DNA from: a virus
Lineage: Duplodnaviria > Caudoviricetes
IMG/VR virus record: IMGVR_UViG_3300043418_000375
Coordinates: 1,426-65,425 of that record
Direction: 5' to 3' (one strand)
Length of the DNA: 64,000 nucleotides
The position numbers were made by a program, and so were the translations under genes. Positions 1-64,000 of the stretch are shown piece by piece. Positions within the stretch are counted from its first letter, which is position 1. Each line of letters begins with the position of its first letter. Under the pieces are notes generated by a model. That model made no database searches, was not told where the DNA came from, and saw nothing but the letters and a program-made list of their open reading frames with translations.

Positions 1-396
1 GTGCATCGCGTCCCGATTTCGGCGGACGTCGCCACTTTGGTGCGTCAGCGTCAACTTGTAGTCCCAAAGGGCTGCCCCTGGCTGTTTCCCGGTGACACGC
101 CCGGCCAACCCGTACAAGAAATCCGCAGGTTCTGGGTACGCATCCAGAGCGAGGCCGACATTGCGGGGGTACGAATCCACGACCTACGCCACACCTTTGC
201 CTCTTTGCTTGTCAGCAGTGGCGCCTCCCTGGAAATGATTGGCCGCCTGCTCGGGCACACCCAAATGACGACCACGCAGCGCTATGCGCATCTGATGGAC
301 ACGCCGCTGCGCGATGGCGTCAACCAGGTCGCCGATATCATGCGCGCCCGGCCGAGGTTGGTACATTCCGGCGAACCGCTGGCGAGGACCGCGTAA
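1..396 (+). CDS. int: Tyrosine recombinase/phage integrase, C-terminal part (5' end outside window)
   Basis: Catalytic box motifs IHDLRHTFAS and LLGH..TTQRYAH; frame open at the window edge. Confidence 0.93.
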   Translation: MHRVPISADVATLVRQRQLVVPKGCPWLFPGDTPGQPVQEIRRFWVRIQSEADIAGVRIHDLRHTFASLLVSSGASLEMIGRLLGHTQMTTTQRYAHLMDTPLRDGVNQVADIMRARPRLVHSGEPLARTA

Positions 397-454
397 TCGC
401 GGCCCTCCATTTTTAATCTGCATTTAGCCAGCATTGCGCTGGGCTGAGTACAAT

Positions 455-1066
455 TCAGAGCTTGTCCTGTAGGCGCCACCAGACCCGCGCGAAGCGTTTG
501 CGCACGGTGCTTGCATCCGGCACATCGCCGTCCTCGCTCTCTGCCGCGAACCAGTCCAGCATCATCTTCAAGAAATCTTCCTGCGTGCGTGGCAATCCCT
601 TGCTGGCCACATCCGCAATTACATCCACTAGCATGCCCTCCCAGTCGTAGTTGGTCGAGCGGCCACCCCGGCGCCCTGTTTTGCTGCCCAGACCCAACAG
701 GTCATTGATTTGCTCAAACTCCGCCACGTCGTCGGCGGCCAACATCAGGTCTTCGAGGCGCACCTCTATTCCCTGCGCTGGGTCCGTGATGAATTGCCAC
801 TCGAGCGCCCGCTCGGTCCTGATGCGCCGCACCCAGCAGCTGCGGTTCGGATCCCGCCCTCCGAAGAGGAGGCGCGCAACATCTGTTGCGTTTACCCCCA
901 CCATCCCGGCAGCGACCTCTTTGTCGCATCGAACCGGGCCAATCGGCATCACGATCGGCAAGCGCCCCGAAAAGGCCCAACCGCCGATATCGGTCAGGCT
1001 GTGGCCCCAGCGTGCGGGGAGATCAGCAAGCAGAAAATAGGATTTGGTGATTTTCGACATCGTCAT
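455..1066 (-). CDS. Hypothetical prophage protein, possibly DNA-binding (C-terminal helical/HTH-like region)
   Basis: ATG at 1066 overlaps the stop of the upstream ORF (ATGA); MTMSKITKSYF...DVPDASTVRKRFARVW. Confidence 0.7.
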   Translation of the reverse strand: MTMSKITKSYFLLADLPARWGHSLTDIGGWAFSGRLPIVMPIGPVRCDKEVAAGMVGVNATDVARLLFGGRDPNRSCWVRRIRTERALEWQFITDPAQGIEVRLEDLMLAADDVAEFEQINDLLGLGSKTGRRGGRSTNYDWEGMLVDVIADVASKGLPRTQEDFLKMMLDWFAAESEDGDVPDASTVRKRFARVWWRLQDKL

Positions 1067-1488
1067 CTTCTCTTGAACCGCACACTGCCCCGCAGCGCGG
1101 CAATCCAGTGCTGCGGCATTGTCATGCCGGAGCGCGGTCTGCGTTTCCGGCCCGACACCAAGGGCACCCGGGTGCTGCAGCACAACTGCAATGCCGAAGT
1201 GACCTGCAAGATATGCGAAGTGATGCGTCCGGCCTCCTTGGGCCAGACTCCAACACTCAGCCAATTCGCCGAAAAACGTGCAACCCTGCCGAAAGCCTCG
1301 GCATCCATCGTACCGGCGGGAGGCATCACGGCATCCGCAAGGATCATGGCCGCCCCCTTCCGAAGCGGCAATTCGTCATCAAACGCAATGTCACGCAGTT
1401 TGCGCCGAAATTTATTTCCATTCGCCAACTCGGCGCGTTCGGGCCTCCTAGTGAATCGGGCCGCCGACTCCTGCTCGTCGCACCGCAA
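1063..1488 (-). CDS. Hypothetical protein
   Basis: 141-aa ORF whose stop is coupled to the next gene; starts beside the divergent control region; start codon uncertain. Confidence 0.45.
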   Translation of the reverse strand: MRCDEQESAARFTRRPERAELANGNKFRRKLRDIAFDDELPLRKGAAMILADAVMPPAGTMDAEAFGRVARFSANWLSVGVWPKEAGRITSHILQVTSALQLCCSTRVPLVSGRKRRPRSGMTMPQHWIAALRGSVRFKRR

Positions 1489-1514
1489 ATTCCGCTTAAC
1501 TCATTGTTTTATAA

Positions 1515-1567
1515 CATCCGGAATGATCGTCATTTTTAAATTCCGGTTCGTTCCTAAATTCCGGATG
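1515..1567. promoter_or_regulatory. Divergent control region with operator-like repeats
   Basis: Perfect 10-bp inverted repeat CATCCGGAAT (1515-1524)/ATTCCGGATG (1558-1567); direct repeat TAAATTCCGG at 1537 and 1555; AT-rich; lies between divergent genes. Confidence 0.6.
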
Positions 1568-1628
1568 AGGTGAGCTGCTTTCTTCGCTGCACCGGGGGTG
1601 GTCCCCGGGGTGAACATTGGAGAAAGCG

Positions 1629-1874
1629 ATGTCGGTGCAGACTGGCGAAACCGAGGCCAAGAAGCCGATCCTTGGCGAGTTGATCAGCCGCGCCGATCTG
1701 GCGACCGCGCTGCAGATGTCCCCCGAAACCCTCTGCCGCTGGGGCACACAGCGCGTTGGTCCTGCCCCCACTCGGATCGGGCGCAAGGTCTACTACCGCC
1801 GCGACAGCGTCGAGCAATGGCTGCGCGCCCAAGAGCAGAGCATGCCCAACCGTCAAGCACGGGGGCGTCGATGA
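1629..1874 (+). CDS. Excisionase/AlpA-like helix-turn-helix protein
   Basis: LISRADLATALQMSPETLCRW..GP...RIGRKVYYRRDSVEQWL matches the HTH_17/Xis pattern; GGAG upstream of ATG. Confidence 0.85.
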   Translation: MSVQTGETEAKKPILGELISRADLATALQMSPETLCRWGTQRVGPAPTRIGRKVYYRRDSVEQWLRAQEQSMPNRQARGRR

Positions 1875-2140
1875 GCCTCCCCCTACCCTTTCGCAAAAAT
1901 CGCGGCCGCGATCAGTCCCGACAAGACTGGCTGGACGAGCGCCGCCGGGAGGCGCGCATCGCCGTCGCCGATGTCGTGAACCATTCCGATCACCTGCTCC
2001 GGCTGGCCTGCAATGTGCTGGTTCAGCATGGTGAGACGCCAGAGGAGCGTGAAGACGCGCGGATCCTGCTGGTGGTCCTCGATGCCAGATCGCCTGTGCG
2101 CGCTGGGCGCGGTGTGCATGACCGGGAGGGCGACGAATGA
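1871..2140 (+). CDS. Hypothetical phage protein
   Basis: ATGA overlaps with both neighbours; 89 aa. Confidence 0.7.
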   Translation: MSLPLPFRKNRGRDQSRQDWLDERRREARIAVADVVNHSDHLLRLACNVLVQHGETPEEREDARILLVVLDARSPVRAGRGVHDREGDE

Positions 2141-2562
2141 AACGGCGCGGCACACCCGAAGCGAAGTTGCAGCGAGCTGTGGTCACGGCGCTGCGCTTTG
2201 CCCTTCCCAAGGGAGCGATTGTTCATCACTGCGCCAATGAGGTCACTGAAGCCGGCCCACGTGGCGCAAAGCATCAGGCGATCCTCGTTGGAATGGGGGT
2301 TCAGCCCGGCTTTGCGGACTTGATTGTGCTCTGCGAAGGCCGCGTGCTGTTTCTTGAGCTGAAGTCCTTCAAGGGGCGCCTCAGCCCCGCGCAGGAGGCG
2401 TTTCGGGATGCTATGATGACACAGGGCTTTGGCTGGGCGCTGGTACGGTCATTGGATGACGCACTGGGTGCTTTGGCGGATCACGGGTTCACCACGCGTG
2501 TGGCGCGCCCCGCAATCGCACCGCGCGGCGGGAACAAACCGACCCAAGGGGATGCGCCATGA
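2137..2562 (+). CDS. VRR-NUC domain nuclease (PD-(D/E)xK)
   Basis: E..LQ..V; GVQPGFADL; LFLELKSFKGRLSPAQ motifs. Confidence 0.88.
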   Translation: MKRRGTPEAKLQRAVVTALRFALPKGAIVHHCANEVTEAGPRGAKHQAILVGMGVQPGFADLIVLCEGRVLFLELKSFKGRLSPAQEAFRDAMMTQGFGWALVRSLDDALGALADHGFTTRVARPAIAPRGGNKPTQGDAP

Positions 2563-3608
2563 GCCATGCCGCGACCCTTTGGGCCATCCAGCAGCGCGGG
2601 CTGAAGCCTGCCACCAAGATCGTGCTTTGGCAGCTCTGCGATCGCTTCAACCCGGATTACGGCTGCTTCCCCTCGCAGGAACGCTTGGCGCATGATTGCG
2701 AAATCAGCCGCGCCACCTTGAACCGCCACCTCGACGTCCTCGAGGCAGTGGGCCTGATCCAGCGCATTCGGGCCATAGACCTGCAAACGCGCCAGCAGCG
2801 CCCGACGCGGTATCTCTTACAGTTCGAGCCGGGCTTCACGCCGCGTGACCCCGGACCCAGCGGCGATGGCGAAGAGGGCTCGGCGGATGCAGTTTGTACG
2901 AGCTTTGCTTCCGAATTTCCGCGTTCAGATTTGAGACACGGGCCAGCAGGTGAAAATGAAAGCCAAAGCAATATGTTAGATCGCGTCAAATTGGAAAAAC
3001 CGTGCCTCATTTCTGGCCACGGGGCCGTGTCTCATTTTTGCACAAAGCCGTGTCTCAAAAATGGCGGATCCCGTGTCTCAAATCCGGACACTAACCTTGT
3101 AAGAGAACCTATAAGTAAACCAGTAAAGGAGGAGGAGAACGCGCGAGCGCACGAAACCCTCGGTGCTAATTTTTTTGAAGAGCTTCTTGAGGCGCTGGGC
3201 TTTGCCCCTGATACACCCCTGCCCGGTTGGTGGCAGGGCTGGCCGCCCCGGGAACATGTTAGGCGCTGGCGGGATGACCTTGGGCTGACGTCGGCCGAAA
3301 TCCTCCATGCGGCCGAAGCCTCACGTCTCGAGCATCCTGAGCCCCCGGATGGGCCCAAGGCTCTGGACCGGATCATGCAGCGTGTCTCCCAGCGCAAGGC
3401 GGATGCAGCCAGGCGAAAACGACCAAGGGCAAAGGCGGCACCTGCGCCGGTGCATATGCCGATCACCGACATCCCGGCCTTCTACGCCGATTTGGTGAAC
3501 TCGGATCGCTACGTGCCGGCCAGTGCGATCACGAACTCCACCCGTGACGCGATGCTGGCCCGTGGGCTGGTGACGGCTGAGCGCCTTCGTGAGCGGGGCA
3601 TCCAATGA
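2559..3608 (+). CDS. Phage replication initiator (N-terminal HTH, lambda O-like)
   Basis: N-terminal CFPSQERLAHDCEISRATLNRHL HTH; internal iterons followed by an AT-rich tract. Confidence 0.82.
   Translation: MSHAATLWAIQQRGLKPATKIVLWQLCDRFNPDYGCFPSQERLAHDCEISRATLNRHLDVLEAVGLIQRIRAIDLQTRQQRPTRYLLQFEPGFTPRDPGPSGDGEEGSADAVCTSFASEFPRSDLRHGPAGENESQSNMLDRVKLEKPCLISGHGAVSHFCTKPCLKNGGSRVSNPDTNLVREPISKPVKEEENARAHETLGANFFEELLEALGFAPDTPLPGWWQGWPPREHVRRWRDDLGLTSAEILHAAEASRLEHPEPPDGPKALDRIMQRVSQRKADAARRKRPRAKAAPAPVHMPITDIPAFYADLVNSDRYVPASAITNSTRDAMLARGLVTAERLRERGIQ
2932..3130. repeat. Iteron array, probable replication origin inside the initiator gene
   Basis: CCGTGTCTCA at 3025, 3048 and 3071 (23-bp period), variant at 3000, inverted copy at 2932; A-rich tract about 3090-3130. 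Confidence 0.75.
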
Positions 3609-4282
3609 AATACGATCGTAACTTGCATGGCAGAGTTGGCGGCGCTGGGCGTGTGCGACAAAAGCGCATGCTGCCGGTGCAGCAAGCATTGGAATGGGCC
3701 TTCGGCAAGGAGAAGGCCGAGTTGGAGCTACCGGAGCGCCCAGATCCCGAACGACGGCAGGATTTTGGTCTTGGTCTCGAATACATTCTCATCCAGCGCG
3801 CGGTGCTCGGCTGCAAGATCGACGGCGGCCAGCACAAGGTCGGCAGTTACACTCATGAGGATGCCGAGGTCATCGCGGCAATCGTTGCAGGGCTACCCGA
3901 CAGCCTCGGCGGCAAGCGCATGGCGATCCGGGTGGCCGAACTCGCCCGCGCTGGGCTGACGCCGGACTGGATGCCGGGGGCGGTGCCGCGCTGTGTGCCG
4001 GTGGAGGTAAAGCGCAACCAGCATGGGGAGCGGGCGACGACCGTCGTAGTTGGGACTGAGCGGGTTCTCACGCGCGGCAAATGGCGGACGGTGGATGTGT
4101 TGGCCTGTCCGGTGACCTACTCACCGCATCCCGAACAGATCGCATCTGCGCGGCGCGGCTATGAGGATTGGTGGTTGGCGCTGAATTGGGTCAGGGTTGG
4201 GTTGCTGGAGGGCGGGATGCTGCGGGATGTCGTGGTGACGGTGGCAATGCCAAGGACACGGCCGTGGCTGGCGCGAGCGTGA
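3605..4282 (+). CDS. Hypothetical phage protein (last gene of the replication operon)
   Basis: 225-aa ORF with ATGA overlap to the initiator gene. Confidence 0.75.
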   Translation: MKYDRNLHGRVGGAGRVRQKRMLPVQQALEWAFGKEKAELELPERPDPERRQDFGLGLEYILIQRAVLGCKIDGGQHKVGSYTHEDAEVIAAIVAGLPDSLGGKRMAIRVAELARAGLTPDWMPGAVPRCVPVEVKRNQHGERATTVVVGTERVLTRGKWRTVDVLACPVTYSPHPEQIASARRGYEDWWLALNWVRVGLLEGGMLRDVVVTVAMPRTRPWLARA

Positions 4283-5154
4283 TTCACGGTGTAAGCATGA
4301 GCGAAACATCGCAATTTTCGCCTTCCCCTTGCGGGCTTGCCGCGCAAACTTGCCGACAGCAGCTGGGGAGCACCACATGACCGATGAGCAAAAGAAGACC
4401 CTAGAAAGAAAGCTCTGGGACATTGCCAACACCTTGCGCGGCAAGATGAATGCCGACGAATTTCGCGACTACATCCTTGGGTTCATCTTCTACAAATACC
4501 TGTCCGAACGGATGCATCTCTATGCCAACGAGGTTCTGAAGCAGGACGGGATTGATTACCTGTCTGTTGATGAGGCTTCGGCAGACGGCCGCGAAATTCT
4601 CGACGCCGTCCGTGAAGCCTCTGTCGACGCGCTGGGCTATTTCTTGCGCCCGTCCGAACTGTTCAGGCAGATCGCAAAACGTGGATCCAAGCCCGGGCAG
4701 TTCATCCTTGCCGACCTGACCAAGATCCTCAACAATATCCAGCGTTCGACTATGGGCACCGAGTCAGAGGGAGATTTCGATCATCTGTTCGAGGATCTGG
4801 ACTTGACATCGACAAAGCTTGGGCGCACGGAAGAAGCCAAGAACACCCTCATCGCAAAGGTTTTGACCCACCTCGACGAGATCAACTTCCTGTTGGACGA
4901 TGCCAATACCGATGTGTTGGGTGATGCTTACGAATACCTGATCGGGCAGTTTGCCAGCGGCGCGGGCAAGAAGGCGGGCGAGTTCTACACGCCACAGCAG
5001 GTGTCTACCATCTTGGCCCGCATCGTCACCACCGGCCGAACGAGGCTGAAGTCGGTATATGATCCAGCTTGCGGGTCAGGTTTGTTGATTTTCACCCAGA
5101 AGTGAGCCGGTTTTTTCACCGAGAAGTGAGCCACCTCTGATTATGGATTTCGGT

Positions 5155-5949
5155 TCATGCTGGGGTCAAGGGTGGGTTTGTCTCCTTCTTTTTTCGGGCT
5201 GCGGCGGCTGAGCTTGCCTTGAAGCGGAAGCTGTCGTTTCCGGTTTCAAGGATGTGACAGCGGTGGGTGAGGCGGTCGAGCAAGGCTGTGGTCATCTTGG
5301 CATCACCGAAGACGGTGGCCCATTCGCTGAAGCTGAGGTTGGTGGTGATCACGACGCTGGTGCGCTCGTAGAGCTTGCTCAGGAGGTGGAACAGCAGGGC
5401 CCCGCCCGAGGCGCTGAATGGCAGGTAGCCCAGTTCGTCCAGGATCACGAGGTCGAGCTTGGTCATGCCTTCCGCGATCTGCCCGGCCTTTCCCTTGGCC
5501 TTTTCCTGTTCGAGGGCGTTGACCAATTCAATTGTCGAGAAGAAGCGGACCTTGCGGCGGTGATGTTCGATGGCCTGGACGCCGAGAGCCGTGGCGACAT
5601 GGGTCTTGCCCGTTCCCGGGCCACCAATCAGGACCACGTTCTGAGCGCCATCCAGGAACTCGCAGCGATGCAGGGTCCGGATGGTGGCTTCGTTGATCTC
5701 ACTGGTTGCGAAATCGAAGCCGGAGAGGTCCTTGTAAGCCGGGAAGCGGGCGGACTTCATGTGATAGGCGATCGAGCGCACTTCGCGCTCGGCCAATTCA
5801 GCCTTCAGCAGTTGCGACAGCATCGGGACTGCGGCCTCAAAGGCTGGCGCCCCTTGCTCAATCAGATCAGTGACGGCCTGGGCCATGCCATACATCTTCA
5901 GACTGCGCAGCATGATGACGATAGCGCCCGCGGCGGGATCATGACGCAT
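5155..5949 (-). CDS. istB: IS21 helper AAA+ ATPase IstB
   Basis: Walker A GGPGTGKT, Walker [26 protein letters not shown]. Confidence 0.95.
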
Positions 5950-7480
5950 GGCGGCCTCCTGCGAGTTGGGCACGCAGGCCGTCATAGCGTTCGACGTTCG
6001 CCTTGGGTTCGCGGTGCAGGGCCAATGCCTGTGGTGTATCCAGTGGCGGCCCACCGATCACCTTGCCGTCGACCAGCCGGTGCAACAGGTTCAGGACATG
6101 GGTCTTGGTCGGCACGCTCTCGGACAGGGCAAGCTCCACGGCGGTCAGCACGGCTTGCTCGTCGTGGTGAAGCACGAGGGCGAGGATATCGACCATCTCC
6201 CTATCCCCACCGGGTTTGCGCAGCATGTGATCCTGCAACTGTCTGAACGCAGACGGTAATTCCAGGAAGGGTGCGCCGTTGCGAAGGGCTCCGGGCTTCC
6301 TTTGCACAACTGCCAGATAATGCCGCCAGTCGTAAATCGTCTTCGGTGGCAGATGATGGCTGCGCTCGATCACGCGCACATGTTCGCACAGGATGTTGCC
6401 TTCGGCAGCCACCACCAACCGTTCTGGATAGATCCGCAAGCTGACAGGCCGGTTGGCAAACGACGCCGGAACACTGTAGCGATTGCGCTCGAAGCTGATC
6501 AGACAGGTCGGCGACACGCGCTTGCTCAGTTCGACGAAGCCGTCAAAGGCGACCGGCAAGGGCATCAGGGCTGTCTGCTCCTCGGCCCAGACATCAGCGA
6601 TGGTGCCGGGCTGCTTGCCATGCGGGGTCTCCCGCCACAACGCGAGGCAACGCTCTTCCAGCCAGGCATTCAGCGCGGCAAGATCCGGAAAGTCCGGCAT
6701 CCCCTGCAACATCTGGTGACGGGAATCCCGGACGTTCTTCTCGACTTGCCCTTTCTCCCACCCTGCCGCCGGATTGCAAAACTCAGGCTCGTAAACATAG
6801 TGGTTCGTCATTGCGAGGAAGCGCATGTTGATCTGCCGCTCCTTGCCTCGGCCAACACGATCCACCGCCGTCTTCATGTTATCGTAGATGCCCCGCCCCG
6901 GGACACCGCCGAAGACCCGGAACGCATGCCAATGGGCATCGAACAGCATCTCGTGCGTCTGCAATGGGTAGGCCCGAAGTAGAAAAGCCCGACTGTGCGA
7001 CAACTTGATATGCGCCATCTGCAGCTTGGTGCGTTCGCCGCCCAGAACCGCAAAGTCCTCGCTCCAGTCGAACTGGAAGGCATCGCCGGGGGCAAAATGC
7101 AGCGGCACAAAGGTCCCCCGGCCCGTGGTTTGCTGCTCACGCTGCCGATCGCTGCGCCATCGACGTGCAAAGGCCGCGACCCGGGCATAGGAGCCGGTGA
7201 AGCCAAGCACTGCCAACTCAGCATGCAGTTGCTTCATGGTCCGCCGCTCCTTGCGCGACCTCCCGGCCTCAGTCTTCAGCCAGCCCGCAAGCTTGTCGGC
7301 AAAAGGGTCAATCTTGCTTTGACGTTCCGGCGTCGCAAACTTCGGCTCGATCGTGTTGGCCGCCAGATGCTTGGTCACCGTATTCCGCGACACGCCCGTC
7401 AGCCGTGAAATCTCGCGGATCGACAGCTTCTGCCGCAAGTGCATCCGGCGGATGATGTTCAATAGTCCCATGTGGATCAC
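5939..7480 (-). CDS. istA: IS21 DDE transposase IstA
   Basis: N-terminal HTH ([16 protein letters not shown]), [20 protein letters not shown]; GTG start inferred. Confidence 0.95.
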
Positions 7481-8436
7481 TCCGTTGCCCCCACCGCTCA
7501 CCGCTTCGGGGAAAGGTTCACATGGCTCAGTTCTCAGTGAAAATTATGCGCCTAACCGGCTCACTTCTGGGTGAAAATCAACAGGTCAGGTTCCCTGTTG
7601 CTTCGCGTGGCCAAGGAGGCGGACGTGTCCGAGTTTTTCGGGCAGGAGATGAACCGCACCACCTACAATCTCGCCCGCATGAACATGATCCTGCATGGGG
7701 TGCACTATCGTAATTTCGACCTCAAGCAGGAAGACACTCTGGAACACCCCCAGCATGACGGCATGCGGTCCGATGCTGTTGTCGCCAATCCACCTTTCAG
7801 CGCCAACTGGTCTTCCAATCCCCTGCTACTGTCCGATGACCGGTTCAGCCAGTATGGCAAATTGGCCCCGGCATCGAAGGCCGACTTCGCCTTTGTCCAG
7901 CACATGCTGCACCATTTGGACGACAACGGCACCATGGCTGTGATCCTGCCGCACGGGGCGCTGTTCCGTGGTGGGGCCGAAGGGCATATCCGCCAATACC
8001 TGATCAAGGATCGCAACTGGCTGGATGCCGTCATCGGTCTGCCTGCCAACATCTTTTACGGCACCGGCATTCCAACCTGCATCCTGGTCTTCAAGAAATG
8101 CCGCGAAACCGAGGATGTTCTGTTCGTCGATGCCTCGACCTGCTTTGAAAAGGCGACGAACCAGAACATCCTGCGTGCCGCAGACGTTGACCGCATCGTG
8201 GGCACCTTCCGCAGCCGCGCTGAAGTCGAACGCTTCAGCCATCGTGCGACCTTGGCCGAAATTACCGAGAACGACTTCAATCTGAACATCCCCCGCTATG
8301 TGGATACTTTCGAGGCTGAGGCAGAAATTGATCTGGCAACGGTCGCGGCAGAGGTGCGCGCAATCGAAGGAACCATGGCGGCTCTCGACAAGTCTATCCG
8401 TGATTTCTGTGCCGAGTTGGGGCTGGAGGCGCCAGT

Positions 8437-9681
8437 ATGATCCCTGCCGCCCCAAGACTTCGGTTTCCCGAGTTCAAAGATCCTTGGAAGCCAGGGCATG
8501 CTGGCGACGCGTTCAAGAACAGCCGCGCGAAGGGTGCTGCTGGCCTTCCCATTTATTCGGTGACGATGGATCGCGGGCTTGTGCGACGCGACAGCATAGA
8601 CAGGCACATGGCGGCCGATGCCGCAGACGGCCAGAACCTGCGCGCGCAGCGCGGCGATGTTGTCTACAACATGATGCGTATGTGGCAGGGTGCCGTTGGG
8701 CTTGCCCCTGAGGAGTGTATGGTCAGCCCGGCTTATGTCGTCCTGTCCCCGAAGAAGCACACATCACCCCAGTTCTTCGACCAGTGGTTCAAGGGCAAGC
8801 GGATGCTCTATCTCCTGGGTGCCTATTCTCACGGGATCACCAGCGACCGCCTGCGGCTTTATGCCGATGACTTTGCTCGCATTCCCGTGCATCTGCCTTC
8901 ACTTCCTGAACAGCAGAAAATCGCGGCGTTTCTTGGTGTGGTGGATGCCAAGCTTGCGGCGCTGGCGACCAAGCAGGCGGCGCTGGGGCGGTTCAAGGCT
9001 GGGCTGATGCAAAAGCTCTTCAGGCAGCAGCTTCGGTTCACCCAAGATGACGGCGCGGCCTTTCCGAATTGGGAAGAAGAACGACTAGGGGATGTCTTCA
9101 CTTGGGTGAAAACAAACAGTCTATCACGCGAGTTTTTGACTTATGACGGTGGCCTTGTTCAAAACATTCATTATGGGGATATTCACACGAAATTCCGCGC
9201 CTTGTTTCGGCAATCTGCCGAGAATGTTCCATTTATCGCACCGAACAGCGGGCTGAAGACACTCTCTGAAGAAGAATACTGCCAGATCGGGGATGTAGTT
9301 ATTGCAGACGCATCCGAGGACTTTGCCGATATTGGCAAGGCAATCGAAATCGTAGAGTTGAGTGAACGTTCATTGGTTGCGGGGCTTCACACGTACATCG
9401 CCAGACCTAAAATCGGCTCTTTAGTGTTAGGGTTCTCTGGCTATCTGTTGCGCAGCGAACCGATGCGGCGCCAGATTGTTCGGATCGCGCAAGGTATTTC
9501 CGTTTTGGGGATTTCGAAGGGAAACCTTGAAAAACTGACCTTTTGGCTTCCCCATCCCGACGAGCAACAGAAAATCGCCGATGCGCTTGCCGCAATGGAT
9601 GCCAAAATTCAGGCGGTTGCAGATCAGATCGTCAAACTGCAAATCTTCAAGAAGGGTCTGCTGCGGCAGATGTTCGCCTGA
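8437..9681 (+). CDS. hsdS: Type I R-M specificity subunit HsdS
   Basis: PRLRFPEF N-terminus; two TRDs each followed by P...EQQKIA; KKGLLRQMF C-terminus. Confidence 0.95.
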   Translation: MIPAAPRLRFPEFKDPWKPGHAGDAFKNSRAKGAAGLPIYSVTMDRGLVRRDSIDRHMAADAADGQNLRAQRGDVVYNMMRMWQGAVGLAPEECMVSPAYVVLSPKKHTSPQFFDQWFKGKRMLYLLGAYSHGITSDRLRLYADDFARIPVHLPSLPEQQKIAAFLGVVDAKLAALATKQAALGRFKAGLMQKLFRQQLRFTQDDGAAFPNWEEERLGDVFTWVKTNSLSREFLTYDGGLVQNIHYGDIHTKFRALFRQSAENVPFIAPNSGLKTLSEEEYCQIGDVVIADASEDFADIGKAIEIVELSERSLVAGLHTYIARPKIGSLVLGFSGYLLRSEPMRRQIVRIAQGISVLGISKGNLEKLTFWLPHPDEQQKIADALAAMDAKIQAVADQIVKLQIFKKGLLRQMFA

Positions 9682-9682
9682 A

Positions 9683-10375
9683 ATGATGCGGCCTGCTGAA
9701 CTGCTCATCATCGAGAACGCCAAGGAATGCCCTGACTTCCGATATTACCTGCCACTGATGAAGAAGGCGGAAAGAAACGTCACGAGCTACCCGGACATCT
9801 GCATCGAGACGTGCAAAGCGCTTGTCGAAGGGGTGTCGAAGACGATCATTCTTTCCTTGGAAGAGGGAGTAAGGCCCGAAGACATCAAGGATCTTGATGT
9901 ATCGCCACTCGTTAAACGCGCTGGCAAGCTGCTCCAGCAGGACGACACGATCATCGAAGAAGGCTTTGTAACTCGGGTTGCTTCGGTCGCGCACTTCATA
10001 GGCGTCCTGCGGAACGAGCGGGGTGACATCTCGCATGGCAAAGCTGTGCCGAAGGTGATCCAAAGCAATGACAAGCTGGCCAATGCAATTCTCCAAGTCT
10101 CAAGCGGTCTGCTGATCTATATGCTGGACACCTATTTCACCAAGCTTAAGGACAAGCGCGCGCGAATCGCTCAAGCGGAGCTCGAAAAAGAACAAGCAGC
10201 CGATCTGGAACAAGTGTCTTACGATGACAACCAGGACTTCAATTCGTGGCTGGATGAAAGCTATCCCTACGACGGCAAATTGAGTTACAGTTTTGCGCTC
10301 TTTTCGCTTTACCCTGAGGATTACCTTGTACGGCTTGAAGAGTTCCGGGACATCGCCGAGGAGGAGGACGAATGA
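9683..10375 (+). CDS. Abortive-infection (Abi_C/HEPN-like) protein
   Basis: ETCKALVEGVSKTI...LRNERGDISHGK resembles Abi_C/HEPN RxxxxH; coupled between hsdS and hsdR. Confidence 0.65.
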   Translation: MMRPAELLIIENAKECPDFRYYLPLMKKAERNVTSYPDICIETCKALVEGVSKTIILSLEEGVRPEDIKDLDVSPLVKRAGKLLQQDDTIIEEGFVTRVASVAHFIGVLRNERGDISHGKAVPKVIQSNDKLANAILQVSSGLLIYMLDTYFTKLKDKRARIAQAELEKEQAADLEQVSYDDNQDFNSWLDESYPYDGKLSYSFALFSLYPEDYLVRLEEFRDIAEEEDE

Positions 10376-13245
10376 TCCAATCCGAAGCACAGCTGGAATC
10401 CGGCTTGGTAAAGCGCCTTCACAGCTTGGGCTGGGAACCTGTCACCATCACTGACGGCGCTGGGTTACGCGCAAATCTGAAGGCGCAGTTGGAGGCACAG
10501 AACGACGTCAGTCTGTCGGACGCAGAATTCACCCGAGTACTGAACCACCTCGACAAGGGCAATGTCTTTGACAAGGCCAAGCTCCTGCGCGACCGCATGG
10601 CCCTGCCCCGCGACGACGGCACGACCGTCTATATCCAGTTCCTGAACACCGAAGAATGGTGCCGCAACCGATATCAGGTTACCTCGCAGGTCACCCAGGC
10701 AGGCAGCTACAAGAACCGCTATGACGTGACTCTGCTGATCAACGGCCTGCCGCTGATCCAGGTGGAGCTGAAGCGCCGTGGCATGGAGCTGAAGGAGGCC
10801 TTCAACCAGGTCAACCGCTACCAGCGCCATTCCTATTGGTCGGATCACGGGCTGTTTCAGTATGTGCAGCTGTTCGTCATCTCAAACGGCGTGAACACCA
10901 AGTACTATGCCAACAACCGCGATCAGGATTTCAACCAGACCTTCTTCTGGGCCGATGTCAAAAACCGGCTGATCACCCAGCTTGACGCCTTTGCCGACGC
11001 CTTCCTCGAGAAGTGCCATGCGTCAAAGATGATCAGCAAATACATCGTCCTGCACGAGAGCAACAAGGTGCTGATGGTGCTGCGGCCCTATCAGTATTTC
11101 GCGGTCGAGGCGATTGTCGAGCGGGTGAAAGCCGGGCGGAAGAATGGCTACATCTGGCACACCACCGGTTCGGGCAAGACACTGACCAGCTTCAAAGCTG
11201 CGCAGGTGCTGATTGAGAACCCCAAGGTGCACAAGGTCGTCTTCGTCGTCGACCGCAGCGACCTCGACTATCAGACCACCAAGGAATTCAACCATTTCAG
11301 CGATGGTTCGGTCGATGGCACGGATAACACTCGTGCGCTGGTCAAGCAGCTGGCAGGCGACCACAAGCTGATCGTCACAACGATCCAGAAGCTGAACACG
11401 GCCATTTCCCGCGACAAGTTCGAGGGCCCGCTGCAGGCGGTGAAGGACGAACGGGTCGTGTTCATCTTTGACGAATGCCATCGTTCGCAGTTCGGCGAAA
11501 CCCACAAGCGTATCGTGGCGTTCTTCAGCCGGGCGCAGATGTTCGGTTTCACGGGCACCCCGATCTTCGCCGAAAACGCGATGGCCAAGCGGACCACCAA
11601 GGATCTGTTCGGCGAGTGCCTGCATAAATACGTCATCACCGACGCGATCAGCGATGAAAACGTTCTACGGTTCTCGGTCGAATACTGGGGCAAGCTGAAG
11701 CGCAAGGATGGCAGCCTGATCGACGAAGAGGTCGCGGGCATCAACATCAAGGAATTCTTCGACCACCCCGACCGGATCAACGGAGTCGTGGACTGGATCA
11801 TCCAGAACCATGATCGCAAGACCCATAACCGTCAGTTCAGCGCTATGCTCTGCGTCAGTTCGGTCGACGCGCTGATCACCTACTACGAGGCCCTCAAGCG
11901 GCGGCGCGATGCGGGCGAGCATGATCTGCGCGTTGCCACGATCTTCACCTACACGGCCAACGAGGAAGATGCCGATGCCGACGGCATGATTGGCGATCCC
12001 GATTTCAACATCGGCGTGGACAAGCCGATAAACGTGCACACCCGCGAAAAGCTGGATCGGTTCATCGCCGACTACAACGCGATGTACCAGACCGCTTATT
12101 CGACGAAGGACAGCCACAGCTTCTACAACTATTACAAGGACATCGCCAAACGCATGAAGGAGCGCGAGCGGCGCGACTTCCAGGACAAGGACCGGGTCGA
12201 CATCCTTCTGGTAGTCAACATGTTCCTGACCGGATTCGACGCCAAGAAGCTGAACACGCTCTACGTCGACAAAAACTTGCGATACCACGGACTGATCCAG
12301 GCATTTTCGCGCACCAACCGCATCCTTGGCCAGGTCAAATCCCAAGGCAACATCGTCTGCTTCCGGAATCTGAAAGCCAAGACAGACGAGGCGATCACGC
12401 TGTTTTCTAACAAGGATGCCATCGAAACCGTCCTGATGGCCCCTTACGAAGAATATGTCGCGCAGTTCAACGCGGCAGTCGCCAAACTGCTGGAAATAGC
12501 CCCGGACGTGGACAGCGTGAACGATTTGCAGACTGAAGGCGAAATGCTGACCTTCGTGCAGGCATTCCGCGAGCTGATCCGCGTCCGCAACGTGCTGGGC
12601 AGCTTCACCCAGTTCAGCCCCGACGACCTGACCCTCGATCCGCAGAAATTCGAGGACTACAAGAGCAAGTACCTCGACATCTATGACCGGACAAAACGGA
12701 CCAAAGAAACCGAAGCAGTGTCGATCATCGACGAGGTAGATTTCGAACTGGAGCTGATCCAGCGAGACGAAATCAACGTCGCCTACATCCTCGGCTTGCT
12801 GGCCGAGGTATCGCGGGACGCCAACAGCCTGGATGCGACCCAACGCTTTGAAAGCGCACGTAAACGCAAGCTGGTGATGGACATGCTTGGGTCAGAGGCG
12901 CAGCTGCGCAGCAAGCGTGAATTGATCGAGCGCTTCATCGAAGAGCACATGCCGAAGGCAAAAGACGGCAGCGCAAGTGTGGAAGAGACCTTCCTAGCCT
13001 ATTGGAACGATGAGCGGGTCAAGGCGATGGAGACTGTGTGCACCGAAGAAGGCATTGCACCGGCGGCATTCCAGCGGCTGGTCGAAGACTACCAGTTCAC
13101 AGGTAAACCGCCGCTGCGCGAAGCGATCATCGATGTGCTTGAGCAAAAGCCGAAGATCCTAGAACGGAAGAAGATCACAGAGAGGATTATCGATAAACTC
13201 CTCGGCCTGGTCGCAACGTTTGATGATGGACTCGGGGGGATATGA
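10372..13245 (+). CDS. hsdR: Type I restriction endonuclease HsdR
   Basis: RYDVTLLINGLPLIQVELK, WHTTGSGKT, DECHRSQ, GFTGTP, MFLTGFD, QAFSRTNR. Confidence 0.97.
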   Translation: MIQSEAQLESGLVKRLHSLGWEPVTITDGAGLRANLKAQLEAQNDVSLSDAEFTRVLNHLDKGNVFDKAKLLRDRMALPRDDGTTVYIQFLNTEEWCRNRYQVTSQVTQAGSYKNRYDVTLLINGLPLIQVELKRRGMELKEAFNQVNRYQRHSYWSDHGLFQYVQLFVISNGVNTKYYANNRDQDFNQTFFWADVKNRLITQLDAFADAFLEKCHASKMISKYIVLHESNKVLMVLRPYQYFAVEAIVERVKAGRKNGYIWHTTGSGKTLTSFKAAQVLIENPKVHKVVFVVDRSDLDYQTTKEFNHFSDGSVDGTDNTRALVKQLAGDHKLIVTTIQKLNTAISRDKFEGPLQAVKDERVVFIFDECHRSQFGETHKRIVAFFSRAQMFGFTGTPIFAENAMAKRTTKDLFGECLHKYVITDAISDENVLRFSVEYWGKLKRKDGSLIDEEVAGINIKEFFDHPDRINGVVDWIIQNHDRKTHNRQFSAMLCVSSVDALITYYEALKRRRDAGEHDLRVATIFTYTANEEDADADGMIGDPDFNIGVDKPINVHTREKLDRFIADYNAMYQTAYSTKDSHSFYNYYKDIAKRMKERERRDFQDKDRVDILLVVNMFLTGFDAKKLNTLYVDKNLRYHGLIQAFSRTNRILGQVKSQGNIVCFRNLKAKTDEAITLFSNKDAIETVLMAPYEEYVAQFNAAVAKLLEIAPDVDSVNDLQTEGEMLTFVQAFRELIRVRNVLGSFTQFSPDDLTLDPQKFEDYKSKYLDIYDRTKRTKETEAVSIIDEVDFELELIQRDEINVAYILGLLAEVSRDANSLDATQRFESARKRKLVMDMLGSEAQLRSKRELIERFIEEHMPKAKDGSASVEETFLAYWNDERVKAMETVCTEEGIAPAAFQRLVEDYQFTGKPPLREAIIDVLEQKPKILERKKITERIIDKLLGLVATFDDGLGGI

Positions 13246-13329
13246 ATTGCCCCCCGTCTTGTGCCACCATTGCAACATCACTACATCTCGGTAATCTAGA
13301 AGAGAATTATACCATAGGGGGAAAGGCGG

Positions 13330-14199
13330 ATGAGCCTGACATCGGAGAACTTGGTTGGCTACCTGCGAGCCGAGTTCCACAAATCGAGCCGCATCCGTCT
13401 CTCGCTTTTTGTTGTCCAAATGCTCGCCGCTGTGCCCGCCGCAGTATCCGTCGTCATTTCCGATCAGGAAAAGGTGCTGCTTTATGGCCTGGCGATCACG
13501 ACCGTCGTACTGCTTGTTGTTTGGTGGGTACTAAACGAGATGTACACCTCAGTGCGATCAGCCGCCCAAGCTGCTCGTCGTGGTGCGCTCTTGCTTGGTG
13601 GGCTTCAACAAACTTTCTCTCCAAGCGAGATTCAGAGTCTGCGCGAGCGTTTCACGGTCACGTCAGAACGCGCGCAGGAATTTGAGATGGCGGATTACTA
13701 TGCGACGAACGAGCCGCACGGCCCTTCGCGCTTAGCTGAAATGGTAGAGGAATCGGCATTCTACAGTGAGCGCCTACAACGAAAGAGCGCGCGGGTGATC
13801 CTTGGAATACTTCTGCTGTTCGCAATCCTCTTCCTTGTCATCGCGCTGGTGAGCATCCCAACGATCGACGGCAACACCGGTATGATGATGACACGCGTAC
13901 TGCTCGCGCTAATGGTCTTTGTCTTATCTGCAGACGTGTTGGGTGCGTATCGCCAGCACCGCGGTGCAGCTGAAGAGATCAAACAGATTCGGAATAGACT
14001 AATGGTGGCAGACAGGTCCAATTACCAATTACCGGACGTTTTGCTCGCCTACGCGGACTATAACGCCGCCGTGGAAGGCTGCCCGGAGGTCGTGCCATTT
14101 GTGTACAATCTGTACCGAAAAGAGCTCGAGCTTGGCTGGAATGATTACCAAAATGATCGAGCTGATGCTCGCGCCGAATGGCGAGGGGCGCCGAAATGA
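13330..14199 (+). CDS. CBASS four-transmembrane effector (S-4TM/Cap16-like)
   Basis: Two pairs of hydrophobic helices; YYA...G..RLAEMVEES; P.VVPFVY; ATGA overlap with the CD-NTase. Confidence 0.75.
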   Translation: MSLTSENLVGYLRAEFHKSSRIRLSLFVVQMLAAVPAAVSVVISDQEKVLLYGLAITTVVLLVVWWVLNEMYTSVRSAAQAARRGALLLGGLQQTFSPSEIQSLRERFTVTSERAQEFEMADYYATNEPHGPSRLAEMVEESAFYSERLQRKSARVILGILLLFAILFLVIALVSIPTIDGNTGMMMTRVLLALMVFVLSADVLGAYRQHRGAAEEIKQIRNRLMVADRSNYQLPDVLLAYADYNAAVEGCPEVVPFVYNLYRKELELGWNDYQNDRADARAEWRGAPK

Positions 14200-15653
14200 A
14201 ACATGTAGATCTGTTCAGGGATTTTCTCCGGGAAACAGTCAACCTTAACGACACCAGAATCCAGGAACTTGAGAAGAGCACTGAAGCAATTAAGAACGCC
14301 GTACGAGCGTCGATTTGGCAGCCGCAACTTCTCGGGTGGATGGAGCAGGGTTCCTGGGCACATAAGACGATCATCAAGCCAGTTGATCAAGGCGAGTTCG
14401 ATGCCGACCTTATCGTGTTCGTGAAGCCAGTCGATGGCTGGGATGCTGCGCAATATATCGACAAGCTCTACGAAGCATTCAGGGCGAACGGCACCTACAG
14501 AGATATGGTGAGGCGGTGGTCACACTGCGTGACGATCACATATGCAAACGACAAAAAAATCGATGTCGCACCCGTCCTGGTAAATCGAGGCGGCGTTGAA
14601 GTGCTTGAGGTATGCAATCGCGACTTGAACCAATTTGAACACACCGAGCCCAGGAAGTACACTGAATGGCTCGTTCAGCGGAACGGCTACTCCGGTTCCA
14701 ACAGCTTCCGGAAAGTCACTCGGCTTATCAAATATCTCCGCGATATCAAGACGCGCTTCACCTGCTCGTCCGTGTTGCTGACGACGATCCTCGGTTACCG
14801 TATTGAAGCTGCCGACAAGGACAGCGAGATGTTCTGCGACACTCCGACAGCACTAAGGACGGTGTTCGGCCGAATGGACGATTGGCTGCAGGCCAATCTC
14901 GTAAGGCCGACTGTATTGAACCCCTACTTGCAGACTGAGAATTTTGCGGAAGGCTGGACTGACGAGCAGTATGCCAACTTCCGTAATCACATCCACAAGT
15001 ACCGTGGTTGGATCGATGACGCCTACGACGAGCAGGATCGTTCCGAAAGTATCGCGAAATGGCGGCGGGTTTTCGGTGATGCGTTCGCCCATGGCATTGT
15101 CTTGGATGAGGGGAAGATAGCTGGCCAGATGGTCGTAGCGGATGTGCGCCGAACCATGGTCGAAGCATCGCATTTTGCCGGCGACCTGGTCGAGGCGATA
15201 AAGCGATTCGGCGGTCGCATCCTGCCGGCGAGCTTCAATCGACGCCCGTATATGGAGGCGCCGCGCTGGAAAAACGGGCCAGATAGTCAAAAGATCCATG
15301 TGATCGTGCGTGCCGCGCTGTATCGCGAGAAATTTGGCACGCATCCACTCAAAGAAGTGCAGTCGCTTGAGCCACTGGCTGCCGGCTATTGGCTGCAATT
15401 CAGAGCTACCACAAATACAGGTCAGTATTTCCCATCATCTGATTACACTGTGATGTGGCGAGTGACGAATACGGACGAGGCGGCAGCGCGTGACGGTGCT
15501 CTACGGGGACGATTCGAAGAGCCGGAAGCAGACAATCGCCGCTGGGAACATTTGAAGTATCGAGGTGTTCACCTCGTCGAGGCGTTTGTGATTCTGAAGC
15601 GGACAGACCGGATCGTGGGGCAGAGTGAGGCGTTTAGGGTGATGGTCGAATAG
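14196..15653 (+). CDS. CBASS cGAS/DncV-like nucleotidyltransferase (SMODS) with C-terminal AGS-C domain
   Basis: QGSWAHKTIIKP...EFDADL, IDVAP, LIKYLRD; C-terminal WRVTNT..A....LRG....WEHLKYRGVHLVEAF. Confidence 0.88.
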   Translation: MKHVDLFRDFLRETVNLNDTRIQELEKSTEAIKNAVRASIWQPQLLGWMEQGSWAHKTIIKPVDQGEFDADLIVFVKPVDGWDAAQYIDKLYEAFRANGTYRDMVRRWSHCVTITYANDKKIDVAPVLVNRGGVEVLEVCNRDLNQFEHTEPRKYTEWLVQRNGYSGSNSFRKVTRLIKYLRDIKTRFTCSSVLLTTILGYRIEAADKDSEMFCDTPTALRTVFGRMDDWLQANLVRPTVLNPYLQTENFAEGWTDEQYANFRNHIHKYRGWIDDAYDEQDRSESIAKWRRVFGDAFAHGIVLDEGKIAGQMVVADVRRTMVEASHFAGDLVEAIKRFGGRILPASFNRRPYMEAPRWKNGPDSQKIHVIVRAALYREKFGTHPLKEVQSLEPLAAGYWLQFRATTNTGQYFPSSDYTVMWRVTNTDEAAARDGALRGRFEEPEADNRRWEHLKYRGVHLVEAFVILKRTDRIVGQSEAFRVMVE

Positions 15654-15689
15654 TAGATTGCTGCCCAACTTGGCCGCATCCAAGCCCCC

Positions 15690-15950
15690 TCCCATGGTTC
15701 CTCCTGGCCTCAATTCGTATACGGGGGGGCGTTGCCCGGCACTTCGCTAGCGACTGGCAATTTCACCGGGGAATCCACCCGGAATCCAGCACGCGGAGAT
15801 CGTGATTTTTAATGACTCATTTTCAATAACTTACAAAATCACGACTTTGCCGCGCTGGATTCTTTTGGGGAATCCAAGGAATCCACTTTGAGGAACCCAC
15901 CAGCAAGAAGCCACCCCATTGAAGCCAACCGCTGAGAAGCCGTTGAATCC
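15690..15950. other. Putative packaging (cos-like) region with GAATCC repeats around an IHF-like site
   Basis: Imperfect IR 15782-15809/15835-15862 flanking TTTCAATAACTTA; seven GANTC sites within about 180 bp. Confidence 0.45.
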
Positions 15951-15965
15951 ACGTGCATTTTCCAT

Positions 15966-15996
15966 TTGACAAAGCTGCCTCTCTTGCCCTACCCCT
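15966..15996 (+). promoter_or_regulatory. Putative late promoter
   Basis: Perfect TTGACA at 15966; degenerate -10 (TACCCC) 18 bp downstream. Confidence 0.4.
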
Positions 15997-16012
15997 TGAA
16001 CATCGAAGAATT

Positions 16013-16048
16013 GCGCCCGGAGGAACCCCTCGCGGGCGCTTTTATTTT
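16013..16048 (+). terminator. Intrinsic terminator-like hairpin
   Basis: GCGCCCG...CGGGCGC stem followed by TTTTATTTT. Confidence 0.6.
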
Positions 16049-16134
16049 CTCGCATCGCGGACCTGATCGTGAAGCAGCCGTCGCCGGCCGCGCCCGCCGG
16101 GTCGCCCGCCCTGCCCCAAAACGAGACCTGCCCT

Positions 16135-17397
16135 ATGGACCTGGTGTTCACCCCGAGCCAGATCGAGATCTGGCCGCTCGACCGGCTGCGGCCTTATGCC
16201 AAGAACGCCAAAGTCCATGGCACCGACCAAGTGGCGAAGATCGCGGCCAGCATGGCGAAGTTCGGCTGGACTGTGCCCTGCATGGTCGCCGACGATGGTG
16301 AGCTGATCGCCGGGCATGGCAGGGTGCTGGCCGCCACGATGCTGGGGCTGAAGGACGTGCCGGTGATCAGGCTCGGCCATCTCGACGAAGCAGAACGTCG
16401 GGCCTACCGGATCGCAGACAACAAGCTGACCGAACTCGGGGAATGGGACGAGGCGATGCTGCGCGAGGAGATCGCAGGGCTATTGGCTGAAGATTTCGAC
16501 CTGTCGCTGCTGGGGATCGCCGACGATGATCTCGACGCGCTGCTGCGAGATCCCGAAGCGCTGGGCGGCGATGGCCCGGCCGAGGGTGAGGATGATGTGC
16601 CCGAGCCGCCGGTCACGCCGGTTTCCGTTGCAGGCGACCTCTGGCAGCTTGGAGCGCATCGGCTCATCTGTGGCGACAGTACCTCGGCCGATGTGGTCGG
16701 ACGGTTGCTGGGCGACGTGAAGCCGCTGCTGATGGTCACCGATCCGCCCTATGGCGTGGAATATGACCCGTCTTGGCGGAATCAAGCTGGGGCAGCCAAG
16801 ACCAAACGCACCGGCAAGGTGCTAAATGACGACCGGGCAGACTGGCGCGAGGCTTGGGCGCTCTTCCCCGGCGATGTCGCCTATGTCTGGCATGGTGCAC
16901 TGCATGCCACGACCGTGGCCGAGAGCCTCGTCGCGGCAGGCTTCACCGTGCGGTCACAGATCATCTGGGCCAAGGACCGTCTGGTTCTCAGCCGGGGTGA
17001 TTATCACTGGCAGCATGAACCCTGCTGGTATGCGGTGCGCAAAACCGGCAAGGGGCATTGGGCGGGCGACCGCAAACAAACGACGCTCTGGCAGATCGCC
17101 AACAAGGATCAGGACGCCGAGACCGTGCACGGCACGCAAAAGCCGGTGGAATGTATGCGCCGCCCGATCCTAAATAACTCGAGCCCCGGCCAGGCGGTCT
17201 ATGAACCCTTCATGGGCTCGGGAACCACGCTGATTGCGGCTGAGACCACCGGACGTGTCTGCTTCGGGGTCGAACTAAACCCTGCCTATGTCGATGTTGC
17301 CATCGAACGCTGGCAGAAATTTACCGGTGTCATTGCCACACTGGCGGAAACCCGCGAGAGCTTCGCCGATCTGAAGGCCAAGCGGCTGGCGGCGTGA
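16135..17397 (+). CDS. ParB-like N-domain fused to an N4/N6 DNA methyltransferase
   Basis: LRPYAKNAKVH, IAGHGR, IADNKL; TDPPY, HGTQKPV, EPFMGSGTT. Confidence 0.93.
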   Translation: MDLVFTPSQIEIWPLDRLRPYAKNAKVHGTDQVAKIAASMAKFGWTVPCMVADDGELIAGHGRVLAATMLGLKDVPVIRLGHLDEAERRAYRIADNKLTELGEWDEAMLREEIAGLLAEDFDLSLLGIADDDLDALLRDPEALGGDGPAEGEDDVPEPPVTPVSVAGDLWQLGAHRLICGDSTSADVVGRLLGDVKPLLMVTDPPYGVEYDPSWRNQAGAAKTKRTGKVLNDDRADWREAWALFPGDVAYVWHGALHATTVAESLVAAGFTVRSQIIWAKDRLVLSRGDYHWQHEPCWYAVRKTGKGHWAGDRKQTTLWQIANKDQDAETVHGTQKPVECMRRPILNNSSPGQAVYEPFMGSGTTLIAAETTGRVCFGVELNPAYVDVAIERWQKFTGVIATLAETRESFADLKAKRLAA

Positions 17398-17439
17398 ACG
17401 CAACACTGCTGCGGGGCAGGATTGAACACTGACAGCAAC

Positions 17440-18048
17440 TTAACTGACCAGCATAGCTTTTTTGACCTCGTTCAAGAAGGTCCTGACCGCTTTGCGGTAC
17501 CTAAAAAGCATCGGCGTTCCAATTTGCAGCCGTTCACCCGGCTTTGGTGGGGGAACGACAAAGCCCTTTACGATTGAAATAGTTCTTTCGTTCCACTTTC
17601 CACCCGAATGACAAAGAACATTTCTTACCGCAATCAATTCAAGACAAGCATCTCTTGCCCACACAAATTCCTGATCAACGACGGTATAGAGTTTCTCGAC
17701 CTTGCTCTGCGGATGATCGCCAGCAGTAAATGAAAGCTGGACCAAAGCTTGGGTCATCATCTCATCGAAAATGACCACAAGATCTTGTAAGAGCATTTTG
17801 ACTACGTTCTGAGCATTTGCCCTAAAGTTGGTGGATGGATCCCTGCGAAACTTGACCTTTGAATTTCCGAACCTCTCAGCCATCAAAGGGGAAGCGAATG
17901 TACAGACAGGCTCTACCCAGCGGGCACCCGACAAGATCGCTGAATGCAATTCTTCCTTATTTGAAAACTCATCAGCCCTTGCGAATTCCATGGCGTAAAT
18001 GATTGTGTAAAGAGTTGACGTCCATGAGTTGATGGGCTCCCAGTCCAT
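17440..18048 (-). CDS. Low-GC hypothetical protein with a HEPN-like RxxxxH motif
   Basis: ELIAVRNVLCHSGG; AT-richer than its flanks; GGAG upstream of ATG. Confidence 0.6.
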   Translation of the reverse strand: MDWEPINSWTSTLYTIIYAMEFARADEFSNKEELHSAILSGARWVEPVCTFASPLMAERFGNSKVKFRRDPSTNFRANAQNVVKMLLQDLVVIFDEMMTQALVQLSFTAGDHPQSKVEKLYTVVDQEFVWARDACLELIAVRNVLCHSGGKWNERTISIVKGFVVPPPKPGERLQIGTPMLFRYRKAVRTFLNEVKKAMLVS

Positions 18049-18162
18049 TTCGACCGTACTCCTAGTTTGTAAACCAAACGACCCTACAGCTTCCGCTCCG
18101 CAACACAATGGGCCAAAGACCTTCTGCAATGGAGGGAGGTATGGCTTCGACCGCTTAGCGGG

Positions 18163-18702
18163 TCACTTGAAGCGATACACCGTCCCTCTGCCCTCGATCT
18201 TCTCGGCGTTGATGGGCAGGCCAAGCTTCTTTTTCAGGGAACCCGAGATCGCGCCACGAATCGTGTTTGACCTCCATTGGGTCTCAGTCATGATCTCCTC
18301 GACGGTCGCCCCCTCGGGGCGCCGCAGCATGCCGATGAGGGTGGCTTGCTTGGTGCCCGCGCGTGGGCTCGGCGCTTTCGGTTCGGCTTCGGACCCGGCT
18401 TTCGCCTTCACGCGGATCGTGGCCATGGTTTGGACCACCACCGGGTCTATGCCGACTGCCAGCAGGCCAGCGTCGGTCACCACCAGCGTGGTGCCGAGGC
18501 CCTCACCCTTCTCGCGCCAAAGCGGGTCACCGCGCCGAATATTGGCCTCAACCTCCAGAAGCCAGCCGCAGTCGATCATCTTGCCAACGGCCATCTTGGC
18601 CGCCGCACCGACGAGACCCTTGGGCAGTGGCAAAGCAAGGTTGCGGGGGCGCTGGGCTCCGGCGGTCAGGATCTGGGTTTGAGTATCTGTGAGTTTGTGC
18701 AT
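18163..18702 (-). CDS. DUF3489 domain protein
   Basis: PRAGTKQATLIGMLRRPEGATVEEI...W...TIRGAISGSLKKKLGL. Confidence 0.88.
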   Translation of the reverse strand: MHKLTDTQTQILTAGAQRPRNLALPLPKGLVGAAAKMAVGKMIDCGWLLEVEANIRRGDPLWREKGEGLGTTLVVTDAGLLAVGIDPVVVQTMATIRVKAKAGSEAEPKAPSPRAGTKQATLIGMLRRPEGATVEEIMTETQWRSNTIRGAISGSLKKKLGLPINAEKIEGRGTVYRFK

Positions 18703-18727
18703 CTGCGTCTCCGGGGCTGTTGTTCGG

Positions 18728-19135
18728 TCAGGCGCTTTCACCCTGCGCATCGGCCGCAGCGAAGGCGAAATATTGCACCCAGCCGGTCAGGTAAGGCAGC
18801 CCTGCCGGGATCCCCTCAAGGCGCTGGGTCTGAGCCGAAATGCGCCAGTCCTGCCATTTGGCAATGGTGGCTTTGATGGCACTTGCGCTGTCGGGCGTCC
18901 CGCTTTGCAGGGCCCCCATCACATCATCGGCAAAATGGCGGCCCGCGCGGCTATCCAGAAAGTCTCGCACCCCAATCAGGTCTTCTTCGCTCTTCGCGCG
19001 AACCGCGGCGGCGATCATCGTCGAGACCAGCTCCCAGACCTCTGCGCTCCGCCGCTCGCGCAAGGGGCAGGTGGTCATAGCCCCGAAAAAGCCTGTGTCT
19101 TCGTTGCGGCTGGGCAGAGTGGCGTGCTTGGTCAT
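18728..19135 (-). CDS. Hypothetical phage protein
   Basis: AAGGA RBS; VRDFLDSRAGRHFADDV motif; co-oriented in the leftward cluster. Confidence 0.75.
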   Translation of the reverse strand: MTKHATLPSRNEDTGFFGAMTTCPLRERRSAEVWELVSTMIAAAVRAKSEEDLIGVRDFLDSRAGRHFADDVMGALQSGTPDSASAIKATIAKWQDWRISAQTQRLEGIPAGLPYLTGWVQYFAFAAADAQGESA

Positions 19136-19191
19136 GGCGGAAATTCCTTATCGGGGTGACTGGCGGGGCGCTCGGCCCCGCCTGTTCAAGC

Positions 19192-19539
19192 TCATGCGGC
19201 GCTGAGGGCCTCAAGCGTGGCGATGTGGTTGCGCAGCGTCGCGGCCTCCTCGCGCGCGGCGTCCGCCCAGAAGGCAGCACGGGCCTTGCAGGCGCGGGCG
19301 AGATGCTCGGCATCTTGCTGCGTGAACCGGTTGACCTTGTGCGCGCGGCCATGCCCCGTGCAGGTGGCGCGATGTTTGCCTCCCTCGGGGGTCAGCGTGA
19401 AGGTCAGGGGGCCGAAGTCGTCCATGATGATCCAGTTGTGCGACGCTATGGTGGCGCAGGCGCTGGGCGCGAGGCGTGCTTCGATCTCTTCAGCGGCGGC
19501 GCGAAAGTCGTTGATCAGGAGGACGGTGGGGTTGGTCAT
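19192..19539 (-). CDS. Hypothetical phage protein
   Basis: GGAG RBS; 115 aa; part of the leftward cluster. Confidence 0.7.
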   Translation of the reverse strand: MTNPTVLLINDFRAAAEEIEARLAPSACATIASHNWIIMDDFGPLTFTLTPEGGKHRATCTGHGRAHKVNRFTQQDAEHLARACKARAAFWADAAREEAATLRNHIATLEALSAA

Positions 19540-19633
19540 GGCGGGCTCCGGTGGGCTGAGTTGCATCGTTTTCTTGGGACGACCATCGCTCTCACGCAGC
19601 GATTATCGTAGTAAAATCAGCGCAATAAGATTG

Positions 19634-19927
19634 CTATCTGGCCTCCTGATCCCGAGGAGTAACGTCCAGCCATTGCCCGTCTTTCCAGAGGTAAAGGTGC
19701 GCGAATTGGCAAATGGGGTTCGCGAGGACATGCGCGGGGCGGGGCGGATCGAAGCACTCCAGCGCATCTGAGCGAACCTGCCGAAGTTCGCGCGCGGCGA
19801 GGATGTCGTCCGGCGTCCACGGGGCCAGCGCAGGCAGCATGTGCGAGGGGTAGCCGTCGAAGTGGCAATAGATGTGGGCCCATTTCTCGGGTCCAATCTG
19901 GATGGCGATCTGTGCGCGGGTACTCAT
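19634..19927 (-). CDS. Hypothetical phage protein (MSTRA..I...IYCHFDGYP type)
   Basis: TGATG overlap with the upstream gene; Y.H.DGYP motif seen in small phage proteins. Confidence 0.75.
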   Translation of the reverse strand: MSTRAQIAIQIGPEKWAHIYCHFDGYPSHMLPALAPWTPDDILAARELRQVRSDALECFDPPRPAHVLANPICQFAHLYLWKDGQWLDVTPRDQEAR

Positions 19928-20157
19928 CAATCCGCCCTTTCAGGGGTTGCCGTTGCAGCGGTTTCTGCCCCAGCGCGGCGCCCGGCCTCATAGGCGGCTT
20001 CAAGCGCCGAGCGGATCGCCCAGACCGCGACATCGTGGAAGTCGAGGCGGTCGGAGTTCCGGGTCTCGAGGGTTTCGAGGAAAAAGTGCCGCTCGGCGAT
20101 CTCCATCAGCAGCGCGTCGCGTGCGGCATCCGAGGTGGGTTTGCGCTTGGTCATCAT
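19927..20157 (-). CDS. DUF6900-like small protein
   Basis: LETLETRNSDRLDFHDVAVWAIRSALEAAYEAG. Confidence 0.8.
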   Translation of the reverse strand: MMTKRKPTSDAARDALLMEIAERHFFLETLETRNSDRLDFHDVAVWAIRSALEAAYEAGRRAGAETAATATPERAD

Positions 20158-20289
20158 CTGATCCTTGCCTGTCTGGTGCACGATGCACCCAGTCTCGTGG
20201 GTCAGACTCGCTCAGCGGGGAAGTGCGATCAACTGAAATAGACAGCCTTTCTTGTTTATTTCCAATACGTTGAAAGACCATCGATTCCC

Positions 20290-20868
20290 ATGGAAGGTCT
20301 ATCTGAACGCGACTACGCCACCCATAGCGGGCTCTCCCGCGGGGCAGTGCAAAAGGCCCGCAAGACCGGGCGGTTAGTGCTCTTTGCCGATGGCTCAATC
20401 GACGCTGCCGCGTCCGACGCACGGCGCAGCGCGATGACCGACCCAGATCAGCAAGCGCGGTCGCGGGGCGGGTTGGGAGCGAGCGGTAATGGCAGTGTTG
20501 GTCCGGCGCCGGGGCCTGGCAGCCTGTCCGGGCCTGGGGACAGCACCTCCTATCTGAAGGCACGGACGGCGCTGACCGTTTACCAGGCGCAAGAGCGTCA
20601 GCTCTCGATCCAAAAGAAGAAGGGCGTGCTGGTGGATCGGGCGCGCGCCGAGACCCTGGTGTTCCAGCTTGCCCGGCAAGAGCGCGATACCTGGGTGAAC
20701 TGGCCCACGCGTGTGGCGGCACTGATGGCCGCGCAATTATCCGCAGAAATGGATAAGGCATCGGGGGCGGCAGTGACAATCGAGACTGCGATCCTGCAAA
20801 GGGTGCTGGAAACCCATGTCCGAGAGCAGCTCGACGCGCTTGCCGACCTCAGGGTCTCGCTTGGATGA
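20290..20868 (+). CDS. Probable terminase small subunit
   Basis: N-terminal HTH (SERDYATHSGLSRGAVQKA) and coiled coil; directly upstream of the large subunit. Confidence 0.75.
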   Translation: MEGLSERDYATHSGLSRGAVQKARKTGRLVLFADGSIDAAASDARRSAMTDPDQQARSRGGLGASGNGSVGPAPGPGSLSGPGDSTSYLKARTALTVYQAQERQLSIQKKKGVLVDRARAETLVFQLARQERDTWVNWPTRVAALMAAQLSAEMDKASGAAVTIETAILQRVLETHVREQLDALADLRVSLG

Positions 20869-22855
20869 TGAGGAAGAAACATCTGATCTGACCGCAGGCC
20901 TCGATCTCGGCTTTGACGGTGCCGAGGACATCCTGCGCGTCTGGCGTCAGGGAATGCGGCCCGATCCAGATCTGACGGTATCGGAATGGGCAGACAGGCA
21001 CCGCAAGCTTTCGTCGCGGGCTGCGGCGGAACCTGGGCAATACCGCACGGCACGGACGCCTTACCTGCGCGACGTTATGGATGCCCTCTCGCCCAGCCAC
21101 CCGGCGCAGCGGATCAGCTTCATGAAAGCCGCGCAGGTGGGTGCCACTGAGGCCGGCAACAACTGGATCGGCTTTGTCATCCATCATGCCCCTGGCCCGA
21201 TGCTGGCGGTACTGCCGACGGTGGAGATGGCAAAGCGCAGCTCGCGCGGCCGGATCGATCCGCTCATTGAGGAAAGCCCTGCGTTGAAGGAACGGGTGCA
21301 GCCCGCCCGTTCGCGCGACGCGGGCAATTCGATGCTGTCGAAGGAATTCCCGGGCGGGATATTGGTGCTGACCGGCGCCAACTCGGCGACGGGCCTGCGC
21401 TCGATGCCGGCGCGCTATGTGTTTCTCGACGAGGTCGATGCCTATCCGGCCTCGGCCGACGAGGAAGGTGATCCGGTCACGCTGGCGGAAGCGCGCACCA
21501 CCACCTTCGCGCATCGGCGCAAGGTCTTCATGGTCTCGACGCCGACGATCCGGGGGCTGAGCCGCATTGAGCGCGAGTTTGAGGCCTCGGACCAGCGGCG
21601 CTACTTTGTGCCCTGCCCGCATTGTGGCCATATGCAATGGCTGCAGTTCGAGCGCTTACGCTGGGCAAAGGGAAAACCGGAAACGGCAGCCTATCATTGT
21701 GCCAGTTGTGAGCGGCCCATCGCCGAGCACCACAAGACGGAGATGTTGGCACGGGGCGAGTGGCGGGCCACGGGGGTGAGTTCTGATCCGAACGCCATCG
21801 GCTTCCACCTCTCGGCGCTCTATTCGCCAATCGGCTGGAAAAGCTGGGAGCAGATTGCGCGAGAGTGGCTCGCTGCCCAAGGATCCGACGAGATGCTGCG
21901 CGCGGCGCGTAACACGCTCCTCGGCGAAACTTGGGTCGAAAGTGGGGATGCGCCGGAATGGCAGCGGCTGGCCGACCGGCGCGAGGTGTTCGCGGCGCAG
22001 ATCCCGGCGGGGGGCTTGTTCCTCACGGCAGGGGCCGATGTGCAGAAGGACCGCATCGAGGTCGATGTCTGGGCTTGGGGTCGCGGTGGGACAAGTTGGC
22101 TCATCGATCACATCGTCCTTCCCGGCGGTCCGGTCGATCCGGCCTGCTGGGCGGCGCTAACCGCGCTCCTCAGCCGCACCTGGGTGCATGAGAACGGCGC
22201 GGTGATGCCGCTCGCCAAACTGGCGATCGACACCGGATATGAAACCGCCGCCGTCTATGCTTGGGCGCGGGTGCAGGGCATTGCGCAGGTGGCACCGGTT
22301 AAGGGGCTTGAGGGGTTCAACCGGGCCACGCCCGTCGCGGGGCCGACCTTTGTCGATGCGACCGTGAATGGGCGCAAGCTCAAGCGCGGGGCGCGGCTTT
22401 GGACTGTGGCCACCGCCACTTTCAAAGCGGAAACCTATCGCTATCTGCGGCTGGAACGGCCTTCGGATGAGGATCGCGCGCTTGGCGTGCCAATACCTGT
22501 AGGCACGATCCACCTGCCCGACTGGGCTGACAGCGAATGGTTGAAACAATTGGTGGCCGAGCAGTTGGTCACGATCCGCGATCGGCGCGGCTATGCCCGG
22601 CAGGAATGGCAGAAGATGCGGGAGCGTAACGAGGCGCTTGATACCCGCGTCTACGCCCGTGCGGCCGCCTGGATCCTTGGGGCTGATCGTTTCGATGAGC
22701 GGATGTGGCGGCAGCTCGAGAGGCAGGCAGGAGTGGAAACCGCAGCCAACTTTGAGATCGCTGCGACTGAGAAAGCGACTGAGCCTCAGGCCGGACAGAT
22801 CACCGGTCCCCGGCGGCGGGGCTGGAAGATCAGCACGCCCAGATACATGGAATAA
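20861..22855 (+). CDS. Terminase large subunit (lambda GpA family)
   Basis: KAAQVGAT Walker A, VFLDEVD Walker B, STPT, CPHC..CASC, GADVQ, RNEALD; start approximate (TTG). Confidence 0.93.
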   Translation: MDDEEETSDLTAGLDLGFDGAEDILRVWRQGMRPDPDLTVSEWADRHRKLSSRAAAEPGQYRTARTPYLRDVMDALSPSHPAQRISFMKAAQVGATEAGNNWIGFVIHHAPGPMLAVLPTVEMAKRSSRGRIDPLIEESPALKERVQPARSRDAGNSMLSKEFPGGILVLTGANSATGLRSMPARYVFLDEVDAYPASADEEGDPVTLAEARTTTFAHRRKVFMVSTPTIRGLSRIEREFEASDQRRYFVPCPHCGHMQWLQFERLRWAKGKPETAAYHCASCERPIAEHHKTEMLARGEWRATGVSSDPNAIGFHLSALYSPIGWKSWEQIAREWLAAQGSDEMLRAARNTLLGETWVESGDAPEWQRLADRREVFAAQIPAGGLFLTAGADVQKDRIEVDVWAWGRGGTSWLIDHIVLPGGPVDPACWAALTALLSRTWVHENGAVMPLAKLAIDTGYETAAVYAWARVQGIAQVAPVKGLEGFNRATPVAGPTFVDATVNGRKLKRGARLWTVATATFKAETYRYLRLERPSDEDRALGVPIPVGTIHLPDWADSEWLKQLVAEQLVTIRDRRGYARQEWQKMRERNEALDTRVYARAAAWILGADRFDERMWRQLERQAGVETAANFEIAATEKATEPQAGQITGPRRRGWKISTPRYME

Positions 22856-23152
22856 TCAGAAGCCCGAGAACACCATGTCGAGAGCACCCCGGATCTCGTA
22901 ATCGGAAGCGGAAAGATCGGCGACAGCCTCCCCCTTGACCAATGCTGACGGGACTGCGGCCATCTCGGCCGTATGCAGCACATATGCTGCACCCTCTATC
23001 TCAAACACGGGTTCGAGGCGCCCGATGGCTTTTGGCCCTGTCGCAACGGGAACGAGGGGGGCGACCACACGTGTGCCGGTCTCGATCAAATCGGTCTGAA
23101 GATCGAGCACGAGTCTGGTGCCGGCGATGCGGTAAACGTGGAACTGCGCCAT
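22856..23152 (-). CDS. ccdB: CcdB-family toxin
   Basis: MAQFHVYR...LDLQTDLI..TRVVAPL...I.GALDMVFSGF. Confidence 0.88.
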   Translation of the reverse strand: MAQFHVYRIAGTRLVLDLQTDLIETGTRVVAPLVPVATGPKAIGRLEPVFEIEGAAYVLHTAEMAAVPSALVKGEAVADLSASDYEIRGALDMVFSGF

Positions 23153-23397
23153 CAGTCGATCTTCAGAACCTGAAGATCTGCCAAGGGCGTGCCATGCGCC
23201 TCGATCCAGACACGGCGCTCTGAAATCGCTGCGGCATTCTCACGCGCCCAAGCTTTGGCTTTCGCGATACGGACAGCTTCTGCAACGGCGGCATCGCTGA
23301 TGGCTGAGACATTGAGACCCAATTCCCGTGCGGCAGCCAAGTTGGCGGCAGACAGGGTGATATTGGTGCGCTGCTTTTCTACGGTGGCGTGCTGCAT
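23152..23397 (-). CDS. ccdA: CcdA-family antitoxin
   Basis: KQRTNITLS..L..ARELGLNVS...W.REN..AI; TGATG coupling to ccdB. Confidence 0.88.
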   Translation of the reverse strand: MQHATVEKQRTNITLSAANLAAARELGLNVSAISDAAVAEAVRIAKAKAWARENAAAISERRVWIEAHGTPLADLQVLKID

Positions 23398-23457
23398 TGG
23401 GTCCTCCTGGCGCATACACAATATACACACTCAAGGTGTGTCAGACAAGAGACCCCA

Positions 23458-23667
23458 ATGACCCTCGATGAGTTGAAACTCCGCCTGCGCGCGCTCTTGA
23501 CCGCGCGCTACAGCGGCACGCGGTCGGTGAGCTACGACGGCAAGACGGTGACCTATGGGACGGACGCCGAGCTCGCCGCCGCGATTGGCGATGTCGAGCG
23601 GCGCATTGCCAAGATGGAGCGCGGCGCTCGGCGCATCTTGCGCCCCTATGCCGTGAAAAACCTGTGA
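23458..23667 (+). CDS. Head completion/head-tail joining protein (gpW-like)
   Basis: G.RSVSYDGKTVTY...EL..AI..ER; located between terminase and portal. Confidence 0.82.
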   Translation: MTLDELKLRLRALLTARYSGTRSVSYDGKTVTYGTDAELAAAIGDVERRIAKMERGARRILRPYAVKNL

Positions 23668-25193
23668 TGGGGGTTGCGATGCACTGGCGGCAGCGCCTTG
23701 GCGCCTTCATCGGCGGGTTCGATGCGGGCCAGCACCATAGGCGCCTGCGGGGGTTCCAGGCCACGCGGGCGCATGTGAATGCGCTGATTGCGGCTTCTGG
23801 CCCTGACATCACGGCCCGCGCCCGCTGGCTCGTGCGCAACAATGGCTATGCGGTGAATGCGGTGGAAAGCTGGGCGGCCAATACCGTCGGCGATGGCATC
23901 AAGCCGATCTCAAAGCTCGCGGACGCGACCCGGAAGGAAGAATTGCAGCGGCTGTGGCTTGCCTGGACCGACGAGGCGGATGCCGAGGGTCTGACCGATT
24001 TTTACGGGCTGCAGCGCCGCGCCGCGCGCGAGGTGTTCTTGGCCGGCGAGGTTTTTGTTCGGATCCGGCCGCGTCGGGCAGAAGACGGGCTGACGGTGCC
24101 GCTGCAGCTTCAGATGCTCCCCTCGGAGATGCTGCCGCTGCAGGAAACTGGCATTGGCGCGAATGGCAATGCGATCAGTCAGGGCATTGAGTTTGATCGG
24201 ATCGGACGGCGTGTGGCCTATCACTTCCTGCGTCGCCATCCCGGCGACAGCACCGATCCTGGCCTTGCCGGAGAGACCGTGCGGGTTCCGGCCTCTGAGG
24301 TCATCCATGTGATCGACCCGGTCGAAGGCGGGCAATTGCGCGGGGTCTCTAAACTCGCGCCGGCCATCGTGAAGTTGTTCTTGCTCGACCAGTATGACGA
24401 TGCCGAGCTTGACCGGAAGAAGGTCGCCGCGATGTATGCGATGTTCGTGACCTCCCCCGCCCCAGAAAACCCGCTCGCGCCCTTGGACGATGAGGAGGCG
24501 CCGGATGGCATGCAGATCAGTCCCGGTCAGATCGTGCGGCTTGATCCTGGGGAAGATGTGACCATCGGCCAGCCTGCGGATAGTGGGGCCACCTATGAGC
24601 CGTTCCAATACCGCACACTTCTGCAAATCGCAGCCGCACTTGGCATCCCTTATCCGTATCTGACCAATGACATGGTGAAGGGGAACTTCTCAAACTCCCG
24701 GCTTGCCCTTATCGAATTCCGCCGCCGGGTCTCGGCCTGGCAGCATTCGGTGATGGTCTACCAGCTCTGTCGTCCTGTCTATGCGCGCTGGCTCGATCTC
24801 GCGGTGCTGTCTGGGGTCTTGTCCCTGCCCGGCTATGAGGCCGAGCGGCCTCGTATGCTCGCCGCCGACTGGCTCCCCACGAAATGGGACTGGGTTGATC
24901 CCTTGAAAGACGCCAATGCAGAGATCGCCCAGATCGAGGCTGGGCTGAAATCCCGCACGCAAGCCATCGCCGAACGGGGCTATGATGCCGAGCAGGTCGA
25001 TCGCGAAATCGCGGCCGAACGGGCGCGCGAGCGAGCCCTTGGTCTCGACTTTCGCCGTCCGGGCTCTCCGGCGCAGGGTGTGCAGGCGGTGTCGGCTGAG
25101 ACCCAAGCTGCACATTCGTATAATTCCGACGGCATCGATCAAACAGATCCCCAAAATGATGCTGATGCGCAAGACACCGAGGAGCAGGCCTGA
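23664..25193 (+). CDS. Portal protein (lambda gpB family)
   Basis: ARARWLVRNN, GQLRGV, NFSNSR..LIE, WDWVDPLKD. Confidence 0.93.
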   Translation: MMGVAMHWRQRLGAFIGGFDAGQHHRRLRGFQATRAHVNALIAASGPDITARARWLVRNNGYAVNAVESWAANTVGDGIKPISKLADATRKEELQRLWLAWTDEADAEGLTDFYGLQRRAAREVFLAGEVFVRIRPRRAEDGLTVPLQLQMLPSEMLPLQETGIGANGNAISQGIEFDRIGRRVAYHFLRRHPGDSTDPGLAGETVRVPASEVIHVIDPVEGGQLRGVSKLAPAIVKLFLLDQYDDAELDRKKVAAMYAMFVTSPAPENPLAPLDDEEAPDGMQISPGQIVRLDPGEDVTIGQPADSGATYEPFQYRTLLQIAAALGIPYPYLTNDMVKGNFSNSRLALIEFRRRVSAWQHSVMVYQLCRPVYARWLDLAVLSGVLSLPGYEAERPRMLAADWLPTKWDWVDPLKDANAEIAQIEAGLKSRTQAIAERGYDAEQVDREIAAERARERALGLDFRRPGSPAQGVQAVSAETQAAHSYNSDGIDQTDPQNDADAQDTEEQA

Positions 25194-26629
25194 TGCTTCA
25201 TGCCCGCATTGCCGCGCGCGCCTTCAACACGCCGCTCTTGGTCGAGCCCTCAAAGGCCATGGCGTTCTTGTCGGGGCTTGGGCCGCGCATTCTGGGACGG
25301 CGGGTCGAGCTTGCGGATCTGCCTGTGGGGACGGGTGATCTTGGTGCCGGCGCCCTGCCCGCCCGGGCCAGCCTTCTGGCCGATCCCCTCAGCGATCGCC
25401 TGCGCCAACATGGGGACGCACCCTATGCCATGGTGGGCGGCATTGCCGTGATTGAAATCTCGGGCGTGCTCATTCACCGGGGGTCCTGGATTGGCCAGTC
25501 CTCGGGGCAGACGAGTTACGAGGGGATTGCGGCACAAATTGAAGCCGCCGCCAAAGACCCTGCCGTTCGCGGCCTTGCCTTGGAAATTGACAGTTTTGGC
25601 GGTGAGGTTGCGGGGGTCTTTGACCTTGCAGATCGGATTCGTGCAATTCGAGCTTCAAAACCTATCTGGGCCTTCGTGGCGGAACATGCCTTCTCGGCGG
25701 GCTATGCGCTCGCTTCGCAGGCGGATCGGGTTCTTCTGCCGCGCACCGGTGCGGTCGGCAGTATCGGCGTTGTGGTCATGCATGCTGATCTCAGCGGTCA
25801 ACTCGATCAAGACGGGGTTCGCGTGAGCCTGATCCATTCAGGGCAGCACAAGGTCGACGGCAATCCCTATGCGCCACTGCCTGAGGCTGTGCGCGCGGAC
25901 ATCCAGCGTGAGATTGATGTCTTGCGGTTTTTGTTCGCCGACACCGTTGCCGCTGGACGCGGCGGCAGGCTGAGCCAGGAGGCGGCTCTCGCCACCGAGG
26001 CTGCGGTCTATCGCGGGACGGATGCCGTCGCGGCAGGTCTGGCCGATGAGGTCACCGATCTTAGCCGGGGCTTTGCCAGCTTCCGGCAGGCCCTTGGCGT
26101 GCCTTTGACAAGCAAGCTGTCCCGCGCCTTCAGCGCCTCTCACCTCAAACCCAAGAAGGAAGCCGCCATGGCCAGCACAAACGATCCCGACGACAGCCCG
26201 CAGGATACGGATCTCGAATTGGTGGAGATCACGGAGGGGGCAGCCGATGGCGCGGAGGCGCCAGCTGCATCCCCCGCTCCACCGCCCGCAGCCTCTCGGC
26301 CCTCTGTTGCTGTCGCCCCGGCCGTCCCCTCGGTTGCGGTGCAGCCTAGCAATCTTGCAGATCTGTCGGCGCATCTGCGCGAGGCGGCGGCCGAGATCGC
26401 GGAGATTGCGCAGCAGGCGGGTCGCTTGGGTGTTGCGATCGATGCGGCAAAAGCCTTGCGCGAGGGAACGGCGCCCGAGGCTCTGCGCAAGCTTGTGCTG
26501 GAGCGCGCTGCCGCTGCGGCCGATGCGCGCGACATCATCGCCGCTCCGCCCTCCCCCGTTCTCCCGAAATCCGCCGAAAGCCCGATTGTGGCTGCCGCGA
26601 AGAAAGCTGCCGCCGGCGCGAAGGTCTGA
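25193..26629 (+). CDS. Prohead protease (S49, lambda gpC-like) with C-terminal scaffold region
   Basis: IDSFGGEV, AFSAGY.LAS, GSIGV, HKVDGNP; acidic/Pro-Ala-rich C-terminal third. Confidence 0.92.
   Translation: MLHARIAARAFNTPLLVEPSKAMAFLSGLGPRILGRRVELADLPVGTGDLGAGALPARASLLADPLSDRLRQHGDAPYAMVGGIAVIEISGVLIHRGSWIGQSSGQTSYEGIAAQIEAAAKDPAVRGLALEIDSFGGEVAGVFDLADRIRAIRASKPIWAFVAEHAFSAGYALASQADRVLLPRTGAVGSIGVVVMHADLSGQLDQDGVRVSLIHSGQHKVDGNPYAPLPEAVRADIQREIDVLRFLFADTVAAGRGGRLSQEAALATEAAVYRGTDAVAAGLADEVTDLSRGFASFRQALGVPLTSKLSRAFSASHLKPKKEAAMASTNDPDDSPQDTDLELVEITEGAADGAEAPAASPAPPPAASRPSVAVAPAVPSVAVQPSNLADLSAHLREAAAEIAEIAQQAGRLGVAIDAAKALREGTAPEALRKLVLERAAAAADARDIIAAPPSPVLPKSAESPIVAAAKKAAAGAKV
26168..26629 (+). 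CDS. Putative nested in-frame scaffold protein (Nu3-like)
   Basis: AAGAAGGA RBS then in-frame ATG at 26168 inside the protease gene. Confidence 0.55.
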   Translation: MASTNDPDDSPQDTDLELVEITEGAADGAEAPAASPAPPPAASRPSVAVAPAVPSVAVQPSNLADLSAHLREAAAEIAEIAQQAGRLGVAIDAAKALREGTAPEALRKLVLERAAAAADARDIIAAPPSPVLPKSAESPIVAAAKKAAAGAKV

Positions 26630-26654
26630 TCTCCCATCCCTTCGCGCCCAACTG

Positions 26655-26691
26655 ATCCCCCGCCGCGCTCCCCGGCGGGGGATTTCTTTTT
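26655..26691 (+). terminator. Intrinsic terminator-like hairpin inside the head operon
   Basis: Perfect 11-bp stem ATCCCCCGCCG/CGGCGGGGGAT followed by TTCTTTTT. Confidence 0.7.
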
Positions 26692-26717
26692 GACCCCCAA
26701 CCCTTCGGAGATGCCCG

Positions 26718-27098
26718 ATGTCCGTGCTGACCCAACCGCCCGTTATGGGCGATGTCCTCAAATACGAGCTCAATCCAAACTTCACCCGAGAAACCGTCAC
26801 CCTGCTGGCTGGCACCAAATACCCTGTCGGCGCCGTCCTTGGCCGCATCACCGCCAGCGGCAAGTTAAAGCTCAGCACCGCCACCGGCAGTGATGGCGCG
26901 CAGACGGTGGCCGCGGTCCTGCTCTATGCGACCGACGCCGCCACGGCAGATCGGGAGGCCGTCGTCCTCCTGCGCGGGCCTGCCCTTGTCGCTAAGGCGG
27001 CCCTCATCTTTGACGCCAGCGTCGATGACGCGGCCAAGACGGCGGCCAAACACGCGCAGCTCACCGCGCTCGGCATTATCCCGCGCGACACCGCCTGA
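26718..27098 (+). CDS. Head decoration protein (gpD-like)
   Basis: TRETVTL..G....GAVLGRITASGK....DGAQ...AVL; position before the major capsid gene. Confidence 0.88.
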   Translation: MSVLTQPPVMGDVLKYELNPNFTRETVTLLAGTKYPVGAVLGRITASGKLKLSTATGSDGAQTVAAVLLYATDAATADREAVVLLRGPALVAKAALIFDASVDDAAKTAAKHAQLTALGIIPRDTA

Positions 27099-27172
27099 TC
27101 GGGCGGCGCGGCAAAGCCTGTCGCCAGCCTGCCAGCCCTTCCCCCTGCCCCTCATGCCTTCGGAGTTCCCCC

Positions 27173-28195
27173 ATGACCATCACCCGCAACCCGTTTGACG
27201 CGGGCGGCTATTCGCTCGCCGAGATGACGCAGGCGATCAACATCCTGCCGAACCTCTACACCCGCCTTGGCCAGCTCGGCCTCTTCCGCTTTGAAGGCGT
27301 GACCCAGCGCTCCATCGTGATCGAACAGCGTGCGGGCGTGTTGAGCCTCTTGCCCTCGGTTCCTCTTGGCGCGCCCGCCACGGTGGGCAACCGCGAGGCG
27401 CGCTCCATGCGGTCCTTTGCTCTGCCATGGATCCCGCATGACGATGTGATCTTGCCGGCCGACATCCAAGGCATGCCGGCGCTGGGGGTTTCTGATGCCG
27501 CGGATCCCCTTGTCGAGGTGATGAACCGCAAGCTGACACTGATGCGCCGCAAGCATGCTCAGACCCGCGAATATATGGAGATGAACGCGCTGCGCGGCAT
27601 TGTGAAGGACGGGGCTGGTACTACGCTTTACAATTACTTCACCGAATTTGGTCTGGAGCAGATCTCGGTCGACTTTGTCTTTGGCACAGCGGGCACCAAT
27701 GTGCAGGGCAAAGTCCGGACGGTTCTGCGCGGCATCGAGGACAGCCTTCTCGGCGAGACCATGACCACAGCGCATGCCTTGGTCAGTTCCGAGTTCTTCG
27801 ACAAGCTCATCAGTCACCCGAAAACCGAAGAGGCCTATAAGTTCTTCTCCGCCACCGGTGGCCAGCCCTTGCGCGAAGACATGCGCCGCGCCTTCCCCTT
27901 CGCGGGCATCCTCTTTGAGGAATACAACGGCTCGGTCACGCTCTCGAACGGCAGCTCGGAGCGGCTGATCCCGGCGGGCGAAGGCATCGCCTTCCCGCTT
28001 GGCACCTTTGACACCTTCACCACCTATGGCGGGCCGGCGAACCTGCTCGAGACCGCCAATACCCTCGGCCTGCCGCTTTATGCCCGGCAGATGATCGACG
28101 CCAAGGGGCGCTGGATTGATCTGATGACCGAGGCCTCGATCCTGCCGGTGAACAAGCGCCCGCGTTTGGCCATCCGGATCTTCAGTTCGAACTGA
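27173..28195 (+). CDS. Major capsid protein (lambda gpE family)
   Basis: 340 aa; AIN.LP...LGLF, TREYM...ALRG, S.LP...RP; synteny. Confidence 0.92.
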   Translation: MTITRNPFDAGGYSLAEMTQAINILPNLYTRLGQLGLFRFEGVTQRSIVIEQRAGVLSLLPSVPLGAPATVGNREARSMRSFALPWIPHDDVILPADIQGMPALGVSDAADPLVEVMNRKLTLMRRKHAQTREYMEMNALRGIVKDGAGTTLYNYFTEFGLEQISVDFVFGTAGTNVQGKVRTVLRGIEDSLLGETMTTAHALVSSEFFDKLISHPKTEEAYKFFSATGGQPLREDMRRAFPFAGILFEEYNGSVTLSNGSSERLIPAGEGIAFPLGTFDTFTTYGGPANLLETANTLGLPLYARQMIDAKGRWIDLMTEASILPVNKRPRLAIRIFSSN

Positions 28196-28207
28196 GGCGG
28201 GACGGAT

Positions 28208-28519
28208 ATGACGGCTTTTGCGGCAGCGCTTGATCTTCTCTTTGCTGATCCCAATCTCGGCCAGGAGGCCTGGCATCGCGATAGCGAGGGGCAGTTCACC
28301 CGCATTCGTATCATCGCGCGGCAAAAGGATGCTGTGACCGAGTTCGGCGCGGCGCGGCTTTGGTCGGAGACCTTCCGCTTTGATGTGCGGGTATCAGACC
28401 TGCCCGCCCCTCGCCCCGAGGAGCAGATCCTCTTTGGGGACGAGACCTTCCTCATTCAAGGTGAGCCGGTGCGGGATCGGGATCGTTTGATCTGGACCAT
28501 CGAGGCAAGCCCCGCATGA
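28208..28519 (+). CDS. Head-tail joining protein
   Basis: Synteny; F.IQGEPVRD...L.W motif. Confidence 0.75.
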   Translation: MTAFAAALDLLFADPNLGQEAWHRDSEGQFTRIRIIARQKDAVTEFGAARLWSETFRFDVRVSDLPAPRPEEQILFGDETFLIQGEPVRDRDRLIWTIEASPA

Positions 28520-29145
28520 AGCTCCGCCTTGAACTCTCCGGCAGCATCGCGGCGGCCATGCAGGCCGAGCTCGATGCCGGCGAAAAGGCGGTGTCGGACG
28601 CCGTTCAAGGCGCGGCGCTCCGTCTCAAGGCCGATTGGCGGGGCCAGATCGCGCAAGCGGGTCTTGGGCAGCGGCTTGCCCGCACCATTCGCTCTGAGGC
28701 CTATCCCAAGGGTCGGCCCAGCTTGAATGCGGCGGCGCTGGTCTGGTCCAACGCGCCGGTCATCGTCGGGGCGCATGACAGCGGGCCGCTGATCCGGTCG
28801 AAGATCGGGCTCTGGCTGGCCATCCCAACCGCTGCTGCCGGGAAATCTACACGCGGGGGCCGGATTACCCCCGCAGAGTGGGAGCGGCGGCGCGGATTGT
28901 CGCTGCGGTTTATCTACCGGGCCCGGGGGCCGAGCCTTCTCGTGGCAGAGGGGCGGTTGAATTCGAAGGGGCGCGCCGTTGCATCTCGCGCGAAATCTGG
29001 CCGGGGGCGGGCGACCGTGCCGATCTTCCTCTTGGTGCGGCAGGTGAAGCTGGACAAGCGGCTGGATCTGGCGAAAGCCGCGGAGGTGGCGGTGGGGCGG
29101 ATTCCGGGGGCGATTGTCGCGAACTGGGTGGAGGGGCGTGCGTGA
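28516..29145 (+). CDS. Tail/neck protein (DUF6441-like)
   Basis: Basic 209-aa protein; ATGA overlap; IRSK.G.WLAIP. Confidence 0.75.
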   Translation: MKLRLELSGSIAAAMQAELDAGEKAVSDAVQGAALRLKADWRGQIAQAGLGQRLARTIRSEAYPKGRPSLNAAALVWSNAPVIVGAHDSGPLIRSKIGLWLAIPTAAAGKSTRGGRITPAEWERRRGLSLRFIYRARGPSLLVAEGRLNSKGRAVASRAKSGRGRATVPIFLLVRQVKLDKRLDLAKAAEVAVGRIPGAIVANWVEGRA

Positions 29146-29159
29146 ATTGCTTCGCGCGG

Positions 29160-29450
29160 TTAATAGCCGGCTTCACGCTGATGACGAATGGCAAGGATGA
29201 TCGCGGTTTCTCCATCGAAGCGGTAAAGCGACACATAACCGCTGTCGCCAAAGGTGACGAACCACTCGCGGAACTGCGGTTCCATGTCCTCGACAGGCCG
29301 CCCCGCCCCTGGCTGATCCCGCAGGATGTTCATGCCTTCGCGGATTGCCTTGACGGCACGGCGCGCCGCATCAGTATTCTTGTCGGAAAGAAAGTGGTAA
29401 AGTCGTTCGACGTCCCGCAGCGCTGCGGGTGACCAGATCAGTTGTGGCAT
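29160..29450 (-). CDS. RelE/ParE-family toxin
   Basis: LIWSPAALRDVERL...PGAGR...YVSLYR....ILAIRHQRE. Confidence 0.88.
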   Translation of the reverse strand: MPQLIWSPAALRDVERLYHFLSDKNTDAARRAVKAIREGMNILRDQPGAGRPVEDMEPQFREWFVTFGDSGYVSLYRFDGETAIILAIRHQREAGY

Positions 29451-29722
29451 TCAGGACCCGTCGCCACTTCGCCCGCTTCCAACTTCGCAAGCCAGGCATC
29501 GGCTTCGTCATGCGTGACGTGTTTGCCTGTCGCCTGAAACTCCTCCCAGGCGTGAAGCCCTGCCTGACGAAACGCCTCGCGCTTCTCTTCGCGCTCGACG
29601 AACTGCGCCACTGCTTCGCGCAACATCCAGTGCGTGGAGCGATCCTTGGCATCCGCCAGCCGCTTGAGGCGGTCACGGGTATCCTGATCGAGCTTCACAG
29701 CGATGGGACGGATGGCATTCAT
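29438..29722 (-). CDS. CopG/RHH antitoxin
   Basis: IAVKLDQDTRDRLKRLADAKDRSTHWMLREAV; overlaps the toxin start. Confidence 0.88.
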   Translation of the reverse strand: MNAIRPIAVKLDQDTRDRLKRLADAKDRSTHWMLREAVAQFVEREEKREAFRQAGLHAWEEFQATGKHVTHDEADAWLAKLEAGEVATGPECHN

Positions 29723-29811
29723 GGGGGCAACTCCCAGCGAGTATTCACAGGTATTACTTTTAGCACATCAGCCACCGACGCAGAAGTCACAATTGAAGCA
29801 AAGGCGGTAAA

Positions 29812-30231
29812 ATGCCCACCCTCCGCGAAACCATTCTCGCCGCGCTACATGCGCGGCTGTCAGCATTACCCGCCACGTCCTTGCGTGGGGACGTGCTGCC
29901 GGAGCGCATCCCGCCCGCGGGACTTCTGATCCTGCGCGATGGCGAACCGGGAGAACCCGAGGTCACGCTGTCGCCCCTGCGCTACCATTATCAGCACAGG
30001 GCTGAGATCGAGGCGGTCGTGCAAGACGCTGACCGCGACGCCGCTTTCGACATCCTGTGCGCCAGCATCGGCACGGCGATTACCACCGACCGCACGCTCG
30101 GCGGGCTTTGCGACTGGGTCGAAGCAGAAGCGCCACGGCCCGTTGATCTGCCGGTCGAAGGGGCCGCCAGCCTGAAAGCGGGCATCGTGCCGATTATTTT
30201 GTATTACGTGTCCCCCAACCCGTTTGGCTGA
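29812..30231 (+). CDS. Probable tail terminator protein
   Basis: RE.ILAAL...D.TLGGL.D; located before the tail tube gene. Confidence 0.72.
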   Translation: MPTLRETILAALHARLSALPATSLRGDVLPERIPPAGLLILRDGEPGEPEVTLSPLRYHYQHRAEIEAVVQDADRDAAFDILCASIGTAITTDRTLGGLCDWVEAEAPRPVDLPVEGAASLKAGIVPIILYYVSPNPFG

Positions 30232-30253
30232 GACTGCGTCAATCGTTTGGGTT

Positions 30254-30448
30254 CTAGCCCAGAAGCCAAAGCAGCAAACAAGCCATGACTGGCGAGAAAA
30301 CAAGACTGAAGATAACCCAACCTACCTGGCTTCTGCCGCGGTTGGCAGCCATTTGAGCGGGTAGCAAGATGTATAACCAGACGGCAAGATACATCCCGAG
30401 CACGGCAAAGAGTATCAGCACAAAAACCGAGGCTACATCGCTTGCCAT
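30254..30448 (-). CDS. Small membrane protein (moron)
   Basis: 64 aa with two hydrophobic segments around MAANRGRS..GW; GGAG upstream. Confidence 0.6.
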   Translation of the reverse strand: MASDVASVFVLILFAVLGMYLAVWLYILLPAQMAANRGRSQVGWVIFSLVFSPVMACLLLWLLG

Positions 30449-30558
30449 AAAGAACCGCGCTCCTTTGCAAATTGCCAATTGGCTCTTTGCAATCAGATAT
30501 GGGCCCGGGACCGCAAAACCAAGTCTGACCCAAATCTGATCACCCACAGGAGACAAAA

Positions 30559-31497
30559 ATGGCACGAGCCCATGGGGCGCGGGCGCAGATGGCGCTTGCG
30601 TTCGAGTCCACCTATGGCACCGCCCCGACGACGGGCTATCGCACGGTGCCTTTCGCCAGCACGACGCTCGGCTCCGAGCAGCCGCTGATCGCCTCGGAAC
30701 TTTTGGGCCAGGGGCGTGACCCGCTGGCCCCGATCAAGGACGCGGTGACGGCGGATGGCGATGTCGTTGTGCCGCTTGATGTCGAGAACTTCGGCCTCTG
30801 GCTGAAGGCCGCCTTCGGGGCCCCGACCACCACCGGCACCACGCCGAAGACCCATACGTTCCAGTCGGGGGCCTGGTCGCTTCCAAGCATGGCCATTGAG
30901 ACGGCGATGCCGGAGGTGCCGCGCTACGCGATGTATACGGGCTGCGTTTGCGATCAGCTCAGTTGGCAGATGGCGCGCTCGGGGCTTCTGACTGCGACTG
31001 CCCGCCTGGTGGCCCAAGGCGAAACCGTTGCTGCTGCCACGGCCGTAGGCACGCCCACATCGCTGTCGCTGCAGCGCTTTGGCCACTTCAACGGATCGAT
31101 CAGCCGCAACGGGGTGGCGCTTGGCAATGTCATCTCGGCTGAGGTGACCTACTCGAATGGCCTCGACCGGATCGAGACCATCCGCTCGGATGGCAAGATC
31201 GAGGGGGTTGATCCCGGCATGGCGGCGCTGACCGGCAAGATCGAGGCCCGCTTTGCCGACACCACGCTGATCACCCAAGCGATGGATGGGACACCTTGCG
31301 AATTGGTTTTCGGCTGGAGCCTTGGGGCCGATGCCAGCTTCAGCTTCACGGCGCATGCCGTCTATCTGCCGCGGCCCCGGATCGAGATCCCGGGTCCGCA
31401 AGGCATTCAGGCCAGTTTCGACTGGCAGGCGGCCAAGGCTGCGAGCCCCGCCCGCCTGTGCACCGCCACCCTCGTCAACACCGTCGTATCTTATTGA
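30559..31497 (+). CDS. Tail tube (major tail) protein
   Basis: AGGAG RBS; ESTYGTAP N-terminus; synteny. Confidence 0.88.
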   Translation: MARAHGARAQMALAFESTYGTAPTTGYRTVPFASTTLGSEQPLIASELLGQGRDPLAPIKDAVTADGDVVVPLDVENFGLWLKAAFGAPTTTGTTPKTHTFQSGAWSLPSMAIETAMPEVPRYAMYTGCVCDQLSWQMARSGLLTATARLVAQGETVAAATAVGTPTSLSLQRFGHFNGSISRNGVALGNVISAEVTYSNGLDRIETIRSDGKIEGVDPGMAALTGKIEARFADTTLITQAMDGTPCELVFGWSLGADASFSFTAHAVYLPRPRIEIPGPQGIQASFDWQAAKAASPARLCTATLVNTVVSY

Positions 31498-31513
31498 GAG
31501 GATCTCTTTCGCC

Positions 31514-31951
31514 ATGCTGACCCTTGATCTCTGCAGTGCGCCCTCCTGGTGTGACCTTCTTCCCGGCCTGCGGGTCAAACTGCGCCCGCTGACCACGGCG
31601 CTGATGGTCGCCAGCCGCGCGGATCCTGCGATTGCCGCCCTCACCGAAGGGGTAGCGCCTGAAGAGGCCGCCCTTGCTATGGCCAAGGCGCTGGCGCGGC
31701 GCGCGATCCTCGACTGGGACGGCGTTGGCGATGCCACGGGGGAGGCCTTGCCGGTCAGCCCCGAGGCAATCGACGCGCTTCTCGATCTCTGGCCGGTCTT
31801 TGAGGCCTTCCAGACCCGTTATGTTGCAAAAGGCCTGCTCTTGGATGCCGAAAAAAACGTCTCATCGCCCTTGCCGATTGGGAGTTCGGCGGGGGCGGCA
31901 GCTATTGCGCCGCCTGCGGACCCGTCTGTCCCGAGTGTCCCGCACGGCTGA
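31514..31951 (+). CDS. Tail assembly chaperone (gpG-like)
   Basis: AILDWDGVGD..GE.LP motif; GAGAGGA RBS; slippery site near the 3' end. Confidence 0.82.
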   Translation: MLTLDLCSAPSWCDLLPGLRVKLRPLTTALMVASRADPAIAALTEGVAPEEAALAMAKALARRAILDWDGVGDATGEALPVSPEAIDALLDLWPVFEAFQTRYVAKGLLLDAEKNVSSPLPIGSSAGAAAIAPPADPSVPSVPHG

Positions 31952-32187
31952 ACCGCCCGCAGACTTGGGAAGGCGCCCAAGTCTGGGACCTCGTTCAGCG
32001 TCTTGGCGGGCAATTGCGTCTCATTCCCGGCGCGGTGATCGGTTGGGATATGGGGGCCGCACTGGTCCTCGGGGCGGCGCTCGGTATCCCGGCGCTGGCG
32101 GTTGCGGAGCTCTTGCCGCCCATTGAGGCGGTGATGGTGCGCAAGATCAATGAAGCGATGCTGGCCGACGCTGGCGGCCTCAACTGA
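31852..32187 (+). CDS. -1 frameshift extension of the tail chaperone (gpGT-like; fusion 31514-32187)
   Basis: Heptamer A AAA AAC at 31852-31858; -1 frame open to TGA at 32185: KRLIALADWEFGGG..CAAC...CPECP...VWDLVQRLGGQLR. Confidence 0.78.
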   Translation, partial: KKRLIALADWEFGGGGSYCAACGPVCPECPARLNRPQTWEGAQVWDLVQRLGGQLRLIPGAVIGWDMGAALVLGAALGIPALAVAELLPPIEAVMVRKINEAMLADAGGLN

Positions 32188-32235
32188 CCTCGTTCCAGAT
32201 GGAAACGCGGTGATAAACCCCGAGGATACGACCCC

Positions 32236-34695
32236 ATGTCAGAAAAACGCGTCTCCGTCCGCCTGGTCGCTGTCGGCGGCCGGCAGGTGCGGGCCGAGCT
32301 CGAAGGGATCGGCGCGGCGGGCGCGCGCGGCTTTGGCCGGCTCTCGTCCGAGATGACGGCGGCCAATGCGCGGCTCGCGGGTTTTGCCAGCAAGGCGGGG
32401 ATTGCCCTGGCCGCGCTGACCGCTGCAGCCACGGCGGCCGGAGTTGCAATGATCCGGTCGGGCCTCGAGGTGATCGGGGCACAGGCGGATATGGCGGCCT
32501 CGCTTGGCACAACGGTAGAAAGTCTGCAGGTCTTGACCTGGGCGGGGGAGTTGGCCGGGGTCTCGCTCGGAGAAATCGAACAGGCGACAAAAAAGCTGAC
32601 GACGCGGCTTTCTGAGGCGGCGACGGGGTCGGGCACGGCGGTGAAGGCGCTGGCGCGTTTGAACCTGACGGCGACGGATCTGCAGGCCTTGCCTTTGGAT
32701 CAGCGGATCGTCGCCATTAAAGAGGCGCTGAACAGGCTTGTCCCGGAGGCCGAGCGCGCGGCGGTGGCCTCGGACCTCTTTGGCGACAAGGCAGCGCTGG
32801 CGTTTATGCGGGTCGATCCCGCAACCTTGCGCGAGGCGGCGAAAGATGTGCGCGACTTTGGGGTGGCCGTCAGTGCCAGTGACGCGGTGCAGATCGAACG
32901 GACGGGGGATGCGATTGCGAAGTTGAGCCTGATCTGGCTCGGCCTCACGAACCGTCTGACGGCGGCGGTTGCGCCAGCGCTGGAAGCGGTGGCCAATACA
33001 CTTGCCGACATGGCACGCGGCACGGGACCGCTGGGACAGGCGATCAACCTGGTCTTCGACAATCTGGGGCGGCTTGCGACTTATGCCAGCACATTCGCCG
33101 CGCTGATGGCGGGGCGCTGGGTGGCGGGACTGGCTGCGGCCGCGCTTTCGGTCAAAGGGCTGGCAATGGGGCTGACGGTTCTGCGCGGGGCGCTCATTCG
33201 CACCGGCATTGGCGCGCTGATCGTTGGTGCGGGGGAACTCGTCTATCAGTTTACCGCGCTTGTCGGCAAAGTCGGCGGGGTTGGCGCGGCCTTTGGCCTC
33301 TTGCGCGATGTGGCGGCGGAGGCCTGGAACCGCCTGGCCCTGGCAGCGACAGCGTCTTGGTCCCGAGTCGAGGCGGGCTGGGCCAGCGCGCAGGCCGGGA
33401 TCTATGACGGGCTGCAATCCGCGCTCGCCGCCGTGGTGGGCTGGGGCAATTCTGCGGTGGGCAGCTTCCAAGGTGCTTTTGATGCGGTGAAGGCAATCTG
33501 GGGTGCCCTGCCACAGGCGATTGGGGATTTTGCCTATCAAGCCGCCAACGGCCTTATCGATGGCGTCGAGGCAATGTTGAATGCGGTGGTCAGCCGGATC
33601 AACCGCTTCATCGAGGGGCTGAACGCCGCCTTGGACCTGCTGCCGGATTGGGCCACGGGAGAGGGCGGCATCAAGATCGGCACGCTTGACGCCGTCGATC
33701 TTGGCGGCATTGCCAATCCTTTTGAGGGGGCGGCACCGGCCGCGGGCACAGCGGCGGCTGATGCCTTCCAGGCGGCGATGGGCAAAGCTTACGTGGATGC
33801 CCCCGACCTCTTCGGCGGCATGGCGGAGGCGGCGCGCACCCGGGCGGACGGCTATGCTGAGGCGGCGGGCATGCTGTCGGAGGCGGCATCACGGCCGATG
33901 ACGGCTTGGGCCGCGCTGAAAACGGCGATCTTCGGCGCGGGTGCGGAGGGGGAGGCGGCCTTGAACAACGCCTCAGATGCTGCCGACGCGCTGTCGGACG
34001 GATTGGACACTGCCGGCAAATCCGCCGGTGGGGCTGGAGGGGCTGCGAAGCACGCGGCGGACGAGGCGGCGACCGGCTGGGCGGCGGTCACGAAGTCGCT
34101 CTCTGACTATGCCAAGGGCGCGATGGATTGGGGCAAGGGGCTAGGCGAGACGCTGACCTCCGCCTTCTCCTCGGCGGAAAACGCCTTCCGGCAATTTGTG
34201 ACTACGGGCAAGTTCGACTTCAGATCGCTCATCTCCTCGATCTTGGCCGATCTTGCGGTGCTCTCGTTCAAACGCGCGGTGCTCGGGCCGATTGCAGATG
34301 CGCTGTCCTTTGCCTTTGGCGGCGGGAGCTTTCTGGATGGCCTCGTGGCGCATAACGGCGCTGTGGTCGGCTCAACGGGATCCTCCCGATCCGTTCCTGC
34401 CTTGGTCTTTGCCGGCGCGCCACGGCTGCACGAGGGGGGCTGGGCGGGTCTCAAGCCCGATGAGGTGCCAGCCATCTTGCAGCGCGGCGAGCGTGTGCTG
34501 TCGCGCCGAGAGGTTGCAAGCCAAGGGCGTGCTGGTGGGGCGGTTCCTGGTATCACGGTGAACATCGACGCGCGCGGCGCGCAGATGGGTGTGGCCGAGC
34601 AGATCAATGCAAAATTGCGGGCGGCCATCCCGGAAATCGCCCGCATTGCGAAGGAAAGCGTCGCCGATGGTCGGCGCAGAGGTCAGGGGATCTGA
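32236..34695 (+). CDS. Tail tape measure protein
   Basis: 819-aa Ala/Gly-rich helical protein; C-terminal DEVPAILQRGE.VL. Confidence 0.92.
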   Translation: MSEKRVSVRLVAVGGRQVRAELEGIGAAGARGFGRLSSEMTAANARLAGFASKAGIALAALTAAATAAGVAMIRSGLEVIGAQADMAASLGTTVESLQVLTWAGELAGVSLGEIEQATKKLTTRLSEAATGSGTAVKALARLNLTATDLQALPLDQRIVAIKEALNRLVPEAERAAVASDLFGDKAALAFMRVDPATLREAAKDVRDFGVAVSASDAVQIERTGDAIAKLSLIWLGLTNRLTAAVAPALEAVANTLADMARGTGPLGQAINLVFDNLGRLATYASTFAALMAGRWVAGLAAAALSVKGLAMGLTVLRGALIRTGIGALIVGAGELVYQFTALVGKVGGVGAAFGLLRDVAAEAWNRLALAATASWSRVEAGWASAQAGIYDGLQSALAAVVGWGNSAVGSFQGAFDAVKAIWGALPQAIGDFAYQAANGLIDGVEAMLNAVVSRINRFIEGLNAALDLLPDWATGEGGIKIGTLDAVDLGGIANPFEGAAPAAGTAAADAFQAAMGKAYVDAPDLFGGMAEAARTRADGYAEAAGMLSEAASRPMTAWAALKTAIFGAGAEGEAALNNASDAADALSDGLDTAGKSAGGAGGAAKHAADEAATGWAAVTKSLSDYAKGAMDWGKGLGETLTSAFSSAENAFRQFVTTGKFDFRSLISSILADLAVLSFKRAVLGPIADALSFAFGGGSFLDGLVAHNGAVVGSTGSSRSVPALVFAGAPRLHEGGWAGLKPDEVPAILQRGERVLSRREVASQGRAGGAVPGITVNIDARGAQMGVAEQINAKLRAAIPEIARIAKESVADGRRRGQGI

Positions 34696-34697
34696 GG

Positions 34698-35285
34698 ATG
34701 GCGATTCCGATCTTGCCGCTGACGCTGGTGGCCTCACTCGAGCGCCGCCTCGTGACCTCTGTGGCCGAGGCACGCTCCCCCTTTACCGGCACCTCCCAGA
34801 TCCAGGACTGGGGGGCGTCGTGGTGGGAGTACCAGATCGAGATGGCGGTAAGCCAAGGCGCCAATGCCCGGCGGCTCTCAGCTTTCTTTGCAGCCCTTGG
34901 CGGGCTTCGGGGCCGGTTCCTCTTTCCCGATCCGTCGATCGAGGTCCAGCTGGCCGCAGGCAATCCTTATGTCACCGAGGCGCAGGCCACAGGGGCAAAT
35001 ACCCTGCGCACCGCCGGTTGGGGGCTGGGCCTGCGCGCTGGCGACTTCGTCCAACTGGGCTCGGACGCCGCAACCCGGCTCTACCAGATCACCGAGGATG
35101 TGGCGCCTGTGGGCAGTGAGGCGGTGCTCGCCTTTGTACCGCCGCTGCGCGCCTCGGTTCCTGCCGGTACGCAGCTTGGTCTCGACGCGCCGTCTGTCTT
35201 GCTGCGCCTGACGGCCCCGGTGCCAACGGTGATTGGCCGGGCCGACCAGCACCGCTTCACCATATCTGCCCGGGAAGCGCTCTAA
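34698..35285 (+). CDS. Distal tail protein-like
   Basis: SPFTG..Q..W, F...L.G, F.PPLR; follows the tape measure gene. Confidence 0.75.
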   Translation: MAIPILPLTLVASLERRLVTSVAEARSPFTGTSQIQDWGASWWEYQIEMAVSQGANARRLSAFFAALGGLRGRFLFPDPSIEVQLAAGNPYVTEAQATGANTLRTAGWGLGLRAGDFVQLGSDAATRLYQITEDVAPVGSEAVLAFVPPLRASVPAGTQLGLDAPSVLLRLTAPVPTVIGRADQHRFTISAREAL

Positions 35286-35319
35286 CCCCGTCTGAAACCA
35301 ATGCAATGAAAGCCCGCCC

Positions 35320-35880
35320 ATGTCGCGTGATCTCACCGCCGCCTTCGCCGCAGCCCTGGCCGAGCCGCATCTGCGGCCCGTGCTCTTCTTTGAGGGCCAG
35401 TTTGCTTCTGGCTGGGTACGGATCTGGTCAGGCTTGGGAGAGGTGAACTGGAATGGCCAGGCTTGGTCTGGCGCAGGATCGCTTCTCGGGCTCGGCTCGC
35501 TTGAAGAAACCGGCGAGGTGGTGGCGGGTGGCACGGCGGTGTCACTTTCCGGTGTGCCGCTGGACCTCGTTCAAATGGCCATTGAGGAGGCGCGCCAGGG
35601 TCTGCCGGGCCGGATTTGGCTCGGGCTTTTGGCCGAAGATGGCAGCATTATCGCAAATCCGGTGCAGGCCTTCTCCGGCCGCCTTGATGTTCCAGAAATC
35701 AAGGATGATGCTGAGACCTGCACGATCACCATCAGCTATGAAAGCCGCCTCATCGATCTGACGGTGGCGCGGAGCTGGCGTTACACCCATGAAAGCCAGC
35801 AGGTGCTCTATCCCGGGGACTTGGGGTTTGAATATGTGACAGCGATCCAGGATCGTGAGATCACTTGGGGGCGAGGATAG
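35320..35880 (+). CDS. Tail tip/hub-associated minor tail protein
   Basis: W.G.G...W.G, F.GR.D, Q...YPGD.GF...I.WG. Confidence 0.78.
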   Translation: MSRDLTAAFAAALAEPHLRPVLFFEGQFASGWVRIWSGLGEVNWNGQAWSGAGSLLGLGSLEETGEVVAGGTAVSLSGVPLDLVQMAIEEARQGLPGRIWLGLLAEDGSIIANPVQAFSGRLDVPEIKDDAETCTITISYESRLIDLTVARSWRYTHESQQVLYPGDLGFEYVTAIQDREITWGRG

Positions 35881-35883
35881 GAC

Positions 35884-36291
35884 ATGAAACGCCTTGAACA
35901 CTGGGAACGCCTCCTCACCGAGGCGATAGACACGGCCCGCTCGAATCCCTTCGCTTGGGGTCTTCACGATTGCCCAACCTTCGCCTTTGAAACCCGCATG
36001 GCTCTGACCGGCGGCGAGGATGTCGCGGCGCTGTGGCGGGGCAAATATACAACCCATCTTGGCGGGCTTCGCGTCATGCGGCGTTTGGGGTGGCCGTCGC
36101 TTGAGGCTATGGGACATGCGCTTTTGGGGGTGCCGCGCGATACGCCGCTTTTGGCACAGCGCGGTGACATCGTGCTCACCGATACCGGGCTTGGCTTCGG
36201 CGTGGTGATTGGCGCCACGGCGGTTGGTCTGGCGCCGGATGGCTTGCGCTTTGCGGCCCTGACCTCCTGTCGCCTCGCTTGGGCTGTCTGA
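35884..36291 (+). CDS. NlpC/P60-like tail assembly protein
   Basis: FAWGLHDC.TF, AQRGDIV. Confidence 0.78.
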   Translation: MKRLEHWERLLTEAIDTARSNPFAWGLHDCPTFAFETRMALTGGEDVAALWRGKYTTHLGGLRVMRRLGWPSLEAMGHALLGVPRDTPLLAQRGDIVLTDTGLGFGVVIGATAVGLAPDGLRFAALTSCRLAWAV

Positions 36292-36333
36292 GCCCTGCTT
36301 CGTTCTTGCCCCTGCTGACACGGGACCCTTCTC

Positions 36334-38895
36334 ATGCCCTTCATCGTGACAGCCGTCACCGCGGTCGCGGGGGCGATCGGGGGCGTATTGGCCGCGGGCG
36401 GGATCGGGGCAGCACTTCTTCGGATCGGCGGCACGCTCCTCTTGTCCTATGCGGCACAGGCCTTGATGCCGAAACCGCAGGCAACGCTTGCAAACCGCAC
36501 GGTCACGATCCGCGAACCGGTGGTGCCGCGGGATCTCGTCTATGGCCGCACCCGCAAGGGCGGGGTCATTGTGTTCCTGCATGCCTCGGGGCCCGCGGAT
36601 CAATATCTTGATCTCGTCGTCGTGCTGGCCGCGCATCGCATCAAATCCATTGGCGCCATCTACTTTGAGGGGGAGATGGCCCTCAATGCGGCCGGCGTCG
36701 CGCAGGGCCGCTGGGTCGGAAAAGTTCTTGTTGAGAAGAAACTCGGCGCGGCCGATCAGACCGCCTTCGCGGGTCTGAAGGCGGCGCTGCCGGACAAATG
36801 GACAGAAAACCACCGCTTGCGCGGCTGCGCGGCGATCCGGTTGCGATTGACCTATGACCAGGACGCGTTCCCGGGCGGGATCCCGAACATCACGGTCGAT
36901 CTCGAGGGCAAAGATGACATTTGGGATCCACGCAAGCAAACATCGGGCTACTCCGAGAACTCCGCTCTGTGTTTGGCTGATTATATGGCGAACCCGACCT
37001 GGGGCGTGGGGGCACGGATCGGCGAGGCCGACGGGATCGATGAGATGTCGCTCGTTGAGGCCGCCAACATCTGCGATGAGGTTGTTCTGCTTGCCGGTGG
37101 CGGCACGGAACCCCGCTATACCTGCAATGGGGTGATCACGCTTTCCGAGCCCCCGAAGACCATTATCGAGGGGATGCTTTCGTCCTTTGCCGGGCGCTGC
37201 GCTTTCTCGGGCGGAACCTGGCGCCTCTATGCAGGTGCATGGCGGGCACCCGACCTGGCGCTGACGGCAGATCATGTCCGTGAGGGTGGGATGACGCTGG
37301 CGACGCGGATGACGATGTCAATGAGCTTCAACGCGGTTCGGGGTCAATTTGTCAGCCCCGAGAATGACTGGCAGCCCGATGACTTCCCGGCTTACGCGTC
37401 GGACGTCTATCTTGCGGAAGACGGCGGCGAGCAGAAATGGCGCGACATCTCGCTGCCGTTCACCATCTCTGCCGCCATGGCGCAGCGCTTGGCGAAGATC
37501 GAGCTCGAACGCGCGCGGCGGCAAATGACGGTGCGGCTTTCTGGCAAGCTCTCGGCTTGGGCGGCGACGGTGGGCGATGTGGTGACGCTCTCCTATGCGC
37601 GCTGGGGCTTTGCCGCCAAACCCTTTGAGGTGCAGGGCGTGAGTCTTGATCTCACGGCCTCTGGCGATGGCGTGCTTCTCTTGCCCGAGCTTGTGCTGCG
37701 TGAAACCTCACCGCTGGTCTATGACTGGGCGGCCTCGGAAGAACAGATCTACGTCGCGGCCCCACGGACGGCGCTGCCGAGGGCTCATGACATCCCCGCC
37801 CCGGGACCGCCGCAGGTCACGGAAGAGATCTATGTCACGCGCGATGGCGGCGGGTTGAAGGTTCTGGCCAAGATCACTTGGGCGGCGGCACCGTCTGGTT
37901 TTGTGGCCGCGTATCAGTTGCAGGCCCGTCGTTCCGAGGCGGCAGACTGGCTTGCCGGGGAGTGGCTGGATTATGGCCGCACAGAGGGTTTGAGCTTAGA
38001 GGTCCGCGACATTGCACCGGGGCTTTGGGACTTCCGAGTCAAAGCGATCTCGGTCCTTGGCGTCTCTTCGCTGTGGCAAGAAACTGCAGTGGAAATCCTC
38101 GGTCTGACGGCACCTCCACAGGGGCTGGAGAATGTGACGCTGCAAACGGCCGGCGGGCTCGCCATTCTCAAATGGACGCGCTCGGCCGATCCGGATGTGC
38201 GGGTGGGCGGCAATATCGTGATCCGGCATTCCAAGGAGGCGACGGCCACTTGGGCCGACAGCTATTCGATGGACCGGGTCTCGGGCGGTGAGGCGATTGC
38301 CGTCGTGCCCTTGAAGCCCGGCACTTACCTCCTCAGGGCCGAGGACAGTGGCGGGCGTGCAGGGCCGGAGGTCCGTGTCTCGACCAAGGGGGCGCAGGTG
38401 CTGGCCTTCTCGCCCTTGGGCTTTCTGCAGGCTGATCCCGGCTTTGTCGGCCCGAAATCCGGGCTGCAGGTCACGGGTGCGAACCTGACGCTGGCAACGG
38501 CAACCGCGAACGGCGTGACACAGGTCAGTACGATGGAGGGGCAATACGCCTTCGCCGCAGGGCTGGATCTTGGCGCGGTGAAACGCGTGCGCCTGCGCTC
38601 GGAAATCGGCGTGGCTGCGCTCGCGCTCAACGACCGGATCGATGCGCGAACGGCTTCGATGGACACATGGGCCGATTTTGACGGCGCGGCCGGTGCAGAA
38701 ATCGATGTGCTCTTCGAGATCCGCGAGACCGATGACGATCCCACACAAACCCCAACCTGGGGCCCCTGGGGTCGTCTCGACGCCCATGAAATCGAGGCGC
38801 GTGCGGTTCAGGCGCGGGCGCATCTCACGACGAAGGACGCGTCCTACACGCCCATCGTCAGCCAATTGCGGCTTTACGCCGACGAGGTCGTTTAA
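36334..38895 (+). CDS. Tail tip/host-specificity protein (gpJ-like)
   Basis: 853 aa; P...VYGR.R.GG, N.ALCL.DY, FNAVRGQF; FnIII-like segments. Confidence 0.88.
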   Translation: MPFIVTAVTAVAGAIGGVLAAGGIGAALLRIGGTLLLSYAAQALMPKPQATLANRTVTIREPVVPRDLVYGRTRKGGVIVFLHASGPADQYLDLVVVLAAHRIKSIGAIYFEGEMALNAAGVAQGRWVGKVLVEKKLGAADQTAFAGLKAALPDKWTENHRLRGCAAIRLRLTYDQDAFPGGIPNITVDLEGKDDIWDPRKQTSGYSENSALCLADYMANPTWGVGARIGEADGIDEMSLVEAANICDEVVLLAGGGTEPRYTCNGVITLSEPPKTIIEGMLSSFAGRCAFSGGTWRLYAGAWRAPDLALTADHVREGGMTLATRMTMSMSFNAVRGQFVSPENDWQPDDFPAYASDVYLAEDGGEQKWRDISLPFTISAAMAQRLAKIELERARRQMTVRLSGKLSAWAATVGDVVTLSYARWGFAAKPFEVQGVSLDLTASGDGVLLLPELVLRETSPLVYDWAASEEQIYVAAPRTALPRAHDIPAPGPPQVTEEIYVTRDGGGLKVLAKITWAAAPSGFVAAYQLQARRSEAADWLAGEWLDYGRTEGLSLEVRDIAPGLWDFRVKAISVLGVSSLWQETAVEILGLTAPPQGLENVTLQTAGGLAILKWTRSADPDVRVGGNIVIRHSKEATATWADSYSMDRVSGGEAIAVVPLKPGTYLLRAEDSGGRAGPEVRVSTKGAQVLAFSPLGFLQADPGFVGPKSGLQVTGANLTLATATANGVTQVSTMEGQYAFAAGLDLGAVKRVRLRSEIGVAALALNDRIDARTASMDTWADFDGAAGAEIDVLFEIRETDDDPTQTPTWGPWGRLDAHEIEARAVQARAHLTTKDASYTPIVSQLRLYADEVV

Positions 38896-39554
38896 TGTCC
38901 CAGACATCCAGCTTCGTGATCGCCAATGACGCAGGCGCGGCCGTTCGCGCCCGGATCAACGAGATCGTTGCGGCCCTGCAATCAACGAGTGCCGGGGCCT
39001 CTGCCCCGGTTGCAACCGTCGCAGGCATGCTTTGGGTCGATACCTCGGTCTCGCCACCGGTGTTGCGCCGACGGAACGCGACGAACACGGGCTGGGACGC
39101 GCTTCTCGATGCGGCGGGCAATCTGGCAGGTATCGCGAACACGGCCATGGCGCGCACGAACCTTGGGCTCGGGACGATGGCGACGAAATCCGCAGCCGAC
39201 TATGACCTGGCGATCGCGGCAAAAGCGGCGCTGTCCGGTGCAACCTTCACCGGCGTCGTGACCGCCCCGAACTTCGTCTCTTCGTCGGATGCCCGGTTGA
39301 AGTCCGAGGTGGAAACCATCGCCGATGCGTTGGTCCTCGTCGGATCCTTGCGCGGGGTGCGCTTCACCATGGACGGAAGCCGCCAGATCGGGGTGATCGC
39401 GCAGGAGGTTGAAGCGGTCTTGCCCGAGGTGGTGCGGGCGGATGCGCAAACCGGCCAGCTCTCGGTGGCTTACGGCAATATCACCGGTCTCTTGATCGAG
39501 GCTGTCAAGGAACTCGCGGCCCGGGTGGCGGATTTGGAAGGACGGTTACGATGA
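38895..39554 (+). CDS. Short tail fibre protein with C-terminal intramolecular chaperone (peptidase S74)
   Basis: SSSDARLKSEV...G.IAQEVEAVLPEVV...LIEAVKEL. Confidence 0.85.
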   Translation: MSQTSSFVIANDAGAAVRARINEIVAALQSTSAGASAPVATVAGMLWVDTSVSPPVLRRRNATNTGWDALLDAAGNLAGIANTAMARTNLGLGTMATKSAADYDLAIAAKAALSGATFTGVVTAPNFVSSSDARLKSEVETIADALVLVGSLRGVRFTMDGSRQIGVIAQEVEAVLPEVVRADAQTGQLSVAYGNITGLLIEAVKELAARVADLEGRLR

Positions 39555-39865
39555 ACGAAGGCGATGGGTTTATCGAGACGATCAACACGCTCTTTGGCGG
39601 GGCGGTGACCACGTTGATCGGGGCCTTCACCGGGCGGCTCATGTGGCATTCGGGCGAGGTCAAGCTTGGCAGGCGTCGGTTCTTTGGCAAGGAACTCTTG
39701 TGGGAAATCCCTGTGGCTGTTGGCATGGCGCTGATCGGCGAGGCAGCGGCGCGCTACATTGGTCTCGCGCAGCCGGTCTCGACCGGGTTCGTGGCGACAC
39801 TGGCCTATCTTGGGCCGCGCGGGGCGGAGGCATTGCTGACCGCTTGGATCGGGCGGAAGAAATAG
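39551..39865 (+). CDS. Holin-like membrane protein
   Basis: 104 aa with about three hydrophobic segments and a basic C-terminus; upstream of the endolysin. Confidence 0.72.
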   Translation: MNEGDGFIETINTLFGGAVTTLIGAFTGRLMWHSGEVKLGRRRFFGKELLWEIPVAVGMALIGEAAARYIGLAQPVSTGFVATLAYLGPRGAEALLTAWIGRKK

Positions 39866-39930
39866 CGTCCAGATCGCGGCGATTGTCTTGATACATCGTT
39901 CCGGATCAACCATCTGGGGCGCAAGACTTG

Positions 39931-40188
39931 ATGAAAGGCCCCGGCATCATGAGCGAGATCGCGCATATTCTGGCTGAGATTACCCGAACTGCGGATCCGG
40001 TTGGGGCCATTCGATCTTGCGTCCTGGCACGAGGCGGCACTTGGCCCGACGCCGAGATCCGGTCCGGGCTCTTTGAAATCCAGCTTGCAGGGCTTGTGGG
40101 CCTCGGTGCGAGCGCACGCACGGCGGTAGAGGATTGGATCCTTCAGGCCAAAGCCCATTTGCGGGCGGCTGCGATGACCGCGGCCTGA
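39931..40188 (+). CDS. Hypothetical protein
   Basis: Co-oriented ORF inside the lysis cassette; start uncertain. Confidence 0.5.
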   Translation: MKGPGIMSEIAHILAEITRTADPVGAIRSCVLARGGTWPDAEIRSGLFEIQLAGLVGLGASARTAVEDWILQAKAHLRAAAMTAA

Positions 40189-40236
40189 CGCGGTGATCTG
40201 ACCGAACACGTTACCAAGACTTCAAACATCATCACG

Positions 40237-40269
40237 CGCCGCCCCACCCCCGGGGCGGCGTTTTGCTTT
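40237..40269 (+). terminator. Terminator-like hairpin before the endolysin
   Basis: CGCCGCCCC/GGGGCGGCG stem followed by TTTTGCTTT. Confidence 0.55.
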
Positions 40270-40284
40270 GCATCGGAGAGCGAC

Positions 40285-41217
40285 ATGACGCCTTTTGACA
40301 TCGCCAAGAGTTACATCGGCCTGACTGAGGGCGCGGGCCCCACCGACAATCCCAAAATCGTCGAAATGTATGCCTCCGTCGGCCATTCCCATGTCGAGCA
40401 TGACGATGTGGCCTGGTGCGCGGCCTTTGTCGGGCATTGCCTTGAGACGGCCGGCATCCGCTCGACGCGCCAGTTGAACGCGCGATCCTATCTCGACTGG
40501 GGCATGCCCGTGGAGATCGCGGAGGCCCGGCAGGGGGATATCGCGGTAATCCCGCGCGGCGGGTCTGGCTGGCAGGGCCATGTCTTCTTCATAGACCGGA
40601 TCGAGGGGCCTTGGGTCTGGGGGCTCGGCGGCAATCAGGATGATGCTGTCACTGTGAAGCGCTATCCGGTCGCAAAGCTCTTGGGCGTCCGGCGTGCAGG
40701 GCTTGTTGCCCGGCCGGCGGAGAAGTCGGTCGAAGCCGTTCAGCACCGGCTTGCGGCGCTTGGCTATCATGAAGTTGGCAAGATGGATGGCCAAATGGGT
40801 CCTCGCACCCGAGCAGCCATCCTCGCCTTTCGGCATGACAATGACTTGCCACTGGTGCCGATCATTGATGCGACACTGACGCAGGCACTGGAAACTGCCG
40901 CGCCGCGCGAGATCGCGCCCGCGCGCGCATCCGGTGTTCCGACAAAAAGCCGCATCATCAGCGCGGCTAATGCGCAAGTTGGGCTTGGGGTGCTTGGCGC
41001 GGCGGGCTCGATCGGCAGCCAGATCGCGCCAGCGCTGATCGAGGCCGAAGAGGCCCGCGATACGGCCGGGCGCGTGTTCACACTGATCGGGCTTGAGAGT
41101 TGGCTTGCTGCGGCATTGCCTTGGATCGGGGCGGCCGTGTTCTTTGGCGTGATCTTCTATGCCCTGAGAGCGAGGGCGGCCAGGATCGACGATCACCAGC
41201 GTGGGAAAACGCCATGA
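40285..41217 (+). CDS. Endolysin: TIGR02594-type NlpC/P60-CHAP domain, PG-binding domain and C-terminal hydrophobic region
   Basis: D.VAWCAAFV, ARSY..WG, GHV.F, LGGNQ.D; VQHRL..LGY..DG.MG..TR.AI.AF. Confidence 0.88.
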   Translation: MTPFDIAKSYIGLTEGAGPTDNPKIVEMYASVGHSHVEHDDVAWCAAFVGHCLETAGIRSTRQLNARSYLDWGMPVEIAEARQGDIAVIPRGGSGWQGHVFFIDRIEGPWVWGLGGNQDDAVTVKRYPVAKLLGVRRAGLVARPAEKSVEAVQHRLAALGYHEVGKMDGQMGPRTRAAILAFRHDNDLPLVPIIDATLTQALETAAPREIAPARASGVPTKSRIISAANAQVGLGVLGAAGSIGSQIAPALIEAEEARDTAGRVFTLIGLESWLAAALPWIGAAVFFGVIFYALRARAARIDDHQRGKTP

Positions 41218-41471
41218 TCGTGTTTGTTACACGGATTGTCACCGCATTTGGGCAGCGCGTCGCGTTTTGGGCCGCCCTGTGTTTGATCCTGATCTCCGCC
41301 CTGCGCATCGCGAAACGCCAGGGGCGTCACGCAGCAAAGGCGGAGTTTGCCATTCGCGCGGATGAGGCCCGTATCCGCGCGCTGCGCACATCCCGAAAGG
41401 TTCGCCATGCGATCGAAACTTTGCCTGAAGCTGAGCGTAATCGCCGCCTTGATCGCTGGATGCGCGACTGA
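41214..41471 (+). CDS. i-spanin (Rz-like)
   Basis: N-terminal TM then charged helix; ATGA overlap with the endolysin. Confidence 0.7.
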   Translation: MIVFVTRIVTAFGQRVAFWAALCLILISALRIAKRQGRHAAKAEFAIRADEARIRALRTSRKVRHAIETLPEAERNRRLDRWMRD

Positions 41472-41607
41472 TCCAGGTGTGAGCTCGGGCTGTGATTGGG
41501 CAGAGCCGATACGGCCGTCTCGGGCGGATCAGTTGAGCGAAGGGACTGCCCAGCAGATCCTCACCCATAACGAGACAGGCGCAGAACTCTGCGGCTGGCG
41601 CCCGTGA
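41407..41607 (+). CDS. o-spanin lipoprotein (Rz1-like)
   Basis: MRSK...LIAG-C lipobox; overlaps the i-spanin 3' end; C.W..PI..S..D.L...HNE....C. Confidence 0.75.
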   Translation: MRSKLCLKLSVIAALIAGCATDPGVSSGCDWAEPIRPSRADQLSEGTAQQILTHNETGAELCGWRP

Positions 41608-41623
41608 AAACCTACGTCACCGA

Positions 41624-42307
41624 TCAGTTCTTGCCGCAGCACTGCTTGTATTTGCGCCCTGATCCGCAAGGGCATGGATCGTTGCGACCCGGGCGCGGCG
41701 CGGATTTGAACGGCTGGCCGGGGAGATTGGCAGGCATCGCGCGAGCTAGTTCGGGGCGCGATTGGTGCAGGATTGTCGCCACGCAGTTCGGGATCAGATC
41801 AGGGGCCTCTTTATCGATCTGGTCAATCTCTTCATCGCTGAACTTGCTGTTCCCGATGTAGATATCCTGCAGCGCCATGATGAAAATCATGGTTTCACGG
41901 GTCTCGTCATCGGCCCGATCGAGAAGGGCCTCCCAGGCCTTGGGCCGCAAGGCCATGGCGCGTGTGAAGCCATCGACCCAAGGTTCCCAGAGGGTCTCGT
42001 CGCTGTTCGTGTCGATCTCGTAGATCGGTTCAACCCAGAGCGATTGCGTGATCCGGGCAGCGATGTCGTTGTAATGGGCCATCACCGCCCCGATCGTCGC
42101 TTGCGCCGTGGCGAGGTCGGGGAATTGCGCATCCCCCGTTACACCCCAGACCTTTGAGAGCCAGTCCGAGGGAGGGATCATCTCGGGACAGGCCAGAAGG
42201 CCGGTGACGAACCCATCAAGTTCGCTCACCGTCATCGGTTCGTTCTCGACGGGCAGCGCCTGCAAGAGTTCTTCCAGACGGTCGAGCCGTTTGTCGTCCT
42301 GATCCAT
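41624..42307 (-). CDS. UPF0149/YecA-family protein with SEC-C motif
   Basis: [14 protein letters not shown]; C-terminal [18 protein letters not shown]. Confidence 0.9.
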
Positions 42308-42411
42308 GACTGGTCCCCCCCCTGCAGCTGCGCCCCCCTTAACTGCACTGGCCTAAATTCTCAATCGAACTCGTTCTGACCCGGCCGCTCGGATGGTCCG
42401 TGGAGGCATGC

Positions 42412-42771
42412 ATGAACACGTCACTTCAAGAAGGCCCAGTCATCCTGATCGGCTACGAATACCGGCTGCAGCTTCAGGCCGAGGCGGATTTGTTCCCAGA
42501 GGGGGCCAGTTTTGTGGGCCAAGTGCGCAGCACGATCGGTGCGACGACGCCGGTGGCAGAACTCTCCAGTGCGGCGGGCAGCGTGCTGCGCGTGGACGTG
42601 CGCACGCTGGAAATCGTTCTGATGCCTGACGTGACTTCCAGCCTCTCGCCAGGCGGGATTGTTCTGGATCTCGTGCGCACCGATCTGACCCCCGACCGGC
42701 ATCTCGGCTTCGTTCTGGAAATCCCTGTGGTCCTGCCGGTGACGAGGCTCCCTGTCTCTGCGGGGCTTTGA
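42412..42771 (+). CDS. Hypothetical protein (possible fibre adaptor)
   Basis: GGAGG RBS; first gene of the second fibre operon. Confidence 0.7.
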   Translation: MNTSLQEGPVILIGYEYRLQLQAEADLFPEGASFVGQVRSTIGATTPVAELSSAAGSVLRVDVRTLEIVLMPDVTSSLSPGGIVLDLVRTDLTPDRHLGFVLEIPVVLPVTRLPVSAGL

Positions 42772-42774
42772 TCC

Positions 42775-43002
42775 GTGGCGGCAGCACTTGAACTGCGGCC
42801 CCTGACCGGGCCCATCCGGCTGCATTTGAAAGCCAGTGAACCGATCCAGCTCCGCGTTCTCGCAGGGCCAGTGGCTCTGCGGCTTCTCGGCCAGCCCGGG
42901 CCCCAAGGCCGAACCGGTGTGCAAGGCGACAAGGGCGATCAAGGCACACCTGGAATCACAATTCTTCCGACCGACGCTCCCATCAACGGAGGCTTCTTCT
43001 GA
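42775..43002 (+). CDS. Short collagen-repeat protein
   Basis: GQPGPQGRTGVQGDKGDQGTPG; ends INGGFF; TGATG coupling. Confidence 0.72.
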   Translation: MAAALELRPLTGPIRLHLKASEPIQLRVLAGPVALRLLGQPGPQGRTGVQGDKGDQGTPGITILPTDAPINGGFF

Positions 43003-44642
43003 TGGCCAATACGATCCAACTCAAACGCCGTGTCTCGGGCGTAGCCGGCGCGCCGGCTGCGCTTAAATCCGGCGAGATTGCCCATAACGAGGTTGATGAC
43101 ACGCTTTATGTCGGCAAGGGCGATGATGGGGCGGGCAATGCGACCTCTGTCATCCCGCTTGCGGGCAAAGGGGCCTTTGTCGATCTCGCGGCCTCGCAAA
43201 GCATCGCCGGGGCCAAGACCTTCGCCACCGTCCCGAAATCCTCCGAGGACGCGAGTGCTGCGACAGACCTCGTGCGCAAATCCCAAGTAGATGCAGGGTT
43301 GGCCACGAAGGCCGCGCTCGCCCATGTCCATGGGCTCAGCGACGTGACGGGGCTGCAGGGCGCCCTCGATGCAAAGGCGCCGCTGGCGTCCCCTGGTCTG
43401 ACCGGCACGCCCACGGCACCTACGGCTGCGGCGGATACGAGCACCACGCAACTGGCAACGACGGCTTTCGTGCTGGGCCAAGCTGGTGCCACGGCGCCCG
43501 CGATGGACGGCACGGCCGCTGTGGGCAGTTCGACGCGCTTCGCCCGCGCAGATCACATTCATCCAAGCGATACTTCGCGCGCGCCGCTGGCCTCGCCCGG
43601 CCTGACGGGCACGCCCACCGCGCCGACGCCTGCGAACGGCACGAACACGACGCAGATAGCCACGACCGCCTTCGTGCGGGCGACCCGGCTTGATCAGCTC
43701 GCAGCCCCCGCATCGGATATCGCGCTCGGTGGCTATCGCCTGAGCGGGCTTGGTGATCCGATGGCGGCCCAGGATGCCGTGACCAAGGCCTATGTCGATC
43801 TCACGGTCCAGGGGCTCGAGCCAAAGCAATCGGTCCGCGCCGCCAGCACGGCGAATATCGCGACACTGTCCGGCCCGATGACCCTCGATGGCGTGGCGCT
43901 GGTCGCAGGCGACCGGGTGCTGGTGAAGGATCAGACGACCGCAAGTCAGAACGGCATTTATGTCGTGGCCGCCGGGGCCTGGGCCCGCTCTACAGACGCC
44001 GACACCTGGGCCAAACTGGTCTCGGCTTACGTCTTTATCGAGAGCGGCACGGTCAATGCCGACATGGGCTATCTCGCCACCGTCGATCCCGGCGGCACGC
44101 TTGGCACCACGGCCGTCACCTTCGTGCAGTTCACCGGGGCGGGGCAGATCCTGGCCGGGGCGGGCCTCGCCAAATCCGGCAACACGCTCGATGTGGGGGC
44201 CGGGACCGGCATTGCCGTGGCGGCAGATACCGTTGGGCTTACTGGACAGGCGCTGGCGCTGCACAATTTGGCGACCAACGGGCTTGTGGTCCGGACGGCC
44301 GCTGCGACGGTGGCCGCTCGGTCGATTGCAGTGAGCGGCACCGGGCTTTCTGTCTCGAATGGCGATGCGGTGGCAGGCAACCCGACCCTGAGCCTCGCCG
44401 CGGCACTGGCCAGTGTCGGGGGGCTGACCCCGGCGGCCGATCAGATCGCCTATTACAGCGGGGCCGCCACCGCGGCACTCACAGCGCTGACGGCTTTTGC
44501 CCGCACGCTTCTCGATGATGCCGATGCGGCAACCGCCCGCGCCACCCTGGGGCTCGGCTCCCTTGCCACGCAATCAGCGGCATCCGTCAGCATTACCGGC
44601 GGCACCATCAATGGCGTGGCGCTCGACGGTGGGACGTTCTGA
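43002..44642 (+). CDS. Tail fibre protein
   Basis: N-terminal IQLKR...GEIA.N; two APLASPGLTGTPTAPT..TTQ.ATTAFV repeats; GDRVLVKDQ...NGIY; ends LDGGTF. Confidence 0.85.
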   Translation: MANTIQLKRRVSGVAGAPAALKSGEIAHNEVDDTLYVGKGDDGAGNATSVIPLAGKGAFVDLAASQSIAGAKTFATVPKSSEDASAATDLVRKSQVDAGLATKAALAHVHGLSDVTGLQGALDAKAPLASPGLTGTPTAPTAAADTSTTQLATTAFVLGQAGATAPAMDGTAAVGSSTRFARADHIHPSDTSRAPLASPGLTGTPTAPTPANGTNTTQIATTAFVRATRLDQLAAPASDIALGGYRLSGLGDPMAAQDAVTKAYVDLTVQGLEPKQSVRAASTANIATLSGPMTLDGVALVAGDRVLVKDQTTASQNGIYVVAAGAWARSTDADTWAKLVSAYVFIESGTVNADMGYLATVDPGGTLGTTAVTFVQFTGAGQILAGAGLAKSGNTLDVGAGTGIAVAADTVGLTGQALALHNLATNGLVVRTAAATVAARSIAVSGTGLSVSNGDAVAGNPTLSLAAALASVGGLTPAADQIAYYSGAATAALTALTAFARTLLDDADAATARATLGLGSLATQSAASVSITGGTINGVALDGGTF

Positions 44643-44644
44643 CC

Positions 44645-45238
44645 ATGGCCAATACTTTGCTTTTGAAGCGCAGCGCGGTTGCAGGGCGCGCGCCGGTGCT
44701 TGCGGACCTTGTCCTCGGCGAGCTTGCGGTCAACGTGACAGACGGAAAGCTATATCTCAAGAAAAGCACGAGCGGCGTCGAGAGCATCGTCGATGTCACG
44801 GCTGGTGGCATGACCGATGCCGAACTCTTCGCCAAGGTGACCGCGCAAGACGGATCTGGTTCTGGGCTGGATGCCGATCTACTTGATGGCACCCAGGCCA
44901 GCGCCTTTGCGCAGCTCGCTGGGGCGACCTTCACTGGCACGGTCACAGCCCCGAACTTCGTCTCTTCGTCCGACGCGCGGCTCAAATCCGACATCGCCCC
45001 GATCCCGGATGCGCTGGCCAAGGTGCAGGCACTGACCGGCGTCACCTTCCGGATGGCCGGATCGGATACCCGCCAGATGGGTCTCATCGCACAGGAGGTG
45101 CAGCGGGTTGCGCCAGAAGCTGTGGTCGAGGCCGAAGGGGTGCTGCGCCTCGCTTACGGCAATCTCATCGGGCTCCTCGTCGAGGCCATCAAGGACCTCG
45201 CCCAAGAGGTCGATCAGCTGAAAAGGACCACCCCATGA
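44645..45238 (+). CDS. Short fibre protein with S74 intramolecular chaperone
   Basis: N-terminal LKRS...GELAVN.TDGKLY; DG.GSGLDADLLDG; SSSDARLKSDI...GLIAQEV. Confidence 0.85.
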   Translation: MANTLLLKRSAVAGRAPVLADLVLGELAVNVTDGKLYLKKSTSGVESIVDVTAGGMTDAELFAKVTAQDGSGSGLDADLLDGTQASAFAQLAGATFTGTVTAPNFVSSSDARLKSDIAPIPDALAKVQALTGVTFRMAGSDTRQMGLIAQEVQRVAPEAVVEAEGVLRLAYGNLIGLLVEAIKDLAQEVDQLKRTTP

Positions 45239-46137
45239 TCGCGAGCGGGCTTTATGCCATCACCCATTGCGGCGTACCGCGCCATTACGCGGTCGATGTC
45301 AAACCTGACTATGTCTCCGTTGCCGTCTTCGAGTTCGCAAACCCTGGCACGGCAACGGGTATGGGCGGGGTCATGCTCTGGGCAGATCTTCTGCCGCATC
45401 TCGAGGCGCGGCCTGCCTTTGGCAGTCAGGCCGGATTTGTCGACCTCGTTCATAACGAATGCTTTGTTCCGGATCTTCCCGGCGCGCCGATGGGGGCGAT
45501 TTACAAGGGCCGCTCCTGCCTCGTTGCCGGTGGCATGCGCGGACATGACGAGTTGGTCGATCACGCGCTGATCGACATGGCTGTCGGCGCCGACGGGCGG
45601 CCGCTTTCCTGGCGCAATCGCTTTGCCCGCTCCGCGCGGGAGAAGATCGACACCTCGTTCCGGTACCGGGCACGCGAAGGCATCTCGAATGCACTCGTCG
45701 TCTTTCTGCCGGTGGTGGTGCCCTTCGATCAGGCCCGGATCGAGGTTCTCTGTCAGATCCCGCCGATCCTGCTGAACGGCACGGTACAGATAGGCGAAAT
45801 TGACGATGCGACGATCCCGAAGGACGGGCTCTGGTACAAGCAGTTCTACTTCCACGCCTTGGGCCCAGAGGCGGCAACCGTGCCAGCCGGTGGGCGAGTG
45901 GATCTGCCTGTGGCACTCAAATGGAACGCGGACGGCTCCGCCTTTGCCCATGCCGTCGCGCTGAAATTGGAAAGCGACGCGGGCTATCTGCCAAAACGCC
46001 GCCTCCTCACTTCTGCTGACGGCACGGGCAGCTTTGCCATCGAGGCCTCGGGGCTCGCCTCGGGCGACCGCATCACCGTCAAACTCAACACCGAGCATTA
46101 CACTGCGATCGGCAAGATCGTGTTGGAGGTCATCTGA
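45235..46137 (+). CDS. Hypothetical protein, 300 aa, with a beta-rich (Ig-like?) C-terminus
   Basis: Coupled on both sides (ATGA, TGATG). Confidence 0.8.
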   Translation: MIASGLYAITHCGVPRHYAVDVKPDYVSVAVFEFANPGTATGMGGVMLWADLLPHLEARPAFGSQAGFVDLVHNECFVPDLPGAPMGAIYKGRSCLVAGGMRGHDELVDHALIDMAVGADGRPLSWRNRFARSAREKIDTSFRYRAREGISNALVVFLPVVVPFDQARIEVLCQIPPILLNGTVQIGEIDDATIPKDGLWYKQFYFHALGPEAATVPAGGRVDLPVALKWNADGSAFAHAVALKLESDAGYLPKRRLLTSADGTGSFAIEASGLASGDRITVKLNTEHYTAIGKIVLEVI

Positions 46138-46877
46138 TGGAAATTCCGACCACGAGTGACTTGCAGCTGATCTATCCAAGCTTCGTGCTGCACAAGCACT
46201 GGCAGATGCCTGAGGGCTTCAATGACCGCCTTTACGCGCTGGCGGCTGAGGATGCCGCGGCCCATCGCATCCAGAATGCGGGGGATGGCCGCAATGTCGG
46301 CGATACGACCAATCATCTCGGGCATCTGCGGCATAACTTCCTGATGGACCGGCAGGACCCGGCCCTCGCGGTACTGGCGCAAATGGTCGCGGCTGGCGTG
46401 CGGGAATATCTGCAACTGGCCTATGGCTATGACCATACCGGCGACATCGCCATGATGTCGGACACCTTCTGGCAGCGCAGGTCGTTGCGCGAGAACGTCG
46501 GCATCAACACCCACACCCATATCCAGAGCGACATCGTCTGCACCTATTACCCGCGGGTGGTGCTGGATGCCGATTGTCCGGACACCTCGCTGCATCGTGG
46601 AGCGGTGCGGTTTTATGATCCGGCCAATGTCGGCAAGCGGCTTTGGCCCTGTCGCAACCCGGACGCCTACACTGGCGGTTGGTATGCGGTCGAGCCCAAG
46701 GCGGGGTCCATGCTCGTCTTCGAGGGGCATCTTCCCCACGACAGCACGTTCTTCGCGGGGGAGGAGCGGATGTGCATTCCGGTCCTCTGTTCGCTCACCC
46801 TTCCGAATTCCCATTGCAAGGCCGGGCTCGCCGAGATCCTGGCCCATCAGGCACAAGGAGGCGGCCATGGCCTATAA
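46137..46877 (+). CDS. 2OG-Fe(II) oxygenase (TIGR02466-like)
   Basis: HTH...YY...F.DP...P.AG.MLVFEGHLPH......R DSBH pattern. Confidence 0.78.
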   Translation: MEIPTTSDLQLIYPSFVLHKHWQMPEGFNDRLYALAAEDAAAHRIQNAGDGRNVGDTTNHLGHLRHNFLMDRQDPALAVLAQMVAAGVREYLQLAYGYDHTGDIAMMSDTFWQRRSLRENVGINTHTHIQSDIVCTYYPRVVLDADCPDTSLHRGAVRFYDPANVGKRLWPCRNPDAYTGGWYAVEPKAGSMLVFEGHLPHDSTFFAGEERMCIPVLCSLTLPNSHCKAGLAEILAHQAQGGGHGL

Positions 46878-47181
46878 GGTTGGAACCACCATCGTGATCG
46901 ATGACACGGGCTTTGTGGATTGGGCGCGTATCGCCAACAAGCCGGTCATCGGCACCGGGGATGTCAGCGAAGTGGCTTTGGTAAATGGGGTGCCGAGTTC
47001 TGGCGCTACGGGAGTTGCGACGGGGGCGGTTTACGGGTCTGGCGGCATCAACAGCGGGTTTGGCGGCACCACAACCTACAATTGCTATATCGAAAGCCTG
47101 TCGGGCGGCGGGACTGGGGCCACCATCACGATCACCGCCAACCGCAAGAGCTTCAACTGCAACTGCGCCTGCCGGTGCTGA
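46867..47181 (+). CDS. 104-aa Gly/Thr-rich protein ending NCNCACRC; putative modified substrate/fibre-tip protein
   Basis: AAGGAGG RBS; MAYKVGTTIVIDD N-terminus; C-x-C-x-C-x-C directly before the stop. Confidence 0.8.
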   Translation: MAYKVGTTIVIDDTGFVDWARIANKPVIGTGDVSEVALVNGVPSSGATGVATGAVYGSGGINSGFGGTTTYNCYIESLSGGGTGATITITANRKSFNCNCACRC

Positions 47182-47183
47182 AA

Positions 47184-47810
47184 ATGGAGGTTCGCAGCAC
47201 GCGCCTGGAGCTCTGGCCGACCCGGGTCAGTTTTTTTGAAACCCCCGTCGATTGGCCGGTAAACCGGCAATTGGCCGATGAAGCCATTGCCACTGTCGCG
47301 CACCGGGGCGCGCGGCTTTCTGCGGCCGAGCGGCGGGTGCGGGGCATCCTTGAGAGAAGCGCGGCTGGCCAGTCCCTGAAATCCCATCTCTTCGCCTGTG
47401 CGCGTGCCGTGCTTGGTCCCTGGGCGCCCTATCTCGATCCCCACCATTGCGAAAACCGTGCCCTCGTCATCGAGCCGGGTGGGTTCATCTCGACCCACAA
47501 GGACAGCCGCGAGGGGGATCTCACTTGCGTGCACTTCCTGACCGGCGGTGGGGCGGGGCAGTCGGTGAACTCTGTCGGCACCCCGCGCTTCGTGGTCGAG
47601 GATCCGTCGCGGTATTTTGACGAGGGACGGTTGCCGTTTGAGAGCCGCCATGGCTTCTCGGTCAATCCGCGCCCCGGGCTCTCGATCTTCTTCCCCTCCC
47701 ACATTCCCCACAACCAGCACCCCTATGAGGGCAGCACGCCGCATGTTCAGGTCGTCGCGAACTTCCGCGTCAATCTGCCTGTGGTGATCGAAGAAAGGCT
47801 ATTTGACTGA
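47184..47810 (+). CDS. 2OG-Fe(II) oxygenase
   Basis: HKD (HxD)...EDP...PRPGLSIFFPSHIPH...NF. Confidence 0.78.
   Translation: MEVRSTRLELWPTRVSFFETPVDWPVNRQLADEAIATVAHRGARLSAAERRVRGILERSAAGQSLKSHLFACARAVLGPWAPYLDPHHCENRALVIEPGGFISTHKDSREGDLTCVHFLTGGGAGQSVNSVGTPRFVVEDPSRYFDEGRLPFESRHGFSVNPRPGLSIFFPSHIPHNQHPYEGSTPHVQVVANFRVNLPVVIEERLFD

Positions 47811-64000: not shown

Follow-up and report, generated by a model that had tools for sequence, protein, structure and literature searches.

The window, that is, the whole 64,000-nucleotide stretch of DNA analysed here, carries a coupled prophage operon whose seventh gene, sub104, encodes a fibre-like protein of 104 aa and is followed by ox2 and then by the gene of a radical SAM/SPASM enzyme. 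Stop and start codons overlap from the fibre genes through to the enzyme, as where the stop of the S74 short fibre overlaps the start of p300, an arrangement indicating translational coupling; the gene 3' of the enzyme lies on the opposite strand. The same gene order as in the window is found in Rhodobacteraceae loci. The genes and features are as follows, those within sub104 being given with their residues.

42400-43002, plus strand: two small operon genes (123 aa; 75 aa with collagen-like G-x-y repeats), synteny kept in Rhodobacteraceae loci
43002-44642, plus strand: 546-aa tail fibre, matching PHROG tail-fibre families down to 7e-40
44645-45238, plus strand: short tail fibre with a Peptidase_S74 self-cleaving chaperone (PF13884, 4.5e-16; many PHROG tail-fibre matches)
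45235-46137, plus strand: p300, 300-aa partner protein with a C-terminal Ig-like (Big/intimin-type) domain (AF2 pLDDT 89)
46137-46877, plus strand: ox1, 2OG-Fe(II)-oxygenase-like protein, 246 aa (PF13759, 29 bits against a cut-off of 27)
46855-46861, plus strand: Shine-Dalgarno sequence AAGGAGG, read off the sequence, with a 5-nt spacer before the ATG at 46867
46867-47181, plus strand: sub104, fibre-like protein, 104 aa (88 homologues; homotrimer model 0.76 against 0.00 for controls)
46867-46956, plus strand: residues 1-30, near-invariant N-terminal module MAYKVGTTIVIDD.G.VDW.RI.NKP (mean consensus fraction 0.91)
47005-47079, plus strand: residues 47-71, hypervariable, indel-rich centre (mean consensus fraction 0.26, gap fraction 0.32)
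47080-47154, plus strand: residues 72-96, conserved beta region NCY[VI]ESLSGGG...TITANR..F with Cys73 (mean consensus fraction 0.78)
47155-47178, plus strand: residues 97-104, NCNCACRC tail, proposed modification site (mean consensus fraction 0.94)
47184-47810, plus strand: ox2, second oxygenase-like protein, 208 aa (phrog_81 at 1.2e-5)
47810-49093, plus strand: radical SAM/SPASM enzyme, 427 aa, the proposed modifier (PF04055, TIGR04085, phrog_1802 at 4e-52)

The gene and its neighbours

An earlier note on this DNA held that the open reading frame drawn mechanically for sub104 (46567-47181, 204 aa) begins too far upstream and that the true start is the ATG at 46867 behind a strong AAGGAGG ribosome-binding site. 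Both points agree with what was found, since the site is present at the expected spacing and 82 of the 88 homologues start with MAYKVG; the gene ends with a TGA at 47179-47181. The features that the note had listed are likewise to be found in the protein: MAYKVGTTIVIDD occupies residues 1-13 and is followed by W19..I22.N24-K25-P26, the body is rich in Gly and Thr (18 G, 13 T, 10 A and 8 S among the 104 residues, G, T, S and A together making up 38 of the 66 residues from 31 to 96), there is one further internal NC (N72-C73), and four alternating cysteines at positions 98, 100, 102 and 104 form the terminal NCNCACRC, Cys104 being the final residue. Family searches with sub104 in Pfam, NCBIfam and PHROG returned no match, tblastn against 50,697 phage records gave none at E <= 1, and cultured relatives were reached solely through the enzyme. 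For both sub104 and p300 the protein atlas offered only leads below 0.9. Two metatranscriptome contigs align to this part of the window: X23 (248 nt) is identical to 47624-47871, and X24 (239 nt) matches 47035-47267 with 33 differences. Either may stem from carried-over DNA, and contigs are no proof of transcription; they were not counted as evidence of expression.

The three accessory proteins have few named relatives. No sequence family in Pfam, NCBIfam or PHROG matched p300; its residues 202-300 match Ig-like domains with Z about 10, and for residues 1-200 no clear fold match emerged from lists that the Ig-like C-terminal domain had filled. The ox1 protein passes the PF13759 cut-off and falls below that of TIGR02466 (28.5 bits against 62.5), and its search against PDB sequences gave nothing meaningful; all 18 sequences compared share H126, H128 and H201. 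There is no Pfam match for ox2, whose H105-x-D107 and H176/H179 are kept in all 21 sequences compared.

Conservation of the tail and its pairing with the enzyme

That the Cys tail might not be conserved among homologues had been raised as a possibility against the first reading of this gene; this is clearly not the case. The end NCNCxCxC(xC) is present in 78 of the 88 homologues, the other 10 being frameshifted or fragmentary, and 74 combine it with the MAYKVG start. A clean alignment of 72 sub104 sequences shows no variation at N97, C98, N99, C100, C102 and C104. The anticipated layout of conserved termini around a variable centre is also borne out, with mean consensus fractions of 0.91 at the N-terminus and 0.94 in the tail against 0.26 over residues 47-71. 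A search for extended or fused versions of sub104 gave two matches, both rejected as probable artefacts of frameshift or fusion.

The enzyme exceeds the cut-offs of PF04055 (35.9 bits against 29.5) and of the TIGR04085 SPASM model (31.5 bits against 27). Its radical SAM motif C67-N-Y-x-C71-x-Y-C74 is invariant in seven of seven diverse homologues, and the seven SPASM cysteines, tested with the pattern Cx9-15Gx4C ... Cx2Cx5Cx3C ... C (C299, C318, C352, C355, C361, C365 and C377), are all invariant as well. With CNYxCxYC and these seven cysteines in place the enzyme looks competent, as judged from its sequence.

The proposal that sub104 is a candidate substrate proved well founded in that the gene is tightly linked to the enzyme. 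Of 24 Rhodobacteraceae genome loci, 20 have the enzyme after sub104; among the four exceptions, three are cut off by the end of the contig and the last, L011, seems to have decayed. The same holds for 34 of 39 viral loci, the remaining five ending short of the enzyme position. Cultured lysogens with the cluster include Seohaeicola saemankumensis ac14, Thioclava sp. A2 and Thalassobacter stenotrophicus CECT 5294. Relatives of the enzyme are encoded in at least 535 viral stretches; among the best 80 of these, 72 have at least 1500 nt upstream, and in 63 of these 72 a same-strand upstream ORF carries a run of at least four alternating cysteines, as compared with 2 of 3224 minus-strand ORFs serving as control. 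The presence of the tail in 78 of 88 homologues, its invariant alignment columns and this control count together make NCNCACRC more than a product of chance. The strict motif is missing in nine of the 72 enzyme loci, four of which represent a different, non-fibre context; at least two motif matches, L088 and L114, look spurious. In 59 loci the run lies within 12 residues of the C-terminus and in two directly before a Hint-like CF.(A/P)G, and the residue before the Cys is Asn in 172 of 294 cases. A profile of p300 finds matches in 49 of the same 72 loci, and it also matches ORF047 of RSP15 (E 2e-19).

The proteins that carry such runs extend from small sub104-like proteins up to tail fibres of 300-555 aa, and all six carriers of at least 300 aa that were tested match PHROG tail-fibre families. 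The side tail fibre of RSP15 ends in NTNCQCGN, and gp028 of Achromobacter phage JWF (483 aa) has NCNCDCNCNCS followed by a Hint self-cleaving domain from residue 308, an arrangement also seen at L100 and L101. The MAYKVG module is absent from the large carriers; recognition must therefore depend on the tail region, as opposed to a leader at the N-terminus. The small tailed genes of distant phages come after an S74 fibre, two or three of them stand in tandem in some phages (L060, L064, L107), and at distant loci Cys-free proteins with the N-terminal module occur next to tailed ones. Searched with the profiles of ox1 and ox2, JWF and RSP15 showed no counterpart, and Pfam gave no match for RSP15 ORF046 or JWF gp029; an HKD motif noticed by eye in ORF046 is unsupported. 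The pairing of enzyme and tail across hundreds of phage genomes suggests that phages chemically modify the tips of their fibres.

The cysteines might instead escape enzymatic modification: the 12 thiols of a trimer would then, as the earlier note had proposed, bind metal or an Fe-S cluster, here placed on the three-fold axis, or form inter-chain disulfides after lysis, and the target of the radical SAM enzyme would be some other part of the fibre. There is structural precedent for this in the T4 fibre tip, where gp37 has an HxH-repeat iron needle, and in the lambda tail-tip protein gpL, which reportedly carries an Fe-S cluster; as in those metal-stabilised tips, alternating ligand-type residues would stand here at the extreme tip of a trimeric fibre, on its axis. 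Those tips, however, assemble without a dedicated enzyme, and metal binding requires none, whereas the Cys ligands considered here are genetically tied to a radical SAM enzyme across carriers that are otherwise unlike (63 of 72 loci, as compared with 2 of 3224 control ORFs), a co-occurrence difficult to account for unless the tail is its target. The linkage favours covalent modification of the tail over simple metal binding, and we judge an unmodified tail to be highly improbable.

Fibre likeness and the predicted trimer

The description of sub104 as fibre-like is supported by its family profile, which matches six repeated modules in P0100 (E 6e-9), a 1601-aa fibre whose C-terminal region is an S74-type chaperone, as well as W.RISGKP repeats in P0123. 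A further match, P0112 (1440 aa, E 3e-5 to the same profile), is a repetitive protein that looks unrelated and was set aside. The location of the gene, within a tail-fibre operon, supports the same reading.

The suggestion that the protein is a trimer is favoured by modelling, the homotrimer reaching an ipSAE of 0.76 against 0.00 for the best of three controls. In a calibration made on two copies, 20 of 30 solved pairs and 1 of 23 single chains came up to the mark. Individual runs gave 0.75, 0.76 and 0.77, with a partner pLDDT of 72 and contact agreement of at least 66%. The predicted interface comprises residues 10-38, in the N-terminal module, and residues 72-94; in the model the tail (residues 95-104) lies outside the confident contacts. 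The monomer model is moderate (pLDDT 64.6, the centre at 47-71 falling below 50), has strands at 73-81 and 86-95, and found no Foldseek match at E <= 0.001. Taken with the profile and the location, the model points to sub104 as a small, probably homotrimeric component of the tail fibre. Such a part would belong to a lambda-like siphovirus, carried as a prophage by a freshwater member of the Rhodobacteraceae; residues 1-30 may act as a fibre-shaft or trimerisation unit, and the hypervariable centre would be an exposed region, probably facing the receptor.

Alternatively, the same gene might encode a RiPP precursor with no part in the virion. Residues 1 to about 82 would be a long leader, cleaved at SLSGGG, which would leave a C-terminal core of some 22 residues (…TITANRKSFNCNCACRC) for the radical SAM enzyme and the oxygenases to modify; the finished bioactive peptide would then be set free, for instance when the cell lyses. 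The layout of a conserved N-terminus, a variable middle and a Cys-rich C-terminus is RiPP-like, the tandem small genes at L060, L064 and L107 resemble precursor arrays, the second-best NCBIfam match of the enzyme is a nif11-type peptide maturase, and the GGG lies about 22 residues from the end of sub104. Against this, no peptidase or exporter was found in the window operon or in the distant loci inspected, and no RRE or other leader-recognition, leader-peptidase or exporter domain in any protein of the operon; the GG motif is missing in distant family members; bona fide tail fibres of 300-555 aa end in the same tail without such a leader; the N-terminal module within the supposed leader is a repeat unit of the long fibre P0100 and occurs in Cys-free proteins beside tailed ones; and the trimer model places leader and core alike in the interface. 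A released peptide is, in our judgement, an improbable product of this gene. The SLSGGG stretch is nevertheless also readable as a double-glycine leader cleavage site, an observation that counts against a virion protein.

Candidate chemistry of the tail

The nearest named models of the enzyme are thioether-forming peptide maturases, with bit scores (and cut-offs) in NCBIfam of 60.7 (340) for PapB, 59.2 (518.7) for nif11, 44.7 (453) for QhpD, 40.5 (500) for CcpM and 31.3 (425) for SCIFF. These matches span the radical SAM core alone, at about residues 59-171, and scores so far under the cut-offs place the enzyme outside every characterised subfamily. A search against PDB sequences returned weak core matches only (8vpo_A at 1e-6, 9gm3_A at 4e-6), and a domain search detected no RRE-type recognition domain, the N-terminal extension being only about 60 aa long.

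The tail could be the substrate of the enzyme and yet undergo a chemistry other than thioether formation, either epimerisation of alternate residues to the D-configuration, as by radical SAM epimerases in proteusins and epipeptides, or oxidation of Cys to formylglycine, as by anSME. The strict every-second-residue pattern, with Asn at 172 of 294 positions, is reminiscent of alternating D/L patterns, the existing annotation of the JWF enzyme is anaerobic sulfatase-maturating enzyme, and a full SPASM domain with no detectable RRE is also what anSME has. The enzyme nevertheless scores only 34.3 bits against TIGR03942 (anSME), where the cut-off is 349.45, and the anSME target motif C/S-x-P/A-x-R is absent from NCNCACRC. 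To our knowledge, moreover, the characterised SPASM enzymes that act on Cys-rich substrates are all thioether cases. By analogy with those enzymes and their Cys-rich ribosomal substrates, thioether cross-linking appears the likeliest chemistry of the tail, and we consider epimerisation or formylglycine formation unlikely. A prenylation-type reading of the terminal CxC was dropped, the cluster having no transferase.

One close parallel is the maturation of sactipeptides and ranthipeptides (PapB, SCIFF maturase, CcpM, NxxcB), in which the gene of a three-cluster SPASM radical SAM enzyme likewise adjoins a ribosomal substrate with a Cys-rich C-terminal region, and in the NxxC class of which Asn is a known thioether acceptor. 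In contrast to those short leader-core peptides, the substrate here would be a folded, probably trimeric fibre protein or a fibre of 300-555 aa, the phage system has no RRE, peptidase or exporter, NCBIfam scores are far under the cut-offs, and the genes lie in a virion tail module. Thioethers installed on whole proteins, and not on natural-product peptides, offer a second comparison. QhpC of quinohemoprotein amine dehydrogenase, the partner of QhpD, is similar to sub104 in size, at about 100 aa, and ends up as one subunit within a larger complex. CrpC of Methanococcus voltae is a recently described SPASM enzyme that cross-links a whole protein, CrpA, with QHNDH cited alongside it (PMC13692751); CrpC has an RRE, unlike the phage enzyme, and acts on an archaeal protein of 28.8 kDa with no known function. 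Neither CrpC/CrpA nor QhpD/QhpC is viral or structural or has the (N-C)n motif, and the QhpD model, as given above, scores the phage enzyme far under its cut-off. Fibre self-processing by Peptidase_S74 is similar in that fibre C-termini are matured after trimerisation; S74 fibres stand directly before the small tailed proteins, and the Hint domain that follows the (N-C)n run in JWF, L100 and L101 occupies the position expected of such a self-cleaving module. Cleavage by S74 or Hint is autoproteolytic, however, and involves no chemistry on a Cys run, whereas a separate redox enzyme dedicated to the fibre end would be at work here.

As a whole we regard it as fairly probable that sub104 is a trimeric fibre-tip protein and that the radical SAM enzyme acts on its (N-C)n tail, with thioether cross-links the likeliest outcome. 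The co-transcribed enzyme would turn the thiols of the C-terminal NCNCxCxC run into thioether (sactionine or ranthionine) cross-links to neighbouring residues, and the cross-linked tail would form a redox- and protease-resistant knot at the end of the fibre. Further tailoring, for instance hydroxylation, may be added in this phage group by ox1 and ox2, and p300 may be a partner protein, acting as chaperone-presenter or as structural adaptor. It counts against such a combined pathway that radical SAM enzymes need reducing conditions and 2OG oxygenases need O2. In a bolder form of the proposal, which we hold to be doubtful, phages would use radical SAM chemistry for virion building: inter-chain thioethers made by the enzyme would join the three (N-C)n tails, possibly onto hydroxylated Asn, and staple the receptor-binding tip with covalent, redox-proof bonds. 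Such a staple would be the fibre's equivalent of capsid chainmail and would occur in over 500 phage genomes of siphovirus, myovirus and further types.

A full-text literature search, supplementary files excepted, found no paper in which a dedicated radical SAM enzyme cross-links the tail fibres of a phage. Were the preferred reading true, RiPP-type chemistry would extend from secreted peptides to virion architecture, phrog_1802, a radical SAM family common among phages (at least 535 viral stretches), would acquire a function, and a recurrent, unannotated C-terminal fibre motif would be explained. It would also point to accessory genes that engineered or heterologous fibres and receptor-binding proteins may need for folding or stability, and provide enzymologists with a simple, repetitive substrate of 8-12 residues. 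Across loci the enzyme retains 80-90% identity as against only 47-65% for sub104, a difference consistent with conserved machinery that matures a surface protein undergoing diversification.

The fibre operon and the candidate substrate

The window covers about the whole of a 65,425-nt viral record, and its gene content is that of a lambda-like siphovirus, with genes for a large terminase, portal, protease, major head protein, tape measure and distal tail protein, as well as a J-like central fibre, an S74 fibre, a holin and a lysozyme. The prophage's early region encodes a ParB-like nuclease domain fused to a DNA methyltransferase (16069-17397, +; phrog_498, 2e-151; phrog_620), and a gene for a UPF0149 and SEC-C motif protein (41624-42307, -), apparently a moron-like insertion, separates the lysis genes from the second fibre module. 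The second fibre module has the following composition.

42400-49093, +: fibre/enzyme operon; in order two small genes, a 546-aa fibre, a 197-aa S74 fibre, p300, ox1, sub104, ox2 and the enzyme
45235-46137, +: p300, 300-aa protein with an Ig-like domain
46137-46877, +: ox1, oxygenase-like (PF13759)
46867-47181, +: sub104, 104-aa fibre-like protein, the candidate substrate
47184-47810, +: ox2, oxygenase-like (phrog_81)
47810-49093, +: radical SAM/SPASM enzyme, 427 aa (phrog_1802, 4e-52)

Stops and starts overlap or abut along the operon from the S74 fibre to the enzyme. Directly beyond it the ORF listing places a 3539-aa ORF (49455-60074, -) in which Ca-binding RTX-type and VCBS-like repeats are numerous; at this end of the prophage it is probably either cargo or part of the host flank.

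The features of sub104 described in the earlier note are real and can all be read in the sequence: a Shine-Dalgarno AAGGAGG (46855-46861) ahead of an ATG at 46867, a TGA at 47179-47181, an N-terminal part MAYKVGTTIVIDD...W19..I22.NKP26, a body rich in Gly, Thr, Ala and Ser (18 G and 13 T among 104 residues), an internal N72-C73, and the end N97-C-N-C-A-C-R-C104. The mechanical ORF start lies 300 nt upstream of this ATG; since homologues begin at MAYKVG, 46867 is the right start, as had been proposed.

Conservation of the family and its fibre module

A word-indexed search gave 121 candidates, 88 of which are sub104 relatives at E <= 0.01, for the most part from metagenomes with a few named Rhodobacteraceae. 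The ending NCNCxCxC(xC) is found in 78 of the 88, always with the stop codon right after the last Cys, and 74 combine it with the MAYKVG start, the remainder being frameshifted or fragmentary. In a clean alignment of 72 members the share of sequences with the consensus residue averaged 0.91 for residues 1-30, 0.78 for residues 72-96 and 0.94 for the tail (97-104), as against 0.26, with a gap fraction of 0.32, for residues 47-71. The anticipated pattern of conserved termini around a variable centre is thus present, and these tail counts and fractions answer the objection that the Cys tail might not be conserved. One family member (L052, 7001-7291) has an eight-proline run just ahead of its tail (...YYNCYVPPPPPPPPANCNCACYC), as if a rigid spacer held the cysteines.

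The gene order of the operon was seen again in Rhodobacteraceae genomes, where the enzyme lies downstream of sub104 in 20 of 24 loci (three of the other four end at a contig end) and is 80-90% identical, versus 47-65% for sub104. Among 39 viral loci found through the sub104 family, 34 have the enzyme and the other five end short of its position. In the fourth of those Rhodobacteraceae loci that do not show the enzyme, from a MAG (L011, 6270-8698), the p300 and ox1 genes are broken across reading frames, ox2 is shortened and no radical SAM enzyme was found; the module there appears to be decaying.

An exhaustive profile search with the family gave 44 matches at E <= 0.001, including distant small proteins of 67-130 aa which share the N-terminal module M[AT][YF]K[VI]G.T.VID..G.[IV]DW.RI and carry diverse alternating-Cys tails (e.g., NCNCNCYC, NCNCDCVCACFCDGG, NCNCNCQCSVNCNC). 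Some proteins with the module have no Cys tail, P0100 (1601 aa) has six copies of it (E 6e-9) and an S74-type chaperone region at its end, and P0123 has W.RISGKP repeats. Module and tail are therefore separable, and the repeats suggest that the module is a fibre-shaft unit. Tandem sets of two to three small genes with this module follow an S74 fibre at L064 (6823-7446), L060 (1306-1987) and L107 (4659-5985), some with extreme tails (TNCACVCACCCCCACCCNC) and some without any Cys; these could be alternative tips or form a heterotrimer.

The trimeric state proposed earlier was supported, not demonstrated, by a three-copy model of sub104 with ipSAE values of 0.75, 0.76 and 0.77 (the best of three controls had 0.00), a partner pLDDT of 72, contact agreement of at least 66%, and a predicted interface of residues 10-38 and 72-94. 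Of the calibration set, 20 of 30 solved pairs and 1 of 23 single chains passed the mark applied; they were modelled as two copies with their own alignments, versus three copies here. The monomer model, of moderate quality (pLDDT 64.6), has strands at 35-40, 73-81 and 86-95 and a disordered tail, and no fold match to it was found in the PDB.

Co-occurrence of the enzyme and the Cys tail across phages

The decisive comparison shows that the enzyme and the Cys tail travel together across phages. Scanning viral contigs with the enzyme alignment confirmed at least 535 stretches, the best 80 of which were examined, and 72 of these had at least 1500 nt upstream of the enzyme. A same-strand upstream ORF with at least four alternating Cys was present in 63 of the 72, whereas the control, ORFs of the minus strand, gave 2 of 3224. 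In 59 loci the run sits no more than 12 residues from the C-terminus (doubtful in L088, where the ORF is of low complexity); in two it directly precedes Hint-like sequence, and in two it is internal (L091, with Hint-like sequence further along, and L114, doubtful). Close relatives of the window prophage account for 21 of the 72 loci, and the motif occurs in 42 of the remaining 51. Asn precedes 172 of the 294 run cysteines in the 61 distinct carrier ORFs. All six tested carriers of at least 300 aa matched PHROG tail-fibre families, and none of five small or other carriers tested gave a PHROG match. Both the association across lineages and the finding that the large carriers are fibres speak against a Cys tail left unmodified to bind metal or Fe-S or to form disulfides, which we regard as very unlikely.

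Nine of the 72 loci have no strict run, of which L106 and L134 have looser Cys-rich tails, L145 is truncated and two more are ambiguous. At L103, L104, L118 and L123, on AT-rich viral contigs, enzyme relatives (41-45% identity) lie by FAD-binding (GxGxxG) enzyme-like genes, and neither Cys-run ORFs nor fibre neighbours were found upstream; this branch may have another substrate. Profile matches to p300, ox1 and ox2 in 49, 30 and 41 of the 72 loci indicate a core set of carrier and enzyme, usually with p300, to which the oxygenases are accessory.

Homologues of the enzyme with about 39% identity lie just downstream of tail-fibre genes in Achromobacter phages JWF and 2-1 and in Ralstonia phage RSP15. 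In RSP15 the side tail fibre has NTNCQCGN at its end, and ORF047 is homologous to p300 (E 2e-19). JWF gp028 (483 aa; L025, 4736-6187) reads ...RQNCNCDCNCNCS followed by a Hint domain from Cys308, at which self-cleavage would leave an (N-C)n C-terminus. Further tail fibres with an (N-C)n run and immediately a Hint (intein-like) domain were seen at L100/L101 (3749-5170) and L107 (4659-5486); such a domain would be a self-cleaving stand-in for the usual S74 chaperone, exposing the Cys run.

The pairing of sub104 and enzyme is one instance of a phage system that is widespread and apparently undescribed. Searches of the main texts of openly accessible papers yielded neither a radical SAM enzyme with phage fibres as its target nor an account of an (N-C)n fibre tail; a prior description is possible. 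Modification of Cys-rich ribosomal substrates by radical SAM/SPASM enzymes is already known, and the new part is apparently its application to virion fibres.

Proposed chemistry of the tail

The earlier reading of sub104 is largely borne out, its chemistry apart. With its CNYxCxYC motif and seven invariant SPASM cysteines, the enzyme shows the three-cluster layout of enzymes that cross-link peptides and proteins. The named models that it matches best are thioether maturases, and every score is far under its cut-off, so that it belongs to an uncharacterised subfamily. Epimerisation or formylglycine formation in place of thioether chemistry appears unlikely. The MAYKVG module is missing from large carriers, so recognition by the enzyme must depend on the tail region itself (often [RK]..[FY]-NCNC) rather than on a leader at the N-terminus. 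This argues against a classical leader-dependent RiPP. The reading of sub104 itself as a RiPP precursor whose long leader would be cut off at a GG site is also at odds with the cross-lineage association of enzyme and tail and with large carriers that are fibres, and we consider it distinctly unlikely. The most economical model is conversion of the tail thiols to thioethers: the enzyme would work on the fibre C-terminus in the cytoplasm, ahead of release, and would give a compact, redox-stable end piece of the fibre. CrpC/CrpA, with QHNDH cited alongside, offers a precedent for SPASM enzymes that cross-link whole proteins (PMC13692751); in the phage fibre system each functional step is an inference.

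Both ox1 and ox2 keep putative metal ligands and may hydroxylate residues such as Asn. The p300 model, of high confidence (pLDDT 89), has a C-terminal Ig-like domain of Big/intimin type (Z about 10), and no fold match was found for its N-domain; p300 may present the substrate or play a structural part. L063 (8177-9175) encodes an additional radical SAM enzyme, shorter at 332 aa, in the interval from p300 to the main enzyme, and this 106-kb viral contig also bears another copy of p300 together with a homologue of ox1.
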